Source: Escherichia phage anhysbys. Taken from it: DNA of 64,000 bases. Both the position numbers and the translations under genes were made by a program. The notes below the pieces were generated by a model. It had not been told where the DNA came from. It did not search any database and saw only the letters and a list, made by a program, of their open reading frames with translations. Below are positions 1 to 64,000 of this stretch, one piece after another (position 1 is the stretch's first letter; each line of letters starts with the position of its first letter). The stretch lies in the sequence record NC_052656.1. One strand, written 5' to 3'.

Positions 1-10
1 TTATTTAACG

Positions 11-943
11 GTGAATGCTGTTGCGGGAAAGGAGTTAGCTCCATCTCCGAGTAGTAGCTTAACGGTTCTAAACGGATATTTCAACCACTCGGCAGATGGG
101 GCAATTACGTTCCCAATTTTATCGGGTACTGTCACACCAGCTAACTTTGTAGTTAAGGTGGATGATGTTGTAATACCTTCAAATAAAGTAATATTTAGAA
201 ATAAAGCTTTCTCTACAGTGGATAGTTATCCAGCAGGAGAATATAGACTGGCTATTGAATTTGCAAGTGCTTCAGTAGTGAATAGTGTTGATGTGTCTAT
301 GGAAGCAAATCCAAATCTTTTAGAATTATGGGGCGGCAACAGAATTGGTTATTCTACAAGCCCAGCCTCACAATTCTTAAAAGGTTGTGCTAACTTAAGA
401 CGAATAACTTCTGATTGTTTTAGTAACACATCTTACACCGGAACATCTATAAGTGGTATCTTCTCTGGCTGTACAAGTTTGACAGCTATCCCTGAAGGAT
501 TATTCAGTGATGCTTTATTTCCTTCAATGACAACAATGTCAAGCACGTTTGAAGGTTGTACATCTTTAACATCTATTCCTTCAGATTTATTTAAGAATCT
601 ATCAAAAGTTACAAGATATTCTTACACCTTTAAAGATTGCACCTCTCTTGCAGAAGTTCCAGCAGGAATGTTTGATAATATTCCAACGAAAGTAACCTCC
701 TTAACAGCTACATTCCAAGGTTGTTTAGCACTTACAGATTTTAATAAAATCTTTAATGACAATCCAGGGTTAACTGTTTGTGGTAAACGTGGAGCATTAT
801 CTTCTTTCTTTAGTGGATGCACAAATCTTACAGGAACAGGAACAACATTAACAAATACATTAGGCGGAGTAGCTAATAGTTACCTATTCAGGTATTGCAC
901 AAAACTTTCTGATTATAATAATATTCCTTCGGGTTATAAATAA
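11..943 (+). CDS. BspA-type leucine-rich-repeat protein; frame is open to the window edge so the 5-prime end may lie upstream
   Basis: Repeated CTSLxxIPxxLF/CTSLAEVPAGMF units; ORF ends at TAA 941-943 followed by a hairpin terminator. Confidence 0.5.
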   Translation: MNAVAGKELAPSPSSSLTVLNGYFNHSADGAITFPILSGTVTPANFVVKVDDVVIPSNKVIFRNKAFSTVDSYPAGEYRLAIEFASASVVNSVDVSMEANPNLLELWGGNRIGYSTSPASQFLKGCANLRRITSDCFSNTSYTGTSISGIFSGCTSLTAIPEGLFSDALFPSMTTMSSTFEGCTSLTSIPSDLFKNLSKVTRYSYTFKDCTSLAEVPAGMFDNIPTKVTSLTATFQGCLALTDFNKIFNDNPGLTVCGKRGALSSFFSGCTNLTGTGTTLTNTLGGVANSYLFRYCTKLSDYNNIPSGYK

Positions 944-944
944 G

Positions 945-973
945 AAAAGGAGCCATTTGGCTCCTTTCTTTTA
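945..973. terminator. Bidirectional rho-independent terminator between convergent genes
   Basis: Hairpin ggagcc-attt-ggctcc flanked by A-run upstream and T-run downstream. Confidence 0.6.
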
Positions 974-999
974 TAAAAACTCTTTATAAATCAATAAGA

Positions 1000-1887
1000 T
1001 CAGAACGGAATATCATCATCGAAGTCCATTGGAGGTTCTTCTTGATTACTTGGAGTTGGTTCTGGTTGTGGTTCAGGCTTTTTAACTTCTTTCTTCTCTT
1101 CTTTCTTAGGTTGTTCTGCGGAACCACGAATGGCAGCAGCAACTTTATCAGACAGAGCTAGAACTTTACGAGCAGAGTCAATCAGATCTTCTACGGATAC
1201 AGTCTTAATGGTATGGTCTTTACAAGCATTGAGAATAGCGTGACCAACAGATGCCCCAAGATCATAATCATTAATATCAACGCCACGAGATTCAGCAATT
1301 TCTGATTTCAGCGTGACAGTTGCAGATTGAACAACCCCAGCGATATCGAAAGCATCGCCTTTAACACCATTACGAATCAGTTCCAGTGCACCATTTACTG
1401 CGTGACCAGTTTCCAGACCTACAGTATCACGTTTTTTATAGGATTGCTTAGGAGCAGCATCGTTGGAACCTTTATTGCCAGAAGATTTGTTAGACTTCTG
1501 AACACCATCGGTAGACAATACTGTAATACGAGATTTTTTAGTATTGTAGTAAGTTTTACCGCCTTTATTATCAACGCGATCAATATCAATACTTACTTCT
1601 ACGCCTTTTTCAATAGTGATCCAATTATCACCTTCTTTGACTTGCAGGTTTTCATAACCTTCTTTCAGTTCAATGTCACCAAGAGAAATCCAAACACCTT
1701 TCTCATCTGGTTTAGCACCTTTCTCTTTCAGAACAAGAGAAGCTCGGTGAGTTGAAACAATCGTTTTTCCTTCCCAATGGAAAGTTTTAGGTTCAGCGAA
1801 TTTATCCAGTTTAACGTAGTCTACGATACCAGTTGCATAAGTTACGGTTTTGCCTTTACGATCAGTTTCAGTATTAATTACGGACAT
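1000..1887 (-). CDS. ssb: Single-stranded DNA-binding protein-like, with host-SSB-type acidic C-terminal tail
   Basis: C-terminus PSNQEEPPMDFDDDIPF matches the E. coli SSB tail (MDFDDDIPF); basic/Pro-rich linker; N-terminal region not recognisable by eye. Confidence 0.55.
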   Translation of the reverse strand: MSVINTETDRKGKTVTYATGIVDYVKLDKFAEPKTFHWEGKTIVSTHRASLVLKEKGAKPDEKGVWISLGDIELKEGYENLQVKEGDNWITIEKGVEVSIDIDRVDNKGGKTYYNTKKSRITVLSTDGVQKSNKSSGNKGSNDAAPKQSYKKRDTVGLETGHAVNGALELIRNGVKGDAFDIAGVVQSATVTLKSEIAESRGVDINDYDLGASVGHAILNACKDHTIKTVSVEDLIDSARKVLALSDKVAAAIRGSAEQPKKEEKKEVKKPEPQPEPTPSNQEEPPMDFDDDIPF

Positions 1888-1903
1888 TATTATCTCCTCT
1901 ACA

Positions 1904-2296
1904 TTACATTAATTTTGCACAGAAAGAGCGGAGTCTTTCCATATCATCTTGCTCTAACAGGTATTTACCTTTACCTATTCCAACTCCAATTTCACCATTA
2001 GGAAAATGAACTATTTGCACTGGGAAACCTCCGAGTTTAATTGTGGCAGCTTTGCCTTCTTCGTCTATAACGTTTCGGATTGTATCTTGCAGTGAAATGA
2101 ATTCTTTGTTTGTAACAGTGGTTTCAATTATTTCAGATGTTTCGACACGAGCAGTTAGCTTCTTGTTTCCACCTTGAATAACCAAAATTTGAAAATAAAA
2201 AGAGTTGTCAAGACCTACAACATTTTTCTCAACTAGTGTCAAACTGGTATAGTTTCCATAAACAGTTTCAACAGCTATCTTAGAACGTTCAGTCAT
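1904..2296 (-). CDS. Hypothetical protein
   Basis: 130-aa ORF tightly packed in minus-strand operon. Confidence 0.4.
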   Translation of the reverse strand: MTERSKIAVETVYGNYTSLTLVEKNVVGLDNSFYFQILVIQGGNKKLTARVETSEIIETTVTNKEFISLQDTIRNVIDEEGKAATIKLGGFPVQIVHFPNGEIGVGIGKGKYLLEQDDMERLRSFCAKLM

Positions 2297-2341
2297 TGGA
2301 TGCTATCCTATCATAAAATGTTTAATATTGTCAAGCTTTAA

Positions 2342-2935
2342 TTACCAAGGAATATCATCTTCTTCCAATCTGGTATCTACTTGAGGTGGACGTGGAACCT
2401 TAACCTCTTTCACAAAACGAAGATATGGGAAACGTGTAGCAATTTTAATAACATGTTTGGCATCTTCTCTAACATCTTTGTGCAAGAAGCAGATCCCTGT
2501 TTCCAAGGTTGTTTCAAAATCTTTAGAATAATAACAGTCCTTCCCATCAAATGCAGCCTGGCAGATGGACAGATCGAACTCATTTAGAAAGGTTGTCATT
2601 ACGCTTGGTTCCATAATCATAAGGTTGCAAAGCTGACCATCACGTTCAAACTCAAAAACGTGTTTAAGACCAGTAACACCTTCATAATTGTCAGAAGCCT
2701 CTTTGTTCCCTAGTTTACGAATATTGGTTCCCATTAAAGCAGATGCAATTAATCCTTGTATTTGTTCTTCAGTCCGATGTGCAGGAAGGGATGTATAGAA
2801 ATCCAGATCACGTCCAGCAATATCAAGAATACGCCAATCACGAACAGCACCGCCAGCCAAGACAGAATTAGGATCAGCGATCTTTAATATGGTAAGAATT
2901 TCTTTGGCAATATTGATTTGTTTTGATTTAGTCAT
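2342..2935 (-). CDS. Minimal nucleotidyltransferase of the CCA-adding/poly(A) polymerase head-domain type
   Basis: Motif LAGGAVRDWRILDIAGRDLDFYT matches the GGxVRD...DxD signature of class II tRNA nucleotidyltransferases; only 197 aa. Confidence 0.5.
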   Translation of the reverse strand: MTKSKQINIAKEILTILKIADPNSVLAGGAVRDWRILDIAGRDLDFYTSLPAHRTEEQIQGLIASALMGTNIRKLGNKEASDNYEGVTGLKHVFEFERDGQLCNLMIMEPSVMTTFLNEFDLSICQAAFDGKDCYYSKDFETTLETGICFLHKDVREDAKHVIKIATRFPYLRFVKEVKVPRPPQVDTRLEEDDIPW

Positions 2936-3146
2936 TGATACGCTCCACAGTTACTTTTACAACATCGTCCATATTAATCTCATCCCCCAAGACCTCAATA
3001 ACACCTTCCTCATAAAGTCGAGCACATTCTTCCCACACTTCAGCTTCCGTCATTCCACCTGCAATCTTATTTGCAAGACCTTTAATAACATCTTCATTTT
3101 GTTCATCAACAAGAATTGAAACATTAAAGCTCACTAATTTACGCAT
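2928..3146 (-). CDS. Hypothetical small protein
   Basis: 72-aa ORF, start overlaps upstream gene end. Confidence 0.3.
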   Translation of the reverse strand: MRKLVSFNVSILVDEQNEDVIKGLANKIAGGMTEAEVWEECARLYEEGVIEVLGDEINMDDVVKVTVERIND

Positions 3147-3323
3147 TGTTTTCTCCTTATACTTCTAAACGGAAAGTTTCTTTAGATACAAAATCGTATC
3201 CACCTTTTTCAAGCCAATCATTGTAAACCTCATCGGCTTGAGACTCTATCATAAAATACCGAGTGGTAACTTCGTCTCCGACAATACGCACAATTTTATA
3301 GCAAATCATGATACCATTTCCCA

Positions 3324-3515
3324 TTAATCTTCCTCCAGATCAATTTCATTATAACAATGTATACAGAAACCATCATTGTGCATATGTTGTTCATAAGACA
3401 TATCTTTACCACAAGACCAACAACGGATATCCCCATCGTCCCATTCACGTTCTTCTTCACCTTCAAATTCATCTGGTAGGTAAGGCATACCAAAATAATC
3501 TAAATCGTAACTCAT
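3324..3515 (-). CDS. Small zinc-ribbon protein (start moved to internal ATG with AGGAG RBS)
   Basis: CWSCG...CIHC pairs of cysteines; RBS aggagaagat before ATG at 3515. Confidence 0.4.
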   Translation of the reverse strand: MSYDLDYFGMPYLPDEFEGEEEREWDDGDIRCWSCGKDMSYEQHMHNDGFCIHCYNEIDLEED

Positions 3516-3528
3516 ATCTTCTCCTATA

Positions 3529-3546
3529 AAGGGGCAGAAGCCCCTT
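3529..3546 (-). terminator. GC hairpin downstream of DNA polymerase stop
   Basis: aaggggcttctgcccctt on the minus strand; weak U-tract. Confidence 0.35.
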
Positions 3547-3564
3547 ATAAAACAATACGTTAGA

Positions 3565-6500
3565 TCAATGACAGGATGCCCAAGAATTACCCACATCATA
3601 TCCGGCAGTAAGCTGAACATTAAGATTGTAAAATTCTCCAGCCTTAGTAACAGCTAAGGCAGCAAGTTCACCTGCCCGACTATAGGCTGTAAACCATCCA
3701 CCTTTGGGAGATTCATGAATGTTAGCCCAAATTTGTCCCGTCTCTTTTTCCTTATTATGCTTCCATTCTTCAACTTTAGCAAGGCATTCTTTATCAATTT
3801 TCTTTTGTTCTTCAGGATCGTCTACTTTCTTCCAACCTAACGATTCAGGTGAAAACCATTTGAATTCTACAAGGTTACGAGAAACTTCAAGCTGGGCTTC
3901 ATCGTGATATGCGATCATTTGTTGCACGAAGTCTTTATTCTTCCAGTCATCTTTAAAGAAGTCAACACTTAGTCCTTCTTCTTCGATCATGTCGTCATAA
4001 ATAACCATTGCACGTTTAGCACAGATAACCCCACCACTTTGGAACAGAGAGTTAAGAATCGCGTGAGCAGAACGAGTAGGAACCTTACGACCGTCAATAC
4101 CCAAAACATATTGTTTACCAGTCTTAACCCAGAAATCGTTTAAACGTTCTTTAAGACGCGCCAATGGGAATGCAGCTTCCCAGAAAGCATCGAACACCAA
4201 TTGACCTGTAAACTTATCGCTACCAATTGTTTTAGCAACCTTGTCGGCTTGTGCACCATAGGTAATACCATACTTAACAGATTTAGCAGGACTACGTTCA
4301 AATTTACGTCCAATAGTTTCAGTGATACGTTTTGCCATCATTGTGTGAACATCATTAGGTTTCTCTAACAACAGAGCGTTACAATATTCGTGTGGCTCCG
4401 GCTCGTACCGCCAACAGTTTCCTGTGATGGTAATGCAGTCTTTCTGACGCATGACCCACGTACCAAGTTCTGTTTGTGGACACCAAACATCCTCTACACC
4501 CCACTCTTCAATAGTCAAACTTTGAACAGGAATGTGAGAGCGGTTAGTCAATGTTGCCACTTTTACTTTCTGCTCTTTTGTATTGAAAGCTACAGAGATA
4601 TTGCCTCCATGCACCAGGTACGAGGCAGTTAAAGCTGCTTCAAAAAGTTCACCTGGGTTCTGCGCCCAACGCCAAACAGGTTTTTGTTTATGTTCGTGCC
4701 AGTAACCATCTGCAATCAAGAAACCTTCCAAGAAAGCTACACGCTCGGCATGAGACATATTAACTACACGTTCTACCCACGGAACATCCCATTTACCTTG
4801 TTGAACAGAAGTTAAACTATTTACCTGATCTTGTTCCATGTTAAATGGAGCATTACAAATAATGTTATCTCCTGTGCAAAGCTCGGCAGTTGTTCTGACT
4901 TTAGGCACATAAGTATTCCCTTTACTACGGGTATTAACATACCAACGGTGATCTGCTGTTGCACGGTAAGTGTGTGATTTCCCTTTAATCTCAAACGTCT
5001 TACTATTTTTATAGAAGACCTTACCTTTTACTTTAGTCCATTCTTTCAGACCTGTTTCAGCATTGTACCCTAAAATCTCATCCCCTTCCTTCAGGTCGTG
5101 ATATCCTACCCAACCTTTACGAGTCAAAGCTTGAGCATCCATCGGCACACAGTAGTGTGATTCAATTTTTGCTTCCAAAGAGTCGAAGTCGTAGCCAATC
5201 TGGAAGTACTTAGGAACCTCTACACCAAACAAGTTACGCATCTCCCATCCAAACAAAGATGTGACACGAGGAATATTAGCTACAGACCTATGCTTCATAC
5301 GAGAGGTTGCAGCATCACATGTAGCTGCTGGGGTAGGAATACGACCATCCGCCCTTACTGCGGCTAAGAAACCTTTATCATATTCTTGATCTTCCTCATC
5401 TTCTTCCCAATCAGCACCACCGCCTAAAATAGAGTTCCTACGATGCTTATACGTTAAGTATTCTACAATCTGTGTAGCATAAGGGAATTTCTCACCTAAA
5501 GCTTGCAGGTTAGGACAGATTTCTTTTTCCTGACCTTTGGTAAAACATGGGTTAGTCAATACTTTAAGACCGCGACCCTTACCTTTTGCTATACGCTCTT
5601 GAATCTTCCTCTCCAAGGTTTCCGGTGTGCACTCCAGATGATCACAACGATCCTGACAAAAATTAGAAGACAGAGTTTGCTCAACGTAAGCTCGAATACC
5701 TTTCTGAAGTTCTTCCTCGCTCTTTTTAATCTTGGTGCCAGATTTAAGAGTCAAGTCTTTATCTTTATATTCAGACGGTACCCAACCTAATCCTACAAGC
5801 CAGTTTTTAATATGGGTAGTATCGTTCAATGTTGCAGGGATATTAGGATCACACAAAGGCTCATCTGCTGCAACTGGTAGTTTCCACTCTTTCCCCAACA
5901 TAACTAACCACCAATCGCCATCCCTCTCTTCCAAATGACCATCATGTTTCTTAGCAAAATTGATCATATGGTTAGTTGGCTCTAAGTTCTTTTTAATTTG
6001 CAACTTAGGTGGAATAAAAGCCTTAAGATAACCTTTTGTTGCTGGTTTAGGTGGCAAAATAGGCTCAACGAGTAAACGAAGACGCTCCATTTCTGCATCC
6101 AAAAAAGCAAGGTTCTCTTCTGCTTGCTTCATGTTAAAAGCAAACCCACGGTGTTCCTGGCGTGTAATAATGTCTGCTACACGTTGTTCAAGTTCAAATG
6201 GACCTTCCCATTTATCATAATCACCCCATTCTTCCATAAGGTAATTATATACGCTCGTATTGGCTTTGTTGTCATAGATACAGTAATAAAGCATATCCGC
6301 AGCAAAAGTCTTAAATCGATCTTCTTCTGGAATCTCTTTACGGAAATCTATTTTTACATCACCACCTGCTTTTCGAGAAAGTGCTGCCAAGCTATGTCCT
6401 GATTTGCCCTCAATCTTTCGATCTGGGTTTAACACTTTACTCAAAATCAAGGAGTCAATAAGTTTTACCTTATTTTTGCCCCACGTATTATATTTAACAC

Positions 6501-6897
6501 TGTAATCTAAACCATAAAACAGTTTTGTAGCCAACCAGTCATAGTTGATACCGTTGTGAGCCACAGCCATTTCAACCAGATATTCAGGCTTATCTTTAAA
6601 ATAACCTTCATGATTAATAAAGTCTGGGAAATCTTTTAGTTGAAAATGTGTGTAATCTTGCGCCACATACTCTTTAAGAACATATGTGTATTTACCATCT
6701 GACTCTTCATAAGGACGCCCATCAAAGATGTATTTAGGGCCATCGTGGAAAGCTACTATTTCTCCTGTTTCATGGTTCTCTAAGACAATACAGTGCATTT
6801 GAAATGTGTCTTTGAGACGATAAGGACTAGCTAAATAATCGATAGTGTCATTATTCAACAATCCGTTTGCTTCAATATCCCATGTAAACTTACTCAC
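3565..6897 (-). CDS. Family A DNA polymerase with 3-prime-5-prime exonuclease domain, interrupted in frame by an intein
   Basis: Exo motif DIEANGL; motif A GYDFDSLEAKIESHY (cf DYSQIELRIMAHL); motif B RSPAKSVKYGITYGAQ; motif C AYHDEAQLEV; 245-aa insertion between motifs A and B. Confidence 0.85.
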   Translation of the reverse strand: MSKFTWDIEANGLLNNDTIDYLASPYRLKDTFQMHCIVLENHETGEIVAFHDGPKYIFDGRPYEESDGKYTYVLKEYVAQDYTHFQLKDFPDFINHEGYFKDKPEYLVEMAVAHNGINYDWLATKLFYGLDYSVKYNTWGKNKVKLIDSLILSKVLNPDRKIEGKSGHSLAALSRKAGGDVKIDFRKEIPEEDRFKTFAADMLYYCIYDNKANTSVYNYLMEEWGDYDKWEGPFELEQRVADIITRQEHRGFAFNMKQAEENLAFLDAEMERLRLLVEPILPPKPATKGYLKAFIPPKLQIKKNLEPTNHMINFAKKHDGHLEERDGDWWLVMLGKEWKLPVAADEPLCDPNIPATLNDTTHIKNWLVGLGWVPSEYKDKDLTLKSGTKIKKSEEELQKGIRAYVEQTLSSNFCQDRCDHLECTPETLERKIQERIAKGKGRGLKVLTNPCFTKGQEKEICPNLQALGEKFPYATQIVEYLTYKHRRNSILGGGADWEEDEEDQEYDKGFLAAVRADGRIPTPAATCDAATSRMKHRSVANIPRVTSLFGWEMRNLFGVEVPKYFQIGYDFDSLEAKIESHYCVPMDAQALTRKGWVGYHDLKEGDEILGYNAETGLKEWTKVKGKVFYKNSKTFEIKGKSHTYRATADHRWYVNTRSKGNTYVPKVRTTAELCTGDNIICNAPFNMEQDQVNSLTSVQQGKWDVPWVERVVNMSHAERVAFLEGFLIADGYWHEHKQKPVWRWAQNPGELFEAALTASYLVHGGNISVAFNTKEQKVKVATLTNRSHIPVQSLTIEEWGVEDVWCPQTELGTWVMRQKDCITITGNCWRYEPEPHEYCNALLLEKPNDVHTMMAKRITETIGRKFERSPAKSVKYGITYGAQADKVAKTIGSDKFTGQLVFDAFWEAAFPLARLKERLNDFWVKTGKQYVLGIDGRKVPTRSAHAILNSLFQSGGVICAKRAMVIYDDMIEEEGLSVDFFKDDWKNKDFVQQMIAYHDEAQLEVSRNLVEFKWFSPESLGWKKVDDPEEQKKIDKECLAKVEEWKHNKEKETGQIWANIHESPKGGWFTAYSRAGELAALAVTKAGEFYNLNVQLTAGYDVGNSWASCH
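4417..5151 (-). mobile_element. Intein (Hint domain with LAGLIDADG-like homing-endonuclease motif) within the DNA polymerase
   Basis: Starts CVPMD (Cys codon at 5149-5151), block B TADHRWYV, LAGLIDADG-like AFLEGFLIADGYW, ends ITGN followed by Cys; extein resumes CWRYEP. Confidence 0.6.
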
Positions 6898-7691
6898 TAT
6901 TCCTCCTTTCTAATGTTCTCCAGAACCCACTGAAGTTCTTTTAAACTTAAACTTCTTACTCCCGCAGTTTTACTAGCTTCAGCTTTAAGTAACGGGTAAG
7001 CCTCAATGATACGCGTTTTAAGATCAGAAGTCAAGGCTTTTAAAAAATAGGTAGATGCTTCAGATAAAGAATCTTCTTCTGATAACACTTTACCTGCACT
7101 TGCTCCCGCTCTCCTAACGGCTATATCGTAGTCTTTACTGTTACCTAATACGAATAGTCGATTCTCTCCTAAAACAACGGGAGAACGCTTCTCGTTGCGT
7201 TTAATCCATATCTGGAATACACAAGGAACATCCCAAGGTTCTCCATGAAGAATAAAAGATCCTTTTGGACATTCTTCTTCGTAAAGAAGATGCATGTGGG
7301 GATTTAGTTTGTGTGCAAAAAAGATTTTTTGAAATGTGCGAGGCAAGATAAAACAAATACCACCTTCGTTATCCAGCATTTCAGCACAATGGTTAAAGAA
7401 TTTAATGGCAAGACTAGCATTTTTTCCAAATGGAGGATTACCGACAAAAGCAGTTACACTACCAACAGACTCAACAGATTGAGCTAAAAAATCTGCCTCA
7501 ATACAATCTTCAAACTTAGGGTCAATATCAAAAGAAGTTATGTTTTTAAAACAAGAAGAGAAAGCTCCTTCTCCCGCAGATGGTTCTACGTAGTTAGCTT
7601 CCTCTCCAAAAATTTCTTTGATCTTATCACATAAGAACCCCGCATAAGCGGGGTTAGTGTAATATTGATCAAGTGTGTTCAACTTGCTCAA
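6897..7691 (-). CDS. N6-adenine DNA methyltransferase
   Basis: SAM motif EPSAGEGAF and catalytic motif NPPFG. Confidence 0.7.
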   Translation of the reverse strand: MSKLNTLDQYYTNPAYAGFLCDKIKEIFGEEANYVEPSAGEGAFSSCFKNITSFDIDPKFEDCIEADFLAQSVESVGSVTAFVGNPPFGKNASLAIKFFNHCAEMLDNEGGICFILPRTFQKIFFAHKLNPHMHLLYEEECPKGSFILHGEPWDVPCVFQIWIKRNEKRSPVVLGENRLFVLGNSKDYDIAVRRAGASAGKVLSEEDSLSEASTYFLKALTSDLKTRIIEAYPLLKAEASKTAGVRSLSLKELQWVLENIRKEE

Positions 7692-7700
7692 TAGTCCTCC

Positions 7701-8132
7701 TTAGTTGTTAGCGAACTCAATAGTGAGGTCCACTTTACCATCATCAGAAATAACCATGTTTTTTGTATTTTTAAAGATGATATCTACTTTACCTTCACTT
7801 ACACGACAGAATGCAACACCATCTGCAACTTTATCAATATAATATTTGTAAGAAAGAATACCCACTTTACTACGACCAGCACCTTTTGTGAAAGAAGGGC
7901 TTACATCGAAACGGAAACCTTTAGAAGAAACAACACGGTAAGAACGTCCAGTTGGGATATGTTCAATAACAGAGACATTGTTCTCAACAACTTTTACAGC
8001 AAACTCTTCAGGATGATCCTCAACAATCATATGTGGGATGGCAAATGCCAACGCTTGTTTGTGTTTAATAACACCAGCACCCAGAGCACCAGCAGCTTTA
8101 ACTTTTGCATTCAGATCGATTGTCATACGCAT
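7701..8132 (-). CDS. Hypothetical protein
   Basis: 143-aa ORF. Confidence 0.4.
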   Translation of the reverse strand: MRMTIDLNAKVKAAGALGAGVIKHKQALAFAIPHMIVEDHPEEFAVKVVENNVSVIEHIPTGRSYRVVSSKGFRFDVSPSFTKGAGRSKVGILSYKYYIDKVADGVAFCRVSEGKVDIIFKNTKNMVISDDGKVDLTIEFANN

Positions 8133-8210
8133 TTTTACTTCTCCTCTTGTTTGGTTGATGAGACAAGTATAAGTCCCTTCCGCAAAGTTGTCAACAGGTA
8201 TTTTTAATAA

Positions 8211-8226
8211 AAGGGCCGAAGCCCTT
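8211..8226 (-). terminator. Hairpin at primase-helicase stop
   Basis: aagggcttcggccctt followed by uuauuaaaaa on minus strand. Confidence 0.4.
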
Positions 8227-10003
8227 AATAGTTGCTATCCGTAGGCAAATTAGCAGGATTGTTGAAATACTGCTCTTTGTCATGCAGAGTTGCAGTTCTA
8301 ATGTCATAGTAAAACTGCCCTGCTGGACCAGTCTCTGAGAACTCACGGTTTTTTAGGATAAAGCAATGAGTCGTATTTCGTTCTACAGGGTCTTCAGCGG
8401 CTTTATCTCGTTCCAAAGCCAAGGTAATACCAGCACCTTTAGCCAAGAAACTACTACCCATTGCATCGTCCTCTGTTAAGTGTTCATTGCCACCATTAGC
8501 CGATTTCTTAACGTGTGAGATGACGATAATAGTTATAGCATACTCTTTCATGATGCGCTTCAACCATGTTGCTAACTCTTCCTGGGCTTGAACATCCATA
8601 CCAGAAAGCAAATCAGAATAAGGGTCGATAACAAGAATTGTTACTCCAAAATAGATGATCATCTCCAAAACTTTTTCTTTGATAGACTCCACATCTGCTC
8701 CACGATCATCACACACATAAAAACGTGGTGATCCATCTTCTCTTTCGTAAAAATCTAGGATTTTTTCTTTATTCTCTTCCAGGATTTGAAATTTCTCTTC
8801 CGGTGTTTTCCTATGTAGAGGAATGTGCAGGAAAGAGGACAACAGGTTACGAGAATATTTCTTATAGGTTGCTTCCAATGACAGAATACCGAGGGTATGT
8901 TCTGGGTGTGCAACGATAATATGTTTGGTGATCTCGTTCACCATCAAAGTTTTACCGATACTGGTCTTTGCCAGGATAACTGTAATCTCTTCCTCTACTA
9001 AACCACCACCCAGCATATTTGCAGCAACACGCATAAAAGGAGGCAAGGTAATCATCTTGGATTCCAAGCATTCTAATGCAGCTTCATACAAGACATTAGA
9101 AGCATAAACACCTGCTGGGGTGTATAGACGAGCACTCCAAAAAGCTTTTACGAAATCCTTTGCACGACCTTCTTCCAGATACTGATTGGCATCCTTAAGA
9201 TCCATCTGCATACGGTAGACTTTGTTACGAGGCAGCACCTTAACAATATTTTCAAATGCCTCATTACCTGCTTTGTCATTATCCATGCAAACAATAATCT
9301 TCTTAAATTTTTCAAAAAAAGGATATTGTGCCTGAACTTGTTTATACATACTGGTTTCACCAGTTGTGCCACTAACTACTGCTGGAAGTTCATATTTGTT
9401 GTCCAAGTTTTCAGACAGCATTTGATAAGCTGCCAGAGCATCGTGTTCACCACCTGTAATTACCACAGTATGAGAACGGTCTGCAAAACGAATTTGTCCA
9501 AAAAGATCTACATCTTTACCTACTTGACCAATAGGTTTACTGAAATCTTTAGGATGAATACGACGCTTAAAACCAACCAATTCTTTACCGATAGTAGTTG
9601 GATATAAACAACTTTCTACTACCATCTGATCCCCTTCCTGACGGTATTCATAACGAACACCATAGAAAGATGAAACTTTTTCTTTAATGCCTCGATAACC
9701 ACGTGGGTTGGTTGATGTTTCTTGAACAATTTTACGATGAATCTGTTTATTAAATTCCGAACCCACAATCTCCTCCTCTTCTTCTAAAACTTCACCATTT
9801 TCTCGTAACCATTCTACGCTAGGAATAGTGTATTCACACGCAAAGCACTTAGCACCTTTATGCTCTCCATTAGAATCTAATCCATAAACCATCAGGTTAT
9901 TACGAGAGCGATCCTTGCCATTTTTCATGCAGCGCGGACAACCTGTATGCCCTTCCTTGCTAAGATCAACATCAAATCCATATTTAGTTATAATGTGCGA
10001 CAC
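8225..10003 (-). CDS. Bifunctional primase-helicase (T7 gp4-like)
   Basis: N-terminal zinc-binding CPRC...CFAC; TOPRIM-like VVITGGEHDALAAYQ; DnaB-type Walker A AKTSIGKT. Confidence 0.8.
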   Translation of the reverse strand: MSHIITKYGFDVDLSKEGHTGCPRCMKNGKDRSRNNLMVYGLDSNGEHKGAKCFACEYTIPSVEWLRENGEVLEEEEEIVGSEFNKQIHRKIVQETSTNPRGYRGIKEKVSSFYGVRYEYRQEGDQMVVESCLYPTTIGKELVGFKRRIHPKDFSKPIGQVGKDVDLFGQIRFADRSHTVVITGGEHDALAAYQMLSENLDNKYELPAVVSGTTGETSMYKQVQAQYPFFEKFKKIIVCMDNDKAGNEAFENIVKVLPRNKVYRMQMDLKDANQYLEEGRAKDFVKAFWSARLYTPAGVYASNVLYEAALECLESKMITLPPFMRVAANMLGGGLVEEEITVILAKTSIGKTLMVNEITKHIIVAHPEHTLGILSLEATYKKYSRNLLSSFLHIPLHRKTPEEKFQILEENKEKILDFYEREDGSPRFYVCDDRGADVESIKEKVLEMIIYFGVTILVIDPYSDLLSGMDVQAQEELATWLKRIMKEYAITIIVISHVKKSANGGNEHLTEDDAMGSSFLAKGAGITLALERDKAAEDPVERNTTHCFILKNREFSETGPAGQFYYDIRTATLHDKEQYFNNPANLPTDSNY

Positions 10004-10015
10004 TTTGTTCTCCTG

Positions 10016-10294
10016 TTAAAATGGTTCGTTAGTCTCCATCATATATTCTGCTTCTAGTTCTTCCATGTGCTTTCTAAATTGGAAAGCAATTTCTGCTACA
10101 GTTACATTTAAATCTTTTTCAAAAACTTCTGTAGAGCCTTCATAAAAACGAATACCGTCAATTAAAAGCCCTCCGTGGTAATCCCAATCACTTTCACGAG
10201 AAAGCGGGTTAGGCTCTTCATAATAGTAATCCACCTCCACGACTAAGGCTTTCCCGTTACGAGTGGTGTATTCAAAATCAAAAGTGTTAATCAT
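10016..10294 (-). CDS. Hypothetical protein
   Basis: 92-aa ORF. Confidence 0.35.
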   Translation of the reverse strand: MINTFDFEYTTRNGKALVVEVDYYYEEPNPLSRESDWDYHGGLLIDGIRFYEGSTEVFEKDLNVTVAEIAFQFRKHMEELEAEYMMETNEPF

Positions 10295-11238
10295 TATAGC
10301 TCCTCAAATAAAAGTCTACGACGCTCATTCAACACATCAATGTGATAATGAGTCCTGACATACTTAGCTAATGCTAATCCTTTCTCCATGCAAACATCGG
10401 GAGCACTTAATAAGTATTCCGTAATATCTTTCCACTCGGAAGGTGTTTCAGCAAAGAATAACAAATCTTTAAACTCTTGTGTATGATAATTCTCACGAGG
10501 AGAACAAATCAAAGGTAAACCCTTAGCACCTGCCTCAAGAATTTTAAGATTGCTTTTTGCATTATTAAACACGTTATCAATCAATGGCGCAAGACTGACT
10601 TGATGACCATCGTAAGATTCCATGTAGTTGGCATATGGTCTTACACCTTCATAAACACAAGTTGGTGCTACATTTTCTCTGATTACAGACCATTCACGAC
10701 TACTTAAAACTTCAGAATCCCTACGAAAACCACATATTGTAAGATCTTTACCAAAATCGGGCAAGATAGCCAAATCTTGTTTATGTGTTTCACTTCCAGC
10801 CCAGACTAATGGAGTTTTGGAGTAGCGATCACGGGTCAACACAAATTGACCTTCATCGTAAGGAAGTCCATTAGGGATTATGTGCACATTATCATTGTAT
10901 TGTGAAAGTTCAACTTGCAAAGCAGGTGTCGTAGTTGTAACAAGATCGCTATGCTCTAAAAACCATTTTAAATGTTCACGAATACCTGATTCAAAAATAC
11001 CTTCTAACATGTGTCCTTTTGGAATGACTAAAGAGTCATCCAAATCCATAACCATTTTAAAGCCTAGGTTTTTAAGGGCTAAAAAGCCCTCTTTACCTTT
11101 TGTTGGCACCCCGTTAAAAACGAAAACGTTGTGTTTAGGTTGTGAAGAGAACTGCCTTGAGTAAGGCAGCACTACCCTATGGAAATCGCAGACACTATAA
11201 TTGATTCCGTTACGATTGTCAAGAATTATTTGTCCCAT
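10294..11238 (-). CDS. Glycosyltransferase (GT-B, family 1/4-like), paralog A
   Basis: C-terminal NLKILEAGAKGLPLICS motif; paralogous to next gene. Confidence 0.5.
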   Translation of the reverse strand: MGQIILDNRNGINYSVCDFHRVVLPYSRQFSSQPKHNVFVFNGVPTKGKEGFLALKNLGFKMVMDLDDSLVIPKGHMLEGIFESGIREHLKWFLEHSDLVTTTTPALQVELSQYNDNVHIIPNGLPYDEGQFVLTRDRYSKTPLVWAGSETHKQDLAILPDFGKDLTICGFRRDSEVLSSREWSVIRENVAPTCVYEGVRPYANYMESYDGHQVSLAPLIDNVFNNAKSNLKILEAGAKGLPLICSPRENYHTQEFKDLLFFAETPSEWKDITEYLLSAPDVCMEKGLALAKYVRTHYHIDVLNERRRLLFEEL

Positions 11239-11245
11239 ACTTCAC

Positions 11246-12193
11246 CTACAAACTTTCAATAACCTGGCGTCGCAACTCGTTTGCATCTGCCAGATTGTAA
11301 TGTGTTCGAACATGTTCAGCCAAGAACAAGCCACGATCTTCCCGATAGTTTGGATTGCGAAGAAGCTTAACAATTTCGTAATGCCATTCTGCTTTATTCT
11401 CTGCGTAAGTAACAGCACGAGCATCTACAGGGTTAAAATAAGGTAATACCTTAGAACAAACAATTGGAATACCTTTTGCTCCAGCTTCCAGGATTTTGAG
11501 ATTACTTTTACAATTATTAAAATCATTATCTACCAAAGGAGCTATAGCAATAGCATGACTTTCGTAAACACTCATGTAATTATCTAAATCTTTTACAGCG
11601 GCTTTATATTTGGCATTTGGTAAATTTCTGCGAATCTTAATCCATTCTTGTCCCGTGATGCTCTGTGATGCTTCATATCCCGCAATAGTAAGAAGTTCAT
11701 CATCGAAAGTATTAGAGACTAGTCGTAAATCTGGCTCGTGACTAGCACCGCCAGCCCATACAACAGGGGTACCGGATGAACGATCATTTGACAAAGTGAA
11801 TTGTCCACTATCAAAAGGAAGTGCATTTCGGATCACAACAACATTCCTATTTAAGTGACGGATCTTATATGCCAAATATTCTGTAGTCACAATAACCACA
11901 TCAGCAAGCTTAACCATAGCTACAATAGCATGAGTGTTTGACTCGTATAGACTTGCTAAATAATGTTCTGGATTAAGTTGGTAGAAATCATCTAAATCTA
12001 CAACAATCTTAACACCTTGACGTTTCAAAGATAAAACGTATTCTGCACCTTTAGAGTGGATACGGTTAAACACAACAACATCTTTCTTAGGTTGAATATT
12101 ATTGTTGTTAAAAGGTATAACAATACGATGATAGTCACAACCGCTATGAGGTTTTGCATCAATTTTTAGTTTAGACCATTTTTTATTTGACAT
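11246..12193 (-). CDS. Glycosyltransferase (GT-B, family 1/4-like), paralog B (start moved to ATG 12193 with GGAGG RBS)
   Basis: VVWAGGASHEPDL and NLKILEAGAKGIPIVCS align with paralog A. Confidence 0.5.
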   Translation of the reverse strand: MSNKKWSKLKIDAKPHSGCDYHRIVIPFNNNNIQPKKDVVVFNRIHSKGAEYVLSLKRQGVKIVVDLDDFYQLNPEHYLASLYESNTHAIVAMVKLADVVIVTTEYLAYKIRHLNRNVVVIRNALPFDSGQFTLSNDRSSGTPVVWAGGASHEPDLRLVSNTFDDELLTIAGYEASQSITGQEWIKIRRNLPNAKYKAAVKDLDNYMSVYESHAIAIAPLVDNDFNNCKSNLKILEAGAKGIPIVCSKVLPYFNPVDARAVTYAENKAEWHYEIVKLLRNPNYREDRGLFLAEHVRTHYNLADANELRRQVIESL

Positions 12194-12866
12194 GTGCCAG
12201 TGCCTCCTCATAGGAAATTCGGATTTTCCCATTTTTAATATCCTCTAAAGATGCTTTATATTCTTCCCAGTTAATCCCGATAGCAGCTTCTTTCTCTTCT
12301 TTTGTCAGGTTAGCAAAAGGCATAGGATTGTTTCCAAAAACATCGTCTGGGTGGATATAAGCCATGATACGAAGTGGACAAGGTGTTGCCTGAATACCAT
12401 GATTCAAACCAGCAGCTTTCAAACGGTGTCCCCATTCAGCATCTTCAAAACCATAGCCGTGAGTGTAAGGGCGGAAATAACCCATCTTCTCAACAACGGC
12501 ACGAGAATACATTGCAAATTGACACATTGCAAGTTCCCAGAGAATAACTTCTCCTTTGCTTCCAACAACTTTATCTTTGAAGTACTCCGGCATACCAAAG
12601 AAATCCCATCTTCCAGAAACAGCTTGATCTACAAAGTATGTTTCCCATCCTTCCATGACTGGGTAGCAATCGTCGTCAAAAATAAACCAATAATCATAAC
12701 CTTCTTCATAAAACTGGTGCATAAGTTCATTCCTGGCATAAGCTACACCTTTACGGTCTGGATCGTTGAATACTCGAAAATCTGCACGTGGATCTGTTAC
12801 AAGGTAGTCTTTAAGTGGACGGACACCTACAGTGATAACACCCACTCCGATTTTAATATTTTCCAT
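12183..12866 (-). CDS. Glycosyltransferase-like (GT-A type, DxD motif)
   Basis: FIFDDDCYP acidic motif. Confidence 0.4.
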   Translation of the reverse strand: MENIKIGVGVITVGVRPLKDYLVTDPRADFRVFNDPDRKGVAYARNELMHQFYEEGYDYWFIFDDDCYPVMEGWETYFVDQAVSGRWDFFGMPEYFKDKVVGSKGEVILWELAMCQFAMYSRAVVEKMGYFRPYTHGYGFEDAEWGHRLKAAGLNHGIQATPCPLRIMAYIHPDDVFGNNPMPFANLTKEEKEAAIGINWEEYKASLEDIKNGKIRISYEEALAHVK

Positions 12867-12874
12867 TTTCTCTC

Positions 12875-13438
12875 CTAAATAGTTTTACTGTGATCGTGAC
12901 AGTGTAATAAATGATGTATAGACCGTTGAGGATTTGTTTGACCTAATCTGTAAATGTGAAATAGATACATTCCCCGCATCAATCCTAACCTCTTTCCTTT
13001 TTCATGTAAAGTGCGAGAGAAAATTAAGTCGAATTGGATAGATTTTTCTTCGAAAGGAATTTCATTCCACAAGGATTTTCTAAAAAGCAAAAAGAAACCT
13101 GCCAGAGGTGTTCCGAAAGGAACTTCTTCAACACTCACTTTATGATATTCTCTTGCAATCTTAGCATATTCTATATGGTTTAGAATATCTGGATCATCGT
13201 TAATTTGGTTAGAGAAAAGCTGATAACCACTGCCTAACCTGTTACAAGTTGCACCTATTACATCAAAAGGTGGGTTTGACATAACAAGCTCTTCAAGCAT
13301 AGATGGTTGATCAGGTAGGAGGAACATTGTATCGGTATCTCTTAAACACACCCAACTATCATCTGGAAGAACGGCAATGGCTTCATTGATAGCCTTGCCG
13401 ATATTTCCTGTCAGATAGGGAGTAATATAATAAATCAT
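12875..13438 (-). CDS. Putative glycosyltransferase-like protein
   Basis: CLRDTDTMF acidic motif; adjacency to three glycosyltransferases. Confidence 0.3.
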   Translation of the reverse strand: MIYYITPYLTGNIGKAINEAIAVLPDDSWVCLRDTDTMFLLPDQPSMLEELVMSNPPFDVIGATCNRLGSGYQLFSNQINDDPDILNHIEYAKIAREYHKVSVEEVPFGTPLAGFFLLFRKSLWNEIPFEEKSIQFDLIFSRTLHEKGKRLGLMRGMYLFHIYRLGQTNPQRSIHHLLHCHDHSKTI

Positions 13439-13454
13439 TCTCCCCTCCGTTATA

Positions 13455-13646
13455 TTAACTGTCGGCTACAATCCCGCGTTTAATCATTTCCTGTTGGATT
13501 TGGATGACACGATCTCGTGCTTCCATGTATTCTTTAAAAGATTCTTGAAGATGGTCACGAGCTACGTCTCGTAGCTTAATCAGTTTGTCGTTTGTCACTT
13601 CTTGAAGAGAGATTTCGCCAGTTTCATTGGTCCCAAGCGTTTTCAT
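13455..13646 (-). CDS. Hypothetical small protein
   Basis: 63-aa ORF. Confidence 0.3.
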   Translation of the reverse strand: MKTLGTNETGEISLQEVTNDKLIKLRDVARDHLQESFKEYMEARDRVIQIQQEMIKRGIVADS

Positions 13647-13902
13647 TTACAACCTCCTTAATAGCTACTGCACAGTTCTTACAAATACATTGACCTTTGT
13701 TCTTAGAAATTTCAATGTAAGGTTCATTTTCGTTTTCTCCGCGTCGTGAATCGTATATTACAGTATTGAAGCAGACAACGCAAATGTTTTTAATAACGAC
13801 ATATTTTTGCACTTTCTGTTTAGTGCGAAAATTGACTTCAATGACTTCTCCCATCAGTGAATCTCCCCTAAAATGTTGTTTTGAGACATTACTGCGGAGC
13901 AT
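13624..13902 (-). CDS. Small Cys-rich (zinc-binding) protein
   Basis: CVVCFN ... CICKNC. Confidence 0.35.
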   Translation of the reverse strand: MLRSNVSKQHFRGDSLMGEVIEVNFRTKQKVQKYVVIKNICVVCFNTVIYDSRRGENENEPYIEISKNKGQCICKNCAVAIKEVVNENAWDQ

Positions 13903-14201
13903 TCTACAGCATCATGAGTCCTTGCAAAACGCTCCCACAACACAGCATCTACTTTAAGAACCATACAAGGATAAATACTGTCGTTGATCATGTCAATGCT
14001 ATATTTATCTACATCCTTTTCATCTTCCATAAACAAAGTAGCGTATGCTTCTAAATGCTTACGGGTGTAGTATACATCCTCTTCAGTAAGACCGACAACC
14101 AGGTAACTTGCTACAACAACAGTATTATCTTCTTGCATTTTAACTCCCCTTTGGTAGATAGAAACCATGCACTTTATCTCGATAAACAAGACGCATATCA
14201 C
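13854..14201 (-). CDS. Hypothetical protein
   Basis: 115-aa ORF. Confidence 0.3.
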   Translation of the reverse strand: MICVLFIEIKCMVSIYQRGVKMQEDNTVVVASYLVVGLTEEDVYYTRKHLEAYATLFMEDEKDVDKYSIDMINDSIYPCMVLKVDAVLWERFARTHDAVECSAVMSQNNILGEIH

Positions 14202-14661
14202 GTTCCCAGTGTGTCCTTATATTCCGTTTCTTGAAGTATAGAGCACCTTTAGTAACATCTAAAACAGACCGCAATTCAGGAAAATGTTTCTCTAAATAAA
14301 GTAAACGCTCCGCTATTGCTTTTGCTTCCTGCCACTTATCTTTCTCTGTTACGTTAAAAGTTTTCGCATATGAGAATTGCCCTTTCTGGAACAAGACTCC
14401 TCTGACTGTGTTAGGGAAGTAGGTATCGTTTCTTCTGTTGATTACCACATTCCCAACGGCATTCATTCCTTTTTTACCCAGACCGCGACCTTCTGCGTAA
14501 ATTGCACAAGCTAATAGAATTTTATCATTATATTGCTTTGTACATTTGTGAACTACTTTAGCGGTTTTTACGTTTGCAGCTTCGGCTTTCGCCACAACAG
14601 GTGTAAATGTAAAAGCAGTTAAGGATAGTAACGCAACTGTTACAAAGTTTTTTATCAGCAA
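14140..14661 (-). CDS. Secreted cell-wall hydrolase (SleB-like), TTG start
   Basis: Signal peptide LIKNFVTVALLSLTAFTFTPVVAKA; motif CAIYAEGRG...NAVGNVVINR...FPNT...QFS; RBS AAGGAGG. Confidence 0.55.
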   Translation of the reverse strand: MLIKNFVTVALLSLTAFTFTPVVAKAEAANVKTAKVVHKCTKQYNDKILLACAIYAEGRGLGKKGMNAVGNVVINRRNDTYFPNTVRGVLFQKGQFSYAKTFNVTEKDKWQEAKAIAERLLYLEKHFPELRSVLDVTKGALYFKKRNIRTHWERDMRLVYRDKVHGFYLPKGS

Positions 14662-14693
14662 ATTTTGCCTCCTTTTTAAGTTAACGAATTTCT

Positions 14694-14722
14694 AGTATAA
14701 CACGATAGAGGCTTTATTGCAA
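14694..14722 (-). promoter_or_regulatory. Sigma70-like promoter TTGCAA-17-TATACT for the hydrolase gene
   Basis: Read on minus strand; -10 TATACT, -35 TTGCAA. Confidence 0.45.
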
Positions 14723-14742
14723 GAGGGGGATTTCTCCCCCTC
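14723..14742 (-). terminator. GC hairpin downstream of terD-like gene
   Basis: gagggggagaaatccccctc; no clear U-tract. Confidence 0.3.
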
Positions 14743-14760
14743 AAAATCATTTGTTAATTA

Positions 14761-15363
14761 TTATGGACATTCATACCATTCTTTTTTACCACCGAAGGCC
14801 ATCACCACATCACAAATATCCAGACCAGCTTTACCTACACCATATGCTTTCAGCTTCCATTCCCCATCTTCACGAACCAAGGAAGCCACGTGGCAGATTG
14901 TGTTGCCAGCCACTTCAGGAGCCAGGAAGTCAAAATCCAGAATTTCCACATTGCGCTCGGAGTCGAAGATTTTAAGCATACCTTCAGAAGCATGACCAAA
15001 ACGTTTCAGACCTGTATCATCATCAATGGTCAGAACAAAGGCAATCTCTTGTGCATCAGGGGAGATTTTAGCCAGAGTAATATCAATCTGCTCCATGCTG
15101 CCAGTTCCATCACGAACATCGTCACCAGCGAAGGTAGAACGTTCAGGATCAAACTTGTTAGCATAGCAAACCAGGTGACGTGCAGACAGCATTTCAGGAT
15201 TGCCAGCGGCATTATGACGACAAACCAGTGCACTTACATCCAGATCCAGTTTAGAATCAGATTTCCAAGAGAATTCCAGGCGCAGTTCTTTCAGAGCCGG
15301 AGCAACTTTCTTCAGGGAAATTTTTTCGCTAGAGCCTTTTTTCAGGGAAATTTTATCAGTCAT
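14761..15363 (-). CDS. terD: TerD-domain protein
   Basis: TerD-like core FAGDDVRDGTGSMEQIDITL; N-terminal duplicated EKISLKK. Confidence 0.65.
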   Translation of the reverse strand: MTDKISLKKGSSEKISLKKVAPALKELRLEFSWKSDSKLDLDVSALVCRHNAAGNPEMLSARHLVCYANKFDPERSTFAGDDVRDGTGSMEQIDITLAKISPDAQEIAFVLTIDDDTGLKRFGHASEGMLKIFDSERNVEILDFDFLAPEVAGNTICHVASLVREDGEWKLKAYGVGKAGLDICDVVMAFGGKKEWYECP

Positions 15364-15378
15364 CTTTTGTCTCCTCTA

Positions 15379-15648
15379 TTATTTAAGTGTAATACCAGTT
15401 ACAGTCAATTCTACTTCCAAAAGCTTAGATGTGTTTTGGATTGATACTAATTGTGCATGATGGTTTAGTTCTACAGCAGAACAATCATTTTCCCCATCAT
15501 CTACTTTTAAATAAACAATGATTTCACTAAGGTCTAAACCATTTTCGTCAAATGCATTTTCATAGACGAAAGTATCTCCTACATCCAAATCTTTAATGGT
15601 AAGGCATCGTTTATTTACTTTTTGCTCATCAATTTCGAAGTTTAACAC
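15379..15648 (-). CDS. Hypothetical protein, paralog of 16670-16948
   Basis: Shared KDLDVGxTF ... VTGITLK pattern. Confidence 0.4.
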   Translation of the reverse strand: MLNFEIDEQKVNKRCLTIKDLDVGDTFVYENAFDENGLDLSEIIVYLKVDDGENDCSAVELNHHAQLVSIQNTSKLLEVELTVTGITLK

Positions 15649-15877
15649 TTCTTCCTCCTAATGTTATCTCCGGTTTGTATATACGAAGAATTATAGCATT
15701 TTCATTTTCTTTGTCAACCCACTCTTCATAATCGGGCCATACATGAATCTCTACTCTACTTACAACATCTTCCATTCGCACAGTCCCAATGAAATACTCT
15801 TTGAGACTGCGCATAATGAAAGCTTCTCTCTCGCGCCAATAATTTTCTACGACTTGAGAGGCAAGCTCGTCGATCAT
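15629..15877 (-). CDS. Hypothetical protein
   Basis: 82-aa ORF. Confidence 0.35.
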   Translation of the reverse strand: MIDELASQVVENYWREREAFIMRSLKEYFIGTVRMEDVVSRVEIHVWPDYEEWVDKENENAIILRIYKPEITLGGRSVKLRN

Positions 15878-16668
15878 TTTTTAGCACCTACTTTAACAAC
15901 CCACTCTCCGAACTCTTCAGATAAGAGTTTGTCATAAAGCTCTGAATCTGTCAAGTCTAAATCTTTAATGCCAATAAAACCAACATTATCATAAGCATTT
16001 GCCAGTTCTTTCAGGAAGCCAAACTTCTCATTACCAACGCCAACCATGAACCAATAAATAGGTTTATTCTTATTCTCTTCAATAAGACGACGAACAGCAC
16101 TAGGATCACCATTCTCACCATCCGTCTGGAAGAATACAACACCAGGGGTAACGTCAGCACCTGGTTCAGACACAGCTACAATCTTTTCACGCTCTACAGA
16201 TACTGTTTCAGTTTTACCAAGCAGACGATTAAAGAAGCCTTTCTTTGGAGCCTCCTCTTGTACCACTTGTTTAGTGGTAATATATTTGGTAACAGTGCCA
16301 AAATACTCATCGTAGATATCTGCCATTACAGGGGCGTAATTTGTTCCACCTCCGATACGAACATTACGCATACATTTACCAACATAGTCATCGTAAACGT
16401 CTGCTGTTGCTGGAGTAAGCTCTTGAGAACTCGTATTGAAGGCCCACATGTCAATTTGTTCATTATCGTCGAACAGCATACCAAAAGGAAGCAGTTTACC
16501 TACAAAATCACTCACTACCCCACGAGCATATAAACCATGCATACTACCAGAAATATCTAGAGCACATGCTACACGAAGAACAATCTTACCTTCGTTCAGG
16601 TTCTTATTCTTTTTCAGAGAGAAAGCAAGGTTTTCTTGACGTTTTTTCAGGCTGATTTTCTCGGACAT
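15874..16668 (-). CDS. von Willebrand factor A domain protein (TerY-like)
   Basis: MIDAS motif LDISGSM; N-terminal SEKISLKK shared with TerD gene. Confidence 0.6.
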   Translation of the reverse strand: MSEKISLKKRQENLAFSLKKNKNLNEGKIVLRVACALDISGSMHGLYARGVVSDFVGKLLPFGMLFDDNEQIDMWAFNTSSQELTPATADVYDDYVGKCMRNVRIGGGTNYAPVMADIYDEYFGTVTKYITTKQVVQEEAPKKGFFNRLLGKTETVSVEREKIVAVSEPGADVTPGVVFFQTDGENGDPSAVRRLIEENKNKPIYWFMVGVGNEKFGFLKELANAYDNVGFIGIKDLDLTDSELYDKLLSEEFGEWVVKVGAKK

Positions 16669-16669
16669 A

Positions 16670-16948
16670 TTATTTCTCCTTCTTAAGTGTAATGTTGGTA
16701 ACTTCTAAATCTACTTCCACCATATTTGTATCTGGTGGGATGCAATGAGTATAGCCTCGTTGTGCTAGTGATCCATTAATACAAATCGCACTGTTTGTGG
16801 AATTTTTAATGAACACCAAGTTACGGTAGGTATCCAACCCTGCGTCTTCATAGGCATCATAATACATGAATGTGGCCCCTACGTCAAGATCTTCGAAAGC
16901 AATAGGTAAATCCTGACTTTTTTCTTCTTGAATATTGAATCTAAACAC
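16670..16948 (-). CDS. Hypothetical protein, paralog of 15379-15648 (GTG start with GAGGAGG RBS)
   Basis: EDLDVGATFMYY ... VTNITLK. Confidence 0.4.
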   Translation of the reverse strand: MFRFNIQEEKSQDLPIAFEDLDVGATFMYYDAYEDAGLDTYRNLVFIKNSTNSAICINGSLAQRGYTHCIPPDTNMVEVDLEVTNITLKKEK

Positions 16949-17504
16949 GCATACCTCCTCTACCAATTTTGAAGCCCAAATCGTAAGCTTCCTTAGTGAT
17001 CTTTTGTAACTCACTTATAGGAAGTGTTACAAGAGGATCATCTTCTTCAATTTCCATCTTGTCATCTTCTGTTTCAATGAGAGTATTATGCACTTTGTGA
17101 TAAGGGTTGTCAACACGTTTAAACTTATTCTTTTCTGTGCTGAAAAAACAATCTGGATCTTCTTCACCATCACCCCAACCTTGGTTAGGATCTCCGTCAG
17201 ATTGTTCTGTAGGGATTTCACCTGTAAAGTACTCTTCCAGCACCATAGCGATACCGTCCCTTGGATTTGAGGAATGCATCAAATCACAAACCTTACTCCA
17301 ATCCATAGCCCATTCAAATCGTTCACGAACACCATTTTCATCCTCCTTTCCAGAGAAAACACAACCATAACTATCATAGTTCCCATACATCTCTTCAATA
17401 ACAACACCGTCCTTCAAAAGAAAGAGGTAGCAAGGTGATCCGTCGAAAGAAGTAGAAAGGGCAGCTTTGCCCGATTCTTTGCACAAAAAGCTAAAACAAC
17501 CCAT
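16941..17504 (-). CDS. Hypothetical acidic protein
   Basis: 187-aa ORF. Confidence 0.4.
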   Translation of the reverse strand: MGCFSFLCKESGKAALSTSFDGSPCYLFLLKDGVVIEEMYGNYDSYGCVFSGKEDENGVRERFEWAMDWSKVCDLMHSSNPRDGIAMVLEEYFTGEIPTEQSDGDPNQGWGDGEEDPDCFFSTEKNKFKRVDNPYHKVHNTLIETEDDKMEIEEDDPLVTLPISELQKITKEAYDLGFKIGRGGMRV

Positions 17505-17902
17505 TACAAACCCTCCTTCAGATTATCAAGAGCTACAGTGGTTTCACAAAATTCTCCATAAGCTTTATGATGTTCCAGAAAAGCTTCGGGTCCACCCCAA
17601 TCATTATCTTGTGTATTCCAGCCATCAATAAAAGCATCTTCAATGATTGTGATCAGTTCCTGTCGAGTCAGCGTAATGGTATCAGGTTTCTGCGTAGTTT
17701 CCACACGGAACCCTGGTTCTTCATAAAAACCTTTAGTTACAATGGACTCTAACTCTTCTGCATCACAGAGGAAGTAGCCACAAAGATAACACCAACCGTC
17801 ATCATCTTTCATTACTTCATAAACTTCACCACTTGCCAAATTAGTGAAAAGAGTAGGGTCTGTTACTGTAAGTTTTAAAAGAATACCTGTTGGATTATAC
17901 AT
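17504..17902 (-). CDS. Hypothetical protein
   Basis: 132-aa ORF. Confidence 0.4.
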   Translation of the reverse strand: MYNPTGILLKLTVTDPTLFTNLASGEVYEVMKDDDGWCYLCGYFLCDAEELESIVTKGFYEEPGFRVETTQKPDTITLTRQELITIIEDAFIDGWNTQDNDWGGPEAFLEHHKAYGEFCETTVALDNLKEGL

Positions 17903-18067
17903 CTTCTTCCTCCTCTAAAATATGGAACCCGTAATTACAATAATCCTGAAAGGTTTCGTGTGCAAGATCTTCTATATCCTCTTGAGACATATCATCTTCA
18001 ATTTCGATATCCACAACCTCATTGCATCCACACCAAGCAGTTTCAATATTCACTCGTAATATTTTCA

Positions 18068-18265
18068 TTACTCCTCCTCCTCATTGAAGTCAATATCTGC
18101 AAGGAGTTCGAATTTACGGAAGTTACGACAACCTTCATAAATATAACAATCACGACAAACTGCTAGAACACTTGGGGGATATATACCTCCCATCGGTGCG
18201 AATCGTTTTTCGTCATCATAACGGACACCAATGTCTTCATCAATTATATAGATACGGATTCTCAT
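18068..18265 (-). CDS. Hypothetical small protein
   Basis: 65-aa ORF. Confidence 0.3.
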   Translation of the reverse strand: MRIRIYIIDEDIGVRYDDEKRFAPMGGIYPPSVLAVCRDCYIYEGCRNFRKFELLADIDFNEEEE

Positions 18266-19374
18266 TTACCAAGCCCTCGTTTCACAGCAGCTACCATCCC
18301 GTCTTCCAGAGATTGAACTTCATTAATATAATCAACACGAGCAGCACGGGCTTCCGTATTGATGCGGTTAGTTTCTTCCAGCATCTTAACCAAGTTTTCC
18401 TGATCGTGACGCAGAGTTTCAATATCCAACACTTGACGGTTAGCCAGTGCTGCTGCTTCGATCTGATTCTGTGTGGCAAGATCGCTACCCAGTTTAATTG
18501 CCAAGTTAAATTCATCAAGAACGTTATTCTGCGTCTCTGCTGCTTTCATTTGACGTAAGCTCTCGATATACATTGAGAAGTTAGCAGAGTAAGCAGGAAT
18601 AACATTATTTACTATGTTACGCGCAGATCGCATTAAGCTTGCAGAAACTTTTTGCATACCTTGTACACGCGGTCCCATTTGGACACACAGTAGGCGCAAT
18701 GCTTTTAAATCTGCAATACGAATCTCCAAGAGATCCAAAGTATCTCGGATCACTTGTCGCTGTTCTACTGCATCTTCTGGAAGAGCAGCCAAAGCTTGTT
18801 CTTCTTTTTCATAGGTTGCTGTTAGAAGCTGCATATCTCGGTTCAAACTTGCAGCATATTGTCCAATAGCTTGATGTAGCTTTTCAAGATATACCAAGGA
18901 ATCTTCTTCTTTGCGAATATCCATTTGAAGGTTCTTTACCAACTCTTCAATACGGTTATTAACATTATCAAACTCCCCGAACAGGTCTTCTTTCATACCC
19001 ATAACTTTTTTAATGAGTTTAGTAATACCTTTGCTTTGTTTAATAGAGTTTGGATCAAGTTGTTTTGCCTGTTTAATCAAAGCTGTGAGTCGTTCACTCA
19101 TCTGATCGCCTTGATTACTACGTTGATGTTTTAACACCTCGGCATTCAAGGAACGCAAGGTTGTTCCTGCCTCTGCCCCAATCTCTTCGATCTCTTGTCG
19201 GGTCATAGAAGGCAAAACTGGAACTTCTTGCGGTGCCGCTGGTGCATAAACAGGACTGGCATCTAACACGCTTGGAGCGAATACAGATTTACTTGCATCT
19301 GTTGTTGCAGCAAATACGCTCATTTCAGGCTTCTTCTGACCGCCAGTAGCTGCTTTTAAAAATGGACTTGTCAT
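18262..19374 (-). CDS. TelA-like (toxic anion resistance family) coiled-coil protein
   Basis: 370-aa alpha-helical protein; family assignment by overall resemblance only. Confidence 0.45.
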   Translation of the reverse strand: MTSPFLKAATGGQKKPEMSVFAATTDASKSVFAPSVLDASPVYAPAAPQEVPVLPSMTRQEIEEIGAEAGTTLRSLNAEVLKHQRSNQGDQMSERLTALIKQAKQLDPNSIKQSKGITKLIKKVMGMKEDLFGEFDNVNNRIEELVKNLQMDIRKEEDSLVYLEKLHQAIGQYAASLNRDMQLLTATYEKEEQALAALPEDAVEQRQVIRDTLDLLEIRIADLKALRLLCVQMGPRVQGMQKVSASLMRSARNIVNNVIPAYSANFSMYIESLRQMKAAETQNNVLDEFNLAIKLGSDLATQNQIEAAALANRQVLDIETLRHDQENLVKMLEETNRINTEARAARVDYINEVQSLEDGMVAAVKRGLGK

Positions 19375-19961
19375 TCTTCATTCTCCTCTTCTGCATCTCT
19401 TATATATGGTGAAACACCGTACTCTTTAGCTACTTTAACCCAATCGTCCCATTTATACAACCATAATTTTCCTTCGGTCCCTTCTTTATCTGATTTCAAC
19501 CACATATTAGGTTGCTTACCTGGGTACATGCGATTAGGTTTACGATTATAACCTCTAACACATCTTGTCGCAAACCTATCTACCAGAACAAGAACATATT
19601 TATACTCGTGGTTCAACGGCTCTTTGGAAGTGGCTTTAGGATTAGCCCCTAATTCTGCTGCCAGTTTTTGCCAATGAGCACCGTGCCTACTAAACTTACC
19701 CATACAACCATCAATAGCATGAGCAATTTCGTGCTTCATTGTATCCACGATCATATCTCTTGTGGAGTTCTTATGCAAGTGCCAATTTACAACAACAATT
19801 TTATCTCGGTAGTTGCACCAACCGAAAGAGTTATTCACTTTGTTTCTAACACAAGCTTTATATCCTGCTTCACGTAACATGCTGTAGTAAACAGGAAAAT
19901 CTTCTTTTATTTCCTGCATCACTTCCCACCACAAGAGTTGCAAGTCTCTCTCGGTATGCAT
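19371..19961 (-). CDS. SprT-like zinc metallopeptidase
   Basis: MKHEIAHAIDG ... HGAHW (HExxH ... HGxxW). Confidence 0.45.
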   Translation of the reverse strand: MHTERDLQLLWWEVMQEIKEDFPVYYSMLREAGYKACVRNKVNNSFGWCNYRDKIVVVNWHLHKNSTRDMIVDTMKHEIAHAIDGCMGKFSRHGAHWQKLAAELGANPKATSKEPLNHEYKYVLVLVDRFATRCVRGYNRKPNRMYPGKQPNMWLKSDKEGTEGKLWLYKWDDWVKVAKEYGVSPYIRDAEEENEE

Positions 19962-19964
19962 AAC

Positions 19965-20558
19965 TTACACCTTAAAAGCGAAATGCGTGGTCGTGGCTTC
20001 AAAATCAGGACCAGATAAACTTGCACTGAAATCTGAAATATTTGTAATTAAAAAGCTTTTATGCATACCTAACACAGCCACGCTTTCAATATCTTCTACT
20101 AACATTTCAATCATGTTAGAAACATGACTGAACGTATAGTTTTGTTTTTTGATGGTGTAGAAAGAAAGACTCCCACCTGCTGTATAAGATACCTCTTCAA
20201 AATCTTTAATCGTATATTGTGTGCCATCAGTAAAGAAAATGGTAGCTTTATTAGTAGCACGTTTCTTGTTTTTTGGTCCTTTTTTACGTTTACTGCGAGT
20301 AGGCAAACCATTTGGAAATACTGTAGCTACAAATTCTTCAGGAGAAACCTCCTTACCGAAATCATAACCGTAAGAAACAGCGTCTATAAACTCGTCGTCT
20401 TCATTTTTAAAATAATGAAAATAGGGCCAATTTGAGAGATTATCGAGCATCTTATGCTCATCCACAGCAGAGAACGTATCCCTCAAAGCACGTGTGATTT
20501 GCAAAGCATTAGGCAAACTTTTAACACCTGTAATGGAAGTACGAATAGAAATTGTCAT
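19965..20558 (-). CDS. Hypothetical protein
   Basis: 197-aa ORF with basic patch KRKKGPKNKKR. Confidence 0.4.
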   Translation of the reverse strand: MTISIRTSITGVKSLPNALQITRALRDTFSAVDEHKMLDNLSNWPYFHYFKNEDDEFIDAVSYGYDFGKEVSPEEFVATVFPNGLPTRSKRKKGPKNKKRATNKATIFFTDGTQYTIKDFEEVSYTAGGSLSFYTIKKQNYTFSHVSNMIEMLVEDIESVAVLGMHKSFLITNISDFSASLSGPDFEATTTHFAFKV

Positions 20559-20572
20559 TGTTTTTCTCCTTA

Positions 20573-21010
20573 TTAACGTCGCTTGCTACGAGATGAACTC
20601 TTTTTACTTAAAGGGCTATTGTAAGATTTACGAGTTGTATAGCTACTATTTGTTTTAAAAGTTTGTCTCGGCTTTTCATAAGTTTTTATCTCTTGCTTAG
20701 GCTTACCATAAAAATTAGTTTTCGGTTTAGGTGTATTATAATGCTTATTAATAATCGTTCTGTTATCGTTATAATCCCCACTGTTACGATTACTACCACC
20801 ACTCATCATATGCCCTAACAACATACCTGTAGCAAACTCACCGACACCGCTACTACTAGAACCGCCACCATTGTTGATAATAGTTGTATCTCCGTCAGAT
20901 CCTTGTTGAGCGTATTGTTGAGGAGGTTGTTGGTATTGTGCAGGATTTGTTTCATCCTCGCAAGCTGTTAAAAAGATACAACCAATTAAAATCAGGGCTA
21001 GTTTTTTCAT
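20573..21010 (-). CDS. Lipoprotein, Gly/Ser-rich (start moved to MKKLALI)
   Basis: Lipobox LTAC after hydrophobic leader; RBS GAGGAA. Confidence 0.5.
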   Translation of the reverse strand: MKKLALILIGCIFLTACEDETNPAQYQQPPQQYAQQGSDGDTTIINNGGGSSSSGVGEFATGMLLGHMMSGGSNRNSGDYNDNRTIINKHYNTPKPKTNFYGKPKQEIKTYEKPRQTFKTNSSYTTRKSYNSPLSKKSSSRSKRR

Positions 21011-21193
21011 ATTTGCTTTCCTCATTTTGACTATTAATACACCTGTGTTTGAAATCTCCAGAGAAGCAATAAAGTTGCTCTCCATCTCGGTATAAACTCA
21101 CTTTACTGCCGTTGATTACGCTTGTCAATACAAAAATTACAACAAACAACCCTATTGCAAAACAAATATTTTCAAACACAACCAACAAGTATT

Positions 21194-21544
21194 TCATTTT
21201 AAAAATACCTCATCATCAGTTTCATTATCCCAGAAGAACAAATCCCAACCATTCGGATCATTCCATTTGGCTGCTGGAGAAGTCCATATTTGTTCGATAT
21301 CAATATTCAAAACTTCACCGTTTCGTTTTGAAACAGCTTTAGTTAATTCCCAACGAGATACAGGCTCTACTTCTCCTGAACCACTTCCACAACAAGCTAC
21401 AACATTAGGAGGCAAATTAATTGGATCTTTGGTCACAATCATAACGCTTACCCCAGGGTAAACTTTTGAAAGATAATCTAAAACGTAATCCACATCACCA
21501 GATAAATCCCAAATAAGTTCTTGAATTTCATCAAAATTATTCAT
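21194..21544 (-). CDS. Hypothetical protein
   Basis: 116-aa ORF. Confidence 0.4.
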   Translation of the reverse strand: MNNFDEIQELIWDLSGDVDYVLDYLSKVYPGVSVMIVTKDPINLPPNVVACCGSGSGEVEPVSRWELTKAVSKRNGEVLNIDIEQIWTSPAAKWNDPNGWDLFFWDNETDDEVFLK

Positions 21545-21561
21545 AAGTCTCTCCTATAAAA

Positions 21562-21579
21562 TAGCCTCCCGAAGGAGGC
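21562..21579 (-). terminator. Hairpin downstream of terC
   Basis: agcctcc-ttcg-ggaggct then U-rich auuuuau. Confidence 0.45.
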
Positions 21580-21586
21580 TCATCTA

Positions 21587-22561
21587 TTAAACAGCAGCTT
21601 CTTCTTTTTCAGGGAAGATAAAGCTTGCAATAACACCAAGAGCTAATGTGCCTAGAACAATCATCAGACTTACGTTAGGGGAAATATCATGCGGGAGGAA
21701 TGACCATTTGGCATGAAGTGTTTCACCGAACGGGTGATACATAAGTTTAGCACCGACAAACACCAGAACCACAGCAACAGCTTTCTCTAAGTGAACCAGA
21801 TATTTCACAGCTACACTTAACACAAAGAAAAGTGCACGTAAACCAAGAACAGCCATCAGCATTGCAGAATAAACTAGCAGAGGTTCTTGTGTCACACCGA
21901 TCACAGCCGGAACTGAATCAAAAGAGAAGACAATATCTGTAAGCTCAATAACAAACACACAAAGAAGAGCAGGAGTTGCATATTTAATACCATTCTTAAT
22001 GGTGATGAACTTTTCACCATCCAGTGCATTGTGCACAGGCAGAACTTTACCTACTAAACGAACAGCCCAATGCTTAGAGTAATCAATATCCTCTTCTTCG
22101 TCACCACCTTTGATGATAGCCACGGCAGACCAAGCTACAATCAAACCGAACAACACTTGGACCGACCAATGAAGGTTAAACAAAGCGGTCCCTGCTGCAA
22201 CAAAAATACCTCGGAAGACAATGGCTCCTGCAATCCCCCAAAGTAAAATCTTATGTTGGAGATGTGTGCTCTTAATTCCAAAGCTTGCAAAAATTGCCAT
22301 GAACACCATCAGGTTATCTACAGAAAGACTCTTTTCCAACACATAGCCACTTAGGAAAAGCGCGGCAAACTCTTTACCATGTTCTACCCAAATGAATGCG
22401 TAATACCCTAAAGCTAAAGCAATCCAAAAAACAGACCAAAGCAAAGCAGATTTAATTCCAATTTCTTTATTCTCTTTATGACCAAAGAAATCGATACCAA
22501 TAGACAATGCCAAAATACCAACTAAAACAACTACATCAATAATTGGGAAACCGAGTTGCAT
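21587..22561 (-). CDS. terC: TerC-family integral membrane protein
   Basis: Multiple TM helices; EKSLSVDN motif. Confidence 0.65.
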   Translation of the reverse strand: MQLGFPIIDVVVLVGILALSIGIDFFGHKENKEIGIKSALLWSVFWIALALGYYAFIWVEHGKEFAALFLSGYVLEKSLSVDNLMVFMAIFASFGIKSTHLQHKILLWGIAGAIVFRGIFVAAGTALFNLHWSVQVLFGLIVAWSAVAIIKGGDEEEDIDYSKHWAVRLVGKVLPVHNALDGEKFITIKNGIKYATPALLCVFVIELTDIVFSFDSVPAVIGVTQEPLLVYSAMLMAVLGLRALFFVLSVAVKYLVHLEKAVAVVLVFVGAKLMYHPFGETLHAKWSFLPHDISPNVSLMIVLGTLALGVIASFIFPEKEEAAV

Positions 22562-22578
22562 TCTTTTCTCCTCTCTTT

Positions 22579-22637
22579 GCGGGGAACTATTCCCCGCTTC
22601 ATGTGATACATCTTACTCTTTTTAAGAACTGTGTCAA
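22579..22637 (-). promoter_or_regulatory. Promoter plus 5-prime stem-loop cassette (same type as in the 44-54 kb array) driving terC
   Basis: Minus strand reads TTGACA-16-TAAGAT-gtatcac...gcggggaatagttccccgc-aaagagaggagaaaaga-ATG. Confidence 0.55.
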
Positions 22638-22640
22638 CAC

Positions 22641-22862
22641 TTATTTTGTTGAATGAGAGGAAAAGATTCCTCGTAATACCGCCAGAATAAACGAAACACA
22701 AACCACGGTCCAGAAGGTTACTGGGACAGTGATATCTGCATGACCCATAACTTCAGCAACATAGTTGTAAGCCAGCAACAGTAACCAAGCTGGAATCAAA
22801 CTAAGCATAAAAGCAATAACAAAAAAGCTTACCACTGCAACAATACCTGCAAAAACACCCAT
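22641..22862 (-). CDS. Small membrane protein
   Basis: Two hydrophobic helices. Confidence 0.4.
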   Translation of the reverse strand: MGVFAGIVAVVSFFVIAFMLSLIPAWLLLLAYNYVAEVMGHADITVPVTFWTVVCVSFILAVLRGIFSSHSTK

Positions 22863-22874
22863 ACTAATCTCCTC

Positions 22875-23348
22875 TTAAAGTTTATAAATAGTCACATCGT
22901 GACCTGTTTTTACTAAAGTTTCTTCAATCATCACTTGGATGATAGCCCAATTACCTCCAGCATATCCAGCGCCAATCATAGGTAAGCCGATCTTACATTT
23001 TTGGTCACGGAGAAGCAAATCGTTAGCCATAGCTATTAGTGCATCGTAAAGTGCATCATAGTCCAACTGACGACCTTTAGCATTATATCCGTAACGGTAT
23101 TGCCCGTATAGATTATATACCAAAGGGTCTGATTGTTCGTCTGGCACCCCTAAACTAAAAGAACCTAACTTACTTTGATCACCAGCCATTGTGTCTAAAT
23201 CTGCCGCATATGCATAAGGGAATGCTCGTTTAATTTGCGGAGCAATTCCTGCTCCCATATTACACATACAATTGCAACAATGAGCAATAACAGTTACTTC
23301 ACCTGCTTTAGCGGCATCAATAAGATTACCTGTTTTCGTTTTAAGCAT
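22875..23348 (-). CDS. Macro-domain protein (start moved to ATG 23348 with AAGGAG RBS)
   Basis: VIAHCCNCMCNMGAGIA and GLPMIGAGYAGG resemble macro-domain ADP-ribose binding motifs. Confidence 0.5.
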   Translation of the reverse strand: MLKTKTGNLIDAAKAGEVTVIAHCCNCMCNMGAGIAPQIKRAFPYAYAADLDTMAGDQSKLGSFSLGVPDEQSDPLVYNLYGQYRYGYNAKGRQLDYDALYDALIAMANDLLLRDQKCKIGLPMIGAGYAGGNWAIIQVMIEETLVKTGHDVTIYKL

Positions 23349-23361
23349 TTTTAGCTCCTTA

Positions 23362-24189
23362 TTACAAGATGTGTTGTTTTGTGTAACGATCCAAGAATTC
23401 AAAGTTTTCAGCATACTTTGAAATTCGGTTGTAACCTTCTCCCAAACATCCGAAGAAAAGTTGCTCTACATAGTAGTGTGGCAATTGGCTAAGAATGATT
23501 TTGAAGTCTTCGTGATTTTGGCCCATAAGATACTTAATAGGACGAACAAGGCACTGTGCATCACGTTCTTCATTAATCATTTTAACAAACGCTTCTGGTG
23601 TATTAATGTAGTTAAAATTCAGTTTAGCTTCGGTATCTGCTTGATTACCTTCATATTTTGCAAAATACAAGAAGTAAACATCATTTTTAACTTGATTTTC
23701 ATCAAGGATCTCAATCAGTTTGTCTTCATGAGTTCCAGTGATATTTACATCATCAATAAACACAAGCTTCTTATCACCCCAGAATTCTTTGTTGCAGTAG
23801 AATGTATCCCCATCAATAAGTTTCTTACGACTAGCTTTATCCAAGAAACCATAATCGTTGATATAGCTAACTTTACGATGAATAATATCCAGTTCTGCTG
23901 AACGACCTTGATCATATTGTGATTGCAACATATTAAAGTAATTAATAAAATGATCTGTCATCATTGTTGCAGCATTATGCACATGGTTGTAAGGAGAAGG
24001 GATGATAACAAATTGTTCCCCAATATGTTTCATTGCCACTTGAGCAAAAAACTGAAGTGCCAATTCTTTACCCATACGACGCGCAGCCTGGTTACTACCA
24101 AATTTCAATTTTGAATAATCTTTAATATCAAAAGTAGCAGTTTCCAGGTCATCAAATTTATTTGCAAAAATTTGAGTTTGATTACGCAT
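23362..24189 (-). CDS. Type I phosphoribosyltransferase-like protein
   Basis: PRPP-binding loop KKLVFIDDVNITGTH. Confidence 0.5.
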   Translation of the reverse strand: MRNQTQIFANKFDDLETATFDIKDYSKLKFGSNQAARRMGKELALQFFAQVAMKHIGEQFVIIPSPYNHVHNAATMMTDHFINYFNMLQSQYDQGRSAELDIIHRKVSYINDYGFLDKASRKKLIDGDTFYCNKEFWGDKKLVFIDDVNITGTHEDKLIEILDENQVKNDVYFLYFAKYEGNQADTEAKLNFNYINTPEAFVKMINEERDAQCLVRPIKYLMGQNHEDFKIILSQLPHYYVEQLFFGCLGEGYNRISKYAENFEFLDRYTKQHIL

Positions 24190-24838
24190 TTACAATTTCT
24201 CCTCTTTTAAGTTTCTCTAGTAAGTCGTTAGGGTTCTTAATATGACAGAAGTTAAATCCTAAGTCAACACATTTTCCATCATATTCTTCACTATCGCCTA
24301 CGTGCAATACTTCGTGCCCTAACAGAGGGATCGGAGAATACGTGAGCGTGCGAGCAAAGAATCGCGGATCTGGTTTACAAAGTAAAGCTTCATCCGAGAA
24401 ATGGGTGAACTCAAAACAATTCCAACTATCAAACTTACAAGCACGACGCAGGATATCCCCTGATATGAAGTTGGTATTGCTCTTAATACTCAAATCATAA
24501 CGCCCCGAAAGATACAGCAAGTACATCGGCAGATACACGGCTACGTGTGGTGGAAACTTAAGGAACCACTGTTCACACTCGAAACGAAGCTTTGCAGACT
24601 TCCAAGGCGTTATCCCAAGTTCAGAACCAAGTTTTTCCCAGGCGTATGCTGCACACTCGGCTTTGCCTTGAAGTGCTGCATTATCCAGTTCCTTTTTGAT
24701 CTTCTTATAAGCTGCTCTTGCTTCCACTTCCGTAATATCTCCATATTTTGCGATAGTCCAGGCTCGCATATCTGCGTAATTGGAGTTTGCTGTGATCAGT
24801 GTGTTCCATACATCAAAAGAGATATGTTTAATAGTCAT
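24182..24838 (-). CDS. HAD-superfamily hydrolase-like protein
   Basis: N-terminal FDVWNTL (motif I variant) and HVGDSEEYD (motif IV-like). Confidence 0.4.
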   Translation of the reverse strand: MTIKHISFDVWNTLITANSNYADMRAWTIAKYGDITEVEARAAYKKIKKELDNAALQGKAECAAYAWEKLGSELGITPWKSAKLRFECEQWFLKFPPHVAVYLPMYLLYLSGRYDLSIKSNTNFISGDILRRACKFDSWNCFEFTHFSDEALLCKPDPRFFARTLTYSPIPLLGHEVLHVGDSEEYDGKCVDLGFNFCHIKNPNDLLEKLKRGEIVNA

Positions 24839-24839
24839 A

Positions 24840-25445
24840 TTAAGCCCACCATGCGTCTAAGTTAAGATTACTGTCCACTACCACTTGTTCTATGTGGTAG
24901 CCTTTTATCTGTATCCCACTGTTCAAGAGCATATCATACGCTTCATTGAAACGCAACTTATCTTCTGCGGAATATAAGCGAGCATTATAAAATCGGTAAT
25001 CAATTTCTTCAGCATTAGAAGAAATACGGAAGAAGTTTGTTTCTACTTCGGGATCACTTGCTGAAGTCTTAATGTGAACTTCTCCGTAATTTTCTTTACT
25101 TAGATCCATGAAAAGAACACAGGCAACATGTTTAAACATTCGTTCCAGTTTGTAACGAACAACATTGAAACCTGCATTCTCAAGTTTTTCTACACACTGC
25201 AACATTAAAGTAGTGTCGAGATCGCTTTGATACTTTGTTAACATACGATCACGTTGAGACTTTGTATCCCGATGTAAATCAATTGTTGTGCATTTGGCAC
25301 CAATAATCTTAGCTGCTTTCATCAACTCTTCAGAACTAACGTTAGATAAAGTAAGATGAAAATGGGCTTTCCACACTTTTTTAGCAGGGACACCAAAAGA
25401 TTTATCCCCACTATTCGGCATGTTGACTACTACACTATGTTGCAT
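24840..25445 (-). CDS. Putative 2H phosphoesterase (LigT-like)
   Basis: Two HxT/S motifs (HLTL near residue 30, HIKT near residue 125) at typical 2H spacing. Confidence 0.3.
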   Translation of the reverse strand: MQHSVVVNMPNSGDKSFGVPAKKVWKAHFHLTLSNVSSEELMKAAKIIGAKCTTIDLHRDTKSQRDRMLTKYQSDLDTTLMLQCVEKLENAGFNVVRYKLERMFKHVACVLFMDLSKENYGEVHIKTSASDPEVETNFFRISSNAEEIDYRFYNARLYSAEDKLRFNEAYDMLLNSGIQIKGYHIEQVVVDSNLNLDAWWA

Positions 25446-25460
25446 TACTTATCTCCTCAC

Positions 25461-25652
25461 TTAAAATGGAAGTCTTTGAAGTTCATCTCCTCCGATATCA
25501 AGTAATTTAGCAACATCTCGATCAGAAAGCAACTCTTTTCTTTGTAAAATATCCACAAGGGTTGCAAGAATGTCCTTAACGTCCCGATCACTGTTCTTCA
25601 AAAGTTCTCCTGCCGTCCCTACTCTATCTCCTACAGCAAAATATGTAACCAT
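25461..25652 (-). CDS. Hypothetical small protein (start moved to ATG 25652 with AGGAGG RBS)
   Basis: 63-aa ORF downstream of nrdG. Confidence 0.35.
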   Translation of the reverse strand: MVTYFAVGDRVGTAGELLKNSDRDVKDILATLVDILQRKELLSDRDVAKLLDIGGDELQRLPF

Positions 25653-25665
25653 GAAACCTCCTAAG

Positions 25666-26136
25666 TTAATCTGATTGCCAACCACTTGCCGTTTTGGTCC
25701 ATAATCTTTGATTATCTGACCCTCTGAAAGGTTTTGTAGTTGGATTGTTTATTTCATACTTTCCGTCTACAATGATGTCAACAAGATTTTTAATATACAA
25801 AGGCACTTCCTCAAAAGTATATCCTGTATACACCATTATATCTTTGCTTGACCCATAAACATCTCTAACCTTTTCTATAAGGTTTTTAACGTTGTAAATA
25901 TTCTGCGGATCTAATGGCTCTCCTCCTAAAATTGTTAAACCTTTTACAAACGGTCTTGACAAATCTTTTAAAACTTGCTCTACATTTTCGTGAGTGAACG
26001 GTTTCCCATAAGAATAAGACCAGGCTTTTTGGTTAAAACAGCCACGACAACCGTGGCTACAACCACTAACCCAGAGGGAGCACCTAACTCCCTCGCCATT
26101 AATAAGATCTACAGGTTCATATCCTGCAAAATTCAA
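25666..26136 (-). CDS. nrdG: Anaerobic ribonucleotide reductase activating protein (radical SAM)
   Basis: CSHGCRGC radical-SAM cysteine cluster; immediately downstream of nrdD. Confidence 0.8.
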   Translation of the reverse strand: MNFAGYEPVDLINGEGVRCSLWVSGCSHGCRGCFNQKAWSYSYGKPFTHENVEQVLKDLSRPFVKGLTILGGEPLDPQNIYNVKNLIEKVRDVYGSSKDIMVYTGYTFEEVPLYIKNLVDIIVDGKYEINNPTTKPFRGSDNQRLWTKTASGWQSD

Positions 26137-27947
26137 AGATGTTTCTCCCTTTGCAAAACTTCCTGCATTTTACCTTTGTTGTAAGGGCGTGAATTAGGGG
26201 CAGAAAGATACCCTGACACACGTCTAACTACAGAAATAGTTTCTTCTTCATGGTTGCCACAATCAGGACACTCAAACCCTTTAGCCGTTGCCTTAAATTC
26301 TCCATGAAAACCACACTTAAAGCATTGATCCACGGGCTGATTAATACCAAAATAGTGAATATGTTCATAAGCGTAGTCTACTAAAGTCTCCAAAGCTTCT
26401 AAGTTATTCTTTAAGTTTGGTGTTTCGACATAACTTATGTTACCACCATTACTAATCTGTGCAAAACCTGCTTCATAATCCCATTTTTCAAAAGGATTTG
26501 TTACCAACCACACAGGTTGATGAAAAGAGTTAGTAAGATAGTCTCTTTCTACCAAACCTGGGTATTTTTCATTTAAAGCTGTTGCAAACTTATAGCACAA
26601 AGATTCTGCTGGAGTTCCATAGAGACTAAACGCCAAATTAGATCGTTCTTTAAACACAGCACACACATCTTTCATATGTTGCAGAATGTTTTTACCAAGT
26701 TCCTTTTTATCTTTTTCTTCTGGATAAAGGATTTCCAAAGCTTCGGCAAGACCTACATAACCAATACTAATAGAAGCATAACCACCTTCAAACAAAACAC
26801 CAATTTCATCGTTGGCATTTAAACGCGCTAAAGCCCCTTCCATGAAAAGAATAGGGTTTTCAGATGCTTTGGTATGTCTGATACGGTTTACACGTAGCAT
26901 GTGAGCATCGTAGGCTATCTCCATATGTTTATTAAGAAGATCGGTGAAAGATTCTCCTTTACTTCTCGCTTCCGCAGCGATCAGAGGTAAGTTGATAGAA
27001 ACTACTCCAAGGTTGAATCGTCCATCGTATTTTTCTCCTTGTTCGGTGGCATAGTACGACAAAAAGGAACGACAACCCATACTCGTAACAGTGCCATCTG
27101 CTGATCCCGTAACTTCTTTGTTCAAAGGAACAGAAATAAAATCTGGATAAATACGATCAGCACAACATGCCAAAGCTTGTTGCTTAAGGTCATAGTTAGG
27201 ATCACTAGGTTTCATGTTAACACCTTCTTGTAAAAAGAAAATAACTTTAGGGAATACAGGCGTTACATGATCTTTGCCTAGACCATTACTATGCACTTTA
27301 AGATAGTTAGCTGTGATCATTCTGCCAAAAACAGAGGTATCCAGACCCATACTGATTGTAATAAAAGGAGATTGTCCATTAACACTCATTAAAGTATTAA
27401 CCTGATACAAGAGAGTTTGCATAGCATCATATACATCTTGTTCAGTCATTTCCAGGGCTTCTTTCCTTGCATAACAACCGTAGCGACGTTTGGTTATCTC
27501 CATGTTTTTAAGGAAACTAGCTTCAACATAAGGACTAAGACCTTTATCAATGTGCGCACACGTCTGACCTCCATACTGACTGGAGGCAACAGCTTGGATA
27601 ATTTGAGTTAGCACTGTGGTAGCTACTCCAATAGATTTTGGTTTTTCTATCTGTGCGGCTCCGATCTTAAAACCATTCTCTAACATATCTTGATAATTAA
27701 CAAGACAACAGTTTGTAAGAGGAGAGAGTAGATAATCCAAGTCGTGAATATGTCCAAAACCTTCTGTATGCCATTCTGACAAGTTTTTTGGCAGTATCTG
27801 TGTCATTGCCATATGTTTGCTTAAAATCCCCGCCAAGAGATCCCTGTGCGTGTTAACAAGGTGGGAAGGTTTGTTTGCATTCTCTCTAGTGTATGTTTCT
27901 GAAGTGCGATCTAAAAAAGAAAAAACATCTTGGTACAAATCTTTCAT
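26133..27947 (-). CDS. nrdD: Anaerobic ribonucleoside-triphosphate reductase (class III)
   Basis: 604 aa; C-terminal zinc ribbon CFKC...CPDC and glycyl-radical motif RVSGYL. Confidence 0.85.
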   Translation of the reverse strand: MKDLYQDVFSFLDRTSETYTRENANKPSHLVNTHRDLLAGILSKHMAMTQILPKNLSEWHTEGFGHIHDLDYLLSPLTNCCLVNYQDMLENGFKIGAAQIEKPKSIGVATTVLTQIIQAVASSQYGGQTCAHIDKGLSPYVEASFLKNMEITKRRYGCYARKEALEMTEQDVYDAMQTLLYQVNTLMSVNGQSPFITISMGLDTSVFGRMITANYLKVHSNGLGKDHVTPVFPKVIFFLQEGVNMKPSDPNYDLKQQALACCADRIYPDFISVPLNKEVTGSADGTVTSMGCRSFLSYYATEQGEKYDGRFNLGVVSINLPLIAAEARSKGESFTDLLNKHMEIAYDAHMLRVNRIRHTKASENPILFMEGALARLNANDEIGVLFEGGYASISIGYVGLAEALEILYPEEKDKKELGKNILQHMKDVCAVFKERSNLAFSLYGTPAESLCYKFATALNEKYPGLVERDYLTNSFHQPVWLVTNPFEKWDYEAGFAQISNGGNISYVETPNLKNNLEALETLVDYAYEHIHYFGINQPVDQCFKCGFHGEFKATAKGFECPDCGNHEEETISVVRRVSGYLSAPNSRPYNKGKMQEVLQREKHL

Positions 27948-28047
27948 TATTAATCCTTATTTTGTGAGTAGAACTATTATTCTACCTCTTCCAACCGAAA
28001 AAAGCTTTGAGGAAAATCAAAAAAGGCGCAAAGTGCGCCTTTAAGTT

Positions 28048-29394
28048 TTATCGTTTGGAGAGGAATTGTCTTCCCATGATCTTACCGTTCTTTACAGCGG
28101 TCCCATCGTGTCCATTATAATCCCAAGTTCCATCAATGTTACGCAAGAAGCTATCACGAACAGTGTAGGCTTTACCGTTCTCTACTTTACTTTCTTCAAC
28201 AATGATTGCCATAACAAGCTTATTTTCAATTTCGGTAGTAACCGATTCTTTAATACCCTCTGTAACTTCACGATCATATTGGATATAAACTCGCTCCTCG
28301 GTCACTTGCACGTCTACCACATTTTTAAATGTGTATGTCTGCTGTGTAGTGTAAAGGACACGAACGACACTCTTCTTACCTACTGGCGGCTTCTGACGAC
28401 GCTTGCGGTAACGGGGAGACGGGTTAAGTTTAATATAACCTACAATATCTGATCCATCTCCAGAGTGGCTCCAATAAAACGTCTCTGCCAAACCTTTTCC
28501 TTGGTCCCCATTTCGAAAAAGAACATTAACAGGACCATCACAAGGGCGTCTACCTCCGATGTGGGCTTGGTATTTTGCTGTTCTTGGGAGAACAAAATAT
28601 TCTTCAATCTGCCATTCACTGTCGTATTTCTCCCATTCGAAGTGGTTGGCTTTGCATACTTCTAAAACACCATTTTTGTAACGGACTTGAACAAAGTCCT
28701 CACAAGGTTGAATACCTGTATTAGGAATATAGGTAGGCTCTGTGTCTTCTGGTTCAAAAGTCTCTTTTTGTTGTTCCACATCTTCCACTTTTCTTACATG
28801 CTTAGTATAAAACATATCTTTAAACTCCTGTGCTTCAACCTCAACTGCAAATCCATGTTCTCTAACAGCCGGAGGCACAAGGCTTCCACACTCAAGATGG
28901 AGAGCATCCAGACCTGCCATTTTATCGTAAAAGATAACTTTTCGATACTTCTTACCGTCTTCTGGAATAGCAGGGTCTACTCGTTTAAGACGGGAAGCAT
29001 CGTTTTTAGTCCAAAAACTCTTCCCTGTTGTATTATTGAAAGTAGTAATCATTTCTCCAATTTCTTCTTCAGAAAGGTTACTAGTGTCTGTGTAAACATC
29101 TTCAATTTTTAGCATTTTAGTTTTCTTAAAAATTAAATCTAGCATTGCATCTCCTGTAAAACGTAGTTCATTATCTCCTACTGTCGGCTCTCCAGAAAAT
29201 TCATCGGTCCCGACTGTGTGACAGATGTATGGAAAATTTGTGCAACCGTGTAAAAGAGCATATTGTCCTGTAAGTTTAGGATCTGTCTCTTTAGTCCAAC
29301 CATATGCAATCTCAATAGCTTTGCAAAGCCTATCGAACAAGCCCCGATTGTTTGCCGCTGTTACCAAATCTTGCTTATGTGCATATACATTCAT
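28048..29394 (-). CDS. Hypothetical protein (448 aa)
   Basis: Long ORF, no motif recognised. Confidence 0.45.
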   Translation of the reverse strand: MNVYAHKQDLVTAANNRGLFDRLCKAIEIAYGWTKETDPKLTGQYALLHGCTNFPYICHTVGTDEFSGEPTVGDNELRFTGDAMLDLIFKKTKMLKIEDVYTDTSNLSEEEIGEMITTFNNTTGKSFWTKNDASRLKRVDPAIPEDGKKYRKVIFYDKMAGLDALHLECGSLVPPAVREHGFAVEVEAQEFKDMFYTKHVRKVEDVEQQKETFEPEDTEPTYIPNTGIQPCEDFVQVRYKNGVLEVCKANHFEWEKYDSEWQIEEYFVLPRTAKYQAHIGGRRPCDGPVNVLFRNGDQGKGLAETFYWSHSGDGSDIVGYIKLNPSPRYRKRRQKPPVGKKSVVRVLYTTQQTYTFKNVVDVQVTEERVYIQYDREVTEGIKESVTTEIENKLVMAIIVEESKVENGKAYTVRDSFLRNIDGTWDYNGHDGTAVKNGKIMGRQFLSKR

Positions 29395-29945
29395 AATAAC
29401 CCTCCTCGTTTTATTGCAATAGATGCCCTAGGCTCTGCGATACCAGTGGCGTATAAATATGGATGACCTTGTGGAGAAGTTCTCATCCCAAACGAACCTA
29501 ATTCTAACCCATACATATCTTCCACGTCAAGACCAATATCTGTCTCTATGATTTGAGTTTGAACTTTGTAATACGTCCAAAAGAAATAGCGCATAGTTTC
29601 GGCATATTCTTTGACGGACGCTCCTGGATAAAACTCAATAATTTCCAACTTTAAGAAAATGTTAAAATGAGCATCATCCAACTCTTCTTCTGTTCGGTAG
29701 CAAGGTGTTAGAGCCATATAAGGATGATCTGTTGAAAATTCAAACCCATCTTTCTCCATCTGGAGGAAAGACTGCTCTGCACTGGCTACGTAGAACTTAC
29801 CATTAGGATGCCCCAAGGGGCAATCCTCTTTACCTTCTGGTAATGTATATGCAAGGATATCCGCATCTACAAGATAAGGGACTTCCAACATCTCCGCAAA
29901 TCGCCCATAGTAATCAATAGCTTGAGCAATAACAGCTACGTTCAT
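29391..29945 (-). CDS. Hypothetical protein
   Basis: 184-aa ORF. Confidence 0.4.
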   Translation of the reverse strand: MNVAVIAQAIDYYGRFAEMLEVPYLVDADILAYTLPEGKEDCPLGHPNGKFYVASAEQSFLQMEKDGFEFSTDHPYMALTPCYRTEEELDDAHFNIFLKLEIIEFYPGASVKEYAETMRYFFWTYYKVQTQIIETDIGLDVEDMYGLELGSFGMRTSPQGHPYLYATGIAEPRASIAIKRGGLL

Positions 29946-30193
29946 GATCTTCCTCCTGTGCGGAAAGCGCGTTTAGTAATGTTGGACATAACGATTAAAT
30001 CTTGTAAAGTCATGTCTGGGAACTGTTGTTCTAAAACTCCCTCAACAGCACCTATAATATCTGACAATTCAACAAGTTGCATTATTTTGCAATCCTGCTC
30101 AACAGCATCAAAAAGTTCTTCTACTTCCTCTTTAATCTTTTCTATGCTGCCATAAGGTTGTTTCTTAATGTCTGTTATGTGATACCCTGCCAT
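29942..30193 (-). CDS. Putative MazG-like nucleotide pyrophosphohydrolase
   Basis: All-alpha EE-x-E pattern IKEEVEELFDAVEQ ... ELSDIIGAVEGVL. Confidence 0.35.
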   Translation of the reverse strand: MAGYHITDIKKQPYGSIEKIKEEVEELFDAVEQDCKIMQLVELSDIIGAVEGVLEQQFPDMTLQDLIVMSNITKRAFRTGGRS

Positions 30194-31786
30194 TTAACGA
30201 TCCTCTCTGATTTGATTAATCTTACGAGCAAGGGCAGCTATAAGCTTATCTTCTTCAGATACAGGAGCCGTGCTCTTACCTAAACGATGCATGTCTAGAA
30301 TCTCTTGAACAGTCCGGTTCCATTGTAGACATTTAATACAACGTGTATGTGCAACATACAGAAGATTTCGTTCTGATTCTTCAAGACCTACCCACTCACC
30401 CTTCTTATCATAATTAGAAGGAAAGTCATTTGCAACAATAACCTGATCCCATTCCAAACCTTTTGATTTGTGGGCTGTAGTTAAAGTAACTTTAGCCGTT
30501 GGAGAGTTACGGTGCATACGTAAAGTGTATGCAATATTATTAGCTTTACCAGAAACAACAATGTTTAAAAGTCGTTTTGCATCAGGATCTGATTCTGCAC
30601 ACTCTACAAATTCTTCCCAAGAAGTGTAAGGTAGAACTGTCTCATGCTTAACTTTGTCCAAATCACCTCTACGTAAAGCATTAACACTATCAACCATAGA
30701 AATGAAATCTTTGGTATCTACGTTAATAATAATCTCTTCTCCGTTAGCGATTCGGTCCATAGCTTCGAGCAACAAAGTCAAATTCTTACGGAAAATAATG
30801 GTGTAAGGTTTACTATAATCTACCACATCAGAATGAAAACTTCCAGTGACAGTATCATAACCTTTGCCTACCAGCGGATGCTTCAGAGGTGAACGATCAG
30901 AAAGGATCGCATTGGCAATGTCCGCAACTTTAGGACCAAAGCGAAAACAAGCTGTCAGAGGCAACTCAACCCCATATGTAGCCGTTTGCTTCATCATGTT
31001 CTGGCTTCCACGGAACTGATAAATACTCTGAAATTCATCACCCACAACAACAATACGTTTAGCCGATTTAGCATTGCGAAGGATAGACAGGAATGCAGGG
31101 TTAACATCCTGGAATTCATCTCCAAAAATAATATCGTATCCTAAGTCTTCTTTGCTCAATTCAAAGAGTTTCACATAGGTGTCATGAGTCATAATGGTTT
31201 CTGATTTAGGATCAATACGCTCACGCCAAAGTTGCTTCGCATATTTAACAACTTCGTTAATAAGTTTTTGTTCGTTGATGTTTTTACGTTTAAGATCTGA
31301 CATATGCACTTTAGGAAAATGTTTATGTCCAATATGTTCATCGTCAGAAAACTCATATTTAGCTAAAGTTTGTTTTACCATTAACCCGATCATTGCACGA
31401 GTCAGTAGCACTTTACCATTCTTATCAATCAAATTCTGAATCTTGAATTTTTTGGCAATCTCACTACCAGTTCCAGCTACGTTAACATATTGACCTTCTG
31501 GACGAGACAATTTGTGTCGAAGGTTTTGTGGAAGACGTTGGTAACAGATTGAATGTAGCGTTCGGCACATAACGTTAGGCGGCATTTTACGTCGAGCTTC
31601 CTCTGCCATACTTTTGTTAAACGCCAAGTATAGAATACTATCATTTGTGCCATTAGCCAACATATACAGTGTTGACGTTTTACCTGATCCAGATTTAGCT
31701 TGAATTGTAACGAAACGATTTTCTTTATACCCGCTTTCAATAGCGTATTGTTCCTCGGTAGGTGTAAAACTCAATTGTGTAGACAC
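30194..31786 (-). CDS. SF1 DNA helicase (UvrD-like)
   Basis: Walker A AKSGSGKTST; DExx IFGDEFQD; QSIYQFRG; TAHKSKGLEWDQV; VAHTRC. Confidence 0.75.
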   Translation of the reverse strand: MSTQLSFTPTEEQYAIESGYKENRFVTIQAKSGSGKTSTLYMLANGTNDSILYLAFNKSMAEEARRKMPPNVMCRTLHSICYQRLPQNLRHKLSRPEGQYVNVAGTGSEIAKKFKIQNLIDKNGKVLLTRAMIGLMVKQTLAKYEFSDDEHIGHKHFPKVHMSDLKRKNINEQKLINEVVKYAKQLWRERIDPKSETIMTHDTYVKLFELSKEDLGYDIIFGDEFQDVNPAFLSILRNAKSAKRIVVVGDEFQSIYQFRGSQNMMKQTATYGVELPLTACFRFGPKVADIANAILSDRSPLKHPLVGKGYDTVTGSFHSDVVDYSKPYTIIFRKNLTLLLEAMDRIANGEEIIINVDTKDFISMVDSVNALRRGDLDKVKHETVLPYTSWEEFVECAESDPDAKRLLNIVVSGKANNIAYTLRMHRNSPTAKVTLTTAHKSKGLEWDQVIVANDFPSNYDKKGEWVGLEESERNLLYVAHTRCIKCLQWNRTVQEILDMHRLGKSTAPVSEEDKLIAALARKINQIREDR

Positions 31787-31800
31787 GTATTTCTCCTCTC

Positions 31801-32316
31801 TTAATAAAAACTCTTGACAATCCTCATCATTTCCTTAGCTCTGCTGGCATAAGGTTCTTTTAGATTAGGTGGCAAATGTGCATTAATGTACCCCATTTGT
31901 TTTTCCCATGTCCATTTATCTTTAAATCTTGGCATGGTGTCTCCTGCTAAACTGTTTTCTTTTCGTGTTTGAATAATCCAATTGCATGGAAAATGCACAC
32001 CACCTTTACGGAAGGGAATATAATGTCCCAATGTGAATGCCTTATTGTTCTTTAAACGTCCAGCTAAATTAAGATTAACAATAAGACTACGAAACACGTA
32101 GTATTGATAAAGATTGTCAACAGTATATACAGAGTAGTATGCTCTAAGTGCATTATCTCTACTAAGATTACCAACATCCAAACTGCACCAGTTTAAATTA
32201 CTTGGATCGTAGTTGTGATTATCAATCCATTCTTCTCTTTCCTCAAATTCTGCATTAACAGCAGACTGCCCTGCTGTAGATACAAAAAGAGAATTTGCAT
32301 CAAAGAACATACTCAC
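31801..32316 (-). CDS. Hypothetical protein, weak HNH-nuclease-like motif
   Basis: GHYIPFRKGGVHFPCNW. Confidence 0.3.
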   Translation of the reverse strand: MSMFFDANSLFVSTAGQSAVNAEFEEREEWIDNHNYDPSNLNWCSLDVGNLSRDNALRAYYSVYTVDNLYQYYVFRSLIVNLNLAGRLKNNKAFTLGHYIPFRKGGVHFPCNWIIQTRKENSLAGDTMPRFKDKWTWEKQMGYINAHLPPNLKEPYASRAKEMMRIVKSFY

Positions 32317-32325
32317 TCCCCCTTT

Positions 32326-32736
32326 TTAGTTTACATCGTTTAGAGCATTACCAATCTTTAAGATAATAACATCATTAAGAGCTTCTTCTCCATTAAGACC
32401 AGAGAAAGCAGGAGTAACGAAAGTTACCATATAATAATGGTCTTCTTGTAGGATTGCGATAACGCCGTCTAGTTTAACATCTCCTGTGAAACGAAAAACT
32501 TTCAACTTTTGTTCTAAAGGAAGATCTCCTTCAACATTTAAAACCATATCTCCGACACCAAACTTTTCTGCCCCGATGTAGATGTAAGCTTGGTCCTCTT
32601 TTTTATGATAATACAATGTTGCTTGTTTGTCTTGTAGTGTTGTGATACCAAACACATCTACATCAATAATATTTTTCAAAAATTCTCCTCCCAAATCCAA
32701 TAATTGTCTACATAAGTGGGATGCCTTTTGTCCCAC
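32326..32736 (-). CDS. Hypothetical protein
   Basis: 136-aa ORF. Confidence 0.4.
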   Translation of the reverse strand: MGQKASHLCRQLLDLGGEFLKNIIDVDVFGITTLQDKQATLYYHKKEDQAYIYIGAEKFGVGDMVLNVEGDLPLEQKLKVFRFTGDVKLDGVIAILQEDHYYMVTFVTPAFSGLNGEEALNDVIILKIGNALNDVN

Positions 32737-33044
32737 TCTTTTCTAGCCCAAGCTACGGCTGCTACCAATACATCTCCATGACAAGGTTGAGGTGAGCAGA
32801 AGCAAACTAAATCTTTCCCTTCTAACTCTAATAAATCTTCAAGAGTGATCTTACCACAACGAATTTGCTCCCACAACCACTCTTTATACCTTTGTATGGT
32901 TGATCCTCGTGGTTCATCATCTTTTAACTTAAAAGGATTTGCAAACTTAGAGGCTTTTAGTCCCATATGTGGCATTGCTCTACCAATATAAACAGCACTC
33001 TCTGGGATTGTTTTGCCTAAATGGTAAAAGTTTAATACCTTCAT
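32676..33044 (-). CDS. DUF4326-like small protein
   Basis: YIGRAMPHMGLKASKFANPF and LVCFCSPQPCHGDVL signature. Confidence 0.4.
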   Translation of the reverse strand: MKVLNFYHLGKTIPESAVYIGRAMPHMGLKASKFANPFKLKDDEPRGSTIQRYKEWLWEQIRCGKITLEDLLELEGKDLVCFCSPQPCHGDVLVAAVAWARKEWDKRHPTYVDNYWIWEENF

Positions 33045-33045
33045 A

Positions 33046-33408
33046 TTAACCTAAACACATACGTGCGATCAGACCCTGGATAAGTTTATCTGCTTCTTCG
33101 CGATCATAGTCGGTATCTTCTATACCACCATCTTCGTCACGATAAACTTTACCTTCCAGGTACCCAGCATCGATCAAACCAATAATCAAATCGAACTGCC
33201 AGCAAGAGTTACCGAAAGGGCGTTTTCCACTGAAATTATCTTCTTCTTCCCAAAGCGTAGAGAGCAGTCGTCTGAAATATTCACGCACAGTAACAGTGCC
33301 AAGATCATCGTCTTCAAAAACAACATCTAAAGCATCTGGTTCAGCTTTCTCTACAACAGGCACATAACGTTGACCATTAATAACAACATCTACGATTGTT
33401 TCTCTCAT
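33046..33408 (-). CDS. Hypothetical acidic protein
   Basis: 120-aa ORF. Confidence 0.4.
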   Translation of the reverse strand: MRETIVDVVINGQRYVPVVEKAEPDALDVVFEDDDLGTVTVREYFRRLLSTLWEEEDNFSGKRPFGNSCWQFDLIIGLIDAGYLEGKVYRDEDGGIEDTDYDREEADKLIQGLIARMCLG

Positions 33409-33767
33409 TTTTCCTCCTTTTTGTATTCAATGAACATATCTGCATAGTAAGCTTTACGTTCTTCAAATTTAGCAGGGTTTACCACAATGAACAAAACCTT
33501 TCTGTTGTCTTGTGGTTCTTTGACTGTAATATATAAATCTTTTGTGCAATAGAAACCTGTGGCTTTGTAAGCGTCACCCCAATTATCCACTCCACGATCT
33601 ATACGATCAAACTTGCAGTTATACTTTTTATCATCCACCTGGTAGACAGCTTCACCACCATACCAAGTGAAGAATTGGCTACCTTCCACCCCAATCTTGA
33701 AACCATCACGGGCGGCTGTAGCATTGGTGGCAATCATCAACATCAGGACACAAAGTAGCCTTTTCAT
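33405..33767 (-). CDS. Secreted protein
   Basis: Signal peptide MKRLLCVLMLMIATNATAA. Confidence 0.45.
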   Translation of the reverse strand: MKRLLCVLMLMIATNATAARDGFKIGVEGSQFFTWYGGEAVYQVDDKKYNCKFDRIDRGVDNWGDAYKATGFYCTKDLYITVKEPQDNRKVLFIVVNPAKFEERKAYYADMFIEYKKEEK

Positions 33768-34073
33768 TTAGAATTCCTCTTCAGTCTTCTGTCGGTTTTT
33801 GAAGAATACTACGTCATACACCTCTCCGTAACCATCATTTACACAGAACATAATAAAACGATCATCTTCTGCTGTTGGTGCGCGATGTTCAAGTTCAAAA
33901 CTTTCAATAAAACCGCGTGAATTTACGTAGTAGATTTCATCCTCACCAGAGAACATCCAATCCCTGTCTATCAGATAGAAAGCTAAACTCACAGGCGACA
34001 ACTCATCCTTCACAGAATCATTGTACAGCATGTGGGCTGCAACTGCCAAACTTAAAGTCGTATTGTGCTGCAT
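33768..34073 (-). CDS. Hypothetical protein, tandem paralog 1
   Basis: TLSLAVAAHMLYNDSVKDE ... EHRAPTAEDD aligns with next gene. Confidence 0.4.
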   Translation of the reverse strand: MQHNTTLSLAVAAHMLYNDSVKDELSPVSLAFYLIDRDWMFSGEDEIYYVNSRGFIESFELEHRAPTAEDDRFIMFCVNDGYGEVYDVVFFKNRQKTEEEF

Positions 34074-34384
34074 TACATCTCCTCGTCGGACTTCAAGGCT
34101 TTAGAGAATACTACATTAAACGTTTCACCGCAACCATTATTAACATAATACATGATGTGATTGTCATCTTCGTCTACAGGCGCACGATACTCCAGTTCAT
34201 AACTGTATAAATTAGAGTCACTTGTGCAACCCTGTGGATACCAAAAGTAAAGTTCACCACAAGATTCTACCCACTTAAGACCAGTTCTATCTTCAAACAC
34301 CAATGTAGAAGGATTTTCTGAATCTTTCACAGCTTCTTCATACTGTTGATGTACCATGACTGCTAATGATAATGTACTCATCAC
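34073..34384 (-). CDS. Hypothetical protein, tandem paralog 2
   Basis: TLSLAVMVHQQYEEAVKDSE ... EYRAPVDEDD. Confidence 0.4.
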   Translation of the reverse strand: MMSTLSLAVMVHQQYEEAVKDSENPSTLVFEDRTGLKWVESCGELYFWYPQGCTSDSNLYSYELEYRAPVDEDDNHIMYYVNNGCGETFNVVFSKALKSDEEM

Positions 34385-34584
34385 GCCTCCAAATAGTGTT
34401 TACAAATGACAAAACGCCATGTTTGTTTATAATAGTCTCTTTTTTCAAGAGCCTCTTTGTAAGAGGGTATACGTTGCGACAGAAGCATCCATTCACAATC
34501 TGCACCCATTCTTCCATAAAGCGCGTAACGGATGTTACTTTGTTTATCTCCCATAAATGCCTCCTTAATCTTGTTTACAAGCAT
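34381..34584 (-). CDS. Hypothetical small protein
   Basis: 67-aa ORF. Confidence 0.3.
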   Translation of the reverse strand: MLVNKIKEAFMGDKQSNIRYALYGRMGADCEWMLLSQRIPSYKEALEKRDYYKQTWRFVICKHYLEA

Positions 34585-34597
34585 ACCCTCTAATTAG

Positions 34598-34795
34598 TTA
34601 CACTTTTTCCCAAGTACCAAAAGCACAGGAAGGGTAGATTCCAACTTGAGGGTTTCCGTTATCATCTTTGAAAGTAAAACTGTTGTTGTCTTTATCAAGA
34701 ACTGTAGAATAAATCTTACCAACAGTAACGCAGTTGGAAGCTTGACCCAGTTCAGTGAGAGTAAGACATTTCATTTTCTGTTTCTTTGTAGCCAT
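34598..34795 (-). CDS. Hypothetical small protein
   Basis: 65-aa ORF. Confidence 0.3.
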   Translation of the reverse strand: MATKKQKMKCLTLTELGQASNCVTVGKIYSTVLDKDNNSFTFKDDNGNPQVGIYPSCAFGTWEKV

Positions 34796-34877
34796 TTATA
34801 AAATCTCCTTAGTAAGTGAATCTTTATTCTACACAAAGAGCTTTGCACATGTCAAGTAACTCTTTGTCAGATTAGTC

Positions 34878-35147
34878 TTAATGATTAGTGATGTTGATGA
34901 CAATCTTAGTTTCAACCTTAGCCCAACAGTAATCTGCTTCATTAAAACGACTAGTCACAATGTATTCTCCTGCACGAGAACCTGTTAAGCACACTGCACC
35001 TGTATCTGTAGCTAAGTAGTAGTCCCGTTCTTGTTCACTTACTTCTGAATCGTAGTAGTAGAAAACAGACATAGGTTCAATTTCAGATAAACGGTATAAC
35101 TTTGGAACAGGGGATTTCTCGATAAACTCAACAGAAGTTTTACTCAT
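34878..35147 (-). CDS. Hypothetical protein
   Basis: 89-aa ORF. Confidence 0.35.
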   Translation of the reverse strand: MSKTSVEFIEKSPVPKLYRLSEIEPMSVFYYYDSEVSEQERDYYLATDTGAVCLTGSRAGEYIVTSRFNEADYCWAKVETKIVINITNH

Positions 35148-35341
35148 TTGTTTTCTCCTAGATCTAAACTAATTAAGAAGTCACGAAGGATGATCATTTG
35201 TTCTGTAGACAATGATAGTACACCTTCTCCATAAATATCACCAGACCATTCAGCAGTTAGATCTAGTGTACCAGTACCAGGAAACCAATCAACAGTGATC
35301 TGATTACCATTAGAGTCAGGTAATATTTCACTGACTAACAT
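35144..35341 (-). CDS. Hypothetical small protein (start moved to ATG 35341 with AGGAG RBS)
   Basis: RBS aataggagagtgtgtt ATG. Confidence 0.35.
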   Translation of the reverse strand: MLVSEILPDSNGNQITVDWFPGTGTLDLTAEWSGDIYGEGVLSLSTEQMIILRDFLISLDLGENK

Positions 35342-35517
35342 AACACACTCTCCTATTATTGTTCTTGATCTTACGATCATCTACCGATAAGAACAAGTAC
35401 TTAAATCTCTGTTCTTCGAACATCTAACGATAGAGATTAATCTATTACATAATCTATACTCGCTATCGCTCGACCCTTCGGGGTTAGGGTAGCATATTTT
35501 TTGAAAAAAGTCAACAC

Positions 35518-35868
35518 TTATTTTTTGGTAAGTAGATAAATCAATTGTTCACCTGCTTCTGGTGCATATAGTGCTTTAGTATCGAAGTCAAAGAAGTGAG
35601 TGACTCCTGTTACTTTGGATGCATGAATAGATAATCGTGCAAGCTTAAGCAGATTATCCATTTCCGCAATCTTTGCACGAAATACTGCACGTGTAGCGTC
35701 AAAAGCTGCATGTGGCATGTATTTACGATTTAGACTACTACGCTTAAATTTACGATAATCTGCAATGATCCTGTTACGTTCTTTGTTCAAATGTTTTACC
35801 AGTGCAGTATATACATGTGGTTCTTTGTTAGCCATTGTTAATCTCCTCTTCATATGTTGGTAGTGCAT
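35518..35868 (-). CDS. Hypothetical basic protein
   Basis: 116-aa ORF. Confidence 0.4.
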   Translation of the reverse strand: MHYQHMKRRLTMANKEPHVYTALVKHLNKERNRIIADYRKFKRSSLNRKYMPHAAFDATRAVFRAKIAEMDNLLKLARLSIHASKVTGVTHFFDFDTKALYAPEAGEQLIYLLTKK

Positions 35869-36040
35869 GGTATGCGATCACAGGTGCCAAGTCAAAATAA
35901 AAATGACCATTGATAACAGCTATCGTGCCATTGCGTGTTTTGTTAACTTCACAGAATCCCTTCTTGCCGTTTGCCATGATTACAAGCCACTCTCCGATAG
36001 GAACATCCTCGGTACCAGATACTTTAATCCATCCACTCAC
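35828..36040 (-). CDS. Hypothetical small protein
   Basis: 70-aa ORF. Confidence 0.3.
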   Translation of the reverse strand: MSGWIKVSGTEDVPIGEWLVIMANGKKGFCEVNKTRNGTIAVINGHFYFDLAPVIAYHALPTYEEEINNG

Positions 36041-36297
36041 TTTACTTCCCCTTTGTAATCGGACACTATACCAGGTCTTACTTTTGCCTTAAGATGTTTC
36101 AACTCTGCCATAGGAGTTGCCACTTGTATAAGGTTAATAATTTCAACCTCGTAGATAGTATACTCATAACCCGCATACTTCCCGATGGAATGTAGGTATT
36201 TGATAGCATGTTCAGGCGAATCTGCTTCAACATACCCCAAATCTTTTGTAGTGCGGCCTTCACAGTCGCCTTCTGTAGTTACGTGATAAAGTGTCAT
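36037..36297 (-). CDS. Hypothetical protein
   Basis: 86-aa ORF. Confidence 0.35.
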   Translation of the reverse strand: MTLYHVTTEGDCEGRTTKDLGYVEADSPEHAIKYLHSIGKYAGYEYTIYEVEIINLIQVATPMAELKHLKAKVRPGIVSDYKGEVK

Positions 36298-36439
36298 AAA
36301 ACCTCCTCATAGTAAGGTAAAGCCTTGATCAGTTGTTCTGAAGTGCCATTTTGCACCCACGTAACACCCTTGTCAAGAGAAACATACCCTTTCTTATTGA
36401 TAAATTTACGGAGACAACCAGTGAACTTGTTTTTGTAGA

Positions 36440-36883
36440 TCATTTCTTCTTTCCTTTCTTTAATTTGTTGTGACCTTTACCCTTATAAAGCTTGTGATTA
36501 CGAGTAGACGGGTTATTTTGGTTCTCCAGTCGGCTAACAGGTGTATTCCAAAGGTTTCCTGCTACAAAAGATGCTGCCACAAGTTCTTCCAGGTATACAA
36601 AATCCAAAGCAGGTATCTTTGTTTCCCTCATCTCGCGTTCTACATTAGACAACACGCCTTCTTCCTTACTGTCTTCTTTTTCAATTACAGACCAACCCTC
36701 TTCCTGCCAAGCTTCCCCTCTGAACCAAGTTTCCATGTTATAACCTTGTTCGTCGAGAATAACACCATCTCGCATCTCAAACCATTCACCACCACAAAAA
36801 TGGTGGTGCTCAACACGTCTACCTTCCTTCATTGCTTCTTTAGCTTCGGGCCAAGTCAGTTTGATGTTTTGGATGTTTTGCAT
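36440..36883 (-). CDS. Hypothetical protein, first gene of the minus-strand block
   Basis: 147-aa ORF with RBS aaaggagaaaacaa. Confidence 0.45.
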   Translation of the reverse strand: MQNIQNIKLTWPEAKEAMKEGRRVEHHHFCGGEWFEMRDGVILDEQGYNMETWFRGEAWQEEGWSVIEKEDSKEEGVLSNVEREMRETKIPALDFVYLEELVAASFVAGNLWNTPVSRLENQNNPSTRNHKLYKGKGHNKLKKGKKK

Positions 36884-36913
36884 TTGTTTTCTCCTTTTGT
36901 TTGGTAGGAGTTG

Positions 36914-36941
36914 ATCTTAACAAGATTAAAAAGTATGTCAA
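36914..36941 (-). promoter_or_regulatory. Sigma70-like promoter TTGACA-16-TAAGAT for the minus-strand block
   Basis: Minus strand reads TTGACAtactttttaatcttgtTAAGAT with TGn extension. Confidence 0.5.
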
Positions 36942-36997
36942 TACTTGATCTGAAATTATTTTCAGGTATCATGTATGAACATTAACAAGAGAGGTAG

Positions 36998-37291
36998 ATG
37001 ATGAACATTACTTTAGCAACTAAGAATATTTCTGAAACAATTAACGGTTTTGGTGTGATTGTAGCCTTGCACGGTAACAATGAGAAATGGTTGGCTTCTT
37101 TTGAAGAGGATCGTCAACACAACATTATTTTAGATGCCCCTATAAAAGTTATGCATATCGTTGGTGAAAGCAAAGTGCTCACTTCCTCCCGTTCAAAAGA
37201 ACAAATTACAAATGAATTAGTAAAACTGCTTGACAATGTTCTTAACATGTTTGATAATGCACCCATCGATACAAAACGTGTCTTAATGTGA
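36998..37291 (+). CDS. Hypothetical protein
   Basis: 97-aa ORF, first plus-strand gene. Confidence 0.4.
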   Translation: MMNITLATKNISETINGFGVIVALHGNNEKWLASFEEDRQHNIILDAPIKVMHIVGESKVLTSSRSKEQITNELVKLLDNVLNMFDNAPIDTKRVLM

Positions 37292-37303
37292 GAGGAGAAC
37301 AAA

Positions 37304-37591
37304 ATGTACTATTCACAAGACGAAGTAGCAAACATTAAACTGGCAGTGGGCGATCTTATTGTGTCACCTAACTACTATTGGGATAACACAGATTTGGTTG
37401 AAGTAGTAACCTATGTTGGAGTTGAAGGTATTGTGCTCTACACATTAGGTGGAGGTGTTGTTGGGGAAATGGAACGTTATACGACAACGAAGAAACTGGT
37501 AAGCTCTTATCACATGTTTTTACACCAAGGTTCGGAAGAGTATACAGCTTTCTTGTTGAAATTAGATGCAGATCGGGAGAAGGCACGATGA
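37304..37591 (+). CDS. Hypothetical protein
   Basis: 95-aa ORF with RBS. Confidence 0.4.
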   Translation: MYYSQDEVANIKLAVGDLIVSPNYYWDNTDLVEVVTYVGVEGIVLYTLGGGVVGEMERYTTTKKLVSSYHMFLHQGSEEYTAFLLKLDADREKAR

Positions 37592-37944
37592 AAATTGTAC
37601 ACGATGAAATTCAAATAGAAGAAAGTGACCTGATGGATTTGGATGCAGCTTTGGGGAAGGTAATCTATGCAGGAATTAAAGCCTTCCGTGAGAAGGCAAA
37701 CAATAGCACGTTTGTCATGATCCCCACTAAACTGATGCGTGTTTTGTATCCAAATAGAAGTGCGCCGTATACAGATGAAGAAGAGGAGACAGGTAGAAGA
37801 GAGTGGTTAAATATTTTAGAAAAGATGGAGAATGCTTTTATTGATAGTGGTAATCCAGAAATCGTGTATGCTGAAGATCAAAGGAAGGCACGATTAGAAG
37901 GCCGTCTTTTATTCGCTAGTTATTTTGATAATCTTTGGAGCTAA
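37588..37944 (+). CDS. Hypothetical protein
   Basis: 118-aa ORF, ATGA overlap. Confidence 0.4.
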   Translation: MKIVHDEIQIEESDLMDLDAALGKVIYAGIKAFREKANNSTFVMIPTKLMRVLYPNRSAPYTDEEEETGRREWLNILEKMENAFIDSGNPEIVYAEDQRKARLEGRLLFASYFDNLWS

Positions 37945-38123
37945 ATATGTCTGAATTCTTCACAATGGCTTTCTTAGGGATCTATTTGATTATTAGTGCT
38001 GTTGGCTTAATCATGTCTCTAATAGAGGAAATGGGAATTAAGTGGAATTGTGTATTCGGTATAGCTCTTATGCTCACTCCAGTTTGGATTTACATTTGCA
38101 AATCGGTTGAACTAATTGGTTAA
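37935..38123 (+). CDS. Small membrane protein
   Basis: Two hydrophobic helices. Confidence 0.35.
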   Translation: MELNMSEFFTMAFLGIYLIISAVGLIMSLIEEMGIKWNCVFGIALMLTPVWIYICKSVELIG

Positions 38124-38472
38124 TGGAGGTAATATGTTTAGTAAAGAAATGAGAGAGGTGATCGCTACTCTGGTAGTTGATCATGGTGTTGAAGTTGAGC
38201 GTCACGTTTGGAAAGATGAGCCTCCTTTCTTTGATTTGGCATCACGGGCTAAAAGTCACATGTATCTCCTTGAAGATGATAAGGATTTTATTCTGCGTAT
38301 GCGTTATGATCGAGAGTTTAGAATTCCTCTTGACACAGATCCTGATGATGTAGTATTGTGGTTGGCAGAGCATTTCGCATTTAACGCTCTACATGGAAGA
38401 AGTTTTGGTAATGAACGTTGGGATACCATTTGTCGTAAACATAATATTGAACCAGAATACGGGAGTATGTAA
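38116..38472 (+). CDS. Hypothetical protein
   Basis: 118-aa ORF. Confidence 0.4.
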   Translation: MVNGGNMFSKEMREVIATLVVDHGVEVERHVWKDEPPFFDLASRAKSHMYLLEDDKDFILRMRYDREFRIPLDTDPDDVVLWLAEHFAFNALHGRSFGNERWDTICRKHNIEPEYGSM

Positions 38473-38723
38473 TGTTAAGCGTTAAGCCTAAGATGATCAG
38501 TGAAGACCAGAAAGATTTCATTTACAAGTGTGGACGAATCTGGAGAGAGTATACCAAGGGTAACGAGGTCGTGGTGGTTACTGAACACCAGATTGAAATC
38601 TCTGATCTTTTCGGTGATTATTTGCAAGTGATCAAATTAGGCATTGACAGAGGTTTGGTGCAGGTGTTAACATTATCCCAAGTTGAAGCAGAACACTTAG
38701 ACAAAATCATTGTCGAGTTCTAA
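38472..38723 (+). CDS. Hypothetical protein
   Basis: 83-aa ORF. Confidence 0.35.
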   Translation: MLSVKPKMISEDQKDFIYKCGRIWREYTKGNEVVVVTEHQIEISDLFGDYLQVIKLGIDRGLVQVLTLSQVEAEHLDKIIVEF

Positions 38724-38736
38724 GAGGAGAAAGAAT

Positions 38737-38901
38737 ATGATCTCTTTAGAATCAATAGCTTTTAAGAAAGGGTATACCGCAGGGTTCAAGTTTGGTATGT
38801 TTAATAAAGTAAATCCATATTGTCCAAAGACACACAAAAAGGAATTCGAAGAATGGGAAGATGGATTTTCTAAAGGCTATCAGGCAAAAGGTTGGTTGTA
38901 A
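38737..38901 (+). CDS. Hypothetical small protein
   Basis: RBS gaggagaaagaat ATG. Confidence 0.3.
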   Translation: MISLESIAFKKGYTAGFKFGMFNKVNPYCPKTHKKEFEEWEDGFSKGYQAKGWL

Positions 38902-38910
38902 GGAGAGAAT

Positions 38911-39075
38911 ATGATTTTAAACTTCATCATCAACTTGTGTTTGACATTGGGATTACTCTGTGCAATAGTATCCCCTCTGGTTGGTGAATATTGTTCTGAA
39001 CTGGCGATGTTTATAGTTCTTGGTGCGGCTATTGCTAATATGTTTGTCGCTGCGATTTGTATGTTGTGGGAATAG
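38911..39075 (+). CDS. Small membrane protein (54 aa, below ORF-track cutoff)
   Basis: RBS aaggagagaat ATG; hydrophobic. Confidence 0.3.
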   Translation: MILNFIINLCLTLGLLCAIVSPLVGEYCSELAMFIVLGAAIANMFVAAICMLWE

Positions 39076-39086
39076 GAGGGAAGTTT

Positions 39087-39443
39087 ATGAAAAAACTAAT
39101 CTTAGCCACATTGCTGGCTACCGTAAGCTTCACCACTTACGCTCAAAAATTTGTAGCAGTTAAAACGGATATTGGTAAAGATGTTGTGATCACAGGCAAC
39201 AAATTTTACTATACACCTGGAAATGGTGTTCTGGAAGAGTGCCAAGATGTTGAGGCATATACAGGAAAAGAAGATAACACGGAACGTCCTTTTTATTCGA
39301 TTATAGCTACTTGCAAAAATGAAATAGTAGCTATTAAACAATACAAAGATGCCCCTGGAGGAGAATACTTGTTAGTCAAGAATATTAAGAGTGAAAAAAC
39401 TGCAAAGTTTACAGTAATTATTTTAAAAGGAGAAACGTTCTAA
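39087..39443 (+). CDS. Secreted protein
   Basis: Signal peptide MKKLILATLLATVSFTTYA. Confidence 0.45.
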   Translation: MKKLILATLLATVSFTTYAQKFVAVKTDIGKDVVITGNKFYYTPGNGVLEECQDVEAYTGKEDNTERPFYSIIATCKNEIVAIKQYKDAPGGEYLLVKNIKSEKTAKFTVIILKGETF

Positions 39444-40582
39444 TGAAATACACTATTTTTGGAGATGTAGCTGTTGTAAATAAGGAATATGGCGTTGAAG
39501 CTAATAAACTTCCTGCTGGAGTTTGGGTTGTCAACTGCGATCCGCACGGTAACTACTCTTTAGTGCGTGGCGAAAGTTTCTCTCTTCCGAACACTCTTTA
39601 TGGGGAAACTAAAGATCGCGCCGCACATGTTATTAAAACATTTGCTCGTCGTAGTAAAGAAGGTAAAAATACTGGGGTGTTACTGACAGGGACAAAGGGC
39701 AGTGGTAAGACGATGTTAGCTAAACTGATTAGCATGTCCCTAATGTCCACAGAAGGTTTAGGTATTCCAACCATTTTGGTGACACAGCCTTACACAGATG
39801 CTGGATTCTTAGAATTTATGAGTAAAATTACAGATCGTGCTGTTGTTTTATTTGACGAATTTGATAAAGTGTACGCTAAGAAAGAAGATCAGGAAGCACT
39901 GTTGACCTTGTTGGATGGAACAGGAAGTGGGAATAAACTTTACATCCTAACTAAAAATAGTGGTTATATCTCGGAATATTTTGTAAACCGTCCTAGTCGT
40001 ATCTATTATAGTTTCAATTACGATAAACTGTCTAGTGAAACTATGTTAGATTACTTGGATAAGAACTTGGTAAATAAAAAACACGTAGATAACTTCCAAC
40101 GTTTATGGGATGTTAGCACAGAGTTGTCTTTCGATGTTATTCAAGGTATTGTAGAAGAATTGAATTTCTATCCAAAAATGACTTTTAAAGAATGTCTTGA
40201 AATGATGGGTATTTCTTTAGGCAACGATGCTAAATGGAATGTGGCTTCTATCGTAGCTAATGGCAAAACCTTGAAGGTGAATTGGATCAATAACTGGCAC
40301 GACTTCACCCCTACTAAGTTTTTGTCGGGTGCTTGTTCCCTGAACATATATCTGCAAAGCTTGAAAGATGATGAAGTGGAAGCAATGGAAACCAACAGTT
40401 ATGTTATCCTGGATGAAGATGGTGATCCACATATTGATCTATGTGCAACTGCTGATGGTCTAACTTGTGATCTGATTGAAGGTGGTAAGATTCTGGTGAT
40501 GAGCACCACACCAGGAAACACTCTGCGAGTGGTACTGGAGCCTGTAACACAACGTTCCACCACACTGGGTAGCGTGTTCTAA
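39443..40582 (+). CDS. AAA+/P-loop ATPase
   Basis: Walker A GTKGSGKTMLAKLI, Walker B VVLFDEFDKV. Confidence 0.55.
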   Translation: MKYTIFGDVAVVNKEYGVEANKLPAGVWVVNCDPHGNYSLVRGESFSLPNTLYGETKDRAAHVIKTFARRSKEGKNTGVLLTGTKGSGKTMLAKLISMSLMSTEGLGIPTILVTQPYTDAGFLEFMSKITDRAVVLFDEFDKVYAKKEDQEALLTLLDGTGSGNKLYILTKNSGYISEYFVNRPSRIYYSFNYDKLSSETMLDYLDKNLVNKKHVDNFQRLWDVSTELSFDVIQGIVEELNFYPKMTFKECLEMMGISLGNDAKWNVASIVANGKTLKVNWINNWHDFTPTKFLSGACSLNIYLQSLKDDEVEAMETNSYVILDEDGDPHIDLCATADGLTCDLIEGGKILVMSTTPGNTLRVVLEPVTQRSTTLGSVF

Positions 40583-40587
40583 TAAAG

Positions 40588-40610
40588 ATGCCCCACAAGG
40601 GGCATTTCTT
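40588..40610 (+). terminator. Rho-independent terminator
   Basis: atgcccc-acaa-ggggcat then ttctt. Confidence 0.5.
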
Positions 40611-40623
40611 ATAGGATGAAATC

Positions 40624-41832
40624 ATGAGTAAAGCTAAAAGTTGGGAAGAATATAAAGCAGAATGCGAGATCATAGCTCTCTCTAAAGGATATAAAATTTT
40701 AGGCCATAAAGAATGGAAAGGGTGTGAGACTAAACTCCTGATAGAATGTCCTGTGCACGGTGTATGGGATACTTGTAAAATAGCTAACTTTAAAAGTGGG
40801 AAGTCTTGCCCTTCTTGTGGTGAATTAACAAAAAGGGAGAAGAGAACGAAGAGCAGGGAGGACCAAGAGAAAGAGTGTGAAGAAGAAGCGTTAAAAAGAG
40901 GTTGGCGCTTCTTGGGTATCTACGGAGAATGGCTCAAAGCTAAAAAGACACGAGTAATCTTACGTTGTGACAGGGGTCACGAGTTTAACACATCTACCAT
41001 AGACAACTTTAAGAATAATAAACAAGGTTGTCCAGTTTGTCGTTTAGAGGATATAGGTAAACACCATAAGCTTTCAGACGATCAGCACATACAAGATTTC
41101 ATGCGTACGGGTGTGTTTCCCGAAGGCACTACCTTCACTAATACAGGGGAAAGAGCTGGGAGGAGCGAAATACTTTGGAGTGTATTTTGCCCTATCTGTG
41201 CTATAGATGAGTTTTCCAAAGCTGGGGTAGGAACGGGATATTTTATCGGTAGAGGTAGTTCATTAAAACAGGGTATGCGCCCTTGTCGTTGTTCTGCCAG
41301 TTACAAATATTCTGAAGAAGAGATGACATTTAGAGCAAAAAGTGACGTAGAACGTAGAGGGTACGTGTGGTTGGGGTGGATCGGGAAAGCTTCTATACTT
41401 GGGGATTTTGAATATGGTTGCAAGGATCATGGGAAACATGTGTGTAGTGCTAATAATTGGTTAAATAAGGGGTGTGGTTGCCCTGGTTGTGCAGGTATGA
41501 ATCAACAACAAGCCTACATTAATTATATTTACGATGAGCAAGATATTATCTGTGCACTGAAGTTTGGTATTGCTAATAATAGTGATCGCCGTATCAAAGA
41601 ACAAAATAGTCGTAATGTGTTTACTATGAAACAGAACCAAGTGTGGCACTTCCCTACTGTGAAGCAATGCAAAGATGCAGAGAAGCGTTGTAAACGTGTC
41701 CTTAACACGGAAGCGGTGAGCAAATATGCTATGCCAGATGGCTACACAGAAACAGTAGAGTTATCTTGCATGGCCTCAATACAAAACATTTATAAACTTT
41801 ATGGTGGAATATTACAGGAGGAAACATGTTAG
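40624..41832 (+). CDS. Multi-zinc-ribbon protein with C-terminal T5orf172/GIY-YIG-like domain
   Basis: Four C..H/C ... CPxC modules; C-terminal YINYIYDE...KFGIANNSDRRIKEQ. Confidence 0.4.
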   Translation: MSKAKSWEEYKAECEIIALSKGYKILGHKEWKGCETKLLIECPVHGVWDTCKIANFKSGKSCPSCGELTKREKRTKSREDQEKECEEEALKRGWRFLGIYGEWLKAKKTRVILRCDRGHEFNTSTIDNFKNNKQGCPVCRLEDIGKHHKLSDDQHIQDFMRTGVFPEGTTFTNTGERAGRSEILWSVFCPICAIDEFSKAGVGTGYFIGRGSSLKQGMRPCRCSASYKYSEEEMTFRAKSDVERRGYVWLGWIGKASILGDFEYGCKDHGKHVCSANNWLNKGCGCPGCAGMNQQQAYINYIYDEQDIICALKFGIANNSDRRIKEQNSRNVFTMKQNQVWHFPTVKQCKDAEKRCKRVLNTEAVSKYAMPDGYTETVELSCMASIQNIYKLYGGILQEETC

Positions 41833-42191
41833 TTGACGTTCAAATTATGCGCAACGAAAGAATGGACTTCTTTGAAGCAGTAGAGAAACATCTGATTCGA
41901 TGGGACTATGAATTTGTTCCTGCTGGATGTGGACCAGTAGAGCATTTAGCGGAAGACGATGATGTATACATGATCATTCGTCAAGTGTACCAGACAGACC
42001 AGTGTGAAGAAACTCCTGAACTAATTTTGTTTGAGTGCAAAGATCTTGCAAAATATTTTGACTATGGCGGAAAAGAGGGTCATAATCTCTCCAGATACAA
42101 TAAACGTCTACTTATCTTAGACTACATGCGGAACAACAAACACAAACTCATCGACGCAGACGCAGTTTATGGCTACTGGTGGATGGATTAA
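41826..42191 (+). CDS. Hypothetical protein
   Basis: 121-aa ORF. Confidence 0.4.
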   Translation: MLVDVQIMRNERMDFFEAVEKHLIRWDYEFVPAGCGPVEHLAEDDDVYMIIRQVYQTDQCEETPELILFECKDLAKYFDYGGKEGHNLSRYNKRLLILDYMRNNKHKLIDADAVYGYWWMD

Positions 42192-42204
42192 CAAAGGAGA
42201 AACT

Positions 42205-42393
42205 ATGGCACGTTTAGCAGATAACCCTGTATTCTACCCCGTTCTTGATCTTTATGATGAATTGACATATGTTGTGGAGCGGTATAATTACAATGAAGAC
42301 CTCTTGGAGACAAACCTTAAAGTAGTTCTGATGAAAGCCTATCAGCAAGGGCAACGTGAAATTTTGGAGAGTATGAAAAATGCGAATAACTGA
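42205..42393 (+). CDS. Hypothetical small protein
   Basis: RBS aaaggagaaact ATG. Confidence 0.35.
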   Translation: MARLADNPVFYPVLDLYDELTYVVERYNYNEDLLETNLKVVLMKAYQQGQREILESMKNANN

Positions 42394-42922
42394 TGAATAT
42401 GTATTCTTCTTTTCACATAAAGATGTGTTTAGTAATTGGTATATTGCACCCTTTACAGAAACCGAACCAGGTTACAATCAGACATTTAATTGTGTCGAAC
42501 AATACATGATGTGGCGTAAAGCTTTGCTTTTTAATGATCACAACACTGCACAGGCTATTCTGACTCATAGTTTGATACGGAAAGATGAGAAGATCCAAGC
42601 TTATTACAAACGTATGGGTAGGGCAGTGTCAGATTTTGATAACAACGTATGGGAAGAGAACCGTGAGCGTATTGTTATGCGAGGTTTATGCTTGAAATAT
42701 GTACAGAATCCAGATTTGTATGCAGACTTACACCTTTACCAATACAAAACGTTTGTTGAAGCAAGTCCTTACGATAAGGTTTACGGTATTGGAATGGGAA
42801 TGTATGAACCAGGGGTGCTAAATCCGGTCAACTGGAAAGGGCAAAATCTTTTAGGTAAATATCATAACAAACTGATCGAAATACTTTTCCCAGACAAAAT
42901 ACCGCAGAGACGATATTTGTGA
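42380..42922 (+). CDS. NADAR-domain protein (YbiA-like)
   Basis: VFFFSHKDVFSNW, CVEQYMMWRKA, DKVYGIGMG, GQNLLG align with the E. coli YbiA pattern. Confidence 0.6.
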   Translation: MRITDEYVFFFSHKDVFSNWYIAPFTETEPGYNQTFNCVEQYMMWRKALLFNDHNTAQAILTHSLIRKDEKIQAYYKRMGRAVSDFDNNVWEENRERIVMRGLCLKYVQNPDLYADLHLYQYKTFVEASPYDKVYGIGMGMYEPGVLNPVNWKGQNLLGKYHNKLIEILFPDKIPQRRYL

Positions 42923-42976
42923 TATTTTAACTTTTTTCATTTTTAGAACAAAGGCGTCACTTTGTAGCACAGAAAT

Positions 42977-43011
42977 AAGGCTCCTACAGCACCGTAGAGA
43001 GCCTATTATTT
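42977..43011 (+). terminator. Terminator after the NADAR gene
   Basis: aggctcctac...gtagagagcct stem then attattttg. Confidence 0.45.
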
Positions 43012-43162
43012 TGTCCTATACAAACCCTTGTCTTTTTCAGTTTGCATCACTAGGATTCGATCTGAGTGGGTTCCTGAAGGTCTGCCAATAAGATTAAAGG
43101 TTATCTCAAATTCCCATTACCTATTATCTCAAAAATCCCTCAAATTATTTAAACTTTTTAAG

Positions 43163-43350
43163 AATTTACAAAAGTGAAAGTTGAAAACCAAAATTTAAAG
43201 TTTAGGAAAATTATCTTAAAATGTTAGATACAAAACAAAACTCAAAAGTCAAGGAAAATTTTAAAAATTTTGCGCGCCCACAGTATTTAAAGTTTTTTTG
43301 CTTTTACAAAAATGAAAGTACAAAAGCAAAATTTAAAGTTTACAAAAATT
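43163..43350. repeat. AT-rich direct repeats (about 45 bp, two full copies plus one partial)
   Basis: ttacaaaagtgaaagttgaaaaccaaaatttaaagtttaggaaaatt vs ttacaaaaatgaaagtacaaaagcaaaatttaaagtttacaaaaatt. Confidence 0.6.
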
Positions 43351-43390
43351 TATGCAGATGGGGATGAGAAGAGTTCTCATGTGGAAATGC

Positions 43391-43469
43391 AAATGATAAT
43401 GATTCGCATTTAGGTTTATAAATGAGAATGATTCTTATTTAATAAAGTAAATGATAATCATTCTCATTT
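43391..43469. promoter_or_regulatory. Three Fur-box-like palindromes at 29-bp spacing
   Basis: aaatgataatgattcgcattt / aaatgagaatgattcttattt / aaatgataatcattctcattt; core AATGATAATCATT identical to the Fur box consensus GATAATGATAATCATTATC. Confidence 0.45.
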
Positions 43470-43727
43470 AGAGAATGACGCGCAGGGGCGGTGTTTGTCT
43501 CGCGCTCCCGTGTCCCCTCGCCATGTAATAAGAATAACAGATCCAACCAGGAAAGCAAGCGATTATTTTATCTTTACATTTCTTTACGAATATATAGCGC
43601 CCAGCCTACCGGCGATCAACCTTCCAACCAGTGCCCCTGGTATGTTAGCCCCGCCTTTACGCCGTGGGGTGGCGCTTCCTCTTCTGTATGTAAAACAGTA
43701 TAAGCCCTATCCCTGGGCTTGTCAAGA

Positions 43728-43994
43728 TTATTTTTTGTTTTCTTGCCAGGTCAGGACACCTAGCCAAAAATGAATATCACCTTTTCCCCAATGTGGTATA
43801 TTGCTTTCTTTCCCACCTTCACGCGCCCAGGTAAAACCGCCCGTGTAACTTTGTAATTGATAACTATCCTCGACCTTATAATCTGATAGGTTGAGAACGG
43901 TTTCAACCTTTAAGCCCGTTGCGCTTGCTACCTGGTGTACCGTGCCGCCTTGCCAGCCCAATGAGTGCATAAGGTGTAATGTAGTAGTTGTCAT
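43728..43994 (-). CDS. Hypothetical protein, isolated minus-strand gene in GC-richer segment
   Basis: 88-aa ORF. Confidence 0.35.
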   Translation of the reverse strand: MTTTTLHLMHSLGWQGGTVHQVASATGLKVETVLNLSDYKVEDSYQLQSYTGGFTWAREGGKESNIPHWGKGDIHFWLGVLTWQENKK

Positions 43995-44103
43995 GGTATC
44001 GCCCTTTCTTTGTTGTGCGCCCTGGTTGGCGCGGTAGAAAGATGATAGCCTTTTCCTTTATATATAGCAAGCAAAAAGAAAATAAAAAAGATTGAAAAAG
44101 TGG

Positions 44104-44132
44104 TTGACGTTCCTCACCTGGTAGCGTAGTAT
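44104..44132 (+). promoter_or_regulatory. Sigma70-like promoter TTGACG-17-TAGTAT
   Basis: Upstream of 44268 gene. Confidence 0.4.
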
Positions 44133-44267
44133 TCATCTTGTCGAGGGGGGCGCGGCACAACGACAATAAACAACAGGAGGGCGCAATGTAGGACGGGCAA
44201 AGGTGAGGATCTCCATAATCCACCGTCAACCAACAAAAAACATCATTCATCACCTGGAGTTAAAATC

Positions 44268-44465
44268 ATGGCAACATTGCACATAGTAGCGAAAGCAGGA
44301 CAAATCAGCGTCGTGGTAAACGGTTTTACTGAGTTCAGTCATCCCCAGGATGATCATGAAACGGTTTTATCTTTCATTGATTCCCTGTTAGAAATGGGAG
44401 TCATTACAGAAGACCAGCACGCTACAAAGTGCAAGCGCGTTAATCAAATTGCAGGGATAGAATAA
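44268..44465 (+). CDS. Hypothetical small protein (array gene)
   Basis: 65-aa ORF. Confidence 0.45.
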   Translation: MATLHIVAKAGQISVVVNGFTEFSHPQDDHETVLSFIDSLLEMGVITEDQHATKCKRVNQIAGIE

Positions 44466-44471
44466 AAAGTA

Positions 44472-44530
44472 TTGACAACAAACAACAACCTGATAAGATG
44501 TATCACATAGGGCGGGAAGTGGTTTCCCGC
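44472..44530 (+). promoter_or_regulatory. Promoter-stem-loop cassette
   Basis: TTGACA, TGaTAAGAT extended -10, hairpin gcgggaa-gtggt-ttcccgc. Confidence 0.6.
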
Positions 44531-44555
44531 TCGTAACAGAAGAGAGATTATCATC

Positions 44556-44828
44556 ATGGCATCATATAGCGCAACAATGATCGTAGCTGGCACAACTGGT
44601 AAACCTATGAGCGGTGGCGGATCTTTCGCTAATATCAACATTGACGGGCGTTTATCCCTGGACGCAGCGATCACCGTGGCGCGGGAAACATTTAAGAAAG
44701 AATGTAAATTCAATAAACAAGATTATCTCGGTTTCGCTATTGAAAAAACCGCGCGTTTTGTTGATTATAAAAGCCCAAAAATGGTTGATACTACACTAAA
44801 AGCGCAAGATGTAGCGTTTTTGCTTTAA
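44556..44828 (+). CDS. Hypothetical small protein (array gene)
   Basis: 90-aa ORF after cassette and RBS. Confidence 0.5.
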   Translation: MASYSATMIVAGTTGKPMSGGGSFANINIDGRLSLDAAITVARETFKKECKFNKQDYLGFAIEKTARFVDYKSPKMVDTTLKAQDVAFLL

Positions 44829-44831
44829 GGC

Positions 44832-44886
44832 TTGACATTAACGAATAATTTGTTAATATGTTACATAAAGCGGGAATAGTTCCCGC
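44832..44886 (+). promoter_or_regulatory. Promoter-stem-loop cassette
   Basis: TTGACA, TAATAT, hairpin gcgggaa-tag-ttcccgc. Confidence 0.55.
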
Positions 44887-44904
44887 TATTTGTAAGGTGG
44901 TAGA

Positions 44905-45162
44905 ATGTTTTACATCAAATTAAAAGGTCACGTGATCGCGTTCAAAGATAACGCTTTTTACAGATTAGCAAAATATGCGTTAATACATCCCCACTATGTT
45001 TATATAAGGGGGCGTGATGAAATAAATATCTTTGATCAAACAACATGCGAGAACATCGAGATCCGCAAGGTTGGCGTACGTGATTATCGTACATCTTTCT
45101 ACCCTTGCAAGGATTCAGCAAGTCTTTTTAAAGTATGCCAATTGTTGAAAAAAGGTGGTTAA
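44905..45162 (+). CDS. Hypothetical small protein (array gene)
   Basis: 85-aa ORF. Confidence 0.5.
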   Translation: MFYIKLKGHVIAFKDNAFYRLAKYALIHPHYVYIRGRDEINIFDQTTCENIEIRKVGVRDYRTSFYPCKDSASLFKVCQLLKKGG

Positions 45163-45163
45163 T

Positions 45164-45721
45164 ATGGGCCGCGAATATGTGATCCAGTCTTGGGTAAAAC
45201 ATGAAGCAGATGATCCGCGCATCGTTCCCGATCATCTTATCGATGAATCCACGGGATATAGCGGTGAGCAAATAGGTAACAGATTAGCACGTAGTAACGG
45301 CAACGTAAAAGCGCGTTATGTGCGCCCTGGTTGGCTGGCAAATGGTAACGCTGATTTATCCAGTGCGGAAGATGCGAGCGACGGCGCGAAAGATAATCCT
45401 TTGTACAAAATTGATCCGGCTTTTCGTGTCCTGGATGAATACCCCAGCAAGATAGCGGCGCTTGATGAAGCTCTGGAAAGTAAGCGCATCACCTGGACCG
45501 CTTACAACATGGCAAAAAACGTACTTGATGGTAAATTGATTCAAGCCGAAAGAAAATTAGCCAAAATTGCAGCCATAGCCCAGGAGGAAGACGAGGAGAC
45601 AACGGAAGAGGAAGAGTACGAAGAGATCCCGCCGTTGTTGTGTGTTGATGCTTTTCCTGATTATCAGCCGACAGAGGAAGAAAAAAGGATCGCACTAGAA
45701 AACTTTGAAAATAGTCTTTGA
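45164..45721 (+). CDS. Hypothetical protein with highly acidic C-terminal region
   Basis: EEDEETTEEEEYEEIPPLL ... EEEK. Confidence 0.5.
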   Translation: MGREYVIQSWVKHEADDPRIVPDHLIDESTGYSGEQIGNRLARSNGNVKARYVRPGWLANGNADLSSAEDASDGAKDNPLYKIDPAFRVLDEYPSKIAALDEALESKRITWTAYNMAKNVLDGKLIQAERKLAKIAAIAQEEDEETTEEEEYEEIPPLLCVDAFPDYQPTEEEKRIALENFENSL

Positions 45722-45774
45722 CATATCGCCGCCACTGGCATAATATTTACCACGTAGGGCGGCAATGGTGCCGC
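45718..45774 (+). promoter_or_regulatory. Promoter-stem-loop cassette
   Basis: TTGACA-17-TAATAT, hairpin gcggca-atgg-tgccgc. Confidence 0.6.
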
Positions 45775-45803
45775 TCATAGTGAAATTATGCAAGAGGTTT
45801 ACA

Positions 45804-45899
45804 ATGATTAATAAAGAAAATAGCTTGACGGTTGGAACGATTAACGCTATCATTTTCGCCGTTCCATTTTGGGTTGTAGTAGCGGCTATTATTTTCTAA
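45804..45899 (+). CDS. Small hydrophobic peptide (31 aa)
   Basis: RBS caagaggtttaca ATG; own cassette. Confidence 0.35.
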   Translation: MINKENSLTVGTINAIIFAVPFWVVVAAIIF

Positions 45900-45908
45900 A
45901 AAATATTC

Positions 45909-45969
45909 TTGACAACGTTTTTTAATCTGATAAGATGTATCACATAGGGCGGCGGAATACTTCCCCGCC
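45909..45969 (+). promoter_or_regulatory. Promoter-stem-loop cassette
   Basis: TTGACA-16-TAAGAT, hairpin ggcggcggaa-tac-ttccccgcc. Confidence 0.55.
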
Positions 45970-45989
45970 AAAACAAAAAGGGTAACACA

Positions 45990-46352
45990 ATGAGCAAGCA
46001 AATTAATACTATCATGTTTAATCTGGTATCTTTCCGCGACGATATGAAAAATTTACCACGTGAAACGGTTGATATTCATGTTTCAGCTTATCGCGCCCTT
46101 ATTGACATGTTACCGCTAAAACGTGATCAATATGCCGCTAACACGATGCTTAATGCTATGCTTAAAAAGATGATTCAAACGGATCTCACCCTAGCGTATG
46201 AGTATCAAGGGCGCTTATATGCAACTTATAACAAGGCGGTACCTGGTCTGGGAAGTACCGAAGAGTTGCACGGCTTAAACCTGGATCAAAACACTTGGGA
46301 TAGTATGCGCCGCGTTATGGTATGGGCCGAAAGCGGTAAAATTTACGAATAA
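45990..46352 (+). CDS. Hypothetical protein (array gene)
   Basis: 120-aa ORF. Confidence 0.5.
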   Translation: MSKQINTIMFNLVSFRDDMKNLPRETVDIHVSAYRALIDMLPLKRDQYAANTMLNAMLKKMIQTDLTLAYEYQGRLYATYNKAVPGLGSTEELHGLNLDQNTWDSMRRVMVWAESGKIYE

Positions 46353-46358
46353 AAACGG

Positions 46359-46417
46359 TTGACACTGTTTAAACTTCTGGTATAGTTTACCACATAGGGC
46401 GGGAAGTGGTTTCCCGC
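46359..46417 (+). promoter_or_regulatory. Promoter-stem-loop cassette
   Basis: TTGACA-16-TATAGT (TGg extension), hairpin gcgggaa-gtggt-ttcccgc. Confidence 0.6.
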
Positions 46418-46440
46418 CAACAATGAAAAAGGTTATCATC

Positions 46441-46806
46441 ATGGCTATTAATATTAATGTTTCCGCTTATGCTACCCTGGCTGCCACGGCTAAAATTGAA
46501 TTGTCCAGCATTGAGGCGGTGCACATTAGCGCCCGTCGCTGGTTTCAACAGTCTTACGGTAACACATATTTTTCTTTAATGGTTGACGTTGAGATCGGCG
46601 GTAAACTGATCGAGGTGGTTAACGTTCCGTTTCAATATGGCTATGGTGATCATTTTGATACCGTCGCCCTGGAAGAATTTAGCAAGGTTATTAATATGGA
46701 AGGTAAAGAGTTTTCACGCGGCGCGTATCTTTCCCGTTTTTGCCGTGACAATGGGATCACTGTATACAGTCATGCGAGCGATGTTAAACGTAAAAAAGAT
46801 TTATAA
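46441..46806 (+). CDS. Hypothetical protein (array gene)
   Basis: 121-aa ORF. Confidence 0.5.
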   Translation: MAININVSAYATLAATAKIELSSIEAVHISARRWFQQSYGNTYFSLMVDVEIGGKLIEVVNVPFQYGYGDHFDTVALEEFSKVINMEGKEFSRGAYLSRFCRDNGITVYSHASDVKRKKDL

Positions 46807-46812
46807 AAAGCA

Positions 46813-46871
46813 TTGACAGCACGAATAAAAAGAGTAAACTGTATTACATAGAGAGCGGGAACACTTCCCGC
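46813..46871 (+). promoter_or_regulatory. Promoter-stem-loop cassette
   Basis: TTGACA-16-TAAACT, hairpin gcgggaa-cac-ttcccgc. Confidence 0.55.
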
Positions 46872-46895
46872 CTCACTGAAAAAGAGAGAAAAATC

Positions 46896-47135
46896 ATGGC
46901 TAAATCTAAAATGTACAACGGTCACAAAAACAAAACTCATTGGAATGTAAACCTTTGGATTAATAACGATGAATCGTTATACCGGTTGGCCCAAGATTTT
47001 ATTAACGCTAATGCTAATCGTAATGATGCGGCGCGGGATATGATGCTTTTTCTGGAACAAACTGGACAAGATAAAACGCCAGACGGTTTCAAATATAGCA
47101 CTACTGCGATCCGTGCCGCGATGGTTGGAATGTAA
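46896..47135 (+). CDS. Hypothetical small protein (array gene)
   Basis: 79-aa ORF. Confidence 0.5.
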   Translation: MAKSKMYNGHKNKTHWNVNLWINNDESLYRLAQDFINANANRNDAARDMMLFLEQTGQDKTPDGFKYSTTAIRAAMVGM

Positions 47136-47144
47136 TAAAAACAG

Positions 47145-47203
47145 TTGACAACGTTTAAAATTAGTGTAAGATGTATCACATAGGGCGGGAAGTGGTTTCC
47201 CGC
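47145..47203 (+). promoter_or_regulatory. Promoter-stem-loop cassette
   Basis: TTGACA-16-TAAGAT, hairpin gcgggaa-gtggt-ttcccgc. Confidence 0.6.
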
Positions 47204-47225
47204 CAAAACAGAGAGATTAAAGATT

Positions 47226-47453
47226 ATGGCTATCAATATTGTTCGCGTATCTGGCACCGTTGGCACTTCCCAGGTCATTGCCGTTGTAACAAACAAAAAG
47301 ATTAATGATGTATGTGAGATCTTGAATAAGTGGGCTGTTGCTAATTTTGGGGAATATGCAAGCGTTGAGTACATCGAATCCTACCAGGTGCCAACCATCA
47401 GCCTAACCGATCTCAACGTTGATCGCCTGTTATGCCTGGACGAATTAATCTGA
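47226..47453 (+). CDS. Hypothetical small protein (array gene)
   Basis: 75-aa ORF. Confidence 0.5.
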   Translation: MAINIVRVSGTVGTSQVIAVVTNKKINDVCEILNKWAVANFGEYASVEYIESYQVPTISLTDLNVDRLLCLDELI

Positions 47454-47463
47454 AAAAGATTGT

Positions 47464-47520
47464 TGACACCGGAAAGAAAAAGAGTAAACTGTATTACGTA
47501 GGGCGGCAATGGTGCCGCTC
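47464..47520 (+). promoter_or_regulatory. Promoter-stem-loop cassette
   Basis: TTGACA-16-TAAACT, hairpin gcggca-atgg-tgccgc. Confidence 0.6.
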
Positions 47521-47543
47521 ACAACAGAAGAGAGATTATTACG

Positions 47544-47759
47544 ATGGCCAATATCCGCACACTGTTAAAAAATGCAAGTCAAGTTTTATTTTCAGATGAC
47601 GAGTATTTCAATAAAGACATTACAGGCGTAAAAAATCTTAAAGATGTAAAGGATGTGATAGGTATTCGCGGATCTTTACGTAAAGGTGACTACTACGGCA
47701 ATAAAGTACAATATAAATTAAATCAGTCTTATGATTTTACTTTGACAATTATTTCATAA
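47544..47759 (+). CDS. Hypothetical small protein (array gene)
   Basis: 71-aa ORF. Confidence 0.5.
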   Translation: MANIRTLLKNASQVLFSDDEYFNKDITGVKNLKDVKDVIGIRGSLRKGDYYGNKVQYKLNQSYDFTLTIIS

Positions 47760-47764
47760 AACCG

Positions 47765-47827
47765 CTTGCAATCTTAATAAAATAAAGTAAACTGTATTAC
47801 ATCAAGGCGGCGGAATGGTCCACCGCC
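47765..47827 (+). promoter_or_regulatory. Promoter-stem-loop cassette (TTGCAA -35 variant)
   Basis: TTGCAA-17-TAAACT, hairpin ggcggcgga-atgg-tccaccgcc. Confidence 0.5.
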
Positions 47828-47851
47828 TAACAAAGAGAAGAGGAAAACACC

Positions 47852-48019
47852 ATGATCACTTTCGCTACCCGTGAAGCCGCTCGCAACGTTGCCCGTAAAG
47901 TTAACGCCGCCAACCTGGGCGCTACGTTTAAAGCACCTGTAAAAGATGAATCAGGAAAATGGATCTTCCCTGGTCTGCGTCACGCTGATAAGCTAGGCAC
48001 TTTAAGCCTTAAAAAATAA
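47852..48019 (+). CDS. Hypothetical small basic protein (55 aa)
   Basis: RBS agaggaaaacacc ATG. Confidence 0.4.
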   Translation: MITFATREAARNVARKVNAANLGATFKAPVKDESGKWIFPGLRHADKLGTLSLKK

Positions 48020-48022
48020 TCG

Positions 48023-48060
48023 TTGACTTTTCGTTATAGCGCCTTATAATGGGCGCTATA
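48023..48060 (+). promoter_or_regulatory. Consensus promoter TTGACT-16-TATAAT embedded in a DNA palindrome (operator-like)
   Basis: tatagcgcc TTATAAT gggcgctata inverted repeat brackets the -10. Confidence 0.5.
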
Positions 48061-48093
48061 GAGAAGAGAAACCACTACTGACAAGGAAACACC

Positions 48094-48315
48094 ATGATCA
48101 CTTTCGCTATTGTCGCCGTTGTTGCTGGTCAAGTTTACGTAAACGATACATTCACCACAGAAGACAAGGCCGCAGGAGATATAACCGCCGTTTACAACGA
48201 GTGCAAGGCAGTAGAAAGGATGTTAGCGCCTTGTATGTTAATGAGTGAACGCCAGGACGGGATAACAGTGTTTACTAACATTGAGACAGGGTACCAAATG
48301 GTAGTAACAAAATAA
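48094..48315 (+). CDS. Hypothetical small protein (array gene)
   Basis: 73-aa ORF. Confidence 0.45.
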   Translation: MITFAIVAVVAGQVYVNDTFTTEDKAAGDITAVYNECKAVERMLAPCMLMSERQDGITVFTNIETGYQMVVTK

Positions 48316-48318
48316 AGC

Positions 48319-48375
48319 TTGACACGGATTTAATTTTCAGTAAACTGTTACACGTAGGGCGGGAATAGTTCCCGC
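48319..48375 (+). promoter_or_regulatory. Promoter-stem-loop cassette
   Basis: TTGACA-16-TAAACT, hairpin gcgggaa-tag-ttcccgc. Confidence 0.6.
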
Positions 48376-48393
48376 TAAAAAGAGAGAAAAACC

Positions 48394-48747
48394 ATGAAAG
48401 CACAAAATGCAATTAAAGAGTACATCCTTGCCGCTATCGATTTTAATGATTACGGTATTACAACCGAAAAAGAGAAGATCGCGGAATTGATGCGCCGTTT
48501 TAATTCCGAGTACTGGTACCCTGATAACCAATCACGTTTTAATTATAGTATTGTTAAAGCACTTGCATCATGGTTACAAGGTTTGCCATCAGATATTAAT
48601 ATCGCTTTCGAATATTGGGAAATTGATCGCTTGTTAACATCCTGGGGATACATTAAAGAGAATAGCAGCGATGATAAAATCCAACGAGAAAGGGAAAATT
48701 ATTGGCTTTATATTGCAGGCGTGATCCTTGCTTGCTCTTATGAATGA
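48394..48747 (+). CDS. Hypothetical protein (array gene)
   Basis: 117-aa ORF. Confidence 0.5.
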   Translation: MKAQNAIKEYILAAIDFNDYGITTEKEKIAELMRRFNSEYWYPDNQSRFNYSIVKALASWLQGLPSDINIAFEYWEIDRLLTSWGYIKENSSDDKIQRERENYWLYIAGVILACSYE

Positions 48748-48753
48748 TAAACC

Positions 48754-48806
48754 TTGACAATTTTACAAAACAGTTTAAATTAATAATATAGCGGCAATGG
48801 TGCCGC
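48754..48806 (+). promoter_or_regulatory. Promoter-stem-loop cassette
   Basis: TTGACA, AT-rich -10, hairpin gcggca-atgg-tgccgc. Confidence 0.5.
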
Positions 48807-48826
48807 TCATATAAAGAGGAAACAAA

Positions 48827-48973
48827 ATGAATACATCTAATCGCGCAGAAAAAATCCAATCTTCCAAGATCCGCAAGGCCTGGAACGAGGAAGTGATCCG
48901 CAAAGGCGACAAGCGCAATAAAACAAAGCGCGGGAAGAGTGACAAATATAATTGGATGGATTTAGAGGATTAA
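48827..48973 (+). CDS. Small basic protein (48 aa)
   Basis: RBS aaagaggaaacaaa ATG; followed by terminator. Confidence 0.4.
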   Translation: MNTSNRAEKIQSSKIRKAWNEEVIRKGDKRNKTKRGKSDKYNWMDLED

Positions 48974-48980
48974 CATAACA

Positions 48981-49007
48981 AGGGCGCACCAAGCGCCCTT
49001 TCTTTTT
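48981..49007 (+). terminator. Rho-independent terminator (same sequence as 53865-53890)
   Basis: agggcgc-accaa-gcgccct then tttcttttt. Confidence 0.7.
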
Positions 49008-49028
49008 ACATGTAGAGGATAAACAAAG

Positions 49029-49214
49029 ATGACTTTAAGCGAGCTTAAAACAGCCTACAACGCAACGTTAAAAATAGCCGTGCGTTACCGTGATGCGTAC
49101 GGTTTTATCGCGCAGGGCGTGATCCTGGGCTTTTCTGACGATGGTTTGATCTATGTTGATGCACATTATAACAAGGTAAAACCTGAAAACGTCATTAGCA
49201 TAAAATATCTTTAA
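49029..49214 (+). CDS. Hypothetical small protein (array gene)
   Basis: 61-aa ORF. Confidence 0.45.
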   Translation: MTLSELKTAYNATLKIAVRYRDAYGFIAQGVILGFSDDGLIYVDAHYNKVKPENVISIKYL

Positions 49215-49220
49215 AAGTGG

Positions 49221-49280
49221 TTGACACCATAACCGGACCTGTTAAACTGTATTACATCAGGCGGGGAATAGTTCCCCACC
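49221..49280 (+). promoter_or_regulatory. Promoter-stem-loop cassette
   Basis: TTGACA-16-TAAACT, hairpin ggcggggaa-tag-ttccccacc. Confidence 0.55.
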
Positions 49281-49299
49281 ATACAAAAAGGTAAATATT

Positions 49300-49506
49300 A
49301 TGATCACCGCAAAACAAGAGAAAATCATTATCGACGTTGCAGCCGTTGCCGCTATTGCTATTATTGGATCTTATTATGATACCCGTTTCCCGTCGGCTAT
49401 GCATGAGATCGCCGCCGTTGCATCAGTTGGCGTACTGTTTTACGTTGGTAAACGCTATTTATCACCAATGATTAACAAGCTGACACCGTGGAAAAATAAA
49501 GGTTGA
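49300..49506 (+). CDS. Small membrane protein (array gene)
   Basis: Hydrophobic IIIDVAAVAAIAIIG. Confidence 0.45.
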   Translation: MITAKQEKIIIDVAAVAAIAIIGSYYDTRFPSAMHEIAAVASVGVLFYVGKRYLSPMINKLTPWKNKG

Positions 49507-49558
49507 TCCTGTTTTATATTGTGTTATAGTTATCGTGTAGGGCGGCAATGGTGCCGCG
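49503..49558 (+). promoter_or_regulatory. Promoter-stem-loop cassette (TTGATC -35 variant)
   Basis: TTGATC-16-TGtTATAGT, hairpin gcggca-atgg-tgccgc. Confidence 0.5.
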
Positions 49559-49577
49559 CCCCTTTGAGGATGCAATC

Positions 49578-49862
49578 ATGAGTAAAGCTAACACCGTGCT
49601 AATGTTTTCCCTGATTAATGATCCCGCTTACTTGTCCAACATGACGCAGGAGGGTAACACATTAACGGCAACATTCACCAATAAGCTTGACCGGGTGATC
49701 ATCATCTCACTGAAAACAGTTAGTAAAGGCTTTTACTCGTTAGCTTATCATTGGATCACCGATACCGATGAGACAAGCCAGGACTATAGCGCCCCTTTCC
49801 CTGAATCAATGGCACGGGAGATCATCGCCGCCGTTGTAAATGATGGTTTGTTTACTGCATAA
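49578..49862 (+). CDS. Hypothetical protein (array gene)
   Basis: 94-aa ORF. Confidence 0.5.
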   Translation: MSKANTVLMFSLINDPAYLSNMTQEGNTLTATFTNKLDRVIIISLKTVSKGFYSLAYHWITDTDETSQDYSAPFPESMAREIIAAVVNDGLFTA

Positions 49863-49880
49863 AATAATTTAGAAAAAGGC

Positions 49881-49937
49881 TTGCAATCATTTTGAGATAG
49901 TGTATATTTAATTCATAGGGCGGCGGGAATAGTTCCC
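49881..49937 (+). promoter_or_regulatory. Promoter-stem-loop cassette (degenerate)
   Basis: TTGCAA-16-TATATT, hairpin gggaa-tag-ttccc. Confidence 0.4.
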
Positions 49938-49960
49938 AAAGCAAACGAGAGGATTACACG

Positions 49961-50080
49961 ATGAGCAAGTACACAGTAGAATACACGGTAGAAAATCCGG
50001 CAGTATCCGAAGGTAAAAAGATGACATTTGCCATCAGTATAATCGCTTTCGTTGTCACTATCTTATCAATCATCTTATAA
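49961..50080 (+). CDS. Small membrane peptide (39 aa)
   Basis: RBS gagaggattacacg ATG; hydrophobic C-terminus. Confidence 0.35.
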   Translation: MSKYTVEYTVENPAVSEGKKMTFAISIIAFVVTILSIIL

Positions 50081-50090
50081 GGTGCACACC

Positions 50091-50252
50091 ATGAAAACAA
50101 CAGATATTATCAAAGAGATCGCCCATGCCGCTGGCGTTGAGATCGAGGAAGTGATCGCGCTCAATCTTACAGAAAACGATCTGCGCAACTATGAAGCGGA
50201 AAGCGTGAAAGCAAGCGGCGCGGTCCTGGTATATGATCCGGCTAACAAGTAA
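50091..50252 (+). CDS. Hypothetical small protein
   Basis: 53-aa ORF. Confidence 0.35.
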   Translation: MKTTDIIKEIAHAAGVEIEEVIALNLTENDLRNYEAESVKASGAVLVYDPANK

Positions 50253-50261
50253 GGGGATAAC

Positions 50262-50372
50262 ATGAATCCGAAAGATATGCAAGCATGGAAAGGGTACGAC
50301 GATCTAAGCGCCTTGCGCAATAAGTCAAGCCGTAACCTTAGACGGTTGGAAGCAAAGAAAAAGAAAAAATAG
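50262..50372 (+). CDS. Small basic peptide (36 aa)
   Basis: RBS aaggggataac ATG. Confidence 0.3.
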   Translation: MNPKDMQAWKGYDDLSALRNKSSRNLRRLEAKKKKK

Positions 50373-50373
50373 T

Positions 50374-50430
50374 TTGACAAGTCCGCCTAGTCTGATAATA
50401 TGTATCTTGTAGGGCGGCAATGGTGCCGCT
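50374..50430 (+). promoter_or_regulatory. Promoter-stem-loop cassette
   Basis: TTGACA-16-TGaTAATAT, hairpin gcggca-atgg-tgccgc. Confidence 0.6.
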
Positions 50431-50450
50431 CACAAGAAGAGAGAAAAATC

Positions 50451-50735
50451 ATGAAAATCACAAAAAGCCTAACTAATTATGCAGCACGTCGCGGATTATG
50501 TTTAACCGTTGAAAACTTAGGGAAAGAAGACTTTTTGTGTTTTTGGGAGCTTGAAAATGATTGCGAGTGGATGTTTTCTTATTCTATCTGCGAAGATCAA
50601 AACGGTTGTTTGTTAACCTGGCGCGGTAATATCTATTTACCGGAAGAAATTAAAGAAGAGTTACCAGGTACGATCATGACAGAGAGACAGCTTAAGGAAA
50701 TGATTAATTTTGTAGGGCAAAACATTAAAAAATAA
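50451..50735 (+). CDS. Hypothetical protein (array gene)
   Basis: 94-aa ORF. Confidence 0.5.
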   Translation: MKITKSLTNYAARRGLCLTVENLGKEDFLCFWELENDCEWMFSYSICEDQNGCLLTWRGNIYLPEEIKEELPGTIMTERQLKEMINFVGQNIKK

Positions 50736-50736
50736 T

Positions 50737-50797
50737 TTGACAGCACGCAAACAACGTAGTAAAGTTTACCACATAGGGCGGCGGAATGGTCCACCGC
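50737..50797 (+). promoter_or_regulatory. Promoter-stem-loop cassette
   Basis: TTGACA-17-TAAAGT, hairpin ggcggcgga-atgg-tccaccgc. Confidence 0.55.
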
Positions 50798-50820
50798 TCA
50801 CAACAGAAGAGAAACAAATC

Positions 50821-50991
50821 ATGATCCCGACTATGTTTTATGTATCGCGCAAAGGTCACAATATTTTTTGGTCTGAAGATTTAAATGAAGCTATGACGTT
50901 TGCCCGTGATCGTGTTGCTATCGGTGGCGTTAACATCACCGTAACCGATGAAAATGGCATTGAATACTATAACGGCGACGATGAAGAATAA
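50821..50991 (+). CDS. Hypothetical small protein (array gene)
   Basis: 56-aa ORF. Confidence 0.45.
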   Translation: MIPTMFYVSRKGHNIFWSEDLNEAMTFARDRVAIGGVNITVTDENGIEYYNGDDEE

Positions 50992-50999
50992 TTAATGAG

Positions 51000-51020
51000 G
51001 CGGGGGAGTATTCCCCGCCG
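51000..51020 (+). promoter_or_regulatory. Promoterless intergenic stem-loop of the cassette type
   Basis: ggcggggga-gta-ttccccgcc, no -35/-10 upstream, no U-tract. Confidence 0.4.
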
Positions 51021-51038
51021 TCAATAAAGAGGTAAATC

Positions 51039-51308
51039 ATGAAAATATCATTGGACGTTGCAATCAAGGCCATCGAATCCGGTTACATCCTGGTAAAAGA
51101 TGATAAGGCTAAAATAGTGCATCATGTTAACAAGGAAACAGGCGAAAGCATGATCACATATAAAGCCGCCTACTTTCTCCAATCAGTAGCAGATCCGCGC
51201 GTACAACGCCAGGTTATGGCGGCTATTGCTAAAAAATTATGTGCTTTACAGGGTACAAGTTTTAACGAGATCGCCCCGTGTTTTGAGTGGTCAAGCTTGA
51301 AAAAATAA
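51039..51308 (+). CDS. Hypothetical protein (array gene)
   Basis: 89-aa ORF. Confidence 0.5.
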   Translation: MKISLDVAIKAIESGYILVKDDKAKIVHHVNKETGESMITYKAAYFLQSVADPRVQRQVMAAIAKKLCALQGTSFNEIAPCFEWSSLKK

Positions 51309-51309
51309 T

Positions 51310-51371
51310 TTGACAACAATTATAAATCGGGTAGAATGTATTTCGTAGGGCGGGGCAATAAAGCAACGCCC
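51310..51371 (+). promoter_or_regulatory. Promoter-stem-loop cassette
   Basis: TTGACA-16-TAGAAT, hairpin gggcg...cgccc. Confidence 0.5.
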
Positions 51372-51389
51372 ATTAATGAGGGTAGAATC

Positions 51390-51494
51390 ATGTTAGAGAA
51401 AATTTTCACGGTTGTAATAGTGGGCCTGGCGTTATCGGTTGGAGTGGTTGCAACTATGGCTAACATGATCCTATCTTCCCACGGTATCGGTTAA
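51390..51494 (+). CDS. Small membrane peptide (34 aa)
   Basis: MLEKIFTVVIVGLALSVGVVATMANMILSSHGIG. Confidence 0.35.
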   Translation: MLEKIFTVVIVGLALSVGVVATMANMILSSHGIG

Positions 51495-51504
51495 GGTGAA
51501 ACAA

Positions 51505-51720
51505 ATGATCACGAACAAAACAGGCAAAACGGAATTTTTACGCGGCTTACAAGTTGGTAAGCCTGAGATCTGGCATTGCACGAAGTCCGCGCATAATGAA
51601 ATGAAAGATTTTACCGCTACTTTACAACGTGTTAAAATATCTATCACACAGAAAAAAGCCTTGTTAGTAGTAGAAAACGAGATCCCGCAAACTATTATTA
51701 TTGTCGAGCGTACAGCATGA
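51505..51720 (+). CDS. Hypothetical small protein
   Basis: 71-aa ORF with RBS aaggtgaaacaa. Confidence 0.45.
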   Translation: MITNKTGKTEFLRGLQVGKPEIWHCTKSAHNEMKDFTATLQRVKISITQKKALLVVENEIPQTIIIVERTA

Positions 51721-52103
51721 AAACAGAAATCATTATTGAAATCATCAACGGCTATAAAGAAGCCTTTATTTTTGCTGAATCAGCAAGGGATCATGAAGGT
51801 AATTTTATTGATAACTTAGACGATTATGATTTTTCTCCTAGCGCGGATCAACGGATCGCACAGGATGTAACAGCCTTTATTAATGCTAATCTTGCCGCTA
51901 TCTCTGAGGCAATGAGCGACGGCGCAACAGCCAACCAGATCGGGAATGATTTACATTTTACCCGTAACGGTCACGGCGTAGGCTTTTGGGATCGCCCTGA
52001 AATATACACCACTAACACGGCGAACCGCCTAACCAATGCAGCTAAGTTTATGCCGAACGTGTCGGCTTACGTTGGTGAAGATAATTTTATTTATATTGAA
52101 TAA
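51717..52103 (+). CDS. Hypothetical protein
   Basis: 128-aa ORF, ATGA overlap. Confidence 0.5.
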   Translation: MKTEIIIEIINGYKEAFIFAESARDHEGNFIDNLDDYDFSPSADQRIAQDVTAFINANLAAISEAMSDGATANQIGNDLHFTRNGHGVGFWDRPEIYTTNTANRLTNAAKFMPNVSAYVGEDNFIYIE

Positions 52104-52109
52104 AAAGTA

Positions 52110-52166
52110 TTGACACAGATCGCCAGTGTGCTAATATTTACCACGTAGGGCGGCAATGGTGCCGCT
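52110..52166 (+). promoter_or_regulatory. Promoter-stem-loop cassette
   Basis: TTGACA-16-TGcTAATAT, hairpin gcggca-atgg-tgccgc. Confidence 0.6.
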
Positions 52167-52187
52167 CCCCGAAAAAGGTAAAACATT

Positions 52188-52379
52188 ATGAAAACTATCA
52201 GCTACCTGGAATCGAATAACATGTTTTTTGCGCCCGTTGATGAAATCATCGAAGCATTAAACAACGAGGAAGGGATCAATGGTTTATCTTATAGCCAGCT
52301 TTTAGGAATGGTTGCAGCAAATGAGGAGCTTGCTTACTATGTTGAAAATTTTGATGAAGCTGTAATCTTTACAAAATAA
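52188..52379 (+). CDS. Hypothetical small protein (array gene)
   Basis: 63-aa ORF. Confidence 0.45.
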   Translation: MKTISYLESNNMFFAPVDEIIEALNNEEGINGLSYSQLLGMVAANEELAYYVENFDEAVIFTK

Positions 52380-52382
52380 TCC

Positions 52383-52439
52383 TTGATCTAATCTCTCAGA
52401 TAACTTATATTTAATGCGTAGGGCGGCAATGGTGCCGCC
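52383..52439 (+). promoter_or_regulatory. Promoter-stem-loop cassette (TTGATC -35 variant)
   Basis: TTGATC, TTATAT, hairpin ggcggca-atgg-tgccgcc. Confidence 0.5.
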
Positions 52440-52457
52440 GATAATGAGGAAAACAAA

Positions 52458-52757
52458 ATGGAAACTATCGCTATTGTTACCGTAGAAAAACTGGTTGTTG
52501 GTGATGTATTCGCGTTAATGGTGCCTAACAGCAGCAAGCTGGGCGCTTATGAAGTAATGGATCATAAAAATGAATCATTTGGCGACGGTTGCACAATGGC
52601 GGTAAAATCTTTAAAGGATGGAATCATCCGCCAGGCTAACTGGCACAAAGGGAATCAAGTCGGTTTAATATCAGCTAATTTCTTGCCAGAAGAGCAAACA
52701 TTAGATCAACTATCAGGCGGTAAGACGTTAGCCGAACTACTGGAAACAGCGATCTAA
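52458..52757 (+). CDS. Hypothetical protein (array gene)
   Basis: 99-aa ORF. Confidence 0.5.
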   Translation: METIAIVTVEKLVVGDVFALMVPNSSKLGAYEVMDHKNESFGDGCTMAVKSLKDGIIRQANWHKGNQVGLISANFLPEEQTLDQLSGGKTLAELLETAI

Positions 52758-52765
52758 TCGACAAG

Positions 52766-52781
52766 GGGCGGCAACGCCCCC
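52766..52781 (+). promoter_or_regulatory. Promoterless intergenic stem-loop
   Basis: ggggcg-gcaa-cgcccc. Confidence 0.4.
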
Positions 52782-52810
52782 ATTAAACGCAATAGGAAGA
52801 GGATAGACAC

Positions 52811-53095
52811 ATGAAAAAGATGATCGCAGTAGTTGCCCTGGTTGTTGGTATTAACGCGCCTGTAATGGCGAAAGAGTTGCCAGAATCCATCACGTTAACC
52901 GATATTAACGCAGTGAATCGGATCGGTGTTAATTATCGCCTATGCCTTGCCGCTAAAACTTTCCAGGACGGCACAACAGAGTACTACGGATTCGAGGGTA
53001 TCCGCTGCGGTGAGCTTTCACGCGACCTTAAGGAAGATCCAGACCTTGAGGCCATACCGATGACCGTAAACGGTAAAGCCCACGTAAACCGCTAA
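52811..53095 (+). CDS. Secreted small protein
   Basis: Signal peptide MKKMIAVVALVVGINAPVMA. Confidence 0.5.
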   Translation: MKKMIAVVALVVGINAPVMAKELPESITLTDINAVNRIGVNYRLCLAAKTFQDGTTEYYGFEGIRCGELSRDLKEDPDLEAIPMTVNGKAHVNR

Positions 53096-53097
53096 CC

Positions 53098-53232
53098 ATG
53101 AGAAAGGTAATCATCACAATGGGGATCGTAGTAGCAACGCTGGCGCTTATCCCTTTCATGGTTGAATATGTGCTGATTAATGTTGTCCTGGTAGTCAGTG
53201 ACCTATTGGAAACGGTTGGCACCTGGTTTTAA
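53098..53232 (+). CDS. Small membrane peptide (44 aa)
   Basis: Hydrophobic; followed by weak terminator. Confidence 0.35.
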   Translation: MRKVIITMGIVVATLALIPFMVEYVLINVVLVVSDLLETVGTWF

Positions 53233-53406
53233 GATAATAAATAGGGCTTGCAATAGTCCTATTTTTTGTTATACTTATTGAACGGGCGGCACCTGGGAGC
53301 AGGGGAAGATAATCACCGGAAGACCCCGCTATATATTGATAACTAACGCCTATCAAACAACAAAACATCAAAGGAACAAACTATCAAATCTTTACAATTC
53401 TACCTA

Positions 53407-53467
53407 TTGACACCGGATCACGCTTACATTATTATTTATCACGTAGGGCGAGCAATACAGCAAGCCC
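53407..53467 (+). promoter_or_regulatory. Promoter-stem-loop cassette (degenerate hairpin)
   Basis: TTGACA-17-TATTAT, then gtagggcgagcaatacagcaagccc. Confidence 0.45.
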
Positions 53468-53484
53468 ACAAAGAGGAAAAGAAG

Positions 53485-53853
53485 ATGAGCAAATCAGCAA
53501 TTAAAGCAGTTGAAAAAGCGCAAGAAGTGATCGCAACGTCTACCACTGGCGCAAAGGTTAATCTGATCGGTTATCTGACAGATGAAACTATCCGTAAAAA
53601 TTGGCGTAATGCTGATTTACTGGCTTGCTTATTGATTAATAGTGTCGCTAATGCTTTCCAGTGTGAAACAGCCGAGAGCCTGGAGGAAAACTTGTTTGAT
53701 AATATGGATCAAGCCATTGAAACCTATATACAATCAAACCTGGATAGCTGGAACAGTAAAACATGGCCAGACAGTTTACGCGATACAACTGATCAACTGA
53801 TCCGCCTTGCCGTGATGGTTGAACGCGATAACGTTTACAACAGCACAAAGTAA
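53485..53853 (+). CDS. Hypothetical protein (last array gene)
   Basis: 122-aa ORF with RBS aagaggaaaagaag. Confidence 0.5.
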   Translation: MSKSAIKAVEKAQEVIATSTTGAKVNLIGYLTDETIRKNWRNADLLACLLINSVANAFQCETAESLEENLFDNMDQAIETYIQSNLDSWNSKTWPDSLRDTTDQLIRLAVMVERDNVYNSTK

Positions 53854-53864
53854 GATTATACAAG

Positions 53865-53890
53865 GGGCGCACCAAGCGCCCTTTCTTTTT
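53865..53890 (+). terminator. Rho-independent terminator closing the array
   Basis: gggcgc-accaa-gcgccc then tttcttttt. Confidence 0.7.
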
Positions 53891-54923
53891 GCCCGAACAA
53901 TGTTGATAGCTTTCGCCTATGAAAAACCGACACAGAACAAAATTGAATAAATCGCGGTATCGAGCTAATCAACCATTAAACGAATAACCATACCTCCCAG
54001 GGTAACAGGCTGTTAGAGAGCCATTTATAGCGGTTAAAATCGATCAACAACCAACAACAAACCATCAAAAACACCCTTTTACCTCCTTTCTAGTGCAATG
54101 ATAACCATTATCATCTACCCATGATTATCTATGCAATATAAGCGCATAATTATAATGTTGATAATAGTTCGCAACAACTAACCAACAAACAACATAAAAC
54201 AAGAAGCAAACTAATCATAATCAAAGGAATAATAGCAAGATGATTGATAACGACAAACAATCAAACCATGATGAATACTAAGCAAGATAACGATAACACG
54301 ACAAAACAACCAACTAACGAACAATAACAAACGAAACCATTAAAATAATAACTATTGCCATAATAGTGACTGAATGAAATCATTACAAAACGAATCATTC
54401 CCAGGATCATCATTAGCACGCTATGCCGGACACATAGCGAGCTAATAATAAGCCAACTACACCCCAACAATCATAACCATCGGTGATGGTTATTTCTTGT
54501 TACTGCGTAGCTTGCAATAATTGCAAGCGTAATTACGCTTACACTTATTGCGCTGGCTTATTATTAGCATTATATGTAATTACCAAGATCATAACATTAA
54601 CGCAATAACAATAATCATTGTAATGGTTACAATATGAAATCATTGGCAAGATGAATAATTGCACGTAGCAACATGAGCGAATAGCGACAGGTTGCATAGT
54701 GTGCACATAATAGAATAAAAGTCAATAATTTTGGGGGCGAAATGTTACCGCCACAGGCGGGAATGTTGAGCACTAAGAAAAGAGATAAACCTTAATCATG
54801 GGGGCGTAAATATCCGCAGGATTGCCAACGGCGATCCGGTAGGATGTTGAGCATCTTCTCTTAAACGTAAATAAAATCAGAAAATTCTTGATTTATTTTA
54901 GTTTTTATGTTAATAAACGTTTA

Positions 54924-54943
54924 AATAATAATCATTCTCATAT
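54924..54943. promoter_or_regulatory. Fur-box-like palindrome
   Basis: aataataatcattctcatat. Confidence 0.35.
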
Positions 54944-55101
54944 GAATAATAGTCTGCTTGTCATGAGCGGGATTAGTTGACATTGTTCCGTCATATGATG
55001 AGGTTGCCAACCTATTGATAAATAAGTGTTTGTGTGATTTATAATCAAGTGGCCCACCTTGTCGCTATGTTGGCATGAGCCTTGCATAAGTCATTGAATA
55101 C

Positions 55102-55122
55102 GAATGATAATTATTCTCATTC
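55102..55122. promoter_or_regulatory. Fur-box-like near-perfect palindrome
   Basis: gaatgataattattctcattc. Confidence 0.4.
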
Positions 55123-55462
55123 GCATGATATTTGGGAATTGTCGCTGCGTGGACCTGACGGCCCGAAAATTCGCGTTAAGCACTTCTTACGTATGCGCCA
55201 TGATTTTTGCCATATGATATTGATTCTATTAGATATTCTTGCCATGATTGCCATGAAACAGGGTGTCCCGAAATAATCTCTCCCCGTAGATATTTTGGGT
55301 TACTTTTTATACAAGAGTGGGGTGTCAAAAATAATCGATATATATGGGATAATTGATAGGAATCCCCTATGGTAATTCGATTGTAATTGCCGAAGATTGA
55401 TCGTATGATGTTGGTGATTGATGATTGCCATGAAAGATGGCTAACGATGAGAGGAGATTGTC

Positions 55463-55807
55463 ATGCAAGAGAGTAAAAATGTTCCGTTAAGTAGTTTACG
55501 TCTAATGAAGTTTTACAAAGCTTGGCTTGCTGGTGAGGTAGAAGGTCACACAACGAGTGGTTTGTGCATATGTTTGATTAAGTATGTGGAGGGAACATAT
55601 CCTGATGAACTGTTACCTCGTCTACAACAAGAGATGAAATCCCAGTTTATTGGTGCAGGACTAGATTACAATTTTCCGTTTAATGAAGGTGGTTATGAGG
55701 AATACACCTTCGAACATAAAAAACATATTTGCCATAAAAACAAACATCGTATACAATGGGTGTTAGATAGAATTCAGGATTATGAAGGAGAGAAAAATGA
55801 CAAATAA
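55463..55807 (+). CDS. Hypothetical protein, paralog family A member 1
   Basis: FYKAWL...TSGLCICL...QF..AGLDYNFPFNE...RIQWVLDRI. Confidence 0.5.
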   Translation: MQESKNVPLSSLRLMKFYKAWLAGEVEGHTTSGLCICLIKYVEGTYPDELLPRLQQEMKSQFIGAGLDYNFPFNEGGYEEYTFEHKKHICHKNKHRIQWVLDRIQDYEGEKNDK

Positions 55808-56165
55808 TATTCCGTTGAGCAGTGCAGCATTGCTTCGCTTCTACAAAGCATGGATTGCCAACTATCCTGCAATGAATCGCACAACGAGTGGCTTATGTGG
55901 TTGTCTGGTAGATTATGTAGATGATTTTGTTGGTGAGACAACTAGAGAAGAAGATAGAAGATGGCGGGATAGTTTGTTAGACCGTTTGAAATATGAAATG
56001 AGGAAACAATTTACATGTGCAGGGCTGGACTACAATCTTCCGTTCAATGCAGATTGCATGGATTACCTTTCAGAGTGTATAAACTTGGCGTGTCATACCA
56101 ACACGTTACGTCTTCAATGGGTGAAAGATCGCATTGAAGATGCAAATAATGCTTGCATTGAATAA
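55797..56165 (+). CDS. Hypothetical protein, paralog family A member 2
   Basis: FYKAWI...TSGLCGCL...QFTCAGLDYNLPFN...RLQWVKDRI. Confidence 0.5.
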   Translation: MTNNIPLSSAALLRFYKAWIANYPAMNRTTSGLCGCLVDYVDDFVGETTREEDRRWRDSLLDRLKYEMRKQFTCAGLDYNLPFNADCMDYLSECINLACHTNTLRLQWVKDRIEDANNACIE

Positions 56166-56223
56166 AAATGTCTGTATAGTGGTTTGCATACCGCGCATAA
56201 CAAATAGCCAATGAGGAGATGAA

Positions 56224-56445
56224 ATGAAGAATTTGAAAACTGTCACAATGTTCTTGACTGATCCTACACGTGTGCAAGCACTGGCTAAAGCCAGCCGTGT
56301 AGCTGTAGAATTCCAAAACTTTAAGCCGTCCGTTGTGACAGGCAGTGAAACGTGTGTTATCGATTTCATTAACGAATACTTCCGAGGGAATCCGGTTAGT
56401 CGTTACTTCATTAAAAACTTGAAGGATGTGGAGCAGGTACAATGA
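56224..56445 (+). CDS. Hypothetical small protein
   Basis: 73-aa ORF with RBS. Confidence 0.4.
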   Translation: MKNLKTVTMFLTDPTRVQALAKASRVAVEFQNFKPSVVTGSETCVIDFINEYFRGNPVSRYFIKNLKDVEQVQ

Positions 56446-56681
56446 TCCTTCCAGTAGATAATGAGATAGCTATGAATGTTCTGGATACAGAATACTTCTA
56501 CAATCACTACTCTGAGACAGAGTGGATGAACACGCAAACTCTAAAAGAGAAGACGCAAGCTTTGATTAAGTGTGATCGCTACTTGCAACGTGCCGAGGAA
56601 GATAATATAACATTAGCATCTCGCGCACGACGCGTTTCCATTTTCAATAAAATGTTAGCATTATGGGGAGGTAGAAAATGA
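56442..56681 (+). CDS. Hypothetical small protein
   Basis: 79-aa ORF. Confidence 0.4.
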   Translation: MILPVDNEIAMNVLDTEYFYNHYSETEWMNTQTLKEKTQALIKCDRYLQRAEEDNITLASRARRVSIFNKMLALWGGRK

Positions 56682-57139
56682 GACAATTCACTATACTGGC
56701 AGCTTATGTGCAATGTGTTCACGATTATGTTAGTGCTCATACAGGTGTGCTGGAAGTTACCAGTAAAATTGAAGGTAATATGGGTACTGTCTGTGTGCAA
56801 CATACTTTATCCAATGTGCCGTTTAAAGTGTTCACTGTTGTAGCTGCCGATTACAATCGCGTAGATGTGCGTTTCTTGGATCGTAATTTTCGTAACGCAC
56901 TAGATAATATCGAAGATTATCTTCCCGTGAAACCTTTGTCATTTCCACCGAGTCGTGCAAATAATGTAGTGACAAATCTTAATGAAAGAAATGTGGCTAT
57001 GCACAAAAAAGTCCGTCAATTGAAAATGCTGATGGAAATGCAAGAAGAGATTGAAAAAGAACTAAAAGAAGATTTTGGTATGCTTCCAAAAGACGCTTTG
57101 AAATGGTATGATGAACTAGGAGGAGAAAGCTATGAATAA
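56678..57139 (+). CDS. Hypothetical protein
   Basis: 153-aa ORF. Confidence 0.45.
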   Translation: MRQFTILAAYVQCVHDYVSAHTGVLEVTSKIEGNMGTVCVQHTLSNVPFKVFTVVAADYNRVDVRFLDRNFRNALDNIEDYLPVKPLSFPPSRANNVVTNLNERNVAMHKKVRQLKMLMEMQEEIEKELKEDFGMLPKDALKWYDELGGESYE

Positions 57140-57326
57140 AGGAACTACTGTATATTTAGTGACTAAGAATACCCCAGGTTGGAGCCAATGCAGCACTGTT
57201 CCTTACAAGATCTGTGCAACATTAGAACTAGCACAACGTGCAGAAGCAGAAGTTGATGCTATGCGATACAGCTACGGTGAAATCATTCCTTTTACTCTTG
57301 AACAAGAAGGAGCACATCATGTTTAA
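57132..57326 (+). CDS. Hypothetical small protein
   Basis: 64-aa ORF. Confidence 0.4.
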   Translation: MNKGTTVYLVTKNTPGWSQCSTVPYKICATLELAQRAEAEVDAMRYSYGEIIPFTLEQEGAHHV

Positions 57327-57774
57327 AGTAGGGTTTACTTATAAATTCAAAAGTGTTGTTGACCAAGGAGCTATGGCAACACAGGACAAAGCAAATATTG
57401 CTGTTTGCCAAGCAATTGGAAACGAAGTTTTCAAAGTTATGAATACAGATGATAAGTATGGTCATGTTCTTGAGTTTTATATCAATGGTACCCTCTATAC
57501 AGCAGGTGTTACCCCAGGGTTTAATTCGTATACTTATTTGATTGATAACGAAGAATTTAAATATTTTGAAGAAGTAAAGGAGGAAACAATGGGTAAAGCA
57601 GAACCACAATGGCATGTTGTGATCGTAGGATCAGAGTGTGTAGATGTTTGTTCTAGTTTTGAAAAAGCTTCTGAAGTCGCTACAAAAGCTAAGAAGGATT
57701 ATCCGTCGAAGACGGTTGAGATTTACGCTCGTGTTGCAGTAGCAAACGCCACAATCACTATTGATAAGGAGTAA
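57319..57774 (+). CDS. Hypothetical protein, paralog family B member 1
   Basis: Starts MFKVGFTYKF; C-terminal WHVVIVGSEC... Confidence 0.45.
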   Translation: MFKVGFTYKFKSVVDQGAMATQDKANIAVCQAIGNEVFKVMNTDDKYGHVLEFYINGTLYTAGVTPGFNSYTYLIDNEEFKYFEEVKEETMGKAEPQWHVVIVGSECVDVCSSFEKASEVATKAKKDYPSKTVEIYARVAVANATITIDKE

Positions 57775-57779
57775 AGCCA

Positions 57780-58235
57780 ATGTTCAAAGAAGGTCATGTC
57801 TACCGTTTCCAGGATGAAGATTATATGCGATTATATTCTACCTTTGATAACAGTATGGCTGCTATCATTGGAGAGAATTTTTTCGAGGTGTTGAGCACTG
57901 ATGCAAATGGTAATATCTTGTCAATTGTTGTGATAGGGAGAGACGGTATTATCACTGCTAGTGATGGGGATCGTTACATAATCAATTCTGCTCATATAGA
58001 TTATTTTGTTGACGGTGGTATTCGTGGTAGTCGTGGAAAACCCCAAGAAGAACCTGTTGATACAACAAAAGAAGAGTGGTATGTTGTAATGACTGATGAC
58101 ACCTGTATTTCTGGATTTGAAAGTTATGAAGAAGCTTTGAAAGAAGCAGCAGAGCATAAAATGGCTAATCCTACAGAAGAGGTTGAAGTTTATAAACGTT
58201 TGGTTGTTGCTACCATCGGCGTATCTTTTGTTTAA
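57780..58235 (+). CDS. Hypothetical protein, paralog family B member 2
   Basis: Starts MFKEGHVYRF; C-terminal WYVVMTDDTC... Confidence 0.45.
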   Translation: MFKEGHVYRFQDEDYMRLYSTFDNSMAAIIGENFFEVLSTDANGNILSIVVIGRDGIITASDGDRYIINSAHIDYFVDGGIRGSRGKPQEEPVDTTKEEWYVVMTDDTCISGFESYEEALKEAAEHKMANPTEEVEVYKRLVVATIGVSFV

Positions 58236-58247
58236 AAGGGGAATGTT

Positions 58248-58685
58248 ATGTTTAAAGTTAATGCTGTTTACTGTTTCAAAAGTAAAGCTGCCTGTGAAGC
58301 TTTCTCTATGATCTCTGATGAAAATTTCAAAATGGCAGCTTTGATTGAAGGGTCTTGTTTCCGCGTCGAAGATGTTAGTGAATCAGGTTCTGTTTGCTCA
58401 TTGACTTTATTGGACAGCGGGGATATTATTGAAGCTGGACAGTATCCGTTCAGAAGTTGGGAGATATTGTTAGCTCGCGGAGAGCGTAACTTTTTTATGT
58501 GCGTGTCTGCGGGGGAAGTTGTGAAAGAAACTAAGGATGTTTCTGTTTACAATTCTGAATTTATAAGTTATAGTGAGTATCAACATCTGGAAGGCATTGT
58601 TGGTCACTTGTTATCTCTGATTGACATTGAATGTGACTTGCCTGAATCATTGAAAGAAGAGTTGAAAGCATTAGATCTGCTGTAA
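58248..58685 (+). CDS. Hypothetical protein, paralog family B member 3
   Basis: Starts MFKVNAVYCF. Confidence 0.45.
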   Translation: MFKVNAVYCFKSKAACEAFSMISDENFKMAALIEGSCFRVEDVSESGSVCSLTLLDSGDIIEAGQYPFRSWEILLARGERNFFMCVSAGEVVKETKDVSVYNSEFISYSEYQHLEGIVGHLLSLIDIECDLPESLKEELKALDLL

Positions 58686-58712
58686 TGTTTGACACAACGA
58701 AAGGAGAATAAG

Positions 58713-59012
58713 ATGAATCTGACTGAACAGTTACGCCGTATTGCAAAAGAAGCTTCCTTCAACTTCCCTGTTGAAGAAGTGATCGAGACATGTTTTGCTG
58801 AAGCACGAGCGGGAAACTCTTCAAGAAATTTCACACCATCTGATTTTGGTTTGGATAATTCTCCTACTCATCCAGGGGAAATCTACAATCAGGTGAAGTG
58901 GATGGATGAAGCAGTAGCAATTCTTCGTGAGCGTGGGCTTATTGTTTATAAAGAAATGGATCTGAACGGGGCATACGAGTGGATCACTATTGATTGGTCC
59001 GAGGTGAAATGA
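58713..59012 (+). CDS. Hypothetical protein
   Basis: RBS aaaggagaataag ATG. Confidence 0.45.
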   Translation: MNLTEQLRRIAKEASFNFPVEEVIETCFAEARAGNSSRNFTPSDFGLDNSPTHPGEIYNQVKWMDEAVAILRERGLIVYKEMDLNGAYEWITIDWSEVK

Positions 59013-59245
59013 TGAAAGGTAACAAGATGAAAGTTAATCAAGTGCCGAGCGCATACACTTTGTGGCTTGCGCGAGCGTTACACCAGACGATCAAAAACCC
59101 TAAGAAGCCAATGAAGAGCGGGAAGAAGTTTATGTCTAAGGGCAAAACAACCTTTGGCTTCACTCGTATGTCTGTTAAGATGAAAAGACTGGGGTACAAG
59201 CCAAACTACGCTCGTTACCCTTCTGAATACAACTGGTTTGACTAA
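59009..59245 (+). CDS. Hypothetical basic small protein
   Basis: Lys-rich 78-aa ORF. Confidence 0.4.
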   Translation: MMKGNKMKVNQVPSAYTLWLARALHQTIKNPKKPMKSGKKFMSKGKTTFGFTRMSVKMKRLGYKPNYARYPSEYNWFD

Positions 59246-59257
59246 AAGGAGAAAGCA

Positions 59258-59731
59258 ATGGCAGGTTTGAAACTGGAGATGTTGACAAAGCAAGAATTTG
59301 TTCCCGAACACGGTGAAACTTACATTGCTTTCTTGATTAGTGATTTTTATGGGGATTTAGAGTATGTTGAACTGGAATGTGAGTTTCACTACCAAATGAT
59401 TGACGCAGAAACTGGTCATTGTCTGGGTACGTCTGCGGTGTATAATGGTGATAATGGCATTCCTTTTCATACCCCAATGAGGTACGAAGCGAAAAACCGA
59501 TTCAAACTTCTCACAGAAGAAGAAAAAGAGACATATAAATATCACGAAGAGGAGGATCAACGCTTCTGGTGGGAGAAAACTTGGTTCCTGTCTGATCGCC
59601 GTAATCTTCAGATTCACCCAGAAGAACTGGATGAAATGTCTATTGGCATTATGAAGAAGAAAGACTTCATGTTCCAGGTGAGAGAAGCTAATAAGCTCCG
59701 TATTGCAATTAAAGAGGAGAACAAAACATGA
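59258..59731 (+). CDS. Hypothetical protein
   Basis: 157-aa ORF with RBS aaaggagaaagca. Confidence 0.45.
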   Translation: MAGLKLEMLTKQEFVPEHGETYIAFLISDFYGDLEYVELECEFHYQMIDAETGHCLGTSAVYNGDNGIPFHTPMRYEAKNRFKLLTEEEKETYKYHEEEDQRFWWEKTWFLSDRRNLQIHPEELDEMSIGIMKKKDFMFQVREANKLRIAIKEENKT

Positions 59732-60012
59732 AAACATCTATTCGCGTAAAACATGATCCAAACAGCAGTTACCCATACGCGGATGTTGAACGTCATGAAG
59801 GAGACTATTACACCATAAAACGTAAAGTCCCAACTGATACAGGGTTTAACTTTGATGTTATTGCGCTGGATGATCAAGGTGTTGATAATCTGGTGAACGC
59901 ATTACTCGCATTGAAGGAAGTACGACATGAAAATCAGACTAAAGGTAAAGTGGCTTTCGATTCTTGTGATCGTTTAGCCGAAGAGATTGCCGAATGGCGT
60001 GACACTAACTAA
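59728..60012 (+). CDS. Hypothetical protein
   Basis: 94-aa ORF. Confidence 0.4.
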   Translation: MKTSIRVKHDPNSSYPYADVERHEGDYYTIKRKVPTDTGFNFDVIALDDQGVDNLVNALLALKEVRHENQTKGKVAFDSCDRLAEEIAEWRDTN

Positions 60013-60027
60013 AACAGGAGAAAGATT

Positions 60028-60204
60028 ATGGCTACTTTTCAACAACTGAAAGATGTTTCACGTTTAGTAAGAAAAATCCGAGAAGCAGACGCTGCTGTGC
60101 GGAATGCACTAACGCCAGCAGAGCGTGAAGATCTTGAAGAGGAGGTGAAAACAGCCGAGAATGCTTTTGCTGTGTATCTTGCAACACTGCATACAGGAGG
60201 TTAA
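60028..60204 (+). CDS. Hypothetical small protein (58 aa)
   Basis: RBS aaacaggagaaagatt ATG. Confidence 0.35.
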   Translation: MATFQQLKDVSRLVRKIREADAAVRNALTPAEREDLEEEVKTAENAFAVYLATLHTGG

Positions 60205-60519
60205 ATGTCAGAGGAACTTAAAGAATTTTATCAGGCATATCATAACTGGCTATTAGCTGGTGCTCCAGATAATAATCCTTTCTGGCATGATAAAGGATTA
60301 TGTAGTTGTCTCTACCTTTGGACTGGTGGTTACGATGATCTAAATTATGAAATGCAAATGCAATTTCGAGAAGCAGGGTTGTCTGAAGAATACCCGTTTG
60401 ATGACGGAGACTGGTTTAAATATGATTTTGCACAAAGAAACGGGCTATTGCATTTGAATGCTGCCCGTATAAAATGGGTAAAAGATCATGCTACACAGGA
60501 GGATGTGCAATGCCAATAG
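60205..60519 (+). CDS. Hypothetical protein, paralog family A member 3
   Basis: FYQAYHNWL...GLCSCL...QFREAGLSEEYPFDD...RIKWVKDH. Confidence 0.5.
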   Translation: MSEELKEFYQAYHNWLLAGAPDNNPFWHDKGLCSCLYLWTGGYDDLNYEMQMQFREAGLSEEYPFDDGDWFKYDFAQRNGLLHLNAARIKWVKDHATQEDVQCQ

Positions 60520-60710
60520 TGTTTAGTTTCTTGGTAATTGTTATGGTTGTTCTTTTCGCAGCATGGCTTTGGGATTTTGACCCAGGAGCAGCGCAGCAAA
60601 GAGCTACAGACTGGAAAGAACAATGTATTGTGCTCAAACATGAACGAAATGCGGAGAAATTTCTTGACCTGGAGTGTGATCGCCTTGTAAGATACAAGCA
60701 AGATAAATAA
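60510..60710 (+). CDS. Small membrane protein
   Basis: MPIVFSFLVIVMVVLFAAWLW. Confidence 0.4.
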   Translation: MPIVFSFLVIVMVVLFAAWLWDFDPGAAQQRATDWKEQCIVLKHERNAEKFLDLECDRLVRYKQDK

Positions 60711-60724
60711 CTTTGAGGTGCAAA

Positions 60725-60913
60725 ATGGTAATTGAGATTAAACTTGAATATGCTGGCGCTGTTGCTCTGATCGCACAAATGCTTGGAGCAAAGATTGAAG
60801 AAGTGTATATCAATGCCTGGAGCGTAGAGATTGATGTTCCTATGGACAACATTGCTAATCGCTTGCTGGTGGCAGAGTGTGAACGCACCAACATAATCTA
60901 CAAAGGAGCATAA
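60725..60913 (+). CDS. Hypothetical small protein
   Basis: RBS gaggtgcaaa ATG. Confidence 0.35.
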   Translation: MVIEIKLEYAGAVALIAQMLGAKIEEVYINAWSVEIDVPMDNIANRLLVAECERTNIIYKGA

Positions 60914-60914
60914 T

Positions 60915-61136
60915 ATGAAAATTAGAGTTTGTGATGTATTGGGTTATGTTGGTTTTGAGAATGTTCAGATTCCTTTTGTTGTTGAAGCACATCTTGTTAG
61001 CGATGACATGACAACATTCTTTGTTACGATAGAAGAAATGTCCAAAGTTGAGGGATGGGAGTGGTTTGAAGAAGATGTTTGGGAAGGTTGTGATTACGTA
61101 TTTTTCTCTGATGAAGTGAATGTTCTTTCGGAGTAG
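60915..61136 (+). CDS. Hypothetical small protein
   Basis: 73-aa ORF. Confidence 0.4.
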   Translation: MKIRVCDVLGYVGFENVQIPFVVEAHLVSDDMTTFFVTIEEMSKVEGWEWFEEDVWEGCDYVFFSDEVNVLSE

Positions 61137-61138
61137 GT

Positions 61139-61345
61139 ATGTCTTGTTTTACAAAAGCAGTATCCATATGTAAGAAACAGTATGAAAGTGACTACGGAAT
61201 ATTTAATATTCCAGTGGATCATACGGAGTATTGTTCATGTGGTGGCAGAATGAAGAAAACAGTGATTTATGCGGATAATGGAGATGAACTTGTTCCGGTT
61301 ATGGTTTGCAAAGCTTGTCATTCTGTTAAAACATTAAAAGCGTAA
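61139..61345 (+). CDS. Small zinc-ribbon protein
   Basis: C..C...H..CSCGG ... CKAC. Confidence 0.35.
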   Translation: MSCFTKAVSICKKQYESDYGIFNIPVDHTEYCSCGGRMKKTVIYADNGDELVPVMVCKACHSVKTLKA

Positions 61346-61440
61346 GGAGTCGGGACACCCGACGATTGGAGCTAAAAATTTTGCGTACAACCCTTTCCGC
61401 CCAACAGGGGCGCGTCGGGTAAATAAAGAGGAGAGTTTAT

Positions 61441-61839
61441 ATGAAAAAGATCATCGTAGGTTTATTGTTACTCATTGCGTCACTTGGAACAGCAAATGCG
61501 TCTCAAGTTTATGAGTGTGTGTCAGATGTGGTTGTTAAAAATCTGAAAGGTGAAGTGATTTCTGGTCCTAAGAAAATGGCTTCTGTTGTCATTAATAAAG
61601 ATAACTCCTTTATCCTTAAAAATTCAGGTGGTGCTTTGATGAGTGGCATTCTGCAATACACAGGAGAAAAAAGTAAAGATGGTAGTGCTATGTACGGTTC
61701 GCAACAGTTTATTGGCACTACTGAAGTTGTGATGATGCGCACAGAGTATCGAGACACTTTAGCTTGGTTTGCATTTCTAAAAAATGATAAAACAATAACG
61801 AATGTTCTTACTCTAGAAGCTGATTGTACGCAACGATAA
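61441..61839 (+). CDS. Secreted protein
   Basis: Signal peptide MKKIIVGLLLLIASLGTANA. Confidence 0.5.
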   Translation: MKKIIVGLLLLIASLGTANASQVYECVSDVVVKNLKGEVISGPKKMASVVINKDNSFILKNSGGALMSGILQYTGEKSKDGSAMYGSQQFIGTTEVVMMRTEYRDTLAWFAFLKNDKTITNVLTLEADCTQR

Positions 61840-61849
61840 GGGGGTATTT

Positions 61850-62296
61850 ATGACTAAAGTGCGACATTATGCTGTAAACTGCAATGATGTTTGGCGTTTG
61901 TGTCCTGATGATCCGACAGAAGGCACATTTGTAAAATATGAGGATTATAAAGAGTTATCGGATGCTGTGATCGCATTGTTAACTGATATCCGTTCACGTT
62001 ATCCAGGACAAGATTTCACTTGCCCTCACATCAAACTTCTTGCTTGTCTGGTAGAAGATGAGAAAGAAGTGGAAGATGGCTTCAAGCGTGTAGAGTATCA
62101 AGGTGAAACTTTAGATGTTCCTGAATTTGTTAATTATATTGCAACAGACTCGGATGGTGATCGTTATGGTTACAGCCATAAGCCAGAGATTCCTGATTGG
62201 ATTCCCGCTTGGCGTATTTCCGTTAGTACCGGAGACTATATCTTCCTTGGCGTAGGTAGTAGTAAGGATTGGCGTTTCTCTTTGACAGAGGTTTAA
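61850..62296 (+). CDS. Hypothetical protein
   Basis: 148-aa ORF. Confidence 0.45.
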   Translation: MTKVRHYAVNCNDVWRLCPDDPTEGTFVKYEDYKELSDAVIALLTDIRSRYPGQDFTCPHIKLLACLVEDEKEVEDGFKRVEYQGETLDVPEFVNYIATDSDGDRYGYSHKPEIPDWIPAWRISVSTGDYIFLGVGSSKDWRFSLTEV

Positions 62297-62300
62297 TAAT

Positions 62301-62564
62301 ATGAAAGAGACATTGCCAGCAGCATACCGTTTGAATGATGAGCGTATTTGGGAGTGGACCGACGTTTCTTGTTTTTACCCTGAGATAGTTCAATATTGGC
62401 GAGCGAAAGGGTGTGTTGTAGTTATCAACCCTTGTGGACCAGTAGATGAAGATTGCTTGTATCTCGATGGAAAGTGGCACAGTTATTGTCGCTGGCCTTT
62501 TGAGTGGATGTGTAAAGAAGATCTCCCAGAGGGTTGGGAGTATCCAAAAGCAAATAGGAGATAA
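62301..62564 (+). CDS. Hypothetical protein
   Basis: 87-aa ORF. Confidence 0.4.
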   Translation: MKETLPAAYRLNDERIWEWTDVSCFYPEIVQYWRAKGCVVVINPCGPVDEDCLYLDGKWHSYCRWPFEWMCKEDLPEGWEYPKANRR

Positions 62565-62565
62565 T

Positions 62566-62928
62566 ATGTCTAAAGATTTTGTTGAAGTATTTGTCAAAGA
62601 TGAAGAAACTGGTTTAGGCACGGGTTTCATTTGTGAAGAAACTTTTAAGCGTGAACAAGAAAAAGCCATTCTTATGCACCGCTATGATCATGCATTAGAA
62701 CAATGGAAAAATGCAGAACAAAAATGCAAAAACCTTTACGCAGAAAATAGAAAACTACAAGATCAAATGGAGTTGTTAGCTATCAGTTTACGATCTCTCA
62801 TTTTGGCTGTAGAAGATGGTTTTAAAAATCCAGATGGTTTTCCTGTGAGCGATATTGAACATGATTTGTATCTTGCTCGTGGTGCTTACTTTTATGTTAA
62901 ACAGAAGCCTGTAGAAGGAGAGAAATGA
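62566..62928 (+). CDS. Hypothetical protein
   Basis: RBS aataggagataat ATG. Confidence 0.4.
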   Translation: MSKDFVEVFVKDEETGLGTGFICEETFKREQEKAILMHRYDHALEQWKNAEQKCKNLYAENRKLQDQMELLAISLRSLILAVEDGFKNPDGFPVSDIEHDLYLARGAYFYVKQKPVEGEK

Positions 62929-63125
62929 TGGAAGAAAAACTGGAACGTATTATCGAGTTAGCCATGTCTATTGGCTACGACGATTGTTTTCTCCAAACTA
63001 TTGGAGAAACACAGAACGATTACGACTCTTGGGTGAAAGAGTTGGAAGAACTCAAAACTTCCTTGATTGCTGACTTTGCTTACGCAGAGAATAAAGCAGA
63101 TCGTTACAACTATCTGTGTCGATAA
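62925..63125 (+). CDS. Hypothetical small protein
   Basis: 66-aa ORF. Confidence 0.4.
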   Translation: MMEEKLERIIELAMSIGYDDCFLQTIGETQNDYDSWVKELEELKTSLIADFAYAENKADRYNYLCR

Positions 63126-63127
63126 GC

Positions 63128-63160
63128 CTTGACATTTATTTTATGTATGGTATACATACA
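63128..63160 (+). promoter_or_regulatory. Promoter-like TTGACA-17-ATACAT overlapping a palindrome
   Basis: atgtat-ggtatac-atacat. Confidence 0.35.
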
Positions 63161-63187
63161 TTATCAACGTGAGAAAGGTGGTGTAAT

Positions 63188-63460
63188 ATGAATAAAGATC
63201 GGTTTCTTTCTTTAGTCGCGGAAGCGCCTTTTGATGTTCTTGGGGTGAGATTATGGAAAGACAGAAACTATGGGTTAGATGTTCAAACATATTCTCTTTG
63301 GTTGGTTGGGGAGCACAGCTTAGATGAAAGCTTGTGCATGGGTAGGGATTCTCGTTCCCTTTGTTTAAAGTTTAGAAGCTTAGAACGCGCAAACAAAGAG
63401 CAAGAAAAACTAACGAGGTGGCTAAATGAAAACAAGCGCAGGGTTGATGGAGTTTTATAA
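63188..63460 (+). CDS. Hypothetical protein
   Basis: 90-aa ORF with RBS. Confidence 0.4.
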   Translation: MNKDRFLSLVAEAPFDVLGVRLWKDRNYGLDVQTYSLWLVGEHSLDESLCMGRDSRSLCLKFRSLERANKEQEKLTRWLNENKRRVDGVL

Positions 63461-63752
63461 AATTTATCTAGCATGGATTGATGTTGGTGCTCCTGATGGT
63501 AAACCTTTTCGGCGAGATTGCGGTTTGTGTGCCAACTTGTTCGATTATGTGCACGCAGATGGCTACAATCTCCTTATAACAACCTTGTCAGACGAAATGC
63601 ACTCACAGTTCTACTACAAAGGGTTGAGTCAACAACTCCCTTTCAATGAGAACTACGATGCATATGTCTTAGAATCAGATGCAGAGGTATGTCACCTGAA
63701 CGTGGACAGGATTAATTGGGTAAGAGATCGTATTGCAGAGGAGGATGAATAA
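63426..63752 (+). CDS. Hypothetical protein, paralog family A member 4
   Basis: FYKIYLAWI...CGLCANL...QFYYKGLSQQLPFNEN...RINWVRDRI. Confidence 0.5.
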   Translation: MKTSAGLMEFYKIYLAWIDVGAPDGKPFRRDCGLCANLFDYVHADGYNLLITTLSDEMHSQFYYKGLSQQLPFNENYDAYVLESDAEVCHLNVDRINWVRDRIAEEDE

Positions 63753-63979
63753 TGTCGGATTATAACTGGTATGAACTTGAGGCTGTTTGTCAGTTTTATG
63801 ACTCAATAGTTCTGCGTGATCCAATCTGTCAAGAATTGAGTCGCCGTGCAAGTGCATTGGCAATCAATGTTAAAGTGCACGATTGGAACGCAGATCTGGA
63901 AAAAGAATTGGAATTCCTTTTGGAAACAACCTGTGTCTTCCATAAAGTGTTCCCTGAATGGTTTGAGATGGAGGAATAA
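63752..63979 (+). CDS. Hypothetical small protein
   Basis: 75-aa ORF. Confidence 0.4.
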   Translation: MSDYNWYELEAVCQFYDSIVLRDPICQELSRRASALAINVKVHDWNADLEKELEFLLETTCVFHKVFPEWFEMEE

Positions 63980-64000
63980 GCATGTGGATTGTCCGTCTTA

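Follow-up and report, generated by a model that had tools for sequence, protein, structure and literature searches.

The gene at positions 1000..1887 (minus strand, stop codon included) of the 64,000-nt stretch of Escherichia phage anhysbys DNA that we analyzed (NC_052656.1; hereafter the window) encodes a 295-aa SSB-like protein of the family PHROG 4477, which is probably the phage's own ssDNA-binding protein, made together with the replication genes and docking through its C-terminal tip in the pockets that read the tip of host SSB. We base this reading on the open reading frame, the identity of the tip, the predicted fold, family membership and genomic context. The basic idea is not new, as GenBank records name the protein an SSB and a preprint noted the tip in a homologue, and phage SSBs with host-like tips are already well known. 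The frame runs from an ATG at 1887-1885 to a TGA at 1002-1000, and translation of the plus strand across the same interval is interrupted by many stops. The start codon is supported by the N-terminus MSVINTETDRKG, which is common to homologues; by sequence inspection, a ribosome-binding site, GAGGAG (1894..1899, minus strand), lies 6 nt 5′ of the ATG. On the 3′ side of the stop codon, a bidirectional intrinsic-terminator hairpin with a 10-pair stem and a T run on each strand (945..968, both strands) separates the gene from a convergent tail gene (11-943). The identical 295-aa protein is found in at least 56 phage records, annotated as hypothetical in some and as single-stranded DNA-binding protein in several. 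Records labelled as Campylobacter, Acinetobacter, Klebsiella and Pseudomonas phages hold proteins with 98.5-100% identity to proteins of this coliphage genus, or 59% in the Pseudomonas case, and the GenBank host labels of some of these records look doubtful.

The protein ends in PSNQEEPPMDFDDDIPF, and its final residues, PPMDFDDDIPF, form an acidic tip (residues 285-295; 1003..1035, minus strand) that we delimited by alignment to chains 1eqq and 7f2n of E. coli SSB. The initial annotation had matched the last nine residues to the E. coli SSB tail; the alignment bears this out and lengthens the identity to the last 12 residues (EPPMDFDDDIPF), with a PSN also shared farther upstream. An identity of this length, sitting exactly at the C-terminus, is not due to chance. 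A search of all PDB sequences with the protein matched nothing but the tail regions of E. coli-type SSBs (1eqq, 7f2n), and hhalign against E. coli SSB gave a probability of 96% for the tail only, with the last 15 residues aligned. In nucleotide comparisons with chromosomal and plasmid ssb genes of E. coli, alignment is limited to the last 39 nt, with 80-92% identity in nearly all records. We considered a recent capture of the tail from host ssb and rejected it, as 80-92% over 39 nt is about what would be expected from identical residues, and as recent capture is also contradicted by the conservation of the tip across the family, where PPMDFDDDIPF is the most conserved protein segment (mean column identity 0.83). 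An acidic [I/L/V]PF tip is shared by ~80% of 258 sampled members, so the tail is an old, selected trait of PHROG 4477 and not a recent host acquisition.

The AlphaFold2 model of the protein, computed from an alignment of 52 homologues (mean pLDDT 81.9), divides it into an N-terminal beta domain, a basic linker, a helical bundle and a disordered C-terminal segment. Structure prediction of the N-terminal domain had been proposed in the initial annotation, which held that the body was not an obvious E. coli-type OB fold; this holds at the level of sequence, where no SSB profile matches, but not for the fold, as residues 1-125 are predicted to form an OB domain (1513..1887, minus strand) that is all-beta in the model, with pLDDT of ~81-93 per ten-residue block. 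Matches to this presumed ssDNA-binding part include bacterial SSBs, RPA32, Stn1 and PriB, all of which bind ssDNA, and it contains conserved aromatic (H47, W66, W89, Y114) and basic (K34, K41, K84, K111) residues. The basic linker that follows (residues 126-152; 1432..1512, minus strand; pI 9.9) is poorly conserved (mean column identity 0.34) and predicted to be disordered at residues 133-149 (pLDDT <50); at its position, alignments show that long-form relatives carry an extra beta domain of ~70 aa. Model and alignment then define a conserved four-helix bundle at residues 153-254 (1126..1431, minus strand), with helices at 156-172, 179-201, 208-223 and 232-253 and pLDDT mostly >90. Two motifs of this helical domain, RDxxGxETGHAxNGA and GASVGHAxLNA, are the sharpest conserved motifs of the protein body, and residues D154, G157, G161, H162, A163, T190, K194, G211 and G215 are near-invariant. 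Searches by structure and by sequence found no informative relative of the helical domain, the structural matches being generic bundles only. Residues 255-295, comprising the second linker and the tip, are disordered and modelled with low confidence; the linker itself (residues 255-284; 1036..1125, minus strand) is rich in K, E and P, with pLDDT of 45-59 and a mean column identity of 0.31.

The succession of OB fold, disordered linker and acidic tip parallels the architecture of bacterial SSBs, in which a disordered linker likewise leads to an acidic tip D-D-D-I-P-F. The body of the window protein, however, has no detectable sequence homology to E. coli or other bacterial SSBs (PF00436), plasmid and prophage copies included. 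No Pfam family matches the protein, SSB (PF00436) giving no match at E≤1, and the score with NCBIfam PRK09010, where the cut-off is 260, is 22.8 bits and comes from the tail only. The phage protein also has an extra four-helix bundle between the OB fold and the tail, and its linker is K/E/P-rich whereas that of E. coli SSB is G/Q/P-rich. Because no profile matches the body, we place the protein outside the bacterial SSB family despite the like layout and tip. One could go further and suppose that it is not an SSB, its beta domain being a generic OB-like scaffold, its helical domain having an unrelated function and its tail being a leftover, consistent with the position of the sharpest body motifs in the helical domain rather than in the OB fold and with the absence of any sequence profile tying the body to an SSB family. 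We consider this very improbable, since the OB fold is confidently predicted with bacterial SSBs, RPA32, Stn1 and PriB among its matches, the gene has a replication context, and the tip cannot be a relic when its conservation is the strongest of all segments.

The window comes from a phAPEC8-type myovirus of E. coli (genus Phapecoctavirus, subfamily Stephanstirmvirinae; ~150 kb), and many phages of this type match its first 25 kb at 97-99% identity. EF1-1, an annotated relative, has a leftward operon that consists of primase/helicase, methyltransferase, family A DNA polymerase, small ORFs, a nucleotidyltransferase, a 130-aa gene and, in last position, the SSB-like gene, which is the sole gene annotated as SSB in the complete EF1-1 genome. 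That the gene closes an operon with primase/helicase and a family A DNA polymerase supports the reading as an SSB. tblastn with E. coli SSB against the complete EF1-1 genome gave no match beyond the SSB-like tail, and annotation and tblastn together located no canonical SSB elsewhere in the complete 148-kb comparison genome, whose identity to the compared part of the window is 98.9%. Separately, the family A DNA polymerase of the window (1110 aa; 3565..6897, minus strand) has an insert of ~200 residues at about 590-810 (CVPMDAQALTRKGW ... ITITGN/C) that appears intein-like, and the Pfam DNA_pol_A match on this polymerase spans residues 845-1009 only. EF1-1 has an additional HNH endonuclease gene (L001 3524..4114) between the DNA polymerase and the small ORFs that is absent from the window (about 3520..3570), and in the rV5-type phage Bas51 a homing endonuclease gene lies directly 3′ of the SSB gene; the replication operon is a hot spot for free-standing endonuclease genes.

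Directly upstream of the SSB-like gene, 16 nt from its start, lies the 130-aa gene (PHROG 16560; 1904..2296, minus strand). A promoter-like site, TTGACA-18-TAGGAT with a TG (2305..2334, minus strand), recognized purely by consensus match (10 of 12 positions), precedes the unit formed by these two genes and falls in the gap that separates the stop of the nucleotidyltransferase gene (2342) from the 130-aa gene start (2296). The pair is kept in five Stephanstirmvirinae genomes. The 130-aa protein is modelled as beta4-alpha-beta4-alpha (pLDDT 87.9), and this predicted (beta4-alpha)x2 fold can tentatively be called Whirly/PUR-like, at modest scores, making the protein a candidate second single-strand nucleic-acid binder. 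With such a candidate ssDNA binder directly upstream, the SSB-like protein may not be the only or the main replicative SSB. We also compared the 130-aa gene with the upstream gene of rV5-type phages and rejected homology between them, as there is no BLASTP match and the two fall into different PHROGs.

For the SSB-like protein itself, we infer ssDNA binding, oligomerisation and every partner interaction along the following lines. The N-terminal OB fold would bind the ssDNA that phage replication forks and recombination intermediates expose, while the four-helix bundle would most likely mediate self-association, and possibly partner contact, giving several tails per complex; the flexible charged linker would then display the C-terminal tip. 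As the tip is identical to that of E. coli SSB, it could dock in the pockets that read the host tip, whose owners include exonuclease I, PriA, RecQ and the chi subunit of Pol III, and phage-encoded readers are also possible. Docking would bring repair, restart and nuclease activities to phage ssDNA, or keep them off it, and recruitment of host partners is put forward as a plausible candidate role. The interpretation in the initial annotation, in which the protein could recruit or compete for the host SSB interactome, has partial support.

The main alternative, an arrangement resembling that of T7, would have the tip serve mainly phage partners such as the family A polymerase, the primase/helicase or a recombination protein, with its identity to the host tip secondary. 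We regard this as rather unlikely, though several observations are consistent with it. The phage has genes for a replisome of its own and for a DprA-like mediator, and an acidic xPF tip is kept across PHROG 4477 down to ~30% identity: among the 258 members sampled, the C-terminus is P[F/W/Y] in 215, PF in 208 and IPF in 144, and in the 208 PF-ending members the nine positions ahead of the terminal xPF contain 4.8 acidic residues on average. Furthermore, the nucleotidyltransferase two genes away (PHROG 10174; 2342..2935, minus strand) ends in EEDDIPW (last 7 codons, 2345..2365). Apart from this enzyme and the SSB-like protein, no gene product of the genome has a C-terminus like the SSB tip, and in the complete 148-kb genome D-D-I-P-[F/W] ends are confined to the SSB-like ORF and one neighbor; the presence of DDIPW on this enzyme suggests a shared phage-encoded reader. 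This tail is conserved among Phapecoctavirus-type phages and varies between relatives, being FEDFQDDIPW in phiWec188 and DTDEDIPW in PsgM04F and absent in phi92 and Klebsiella phage 05F01; a PDB sequence search with the nucleotidyltransferase gave no useful match.

Precedents for phage-directed tips come from two other phage SSBs. In T7, the phage DNA polymerase is the docking site for two acidic, Phe-terminated tails, those of the replicative SSB gp2.5 and the helicase-primase gp4; the gp2.5 tail binds both T7 polymerase and helicase, and its terminal phenylalanine is essential for partner binding. The window protein resembles gp2.5 as a phage SSB with an OB fold, predicted in our case, and an acidic C-terminal tail, but has no sequence or close structural similarity to it. 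The SSB of HK620, a phage SSB distant from the host protein with a host-like tip, needs its last six residues to stimulate the phage annealase Sak4; this tip, NDYPPF, is only similar to that of the host, however, and the body is a distant homologue of bacterial SSB (PMC5928155). The HK620 gene is also located in a recombination module, whereas the gene in the window belongs to a replisome operon. What weighs against a mainly phage-directed tip is that 12 consecutive residues match the host exactly and that no phage protein with a pocket for the SSB tip has been identified. In addition, members from enterobacterial phages have the exact enterobacterial tip and those from other lineages have DDLPF, DEDVPF and similar endings, a pattern that resembles the variation among bacterial SSBs and fits host tracking better than a private phage code.

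An exhaustive profile search with a 52-member profile recovered 315 representatives of PHROG 4477 at E≤0.001, most with the whole architecture and some remote ones with the helical domain and tail only. The SSB-like protein matches this family, annotated as 'unknown function', at E=2.7e-97 and has its N-terminal OB fold, helical motifs and acidic tip; the match falls in two stretches because the inserted beta domain is absent from the window protein. The ~70-residue second OB/beta domain it lacks is found in members of 370-425 aa, and the short form without this domain makes up about half of the family. As only part of the family has it, the second beta domain defines a subgroup and not the family, and the window protein is a short single-OB form of the PHROG 4477/Bas52_0087 family.

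Bas52_0087 of Vequintavirus Bas52 (QXV84166.1) is a predicted SSB-like protein with a pair of OB folds and the tip FDDDIPF, and is the one family member shown to trigger the defence system DRT10 (DRT10/UG17), for whose activation it is required and which in the BASEL screen also restricts Stephanstirmvirinae (bioRxiv 10.64898/2026.04.29.721553). This subfamily contains the genus of the window phage. The two proteins share PHROG 4477 membership, an N-terminal OB fold, the helical motifs and a disordered C-terminus with an FDDDIPF-type tip. They differ in that the window protein has no ~70-aa second beta domain, which the preprint calls a second OB fold, and in that its upstream partner gene is of a different family; compared with the rV5-type long forms, it is ~31-34% identical and has 295 aa rather than 408 aa. 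The rV5-type orthologue matches PHROG 4477 at E=7.5e-173 over 1-393 of 393, and the Bas51 orthologue of Bas52_0087, also in PHROG 4477, has 408 aa with D at 252 and Y at 351. We rejected the idea of a split gene in rV5-type phages, since the 'hypothetical protein (x2)' label on the tblastn matches reflects a 1-nt overlap with an unrelated upstream gene and the orthologue is one 408-aa ORF. The mutations D252V and Y351C that allow escape from DRT10 map to a putative oligomerisation interface (bioRxiv 10.64898/2026.04.29.721553). In our alignment, the near-invariant D154, at the beginning of the helical domain, pairs with D252, and an alanine in the last helix of the window protein, A250, pairs with Y351. 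As the helical domain has no informative relatives, its possible role in oligomerisation rests on the suggestion made in the preprint.

The same work reported that exonuclease I (SbcB) counteracts DRT10, with ExoI dosage modulating defence, and that SbcB dosage and Bas52_0087 oppose each other on DRT10, and the authors consider that SbcB might be outcompeted or displaced (bioRxiv 10.64898/2026.04.29.721553). This opposition, together with the rank of the tip as the most conserved segment of the protein, would suit a decoy that presents many host-type tips, titrates SSB-interacting proteins such as exonuclease I off host SSB or off phage DNA, and coats ssDNA only secondarily. Such titration might shield phage ssDNA ends and disturb host repair, yet both as a role and in these effects we find it improbable. 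Expression of Bas52_0087 alone left E. coli viability unaffected (bioRxiv 10.64898/2026.04.29.721553), which argues against strong titration of host partners. The OB fold and its conserved aromatic and basic residues are maintained across the family, further weakening a pure decoy role, and the gene occupies a replication-operon position, with no canonical SSB found elsewhere in the genome.

Some relatives of the protein, the allele in the window not among them, continue past the tip. An APIGLQY-type extension of 12-17 residues after IPF (consensus APIGLQYxxLLxCM) is present in 19 of 258 sampled PHROG 4477 members, or in 22 with a looser search pattern, including phi92 gp156 (L010 2526..3473) and some Phapecoctaviruses. 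The same extension is found on many canonical E. coli-type SSBs of Vibrio, Escherichia (HK75, mEpX2), Salmonella and Proteus phages; besides L010, the loci with extended SSBs of either kind are L002 (3001..3933), L009 (2564..3517) and L013-L042. Residues of the extension outside the search pattern are kept through many synonymous codons, indicating purifying selection on the peptide. We examined whether an overlapping HNH start codon could be the general cause of the extension and rejected this, as most loci have no ATG there and the downstream genes differ; the explanation holds for one Phapecoctavirus contig. On the L002 contig, whose SSB is 99% identical to that of the window, an HNH endonuclease gene (PHROG 2340; 3905..4399) is placed between the SSB gene and the terminator, with its ATG inside the QY codons of the extension, while phi92-type phages keep an 11-codon remnant only. 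The motif 'PIGLQY' was found in no paper of the searchable literature, and a capped canonical SSB gene (L027) had no megablast match among complete E. coli genomes. Binding of the canonical SSB-Ct pocket needs a free C-terminal carboxylate, and the cap should therefore mask the free C-terminal Phe and block canonical pocket binding. The capping of the tip by 15 residues in relatives such as phi92 gp156 counts against our main reading: either a free tip is dispensable or the tip is read differently. We speculate, without thinking it likely, that the host SSB tip is a portable and regulated docking code, carried by the SSB and by the DDIPW nucleotidyltransferase two genes apart, with the SSB co-transcribed with the Whirly/PUR-like candidate and the tip capped in relatives and in many canonical phage SSBs.

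Phage SSBs are sensed, directly or via the ssDNA they present, by several defence systems, among them Retron-Eco8, DARNA, Hna, AbpAB and DRT10, and the PHROG 4477 family is common in large virulent coliphages considered for therapy, namely the phAPEC8, phi92 and rV5 groups. Our analysis adds a domain map, the placement of both known DRT10 escape positions in the conserved helical domain, and a set of residues for mutagenesis (D154, H162, K194, G211/G215, F295). By joining a non-canonical body to a perfect host docking peptide, the protein offers a clean natural tool for separating the roles of the tip from those of the OB core. If the tip were indeed a portable docking code, these phages would have control over who engages the SSB interactome, and at what moment.

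Follow-up and report, generated by a model that had tools for sequence, protein, structure and literature searches.

A putative head-only nucleotidyltransferase of class II type encoded among the replication genes of a phAPEC8-like phage

The closest folds to the protein discussed here are those of the CCA- and A-adding enzymes, as found with Foldseek. In class II enzymes of this kind motif B discriminates against dNTPs and motif D is responsible for the recognition of ATP and CTP (PMC7432833). Small proteins labelled tRNA nucleotidyltransferase have also been described from Autographiviridae phages. They are encoded between the helicase and the DNA polymerase and have been reported in 37 of 46 Pectobacterium phages (PMC7693777). 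One such protein, the nucleotidyltransferase-like Gp22 (182 aa) of Klebsiella phage fHe-Kpn01, is toxic in E. coli (PMC7291057).

The nucleotidyltransferase (NTase) described here is encoded in a 64,000-nucleotide stretch of Escherichia phage anhysbys (NC_052656.1), which is referred to as the window. The source phage is a phAPEC8-like myovirus of E. coli, placed in Phapecoctavirus within the Stephanstirmvirinae, and the first 8 kb of the window are 97-99% identical to many Phapecoctavirus genomes. The NTase is 100% identical to phAPEC8 gp183 (AFU62754.1), which carries the GenBank label "putative tRNA nucleotidyl transferase / poly(A) polymerase"; other records use "nucleotidyltransferase". 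The annotation has been known since the phAPEC8 record and the gene call itself is ordinary. The interest lies in the family, which is very large and phage-only, with about 1000 clusters at 50% identity and an invariant active site. A literature search found no biochemically characterised member of it.

The operon and its counterparts in other phages

The 197-aa gene is real. It has an ATG start, a GGAG ribosome-binding site and a full-length match to PHROG 10174 'nucleotidyltransferase' (E=7.9e-63), with a further match to PHROG 1614 (E=1.8e-11). In the ORF list the start shares 8 nt with an upstream 72-aa ORF, and this overlap suggests translational coupling for the NTase. The gene belongs to one minus-strand operon both in the window and in phAPEC8. 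The order is promoter, 143-aa ORF, N6-adenine methyltransferase, Pol A, three small ORFs, NTase, 130-aa ORF, 295-aa SSB-like protein and terminator. The main features are as follows, the NTase coordinates including the stop codon.

8225..10003, minus strand: T7-type primase/helicase, about 5.3 kb upstream of the NTase and just upstream of the operon promoter (neighbourhood analysis)
8166..8194, minus strand: sigma-70-like promoter, TTGACA-17-TATACT (11/12), coinciding in position with the annotated phAPEC8 promoter
3565..6897, minus strand: family A DNA polymerase (Pol A), upstream of the NTase in the operon (ORF list, neighbourhood)
2943..2946, minus strand: Shine-Dalgarno GGAG, 7 nt 5' of the NTase ATG (sequence)
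2342..2935, minus strand: 197-aa stand-alone class II-type NTase core (ORF, profiles, AlphaFold model, Foldseek)
1904..2296, minus strand: 130-aa protein, always directly downstream of the NTase in Stephanstirmvirinae
1000..1887, minus strand: 295-aa SSB-like protein ending PPMDFDDDIPF, the last gene of the operon (profile match in the tail only)
945..968, no strand assigned: bidirectional intrinsic terminator at the operon end (sequence, phAPEC8)

The order Pol A, NTase, 130-aa protein and SSB-like protein is kept in phi92, VEcB, Klebsiella phage 05F01 and PsgM04F, with NTase identity falling to 37%.

Other features of this region can be recorded here. Between the NTase stop and the following ORF lie 45 nt that contain a promoter-like site (2305-2334, minus strand; TTGACA-18-TAGGAT with a TG extension), which may drive the 130-aa and SSB-like genes from within the operon. 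In VEcB (locus L014, 2369-2965) and some Phapecoctavirus genomes, not in this window, an HNH homing endonuclease lies between Pol A and the NTase. Pol A has 1110 aa here and 865 aa in phAPEC8, the difference being a clean 245-aa insertion (residues 583-827; 4417-5151 of the window, minus strand) that has Cys as its first residue, ends ...ITGN and is itself followed by a Cys. The insertion contains a LAGLIDADG-like stretch (VAFLEGFLIADGY) and therefore looks like an intein. The Pol A of phi92 (1104 aa) is 82.6% identical over its full length, so it also has the insertion. On the other strand, a 310-aa ORF at 11-943 (plus strand), which has a tail protein label in relatives, contains repeated F.GCTSLT..P...F units that resemble leucine-rich-type repeats.

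The neighbourhoods of NTase relatives were compared by clustering every ORF found up to 6 kb from the gene, with identities assigned via PHROG. The 78 viral loci in the set represent 34 lineages when the NTases are grouped at 45% identity. In 24 of the 34 lineages and 62 of the 78 loci, one or more replisome genes occur within 6 kb (binomial P ~2e-8 against an assumed null of 20%). These neighbours are mostly on the NTase strand, with a median gap of 1.2-1.9 kb. The recurrent neighbours are:

T7-type primase/helicase (phrog_239): 59 loci, 21/34 lineages
DNA polymerase (phrog_17 or phrog_1252): 22/34 lineages
HNH homing endonucleases: 12/34 lineages
5'-3' exonuclease (phrog_107): 9/34 lineages

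A Vibrio phage copy adjoins both a 5'-3' exonuclease and a DNA polymerase. Ten of the 34 lineages have no replisome gene within 6 kb, and some copies sit among small early genes or beside RNR/ThyX. Neighbourhood clustering found no conserved partner gene outside Stephanstirmvirinae. In T7-like phages, genes for host takeover and anti-defence are also found between replication genes. Shared timing is another source of gene adjacency in the middle regions of phages, and this counts against reading the linkage as a role in replication.

An exhaustive HMM search collected 1045 clusters (50% identity) at E<=1e-3, nearly all of them stand-alone and 170-230 aa long. The family is in essence confined to phages: 85 relatives were found in IMG/VR, compared with 3 MAG contigs among 185,579 species genomes, and one of these three is a mis-binned Phapecoctavirus contig. 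The N-terminal extensions of the longer members gave no Pfam match. Another homologue is encoded by the BASEL phage PaulScherrer. The homologue in Vibrio phage ICP1_2004_A (locus L003, 5956-6538) is cut at residue 139, with the downstream sequence in another frame, and all ICP1 isolates among the matches listed match residues 4-127 only. The ICP1 gene may be a pseudogene or else a head that is conserved in truncated form.

Fold and active site

The sequence-only reading had assigned the protein to the class II tRNA nucleotidyltransferases and poly(A) polymerases from the signature GGAVRD...RDLDF, had described it as lacking the body and tail domains, and had proposed a profile search and a structure prediction as checks. 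The two motifs are indeed found at residues 28-33 and 42-46, and both checks place the NTase with the class II head. In a profile-profile alignment (hhalign) of 148 columns the family matched five class II enzymes with E=1.6e-5. AlphaFold gave a model that is confident (pLDDT 87.6, pTM 0.81) except at residues 181-197, and Foldseek matched it to the class II enzyme structure 1miv with E=3.6e-5. Its secondary structure elements follow the order seen in the class II head up to and including the motif-D helix.

The resemblance is greater than chance would give. The Pfam PolyA_pol head matched this NTase alone below threshold (E=0.07, residues 26-65), and matched 26 of 54 family members at E<=0.01, with 4.3e-5 as the best value. 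A profile of these 54 sequences reached a CCA-adding enzyme in the PDB with E=0.0023 through motif A only. With hhalign, a single Cca or PcnB sequence aligned over motif A alone, and the five-sequence class II profile was required for the longer match. A PDB search with the NTase as a single sequence returned chance matches only, and PADLOC and NCBIfam scans of the NTase gave no match. PF26128 is listed for some NTase relatives and is absent from all the Pfam scans that were run.

The protein also has the features of the Pol-beta-superfamily NTase fold, with invariant A27-G28-G29 and D43-L44-D45-F46 segments and, in addition, F94-E95-F96. The matches to class II enzymes span about 150-185 residues of proteins with 390-440 aa. 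In the model the folded part ends at about residue 175, just past the motif-D helix, and the protein itself ends at 197, in agreement with the sequence-only description of missing body and tail domains. As modelled, the NTase consists of a class II head, one neck helix (the first) and then a flexible tail. None of the neighbouring genes resembles a split body domain, which was sought among them.

The motif positions in the window are:

2798..2854, minus strand: motif A, residues 28-46 (GGAVRDW...DLDF), with G28, G29, R32, W34, D43 and D45 (near-)invariant in 195 relatives
2612..2668, minus strand: beta-hairpin, residues 90-108, with a candidate third metal ligand (predicted assignment)
2555..2584, minus strand: motif-B-equivalent, residues 118-127 (NEFDLSICQA compared with class II KRRDFTINA), placed by secondary-structure colinearity
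2429..2467, minus strand: motif-D-like helix, residues 157-169 (EDAKHVIKIATRF compared with class II EDPLRVLRVARF), placed by alignment and hhalign

In motif A, residues 28-45 align with Cca, PcnB and the CCA enzymes in the PDB, and the pattern GGxVRD-x(8-9)-DxD is present. Loss of the catalytic carboxylates, named in the sequence-only reading as grounds for giving up its proposal, is not observed: the DxD carboxylates (D43 and D45) are found in 195 of 195 aligned relatives. The full list of (near-)invariant residues in this alignment is G28, G29, A30, R32, D33, W34, D43, D45, Y84 and K164; F169 is conserved in 173 and P170 in 156 of the 195. For the third metal ligand E95 and N104 are both candidates, and the choice between them is uncertain. 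N104 is colinear with Glu79 of B. stearothermophilus CCA and is Q or N in 96% of the family; E95 would be its cross-strand neighbour in the predicted hairpin and is acidic in about 70%.

Motifs B and D differ from those of class II enzymes. The segment colinear with the RRD of motif B reads N-E-F-D, and across the family RRD is replaced by xF(D/S) when mapped by secondary-structure colinearity. Position 120 is F in 174 of 195 relatives, position 119 is variable and there is no Arg pair family-wide. F120 and C125 are conserved in this segment and both class II Arg residues are absent. The hhalign placement of motif B with the five-enzyme profile was dropped in favour of the secondary-structure-colinear mapping. 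In the alignments, the motif-D helix sequence EDAKHVIKIATRF pairs with EDPVRMLRAVRF in PcnB and EDPLRVLRVARF in Cca, and hhalign sets E157-D158-x-x-H161 on EDxxR. The position of the templating Arg is thus occupied by H161 here, by H in 101 of 195 relatives and by Y in 86. Among the 195 relatives, the E-D pair is kept only in the Phapecoctavirus clade.

Judged by motifs, domains and, for PAP I, core pI, the NTase groups with neither the CCA-adding enzymes nor PAP I, though it is related to the class II enzymes. With catalysis predicted from the sequence, it is very probably an active, class II-derived, stand-alone enzyme.

The C-terminal tip and the SSB-like protein

Acidic aromatic tails are known from E. 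coli SSB, T7 gp2.5 and T7 gp4. The NTase has a tail of similar appearance, and it ends ...RLEEDDIPW.

2345..2404, minus strand: linker residues 178-192 (low-confidence, probably disordered; pLDDT 64, then 43) and tip DDIPW (2345-2359)

The sequence has the SSB-Ct pattern, in which a predicted disordered tail closes with acidic residues and then hydrophobic-Pro-aromatic at its very end; the pLDDT of the tail is <50 at its end. Homologues with 58-83% identity differ in the sequence and the length of the linker and have a constant tip (mostly DDIPW, once DDSFPW). The tip resembles the DDDIPF end of the SSB-like protein encoded two genes downstream, and these two are the only ORFs of the window that end in an acidic-aromatic tip. 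The only other hydrophobic-Pro-Phe C-terminus in the window belongs to a small ORF at 25461-25748 (minus strand; phrog_17780), whose ending ...ELQRLPF is probably a coincidence.

Among 1384 ORFs of the loci compared for this feature, ten end in [ILFVM]P[FW]: five NTases, three SSB-like proteins, one protein of Vibrio phage 1.235.O and one unrelated protein. The Vibrio phage protein (locus L004, 3759-4457) has 232 aa, is encoded directly after the DNA polymerase, contains a Pro/Gln-rich linker and ends DDGEDIPW. It belongs to phrog_862 and is a candidate SSB with a Trp-ending tip. The tip also recurs in the distant NTase family members P0018, P0062, P0149 and P0164, and the endings seen in distant members are NDFPW, DDIPW, NDIPW, KPIPF and SDDDF.

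The SSB-like tip is nevertheless lineage-specific, as it is absent from most of the family and from the NTases of phi92 and VEcB. Covariation between the NTase tip and the SSB tip was considered and there is none. In PsgM04F the NTase tip is present, while DDDIPF of the SSB-like protein is followed by 15 further residues. The SSB tip of phage 05F01 is normal, but the NTase of this phage ends DSFEKF. The SSB-like proteins of phi92, VEcB and PsgM04F (L002 8026-8973, L014 4026-4973 and L016 4064-5017) all have DFDDDIPF followed by a conserved 15-aa APIGLQYGRNFLHCF, which makes the canonical tip internal in the three proteins. At locus L006 the upstream 166-aa ORF was examined as a partner SSB and is not SSB-like.

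The 295-aa protein is labelled "SSB" in several records. It matches SSB profiles and E. coli SSB (1eqq) in its last 26-49 residues only, and its body is phrog_4477, so its ssDNA-binding fold is putative. The NTase tip is read here as a lineage-specific docking device for the SSB interactome or the replisome that lies outside the core function of the family, with binding suggested by the likeness to known tips.

Possible roles and comparison with known systems

The role favoured here is that of an active, head-only, template-independent enzyme belonging to the phage replication module, an accessory role included. It is held tentatively, as the activity, the acceptor and the docking of the tip are all predicted. 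The NTase would be co-transcribed with T7-type replication genes, in the order primase/helicase, then methyltransferase, Pol A, NTase and SSB-like protein. Through its GG..R / DxD site it would carry out the untemplated transfer of a nucleotide from an NTP or dNTP to a 3'-OH, assisting the replication module and not serving as a CCA-adding enzyme for tRNA. Because it has no tRNA-measuring body or tail, it must depend on a partner or a small local site for the selection of its substrate. With a pI of 5.6 the core is mildly acidic and may therefore be poor at binding nucleic acid alone. In Phapecoctavirus the DDIPW tail could dock the NTase on proteins that bind SSB tips, either host SSB partners or the phage polymerase/helicase, in the manner of the T7 gp2.5 and gp4 tails. 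A more specific version makes the family an unrecognised accessory of T7-type replisomes that acts on the 3' ends of primers or of nascent or terminal DNA, possibly with dNTPs, which the loss of the ribose-discriminating motif B may allow it to accept, and is recruited to the fork in Phapecoctavirus by its SSB-mimicking tip. This version is doubtful. If the NTase does work at the replication fork, T7-type replisomes would gain a new enzymatic activity. The SSB-like tip provides a simple and directly testable handle on function.

The sequence-only reading had offered repair of tRNA 3' ends as a first possibility, and this is weakened by the present results. In such a role the NTase would repair or mature the CCA ends of phage or host tRNAs hit by host nucleases or toxins. 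Its closest folds are those of CCA- and A-adding enzymes, E157-D158 of motif D is kept in the window protein, the phage has 11 tRNA genes, and CCA-adding enzymes have been discussed as RNA-repair factors of jumbo phages (PMC7824862), all of which count in its favour. However, the body and tail are absent, the Arg-Arg of motif B is missing and the templating Arg of motif D is H or Y family-wide. The 11 tRNA genes of phAPEC8, at 59.1-61.1 kb (L013 1144-3149; outside the window), all have an encoded 3' CCA, including the one marked pseudo, so no de novo CCA synthesis is needed for the phage tRNAs, and the host has its own Cca. The tRNA cluster is about 40 kb from the NTase, and only 5 of the 78 viral loci have a tRNA gene within 6 kb of it. 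The neighbourhood analysis found no conserved RNA ligase or kinase partner near the NTase. Since this phage-only family travels with DNA-replication genes and not with tRNA genes, the NTase is probably not a true CCA-adding enzyme. Neither motifs nor architecture nor context give specific support to the repair of damaged tRNA ends, and CCA repair is disfavoured and unlikely. The label 'tRNA nucleotidyltransferase' is probably misleading, because the CCA-defining motifs and domains are absent and the linkage of the gene is to those for primase/helicase, DNA polymerase and 5'-3' exonuclease.

Tailing of RNA 3' ends in the manner of a poly(A) polymerase, which might accelerate host RNA decay or contribute to host shut-off, is quite improbable. 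The pI of the core resembles that of the Cca head (5.1) and not that of the basic PAP I (PcnB) head (9.75), though charge was set aside as a discriminator and is not decisive, the Cca head being acidic too. A C-terminal RNA-binding region is also absent, and tailing leaves the replisome linkage unexplained. It is likewise rather improbable that the NTase nucleotidylylates a protein or small molecule, or makes a nucleotide-derived compound, for anti-defence or metabolism. A profile or close fold match to the CD-NTase/SMODS signal synthases, combined with an effector partner, was not found. The conserved DDIPW tip on a disordered tail would also fit a catalytically dead scaffold or decoy that competes for the host proteins that bind SSB tips. 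This is very improbable, as G28, G29, R32, D43, D45 and K164 are (near-)invariant in 195 diverse relatives, most of which have no tip.

The NTase is about half the size of the class II CCA- and A-adding enzymes from B. stearothermophilus (1miv), T. maritima (3h37) and A. aeolicus (4wby). Those enzymes have a body and a tail, both of which it is without, and they have RRD together with the motif D Arg where it has xF(D/S) and His/Tyr. Unlike theirs, its gene is linked to replisome genes and not to tRNA genes. E. coli PAP I (PcnB, 3aql) has a strongly basic head and a C-terminal RNA-binding region, whereas the phage NTase is acidic and has no such region. The MenT/AbiEii toxin nucleotidyltransferases, which are DUF1814-type, form a different family, and no sequence match, antitoxin partner or PADLOC match points to a function of that type for the NTase.

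A bacterial protein from S. pneumoniae, NP_344798.1 (191 aa, PDB 2la3), is a stand-alone 'CCA-adding enzyme head domain' protein, and a profile search of the PDB detected no sequence similarity between it and the phage family. The small 'tRNA nucleotidyltransferase' proteins of Autographiviridae (Pectobacterium PP47/Q19, Pseudomonas LKD16 and Klebsiella fHe-Kpn01 Gp22) are also head-only phage NTases, with 167-213 aa. They were not found by BLAST from the NTase family and match the NTase model in Foldseek with E=1e-6 to 1e-9 at 14-19% identity. African swine fever virus Pol X (174 aa) is likewise a viral, minimal enzyme of the Pol-beta superfamily, and it is one that acts in DNA metabolism.

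Follow-up and report, generated by a model that had tools for sequence, protein, structure and literature searches.

The window analysed here, 64,000 nucleotides of Escherichia phage anhysbys (NC_052656.1), carries on its minus strand an open reading frame for a family A DNA polymerase (Pfam DNA_pol_A, E=2e-11). The encoded precursor is 99.5-99.9% identical to proteins named 'DNA polymerase I' in Phapecoctavirus, the genus of phAPEC8-like coliphages to which the source phage belongs. Directly after polymerase motif A the 1110-aa frame contains the 245-aa in-frame insert of the original prediction, whose exact coordinates were borne out (Table 1). The N-extein ends in motif A (...DFDSLEAKIESHY); the reverse complement of 4417..5151 then reads as 245 codons, beginning with Cys, as predicted, in TGT GTG CCG ATG GAT (CVPMD; 5151-5137) and closing with ATC ACA GGA AAC (ITGN), the last base of which is 4417 and which is followed by the expected Cys codon, TGT. 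With a GC content of 0.42 in the intein versus 0.39-0.41 in the exteins, base composition gives no sign of a foreign origin. An HMM of the intein family described below found no second member among all 332 six-frame stop-to-stop open reading frames of at least 60 aa in the window. A search of eight neighbouring window reading frames for a free-standing homing endonuclease that could mobilise the intein ('collaborative homing') gave no Pfam match. As a separate observation, an HNH gene lies downstream in some sister phages, whatever their intein status.

Table 1. Polymerase precursor, intein and sequence motifs in the window. Intein block positions (B:12, F:4, G:5 etc.) are defined as in PMC2807308; fractions are counts among 120 aligned family members; a slash marks a junction, here and in the text.
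Feature	Positions	Strand	Basis or conservation
Precursor: family A DNA polymerase with intein, 1110 aa + stop	3565..6897	-	ORF list
N-extein, aa 1-582, ends in polymerase motif A	5152..6897	-	Alignment with intein-less phAPEC8 polymerase; nucleotide junction
Polymerase motif A, YDFDSLEAKIESHY	5152-5193	-	End of N-extein
Intein, 245 aa, CVPMD...ITITGN	4417..5151	-	
Block A, CVPMDAQALTRKG	5113..5151	-	C1 and G13 each 120/120
Cys1 codon	5149-5151	-	
Block B, SHTYRATADHRWYV	4936..4977	-	T65 120/120, H68 120/120, W70 119/120
Thr65 (B:7); His68 (B:10); Trp70 (B:12)	4957-4959; 4948-4950; 4942-4944	-	
Single LAGLIDADG half-domain, about aa 120-205	4537..4794	-	
LAGLIDADG motif helix, HAERVAFLEGFLIADG	4705-4752	-	
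Asp148; Gly149	4708-4710; 4705-4707	-	
Gln164, in LAGLIDADG half-domain	4660-4662	-	Invariant
Block F, DVWCPQTELGTWVMRQ	4444..4491	-	C224 120/120
Cys224 (F:4)	4480-4482	-	
Block G (CITITGN/C)	4414..4437	-	T243 120/120, G244 119/120, N245 120/120
Thr243 (G:5); Gly244 (G:6); Asn245 (G:7); Cys+1	4423-4425; 4420-4422; 4417-4419; 4414-4416	-	
C-extein, aa 828-1110, starts CWRYEPEPHEY	3568..4416	-	phAPEC8 alignment; nucleotide junction
Polymerase motif B, RSPAKSVKYGITYGAQ, 41 residues past insert	4249-4296	-	
Site of a second, different intein of sister phages	between 4267 and 4266	-	

At this conserved site directly behind motif A, related phages either carry the insert or lack it precisely. Alignment with related polymerases that lack it, the check proposed with the original prediction, gave a clear picture: the phAPEC8 polymerase is 865 aa long, 99.9% identical at the amino acid level, and without exactly these 245 residues. 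In phAPEC8 and other sisters the empty site reads ...ESHY/CWRY..., and at the nucleotide level the empty allele runs GAATCACACTAC/TGTTGGCGGTAC across the junction. Five intein-less polymerases of 865 aa (phAPEC8, SF1-1, Mt1B1_P17, UP17 and tuntematon) have flanks that are identical from -45 to +46 nt. Because near-identical polymerases do without the segment, it is not a conserved domain of homologous polymerases, and its identification as an intein between motifs A and B stands. The same 245-aa intein occupies the same site (IESHY/C...TGN/CWRY) with 97.6% amino acid identity in phages PaulScherrer (Bas60, bas60_0044) and SD2, where GenBank records MZ501100 and PQ821640 already annotate it as an intein, in the PaulScherrer type with a mat_peptide that is off by one Cys codon; it is also present, unannotated, in phi92 gp159. 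These carriers share the subfamily Stephanstirmvirinae with the window phage but belong to another genus (Justusliebigvirus), and their exteins are only about 72-79% identical in nucleotides to those of the window.

The full intein residue set is present: Cys1, Thr65 and His68, block F, terminal Asn245 and Cys+1. The class 1 residues Cys1, Thr B:7 and His B:10, the latter two in the predicted TxxH (TADHRW), are all invariant in the family, whereas the usual Asp of class 1 at F:4 is replaced by Cys. The intein lacks both His residues that usually assist Asn cyclisation, G:6 and F:13, which means that an efficient cleavage at its C-terminus must be assumed. At G:6, where inteins usually but not obligatorily have a penultimate His, stands Gly244, as had been pointed out; the same Gly in 119 of the 120 family members means that it is no defect of the window copy. 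Functional inteins without the penultimate His are documented (PMC4031507, PMC5050341). One of these, the class 1 intein of mycobacteriophage Bethlehem gp51 (RDF), also has a penultimate Gly, in an unrelated host protein and with no WCT triplet reported; its change to His led to precursor accumulation (PMC5050341), so that the Gly is functional there. Missed in the first reading was the WCT triplet of class 3 inteins, which is complete in W70, C224 and T243.

A search with the insert finds 2205 protein clusters at E<=1e-3, of which 794 remain at E<=1e-10; its family thus exceeds 2000 metagenomic clusters. Residue conservation was counted in 120 aligned members that are only 25-50% identical: C1, T65, H68, C224, T243 and N245 are invariant, W70 and G244 are found in 119, and the +1 residue is Ser in 52, Cys in 38 and Thr in 30. 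Insertion sites include several in PolA as well as others in DnaB-type helicase and further proteins. Most members have one LAGLIDADG motif, not two; among the 166 with measurable length, 21 are 300-341 aa long, the size of the two-motif nepoznato intein. Mini-inteins of 142-163 aa lack the LAGLIDADG domain, so splicing as such does not require it.

Profile libraries scarcely register these proteins. With the insert as query, Pfam Intein_splicing scores 16.6 bits (cut-off 35.8), LAGLIDADG_3 scores 12.8 bits (cut-off 22.5), and NCBIfam gives no match; the best E-value of Intein_splicing among 31 family members is 2.6e-4. The sub-threshold scores indicate that the family is poorly covered by Pfam. 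A PDB search with the single sequence returned weak intein matches only. A profile built from the family detects the class 1 inteins NrdJ-1, DnaX and gp41-1; the class 3 intein AceL NrdHF is matched at E=1.6e-4, with better scores for NrdJ-1 and DnaX, and there is no match at E<=1 to Msm or Mch DnaB-1, which are canonical class 3 inteins. In the literature searched, neither this intein nor any one-motif LAGLIDADG intein is described, which is absence of evidence only. Large and little studied, this phage family unites catalytic signatures of two intein classes with half of the usual homing endonuclease.

The AlphaFold2 model of the intein (pLDDT 89.5) predicts a HINT splicing domain with one inserted LAGLIDADG half-domain, and its top structural matches are all inteins. 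The LAGLIDADG-like motif of the original prediction (LEGFLIADG, D148-G149) is present, refined to a single half-domain in place of the usual pair. This half-domain is predicted to adopt an alpha-beta-beta-alpha-beta-beta(-alpha) core, in which the LAGLIDADG helix terminates in an acidic residue; by topology, Gln164 may lie at the end of beta-2, like Gln47 of I-CreI. Both parts of the intein are under strong purifying selection, with omega of 0.015-0.02 in the HINT part and 0.03-0.05 in the central domain. Relative to KP13-16, dN is lower in the intein (0.078) than in the exteins (0.12-0.16), though synonymous sites are saturated in this comparison. A decayed endonuclease remnant was rejected in view of the omega of the central domain and the conservation of active-site-type residues.

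Within Phapecoctavirus the inteins differ at 0-5 of 735 nt and the exteins at 30-87 of 2595 nt (40-86 among six phages with inteins that differ at 0-5 nt), and intein carriers within the genus are not monophyletic; together, these patterns point to recent spread. The window extein is closest to that of intein-less phAPEC8, the window intein has the same sequence as that of EF1-1, whose extein shows 52 differences, and the window flanks show the empty-allele haplotype right up to the junction. Between genera, dS is 0.12-0.5 for intein codons 41-245 (0.05 against phage cardinal) and about 1-1.5 for the exteins, and over its first 40 codons the intein has diverged as far as the exteins have (pS 0.78). 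A recombination breakpoint of the inter-genus exchange thus lies within the intein, near codon 40; the polymerase gene itself has a mosaic structure. Such a breakpoint indicates that ordinary homologous recombination between co-infecting phages is operating, and this process alone, without an endonuclease, could be behind part of the intein's spread. A LAGLIDADG enzyme with a single motif is expected to work as a homodimer and to recognise a pseudo-palindromic target. At the empty site, palindromic symmetry within +-30 nt was not above chance: the best score, 6/11, was also the most frequent best score in 2000 shuffles, which ranged from 5 to 9.

The element is very probably an intein that is both functional and mobile, lodged in the essential family A polymerase of this phAPEC8-like coliphage. 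Given that many isolated phages are viable with this polymerase interrupted between motifs A and B, we infer autocatalytic excision, by which the 1110-aa precursor would splice itself after translation. Cys1, aided by Thr65 and His68, would form the N-terminal thioester; the N-extein would be transferred to Cys+1, possibly through block F Cys224; and Asn245 would cyclise without the usual penultimate His. Splicing would release a free intein of 28 kDa and leave an 865-aa polymerase identical to the one that the intein-less allele encodes. With less certainty, the free intein or the precursor may cut or nick the empty allele during co-infection through its single LAGLIDADG active site (Asp148 and Gln164), acting as a homodimer or as a nickase, and recombinational repair may then copy the intein into that allele.

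Two other readings of the insert would deny it splicing or homing. One takes it for an accessory domain that stays in the polymerase and never splices, which would accord with most GenBank records, which name the 1110-aa protein simply DNA polymerase I. We rejected this reading and give it almost no credence, because viable sister phages with 99.9% identical exteins lack the insert precisely, because its position splits the palm between motifs A and B, and because the splicing residues are all invariant across a family housed in unrelated host proteins and the predicted fold is that of an intein. The half-domain might instead provide no active endonuclease and be retained as a scaffold, DNA-binding or regulatory module, the intein spreading solely by homologous recombination between co-infecting phages through the highly conserved flanking polymerase sequence. 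One LAGLIDADG motif means one active site per chain, the target shows no palindromic symmetry, the breakpoint within the intein and the mosaic gene speak for recombination, and purifying selection could stem from keeping an essential polymerase splicing-competent. We nevertheless think it unlikely that the endonuclease is inactive. Catalytic-type Asp/Glu148 (118/120), Gly149 (119/120) and Gln164 (120/120) are kept in a family otherwise so diverged, and mini-inteins of the family show that splicing does not depend on the domain; moreover, the intein is far less diverged than the exteins within the genus, and flanks of the empty-allele type up to the junction are what site-specific invasion would leave. 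Among known enzymes, the homodimeric, single-motif I-CreI, I-MsoI and I-CeuI are intron-encoded or free-standing and not embedded in a HINT domain. Homodimeric single-motif LAGLIDADG endonucleases cut pseudo-palindromic sites (PMC2655683), and target symmetry of the I-CreI type is not seen at the empty site of the window phage. The intein endonucleases TliVMA and PhoVMA (7QSU, 7QSS), PI-SceI, PI-PfuI and PI-PkoII, unlike the window intein, have two LAGLIDADG motifs in a monomeric, pseudo-symmetric arrangement, are 360-540 aa long with extra DNA-recognition regions, and end in His-Asn.

A further rival concerns splicing chemistry only, not the identity of the intein: splicing could be of class 3 type or run as a relay, in which Cys224 would take the N-extein from Cys1 to form a block F branched thioester and then pass it to Cys+1. 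We regard this as possible, without favouring it. Class 3 inteins (MP-Be DnaB, Msm, Mle and Mch DnaB-1, Bvi IcmO) share with the window family Trp B:12, Cys F:4 and Thr G:5, the F:4-to-G:7 spacing and phage association. They are, however, defined by the absence of Cys1 (no Cys, Ser or Thr at position 1), residue 1 being dispensable and variable in them and Cys F:4 essential for their obligate block F branched intermediate, whereas the window family has Cys1 in 120/120 members, Gly instead of His at G:6 and often Cys+1. That the family profile detects class 1 inteins but neither Msm nor Mch DnaB-1 also counts against this rival, as does the fact that Cys is the second commonest F:4 residue among inteins generally (PMC4031507). 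In the class 3 census of 2020, which comprised 1701 inteins, 'no cysteine in their N-end' was a requirement (PMC7891396). AceL NrdHF (PDB 6ZGQ), a class 3 intein, differs in being naturally split, in Ala1, in Met for Trp at B:12 and in lacking an endonuclease domain. A bolder joint claim, which we hold to be quite improbable, would have these proteins form a phage-borne clade with Cys1 and the full class 3 Cys-His-Thr/Trp (WCT) set, splicing by a Cys1 to Cys224 to +1 relay or redox-gated by a Cys1-Cys224 disulfide. This clade would be the living form of the 'standard phage intein' proposed as the class 3 source, and its one-motif LAGLIDADG would be the first homodimer or nickase intein endonuclease. 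Tori and Perler are said to have tested, in 2011, WCT inteins with Ser1 or Cys1, some of which reportedly splice by the class 3 route.

The same host gene and genus also harbour a 324-aa PolA motif B intein, in Phapecoctavirus nepoznato, ukendt and nieznany. It belongs to the same CVP...TGN/C family with 32% identity, and differs in having two LAGLIDADG motifs and a site 50 codons downstream (KYG/.../TYGAQ; TAT/ACGTGGAGATAT). The two inteins are never found together.

An intein in a phage polymerase is ordinary, and this one is already annotated in sister genomes; a 2024 paper has no inteins reported in coliphages (PMC11162368). Curated profiles overlook the family of more than 2000 clusters to which it belongs. 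Being compact, at 245 aa, and having a single LAGLIDADG core, the intein might offer a new scaffold for splicing and endonuclease engineering. The occurrence of invariant Cys1 and the class 3 WCT triplet in one family bears on an open dispute over the origin of class 3. One view, that of Tori and Perler as cited in PMC3196547, derives class 3 inteins from a standard phage intein; the other takes their origin to be convergent, since an attempt to graft WCT onto a class 1 intein was unsuccessful (PMC7664689). Finally, one essential gene exists in three natural alleles (no intein and either of two inteins) in easily grown E. coli phages, which makes intein homing and its fitness cost directly measurable.

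The original prediction of an intein in the family A DNA polymerase is correct. Every feature it described, among them the CVPMD start, the ITGN end, the Cys that follows and the place after motif A, was found where it had put it, with ...YDFDSLEAKIESHY, which is polymerase motif A, upstream of the insert and motif B (RSPAKSVKYGITYGAQ) starting 41 residues past it. Tblastn against phage genomes places the window in Phapecoctavirus, among the phAPEC8-like E. coli myoviruses in subfamily Stephanstirmvirinae. Among the matches listed, 20 records are 99.5-99.9% identical over the full 1110-aa protein; others, including phAPEC8, SF1-1, Mt1B1_P17, UP17 and tuntematon, match in two pieces that together span just 78% of the query, at 99.9% identity. 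The alignment to related polymerases that had been suggested as a check favours an intein: these near-identical sister polymerases are 865 aa long, read ...AKIESHY/CWRYEPEPHEY... at the junction and lack exactly the 245 residues.

Coordinates of the polymerase gene, its inteins and neighbouring elements (L003, L007, L009 and L011 are sister-phage loci)
Feature	Position	Strand	Remarks
Polymerase precursor ORF, 1110 aa	3565..6897	-	Largest ORF of the window; Pfam: family A DNA polymerase
Intein, 245 codons	4417..5151	-	Reverse complement: TGT GTG CCG ATG GAT (CVPMD) to ATC ACA GGA AAC (ITGN)
Cys codon right after insert	4414-4416	-	
b-type intein	L003:3501-4472		In polymerase motif B; would fall between window 4267 and 4266
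HNH genes / UP17 ORF downstream of polymerase	L011:3460-3530, L007:2728-2795, L009:2728-2795		Window equivalent ~3300-3565

For the ORFs at 6897-7691 and 2342-2935 (-), the sister-phage annotations are N6-adenine methyltransferase and tRNA nucleotidyltransferase/poly(A) polymerase; the window copies gave no Pfam match at E<=0.01. ARAGORN found no tRNA genes in the whole 64-kb window (1-64000), and none of its 332 six-frame stop-to-stop ORFs of at least 60 aa holds a second intein of the same family.

Annotations of the window's intein already exist in the genomes of sister phages, and it is an element of known kind. MZ501100 (PaulScherrer, BASEL collection) carries an 'intein-containing DNA polymerase precursor' with mat_peptides for polymerase and intein, and PQ821640 (SD2) is annotated likewise. 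Because Cys codons flank both junctions, the boundaries in MZ501100 are ambiguous by one codon, and its intein mat_peptide (L001:3232-3966) is off by that much, giving VPMD...GNC instead of CVPMD...GN. The BASEL paper states that inteins were identified during annotation and says nothing further of them (PMC8594841); no paper describing the window's intein was found in the literature searched. The 245-aa element occupies the same site in Justusliebigvirus (phi92, PaulScherrer, cardinal and others; 97.6-98.8% amino acid identity) and in Klebsiella phage KP13-16 (90.6%).

When 1.84 billion representative proteins were searched exhaustively with phmmer, 2205 clusters matched at E<=1e-3; of these, 794 reached E<=1e-10 and 78 reached E<=1e-30. 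Among the best 150 matches, 119 span all 245 residues as a single stretch of 229-264 aa, and every one of these starts C-V-P-(M/L)-D-(T/S) and ends I-T-I-T-G-N-(S/C/T). Lengths are trimodal in a sample biased to the query architecture, with four mini-inteins of 142-163 aa, 136 members at 225-274 aa and 21 at 300-341 aa. Most hosts are family A polymerases, split at several different conserved sites; the hosts also include a DnaB-type primase-helicase and a family of small proteins whose junction reads FDVYP/.../SAYANGW. This last family is abundant in metagenomes and a frequent host (P0002, P0003, P0004, P0006 and about 60 others); a few of its proteins have a precomputed PF19846 match. P0005 and P0002 share a host protein, but the intein of P0005 is a 163-aa mini-intein with no LAGLIDADG domain. 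Some metagenomic proteins hold two family inteins each, about 20 residues apart (P0027, 288-546 and 567-810; P0040, 294-553 and 574-802).

In a 120-sequence family alignment, C1 (A:1), G13 (block A), T65 (B:7), H68 (B:10), Q164 (central domain), C224 (F:4), T243 (G:5) and N245 (G:7) are invariant. W70 (B:12), G149 (LAGLIDADG motif) and G244 (G:6) are present in 119 members and D/E148 (LAGLIDADG motif) in 118. At position +1, 52 members have Ser, 38 have Cys and 30 have Thr. The near-universal Gly244 makes the penultimate Gly a family trait. Mycobacteriophage inteins offer a precedent, in which changing this Gly to His impaired processing (PMC5050341).

W70, C224 and T243 fall exactly at the positions of the WCT triplet (Trp B:12, Cys F:4, Thr G:5) which, together with the lack of a position 1 nucleophile, defines class 3 inteins; these start splicing from Cys F:4 via a block F branched intermediate (PMC2807308, PMC5222942, PMC4031507). 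The spacing of 21 from C224 to N245 is also that of MP-Be DnaB (C320/N341), Msm DnaB-1 (C118/N139), Mle DnaB (C124/N145) and Mch DnaB-1 (C124/N145). True class 3 chemistry, or a relay through Cys224, is a serious alternative, to which we give an appreciable but minority probability. Unlike class 3 inteins, however, this family keeps an invariant Cys1. Tori et al. found Ser1 or Cys1 in only 3 of 37 WCT inteins (PMC2807308), and when 1701 class 3 inteins were later catalogued, any with an N-terminal Cys were left out by definition (PMC7891396). The family profile matches NrdJ-1 (2e-5), DnaX (4e-5), AceL NrdHF (1.6e-4) and gp41-1 (1e-2) and gave no match to Msm or Mch DnaB-1 at E<=1; by this measure the family stands no nearer to the canonical class 3 inteins than to those of class 1. 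Given the invariant Cys1 and this lack of profile closeness, we leave it outside class 3. Splicing most likely follows a class 1-like route initiated by Cys1, because a dispensable residue 1 would drift.

An alignment of the window's intein, with five flanking extein residues at either end, and 87 homologues gave a confident AlphaFold2 model (mean pLDDT 89.5, pTM 0.88); the BFVD model for the ZCKP1 polymerase, an independent one, superposes on it at 2.0 A. The top Foldseek matches of the AlphaFold2 model in the PDB are exclusively inteins, HINT (splicing fold) domains and bacterial intein-like domains. Pfam Intein_splicing (16.6 bits vs 35.8 needed) and LAGLIDADG_3 (12.8 vs 22.5) stay below threshold. 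The central segment runs helix-strand-strand-helix-strand-strand, the LEGFLIADG helix first, and is thus predicted to be one LAGLIDADG core, not two.

Between the window and Justusliebigvirus alleles, omega is ~0.024 for the intein, 0.015-0.02 for HINT and 0.03-0.05 for the central domain; 52 synonymous and six non-synonymous differences separate the window's intein from that of PaulScherrer. The comparison with KP13-16 shows saturation at synonymous sites (pS 0.80) and a lower dN in the intein (0.078) than in the exteins (0.12-0.16). Since mini-inteins with the family's splice-site set and without the central domain exist, conservation of this domain is not explained by splicing alone; together with the conserved Asp148, Gly149 and Gln164, it argues for a working DNA enzyme.

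The inteins of six Phapecoctavirus carriers differ at 0-5 of 735 nt and their exteins at 40-86 of 2595 nt, and carriers are not monophyletic by extein comparison. Specifically, window and EF1-1 have identical inteins, yet 52 extein differences; the EF1-1 extein is nearest intein-less SF1-1 (37 differences) and that of the window nearest intein-less phAPEC8 (30 of 2598 positions, insert removed). Around the junction GAATCACACTAC/TGTTGGCGGTAC the window is of the empty-allele type, with the nearest differences from phAPEC8 at -45 and +46, while the five other intein-carrying alleles compared all differ from it already at -3. Such a pattern is expected if an empty allele of phAPEC8 type was invaded recently and precisely, with co-conversion over a very short tract. 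Between genera, dS is 0.05 for intein codons 41-245 (compared with cardinal) and ~1-1.5 in the flanking exteins, whereas codons 1-40 are saturated (pS 0.78). The contrast within the intein places an inter-genus exchange breakpoint there, between two intein-bearing alleles; ordinary recombination contributes as well.

The homing model has a weak point: single-motif LAGLIDADG enzymes act as homodimers on pseudo-palindromic sites (PMC2655683), and the empty site has no symmetry above chance. A homodimer might tolerate an asymmetric site, the HINT domain might aid DNA binding, or a monomeric nickase might make a nick that phage replication turns into a break. Beside the window's polymerase gene, no gene for a free-standing endonuclease able to act in trans can be detected. 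A free-standing HNH endonuclease gene lies directly downstream of the polymerase in EF1-1 (intein-plus) and SF1-1 (intein-minus), and intein-minus UP17 has an unannotated ORF of like size and position; the window has there a 98-aa ORF (3324-3620) with CxxC...CxxC motifs and no Pfam match.

Twelve records carry a different, b-type intein of the same CVP...TGN family, with 324 aa, two LAGLIDADG motifs and 32% identity to the window's, inside motif B (KYG/CVPVDN...TLTGN/C-TYGAQ). Among the carriers are nepoznato, ukendt, nieznany, phiWec187, AV126 and four 'Campylobacter phage' records; in none of the 12 does it occur alongside the window's intein. b-type polymerases show a dense substitution tract from pol nt 1519 to 1963, over both insertion sites, which looks like co-conversion from a distant donor. 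The tract rewrites the window's insertion site to TAT/ACG TGG AGA TAT..., giving Thr+1, and this would probably protect b-type phages from the window's intein. Separately, the polymerase genes of 'Campylobacter phage' records MG065639, MG065645, MG065650, MG065656 and MG065689 (A150, A145, B15, C3, A110a) are at least 99% identical to those of E. coli Phapecoctavirus; probably the hosts were mislabelled or contaminants were sequenced.

Neither the Cys1/WCT/Gly combination, nor the one-motif domain, nor the three-allele coliphage system was described in the literature searched. What lifts the finding above the routine is the family-wide union of Cys1 and a penultimate Gly with the WCT triplet of class 3, a one-motif LAGLIDADG domain under purifying selection, and a tractable coliphage system with empty, a-type (the window's) and b-type alleles.
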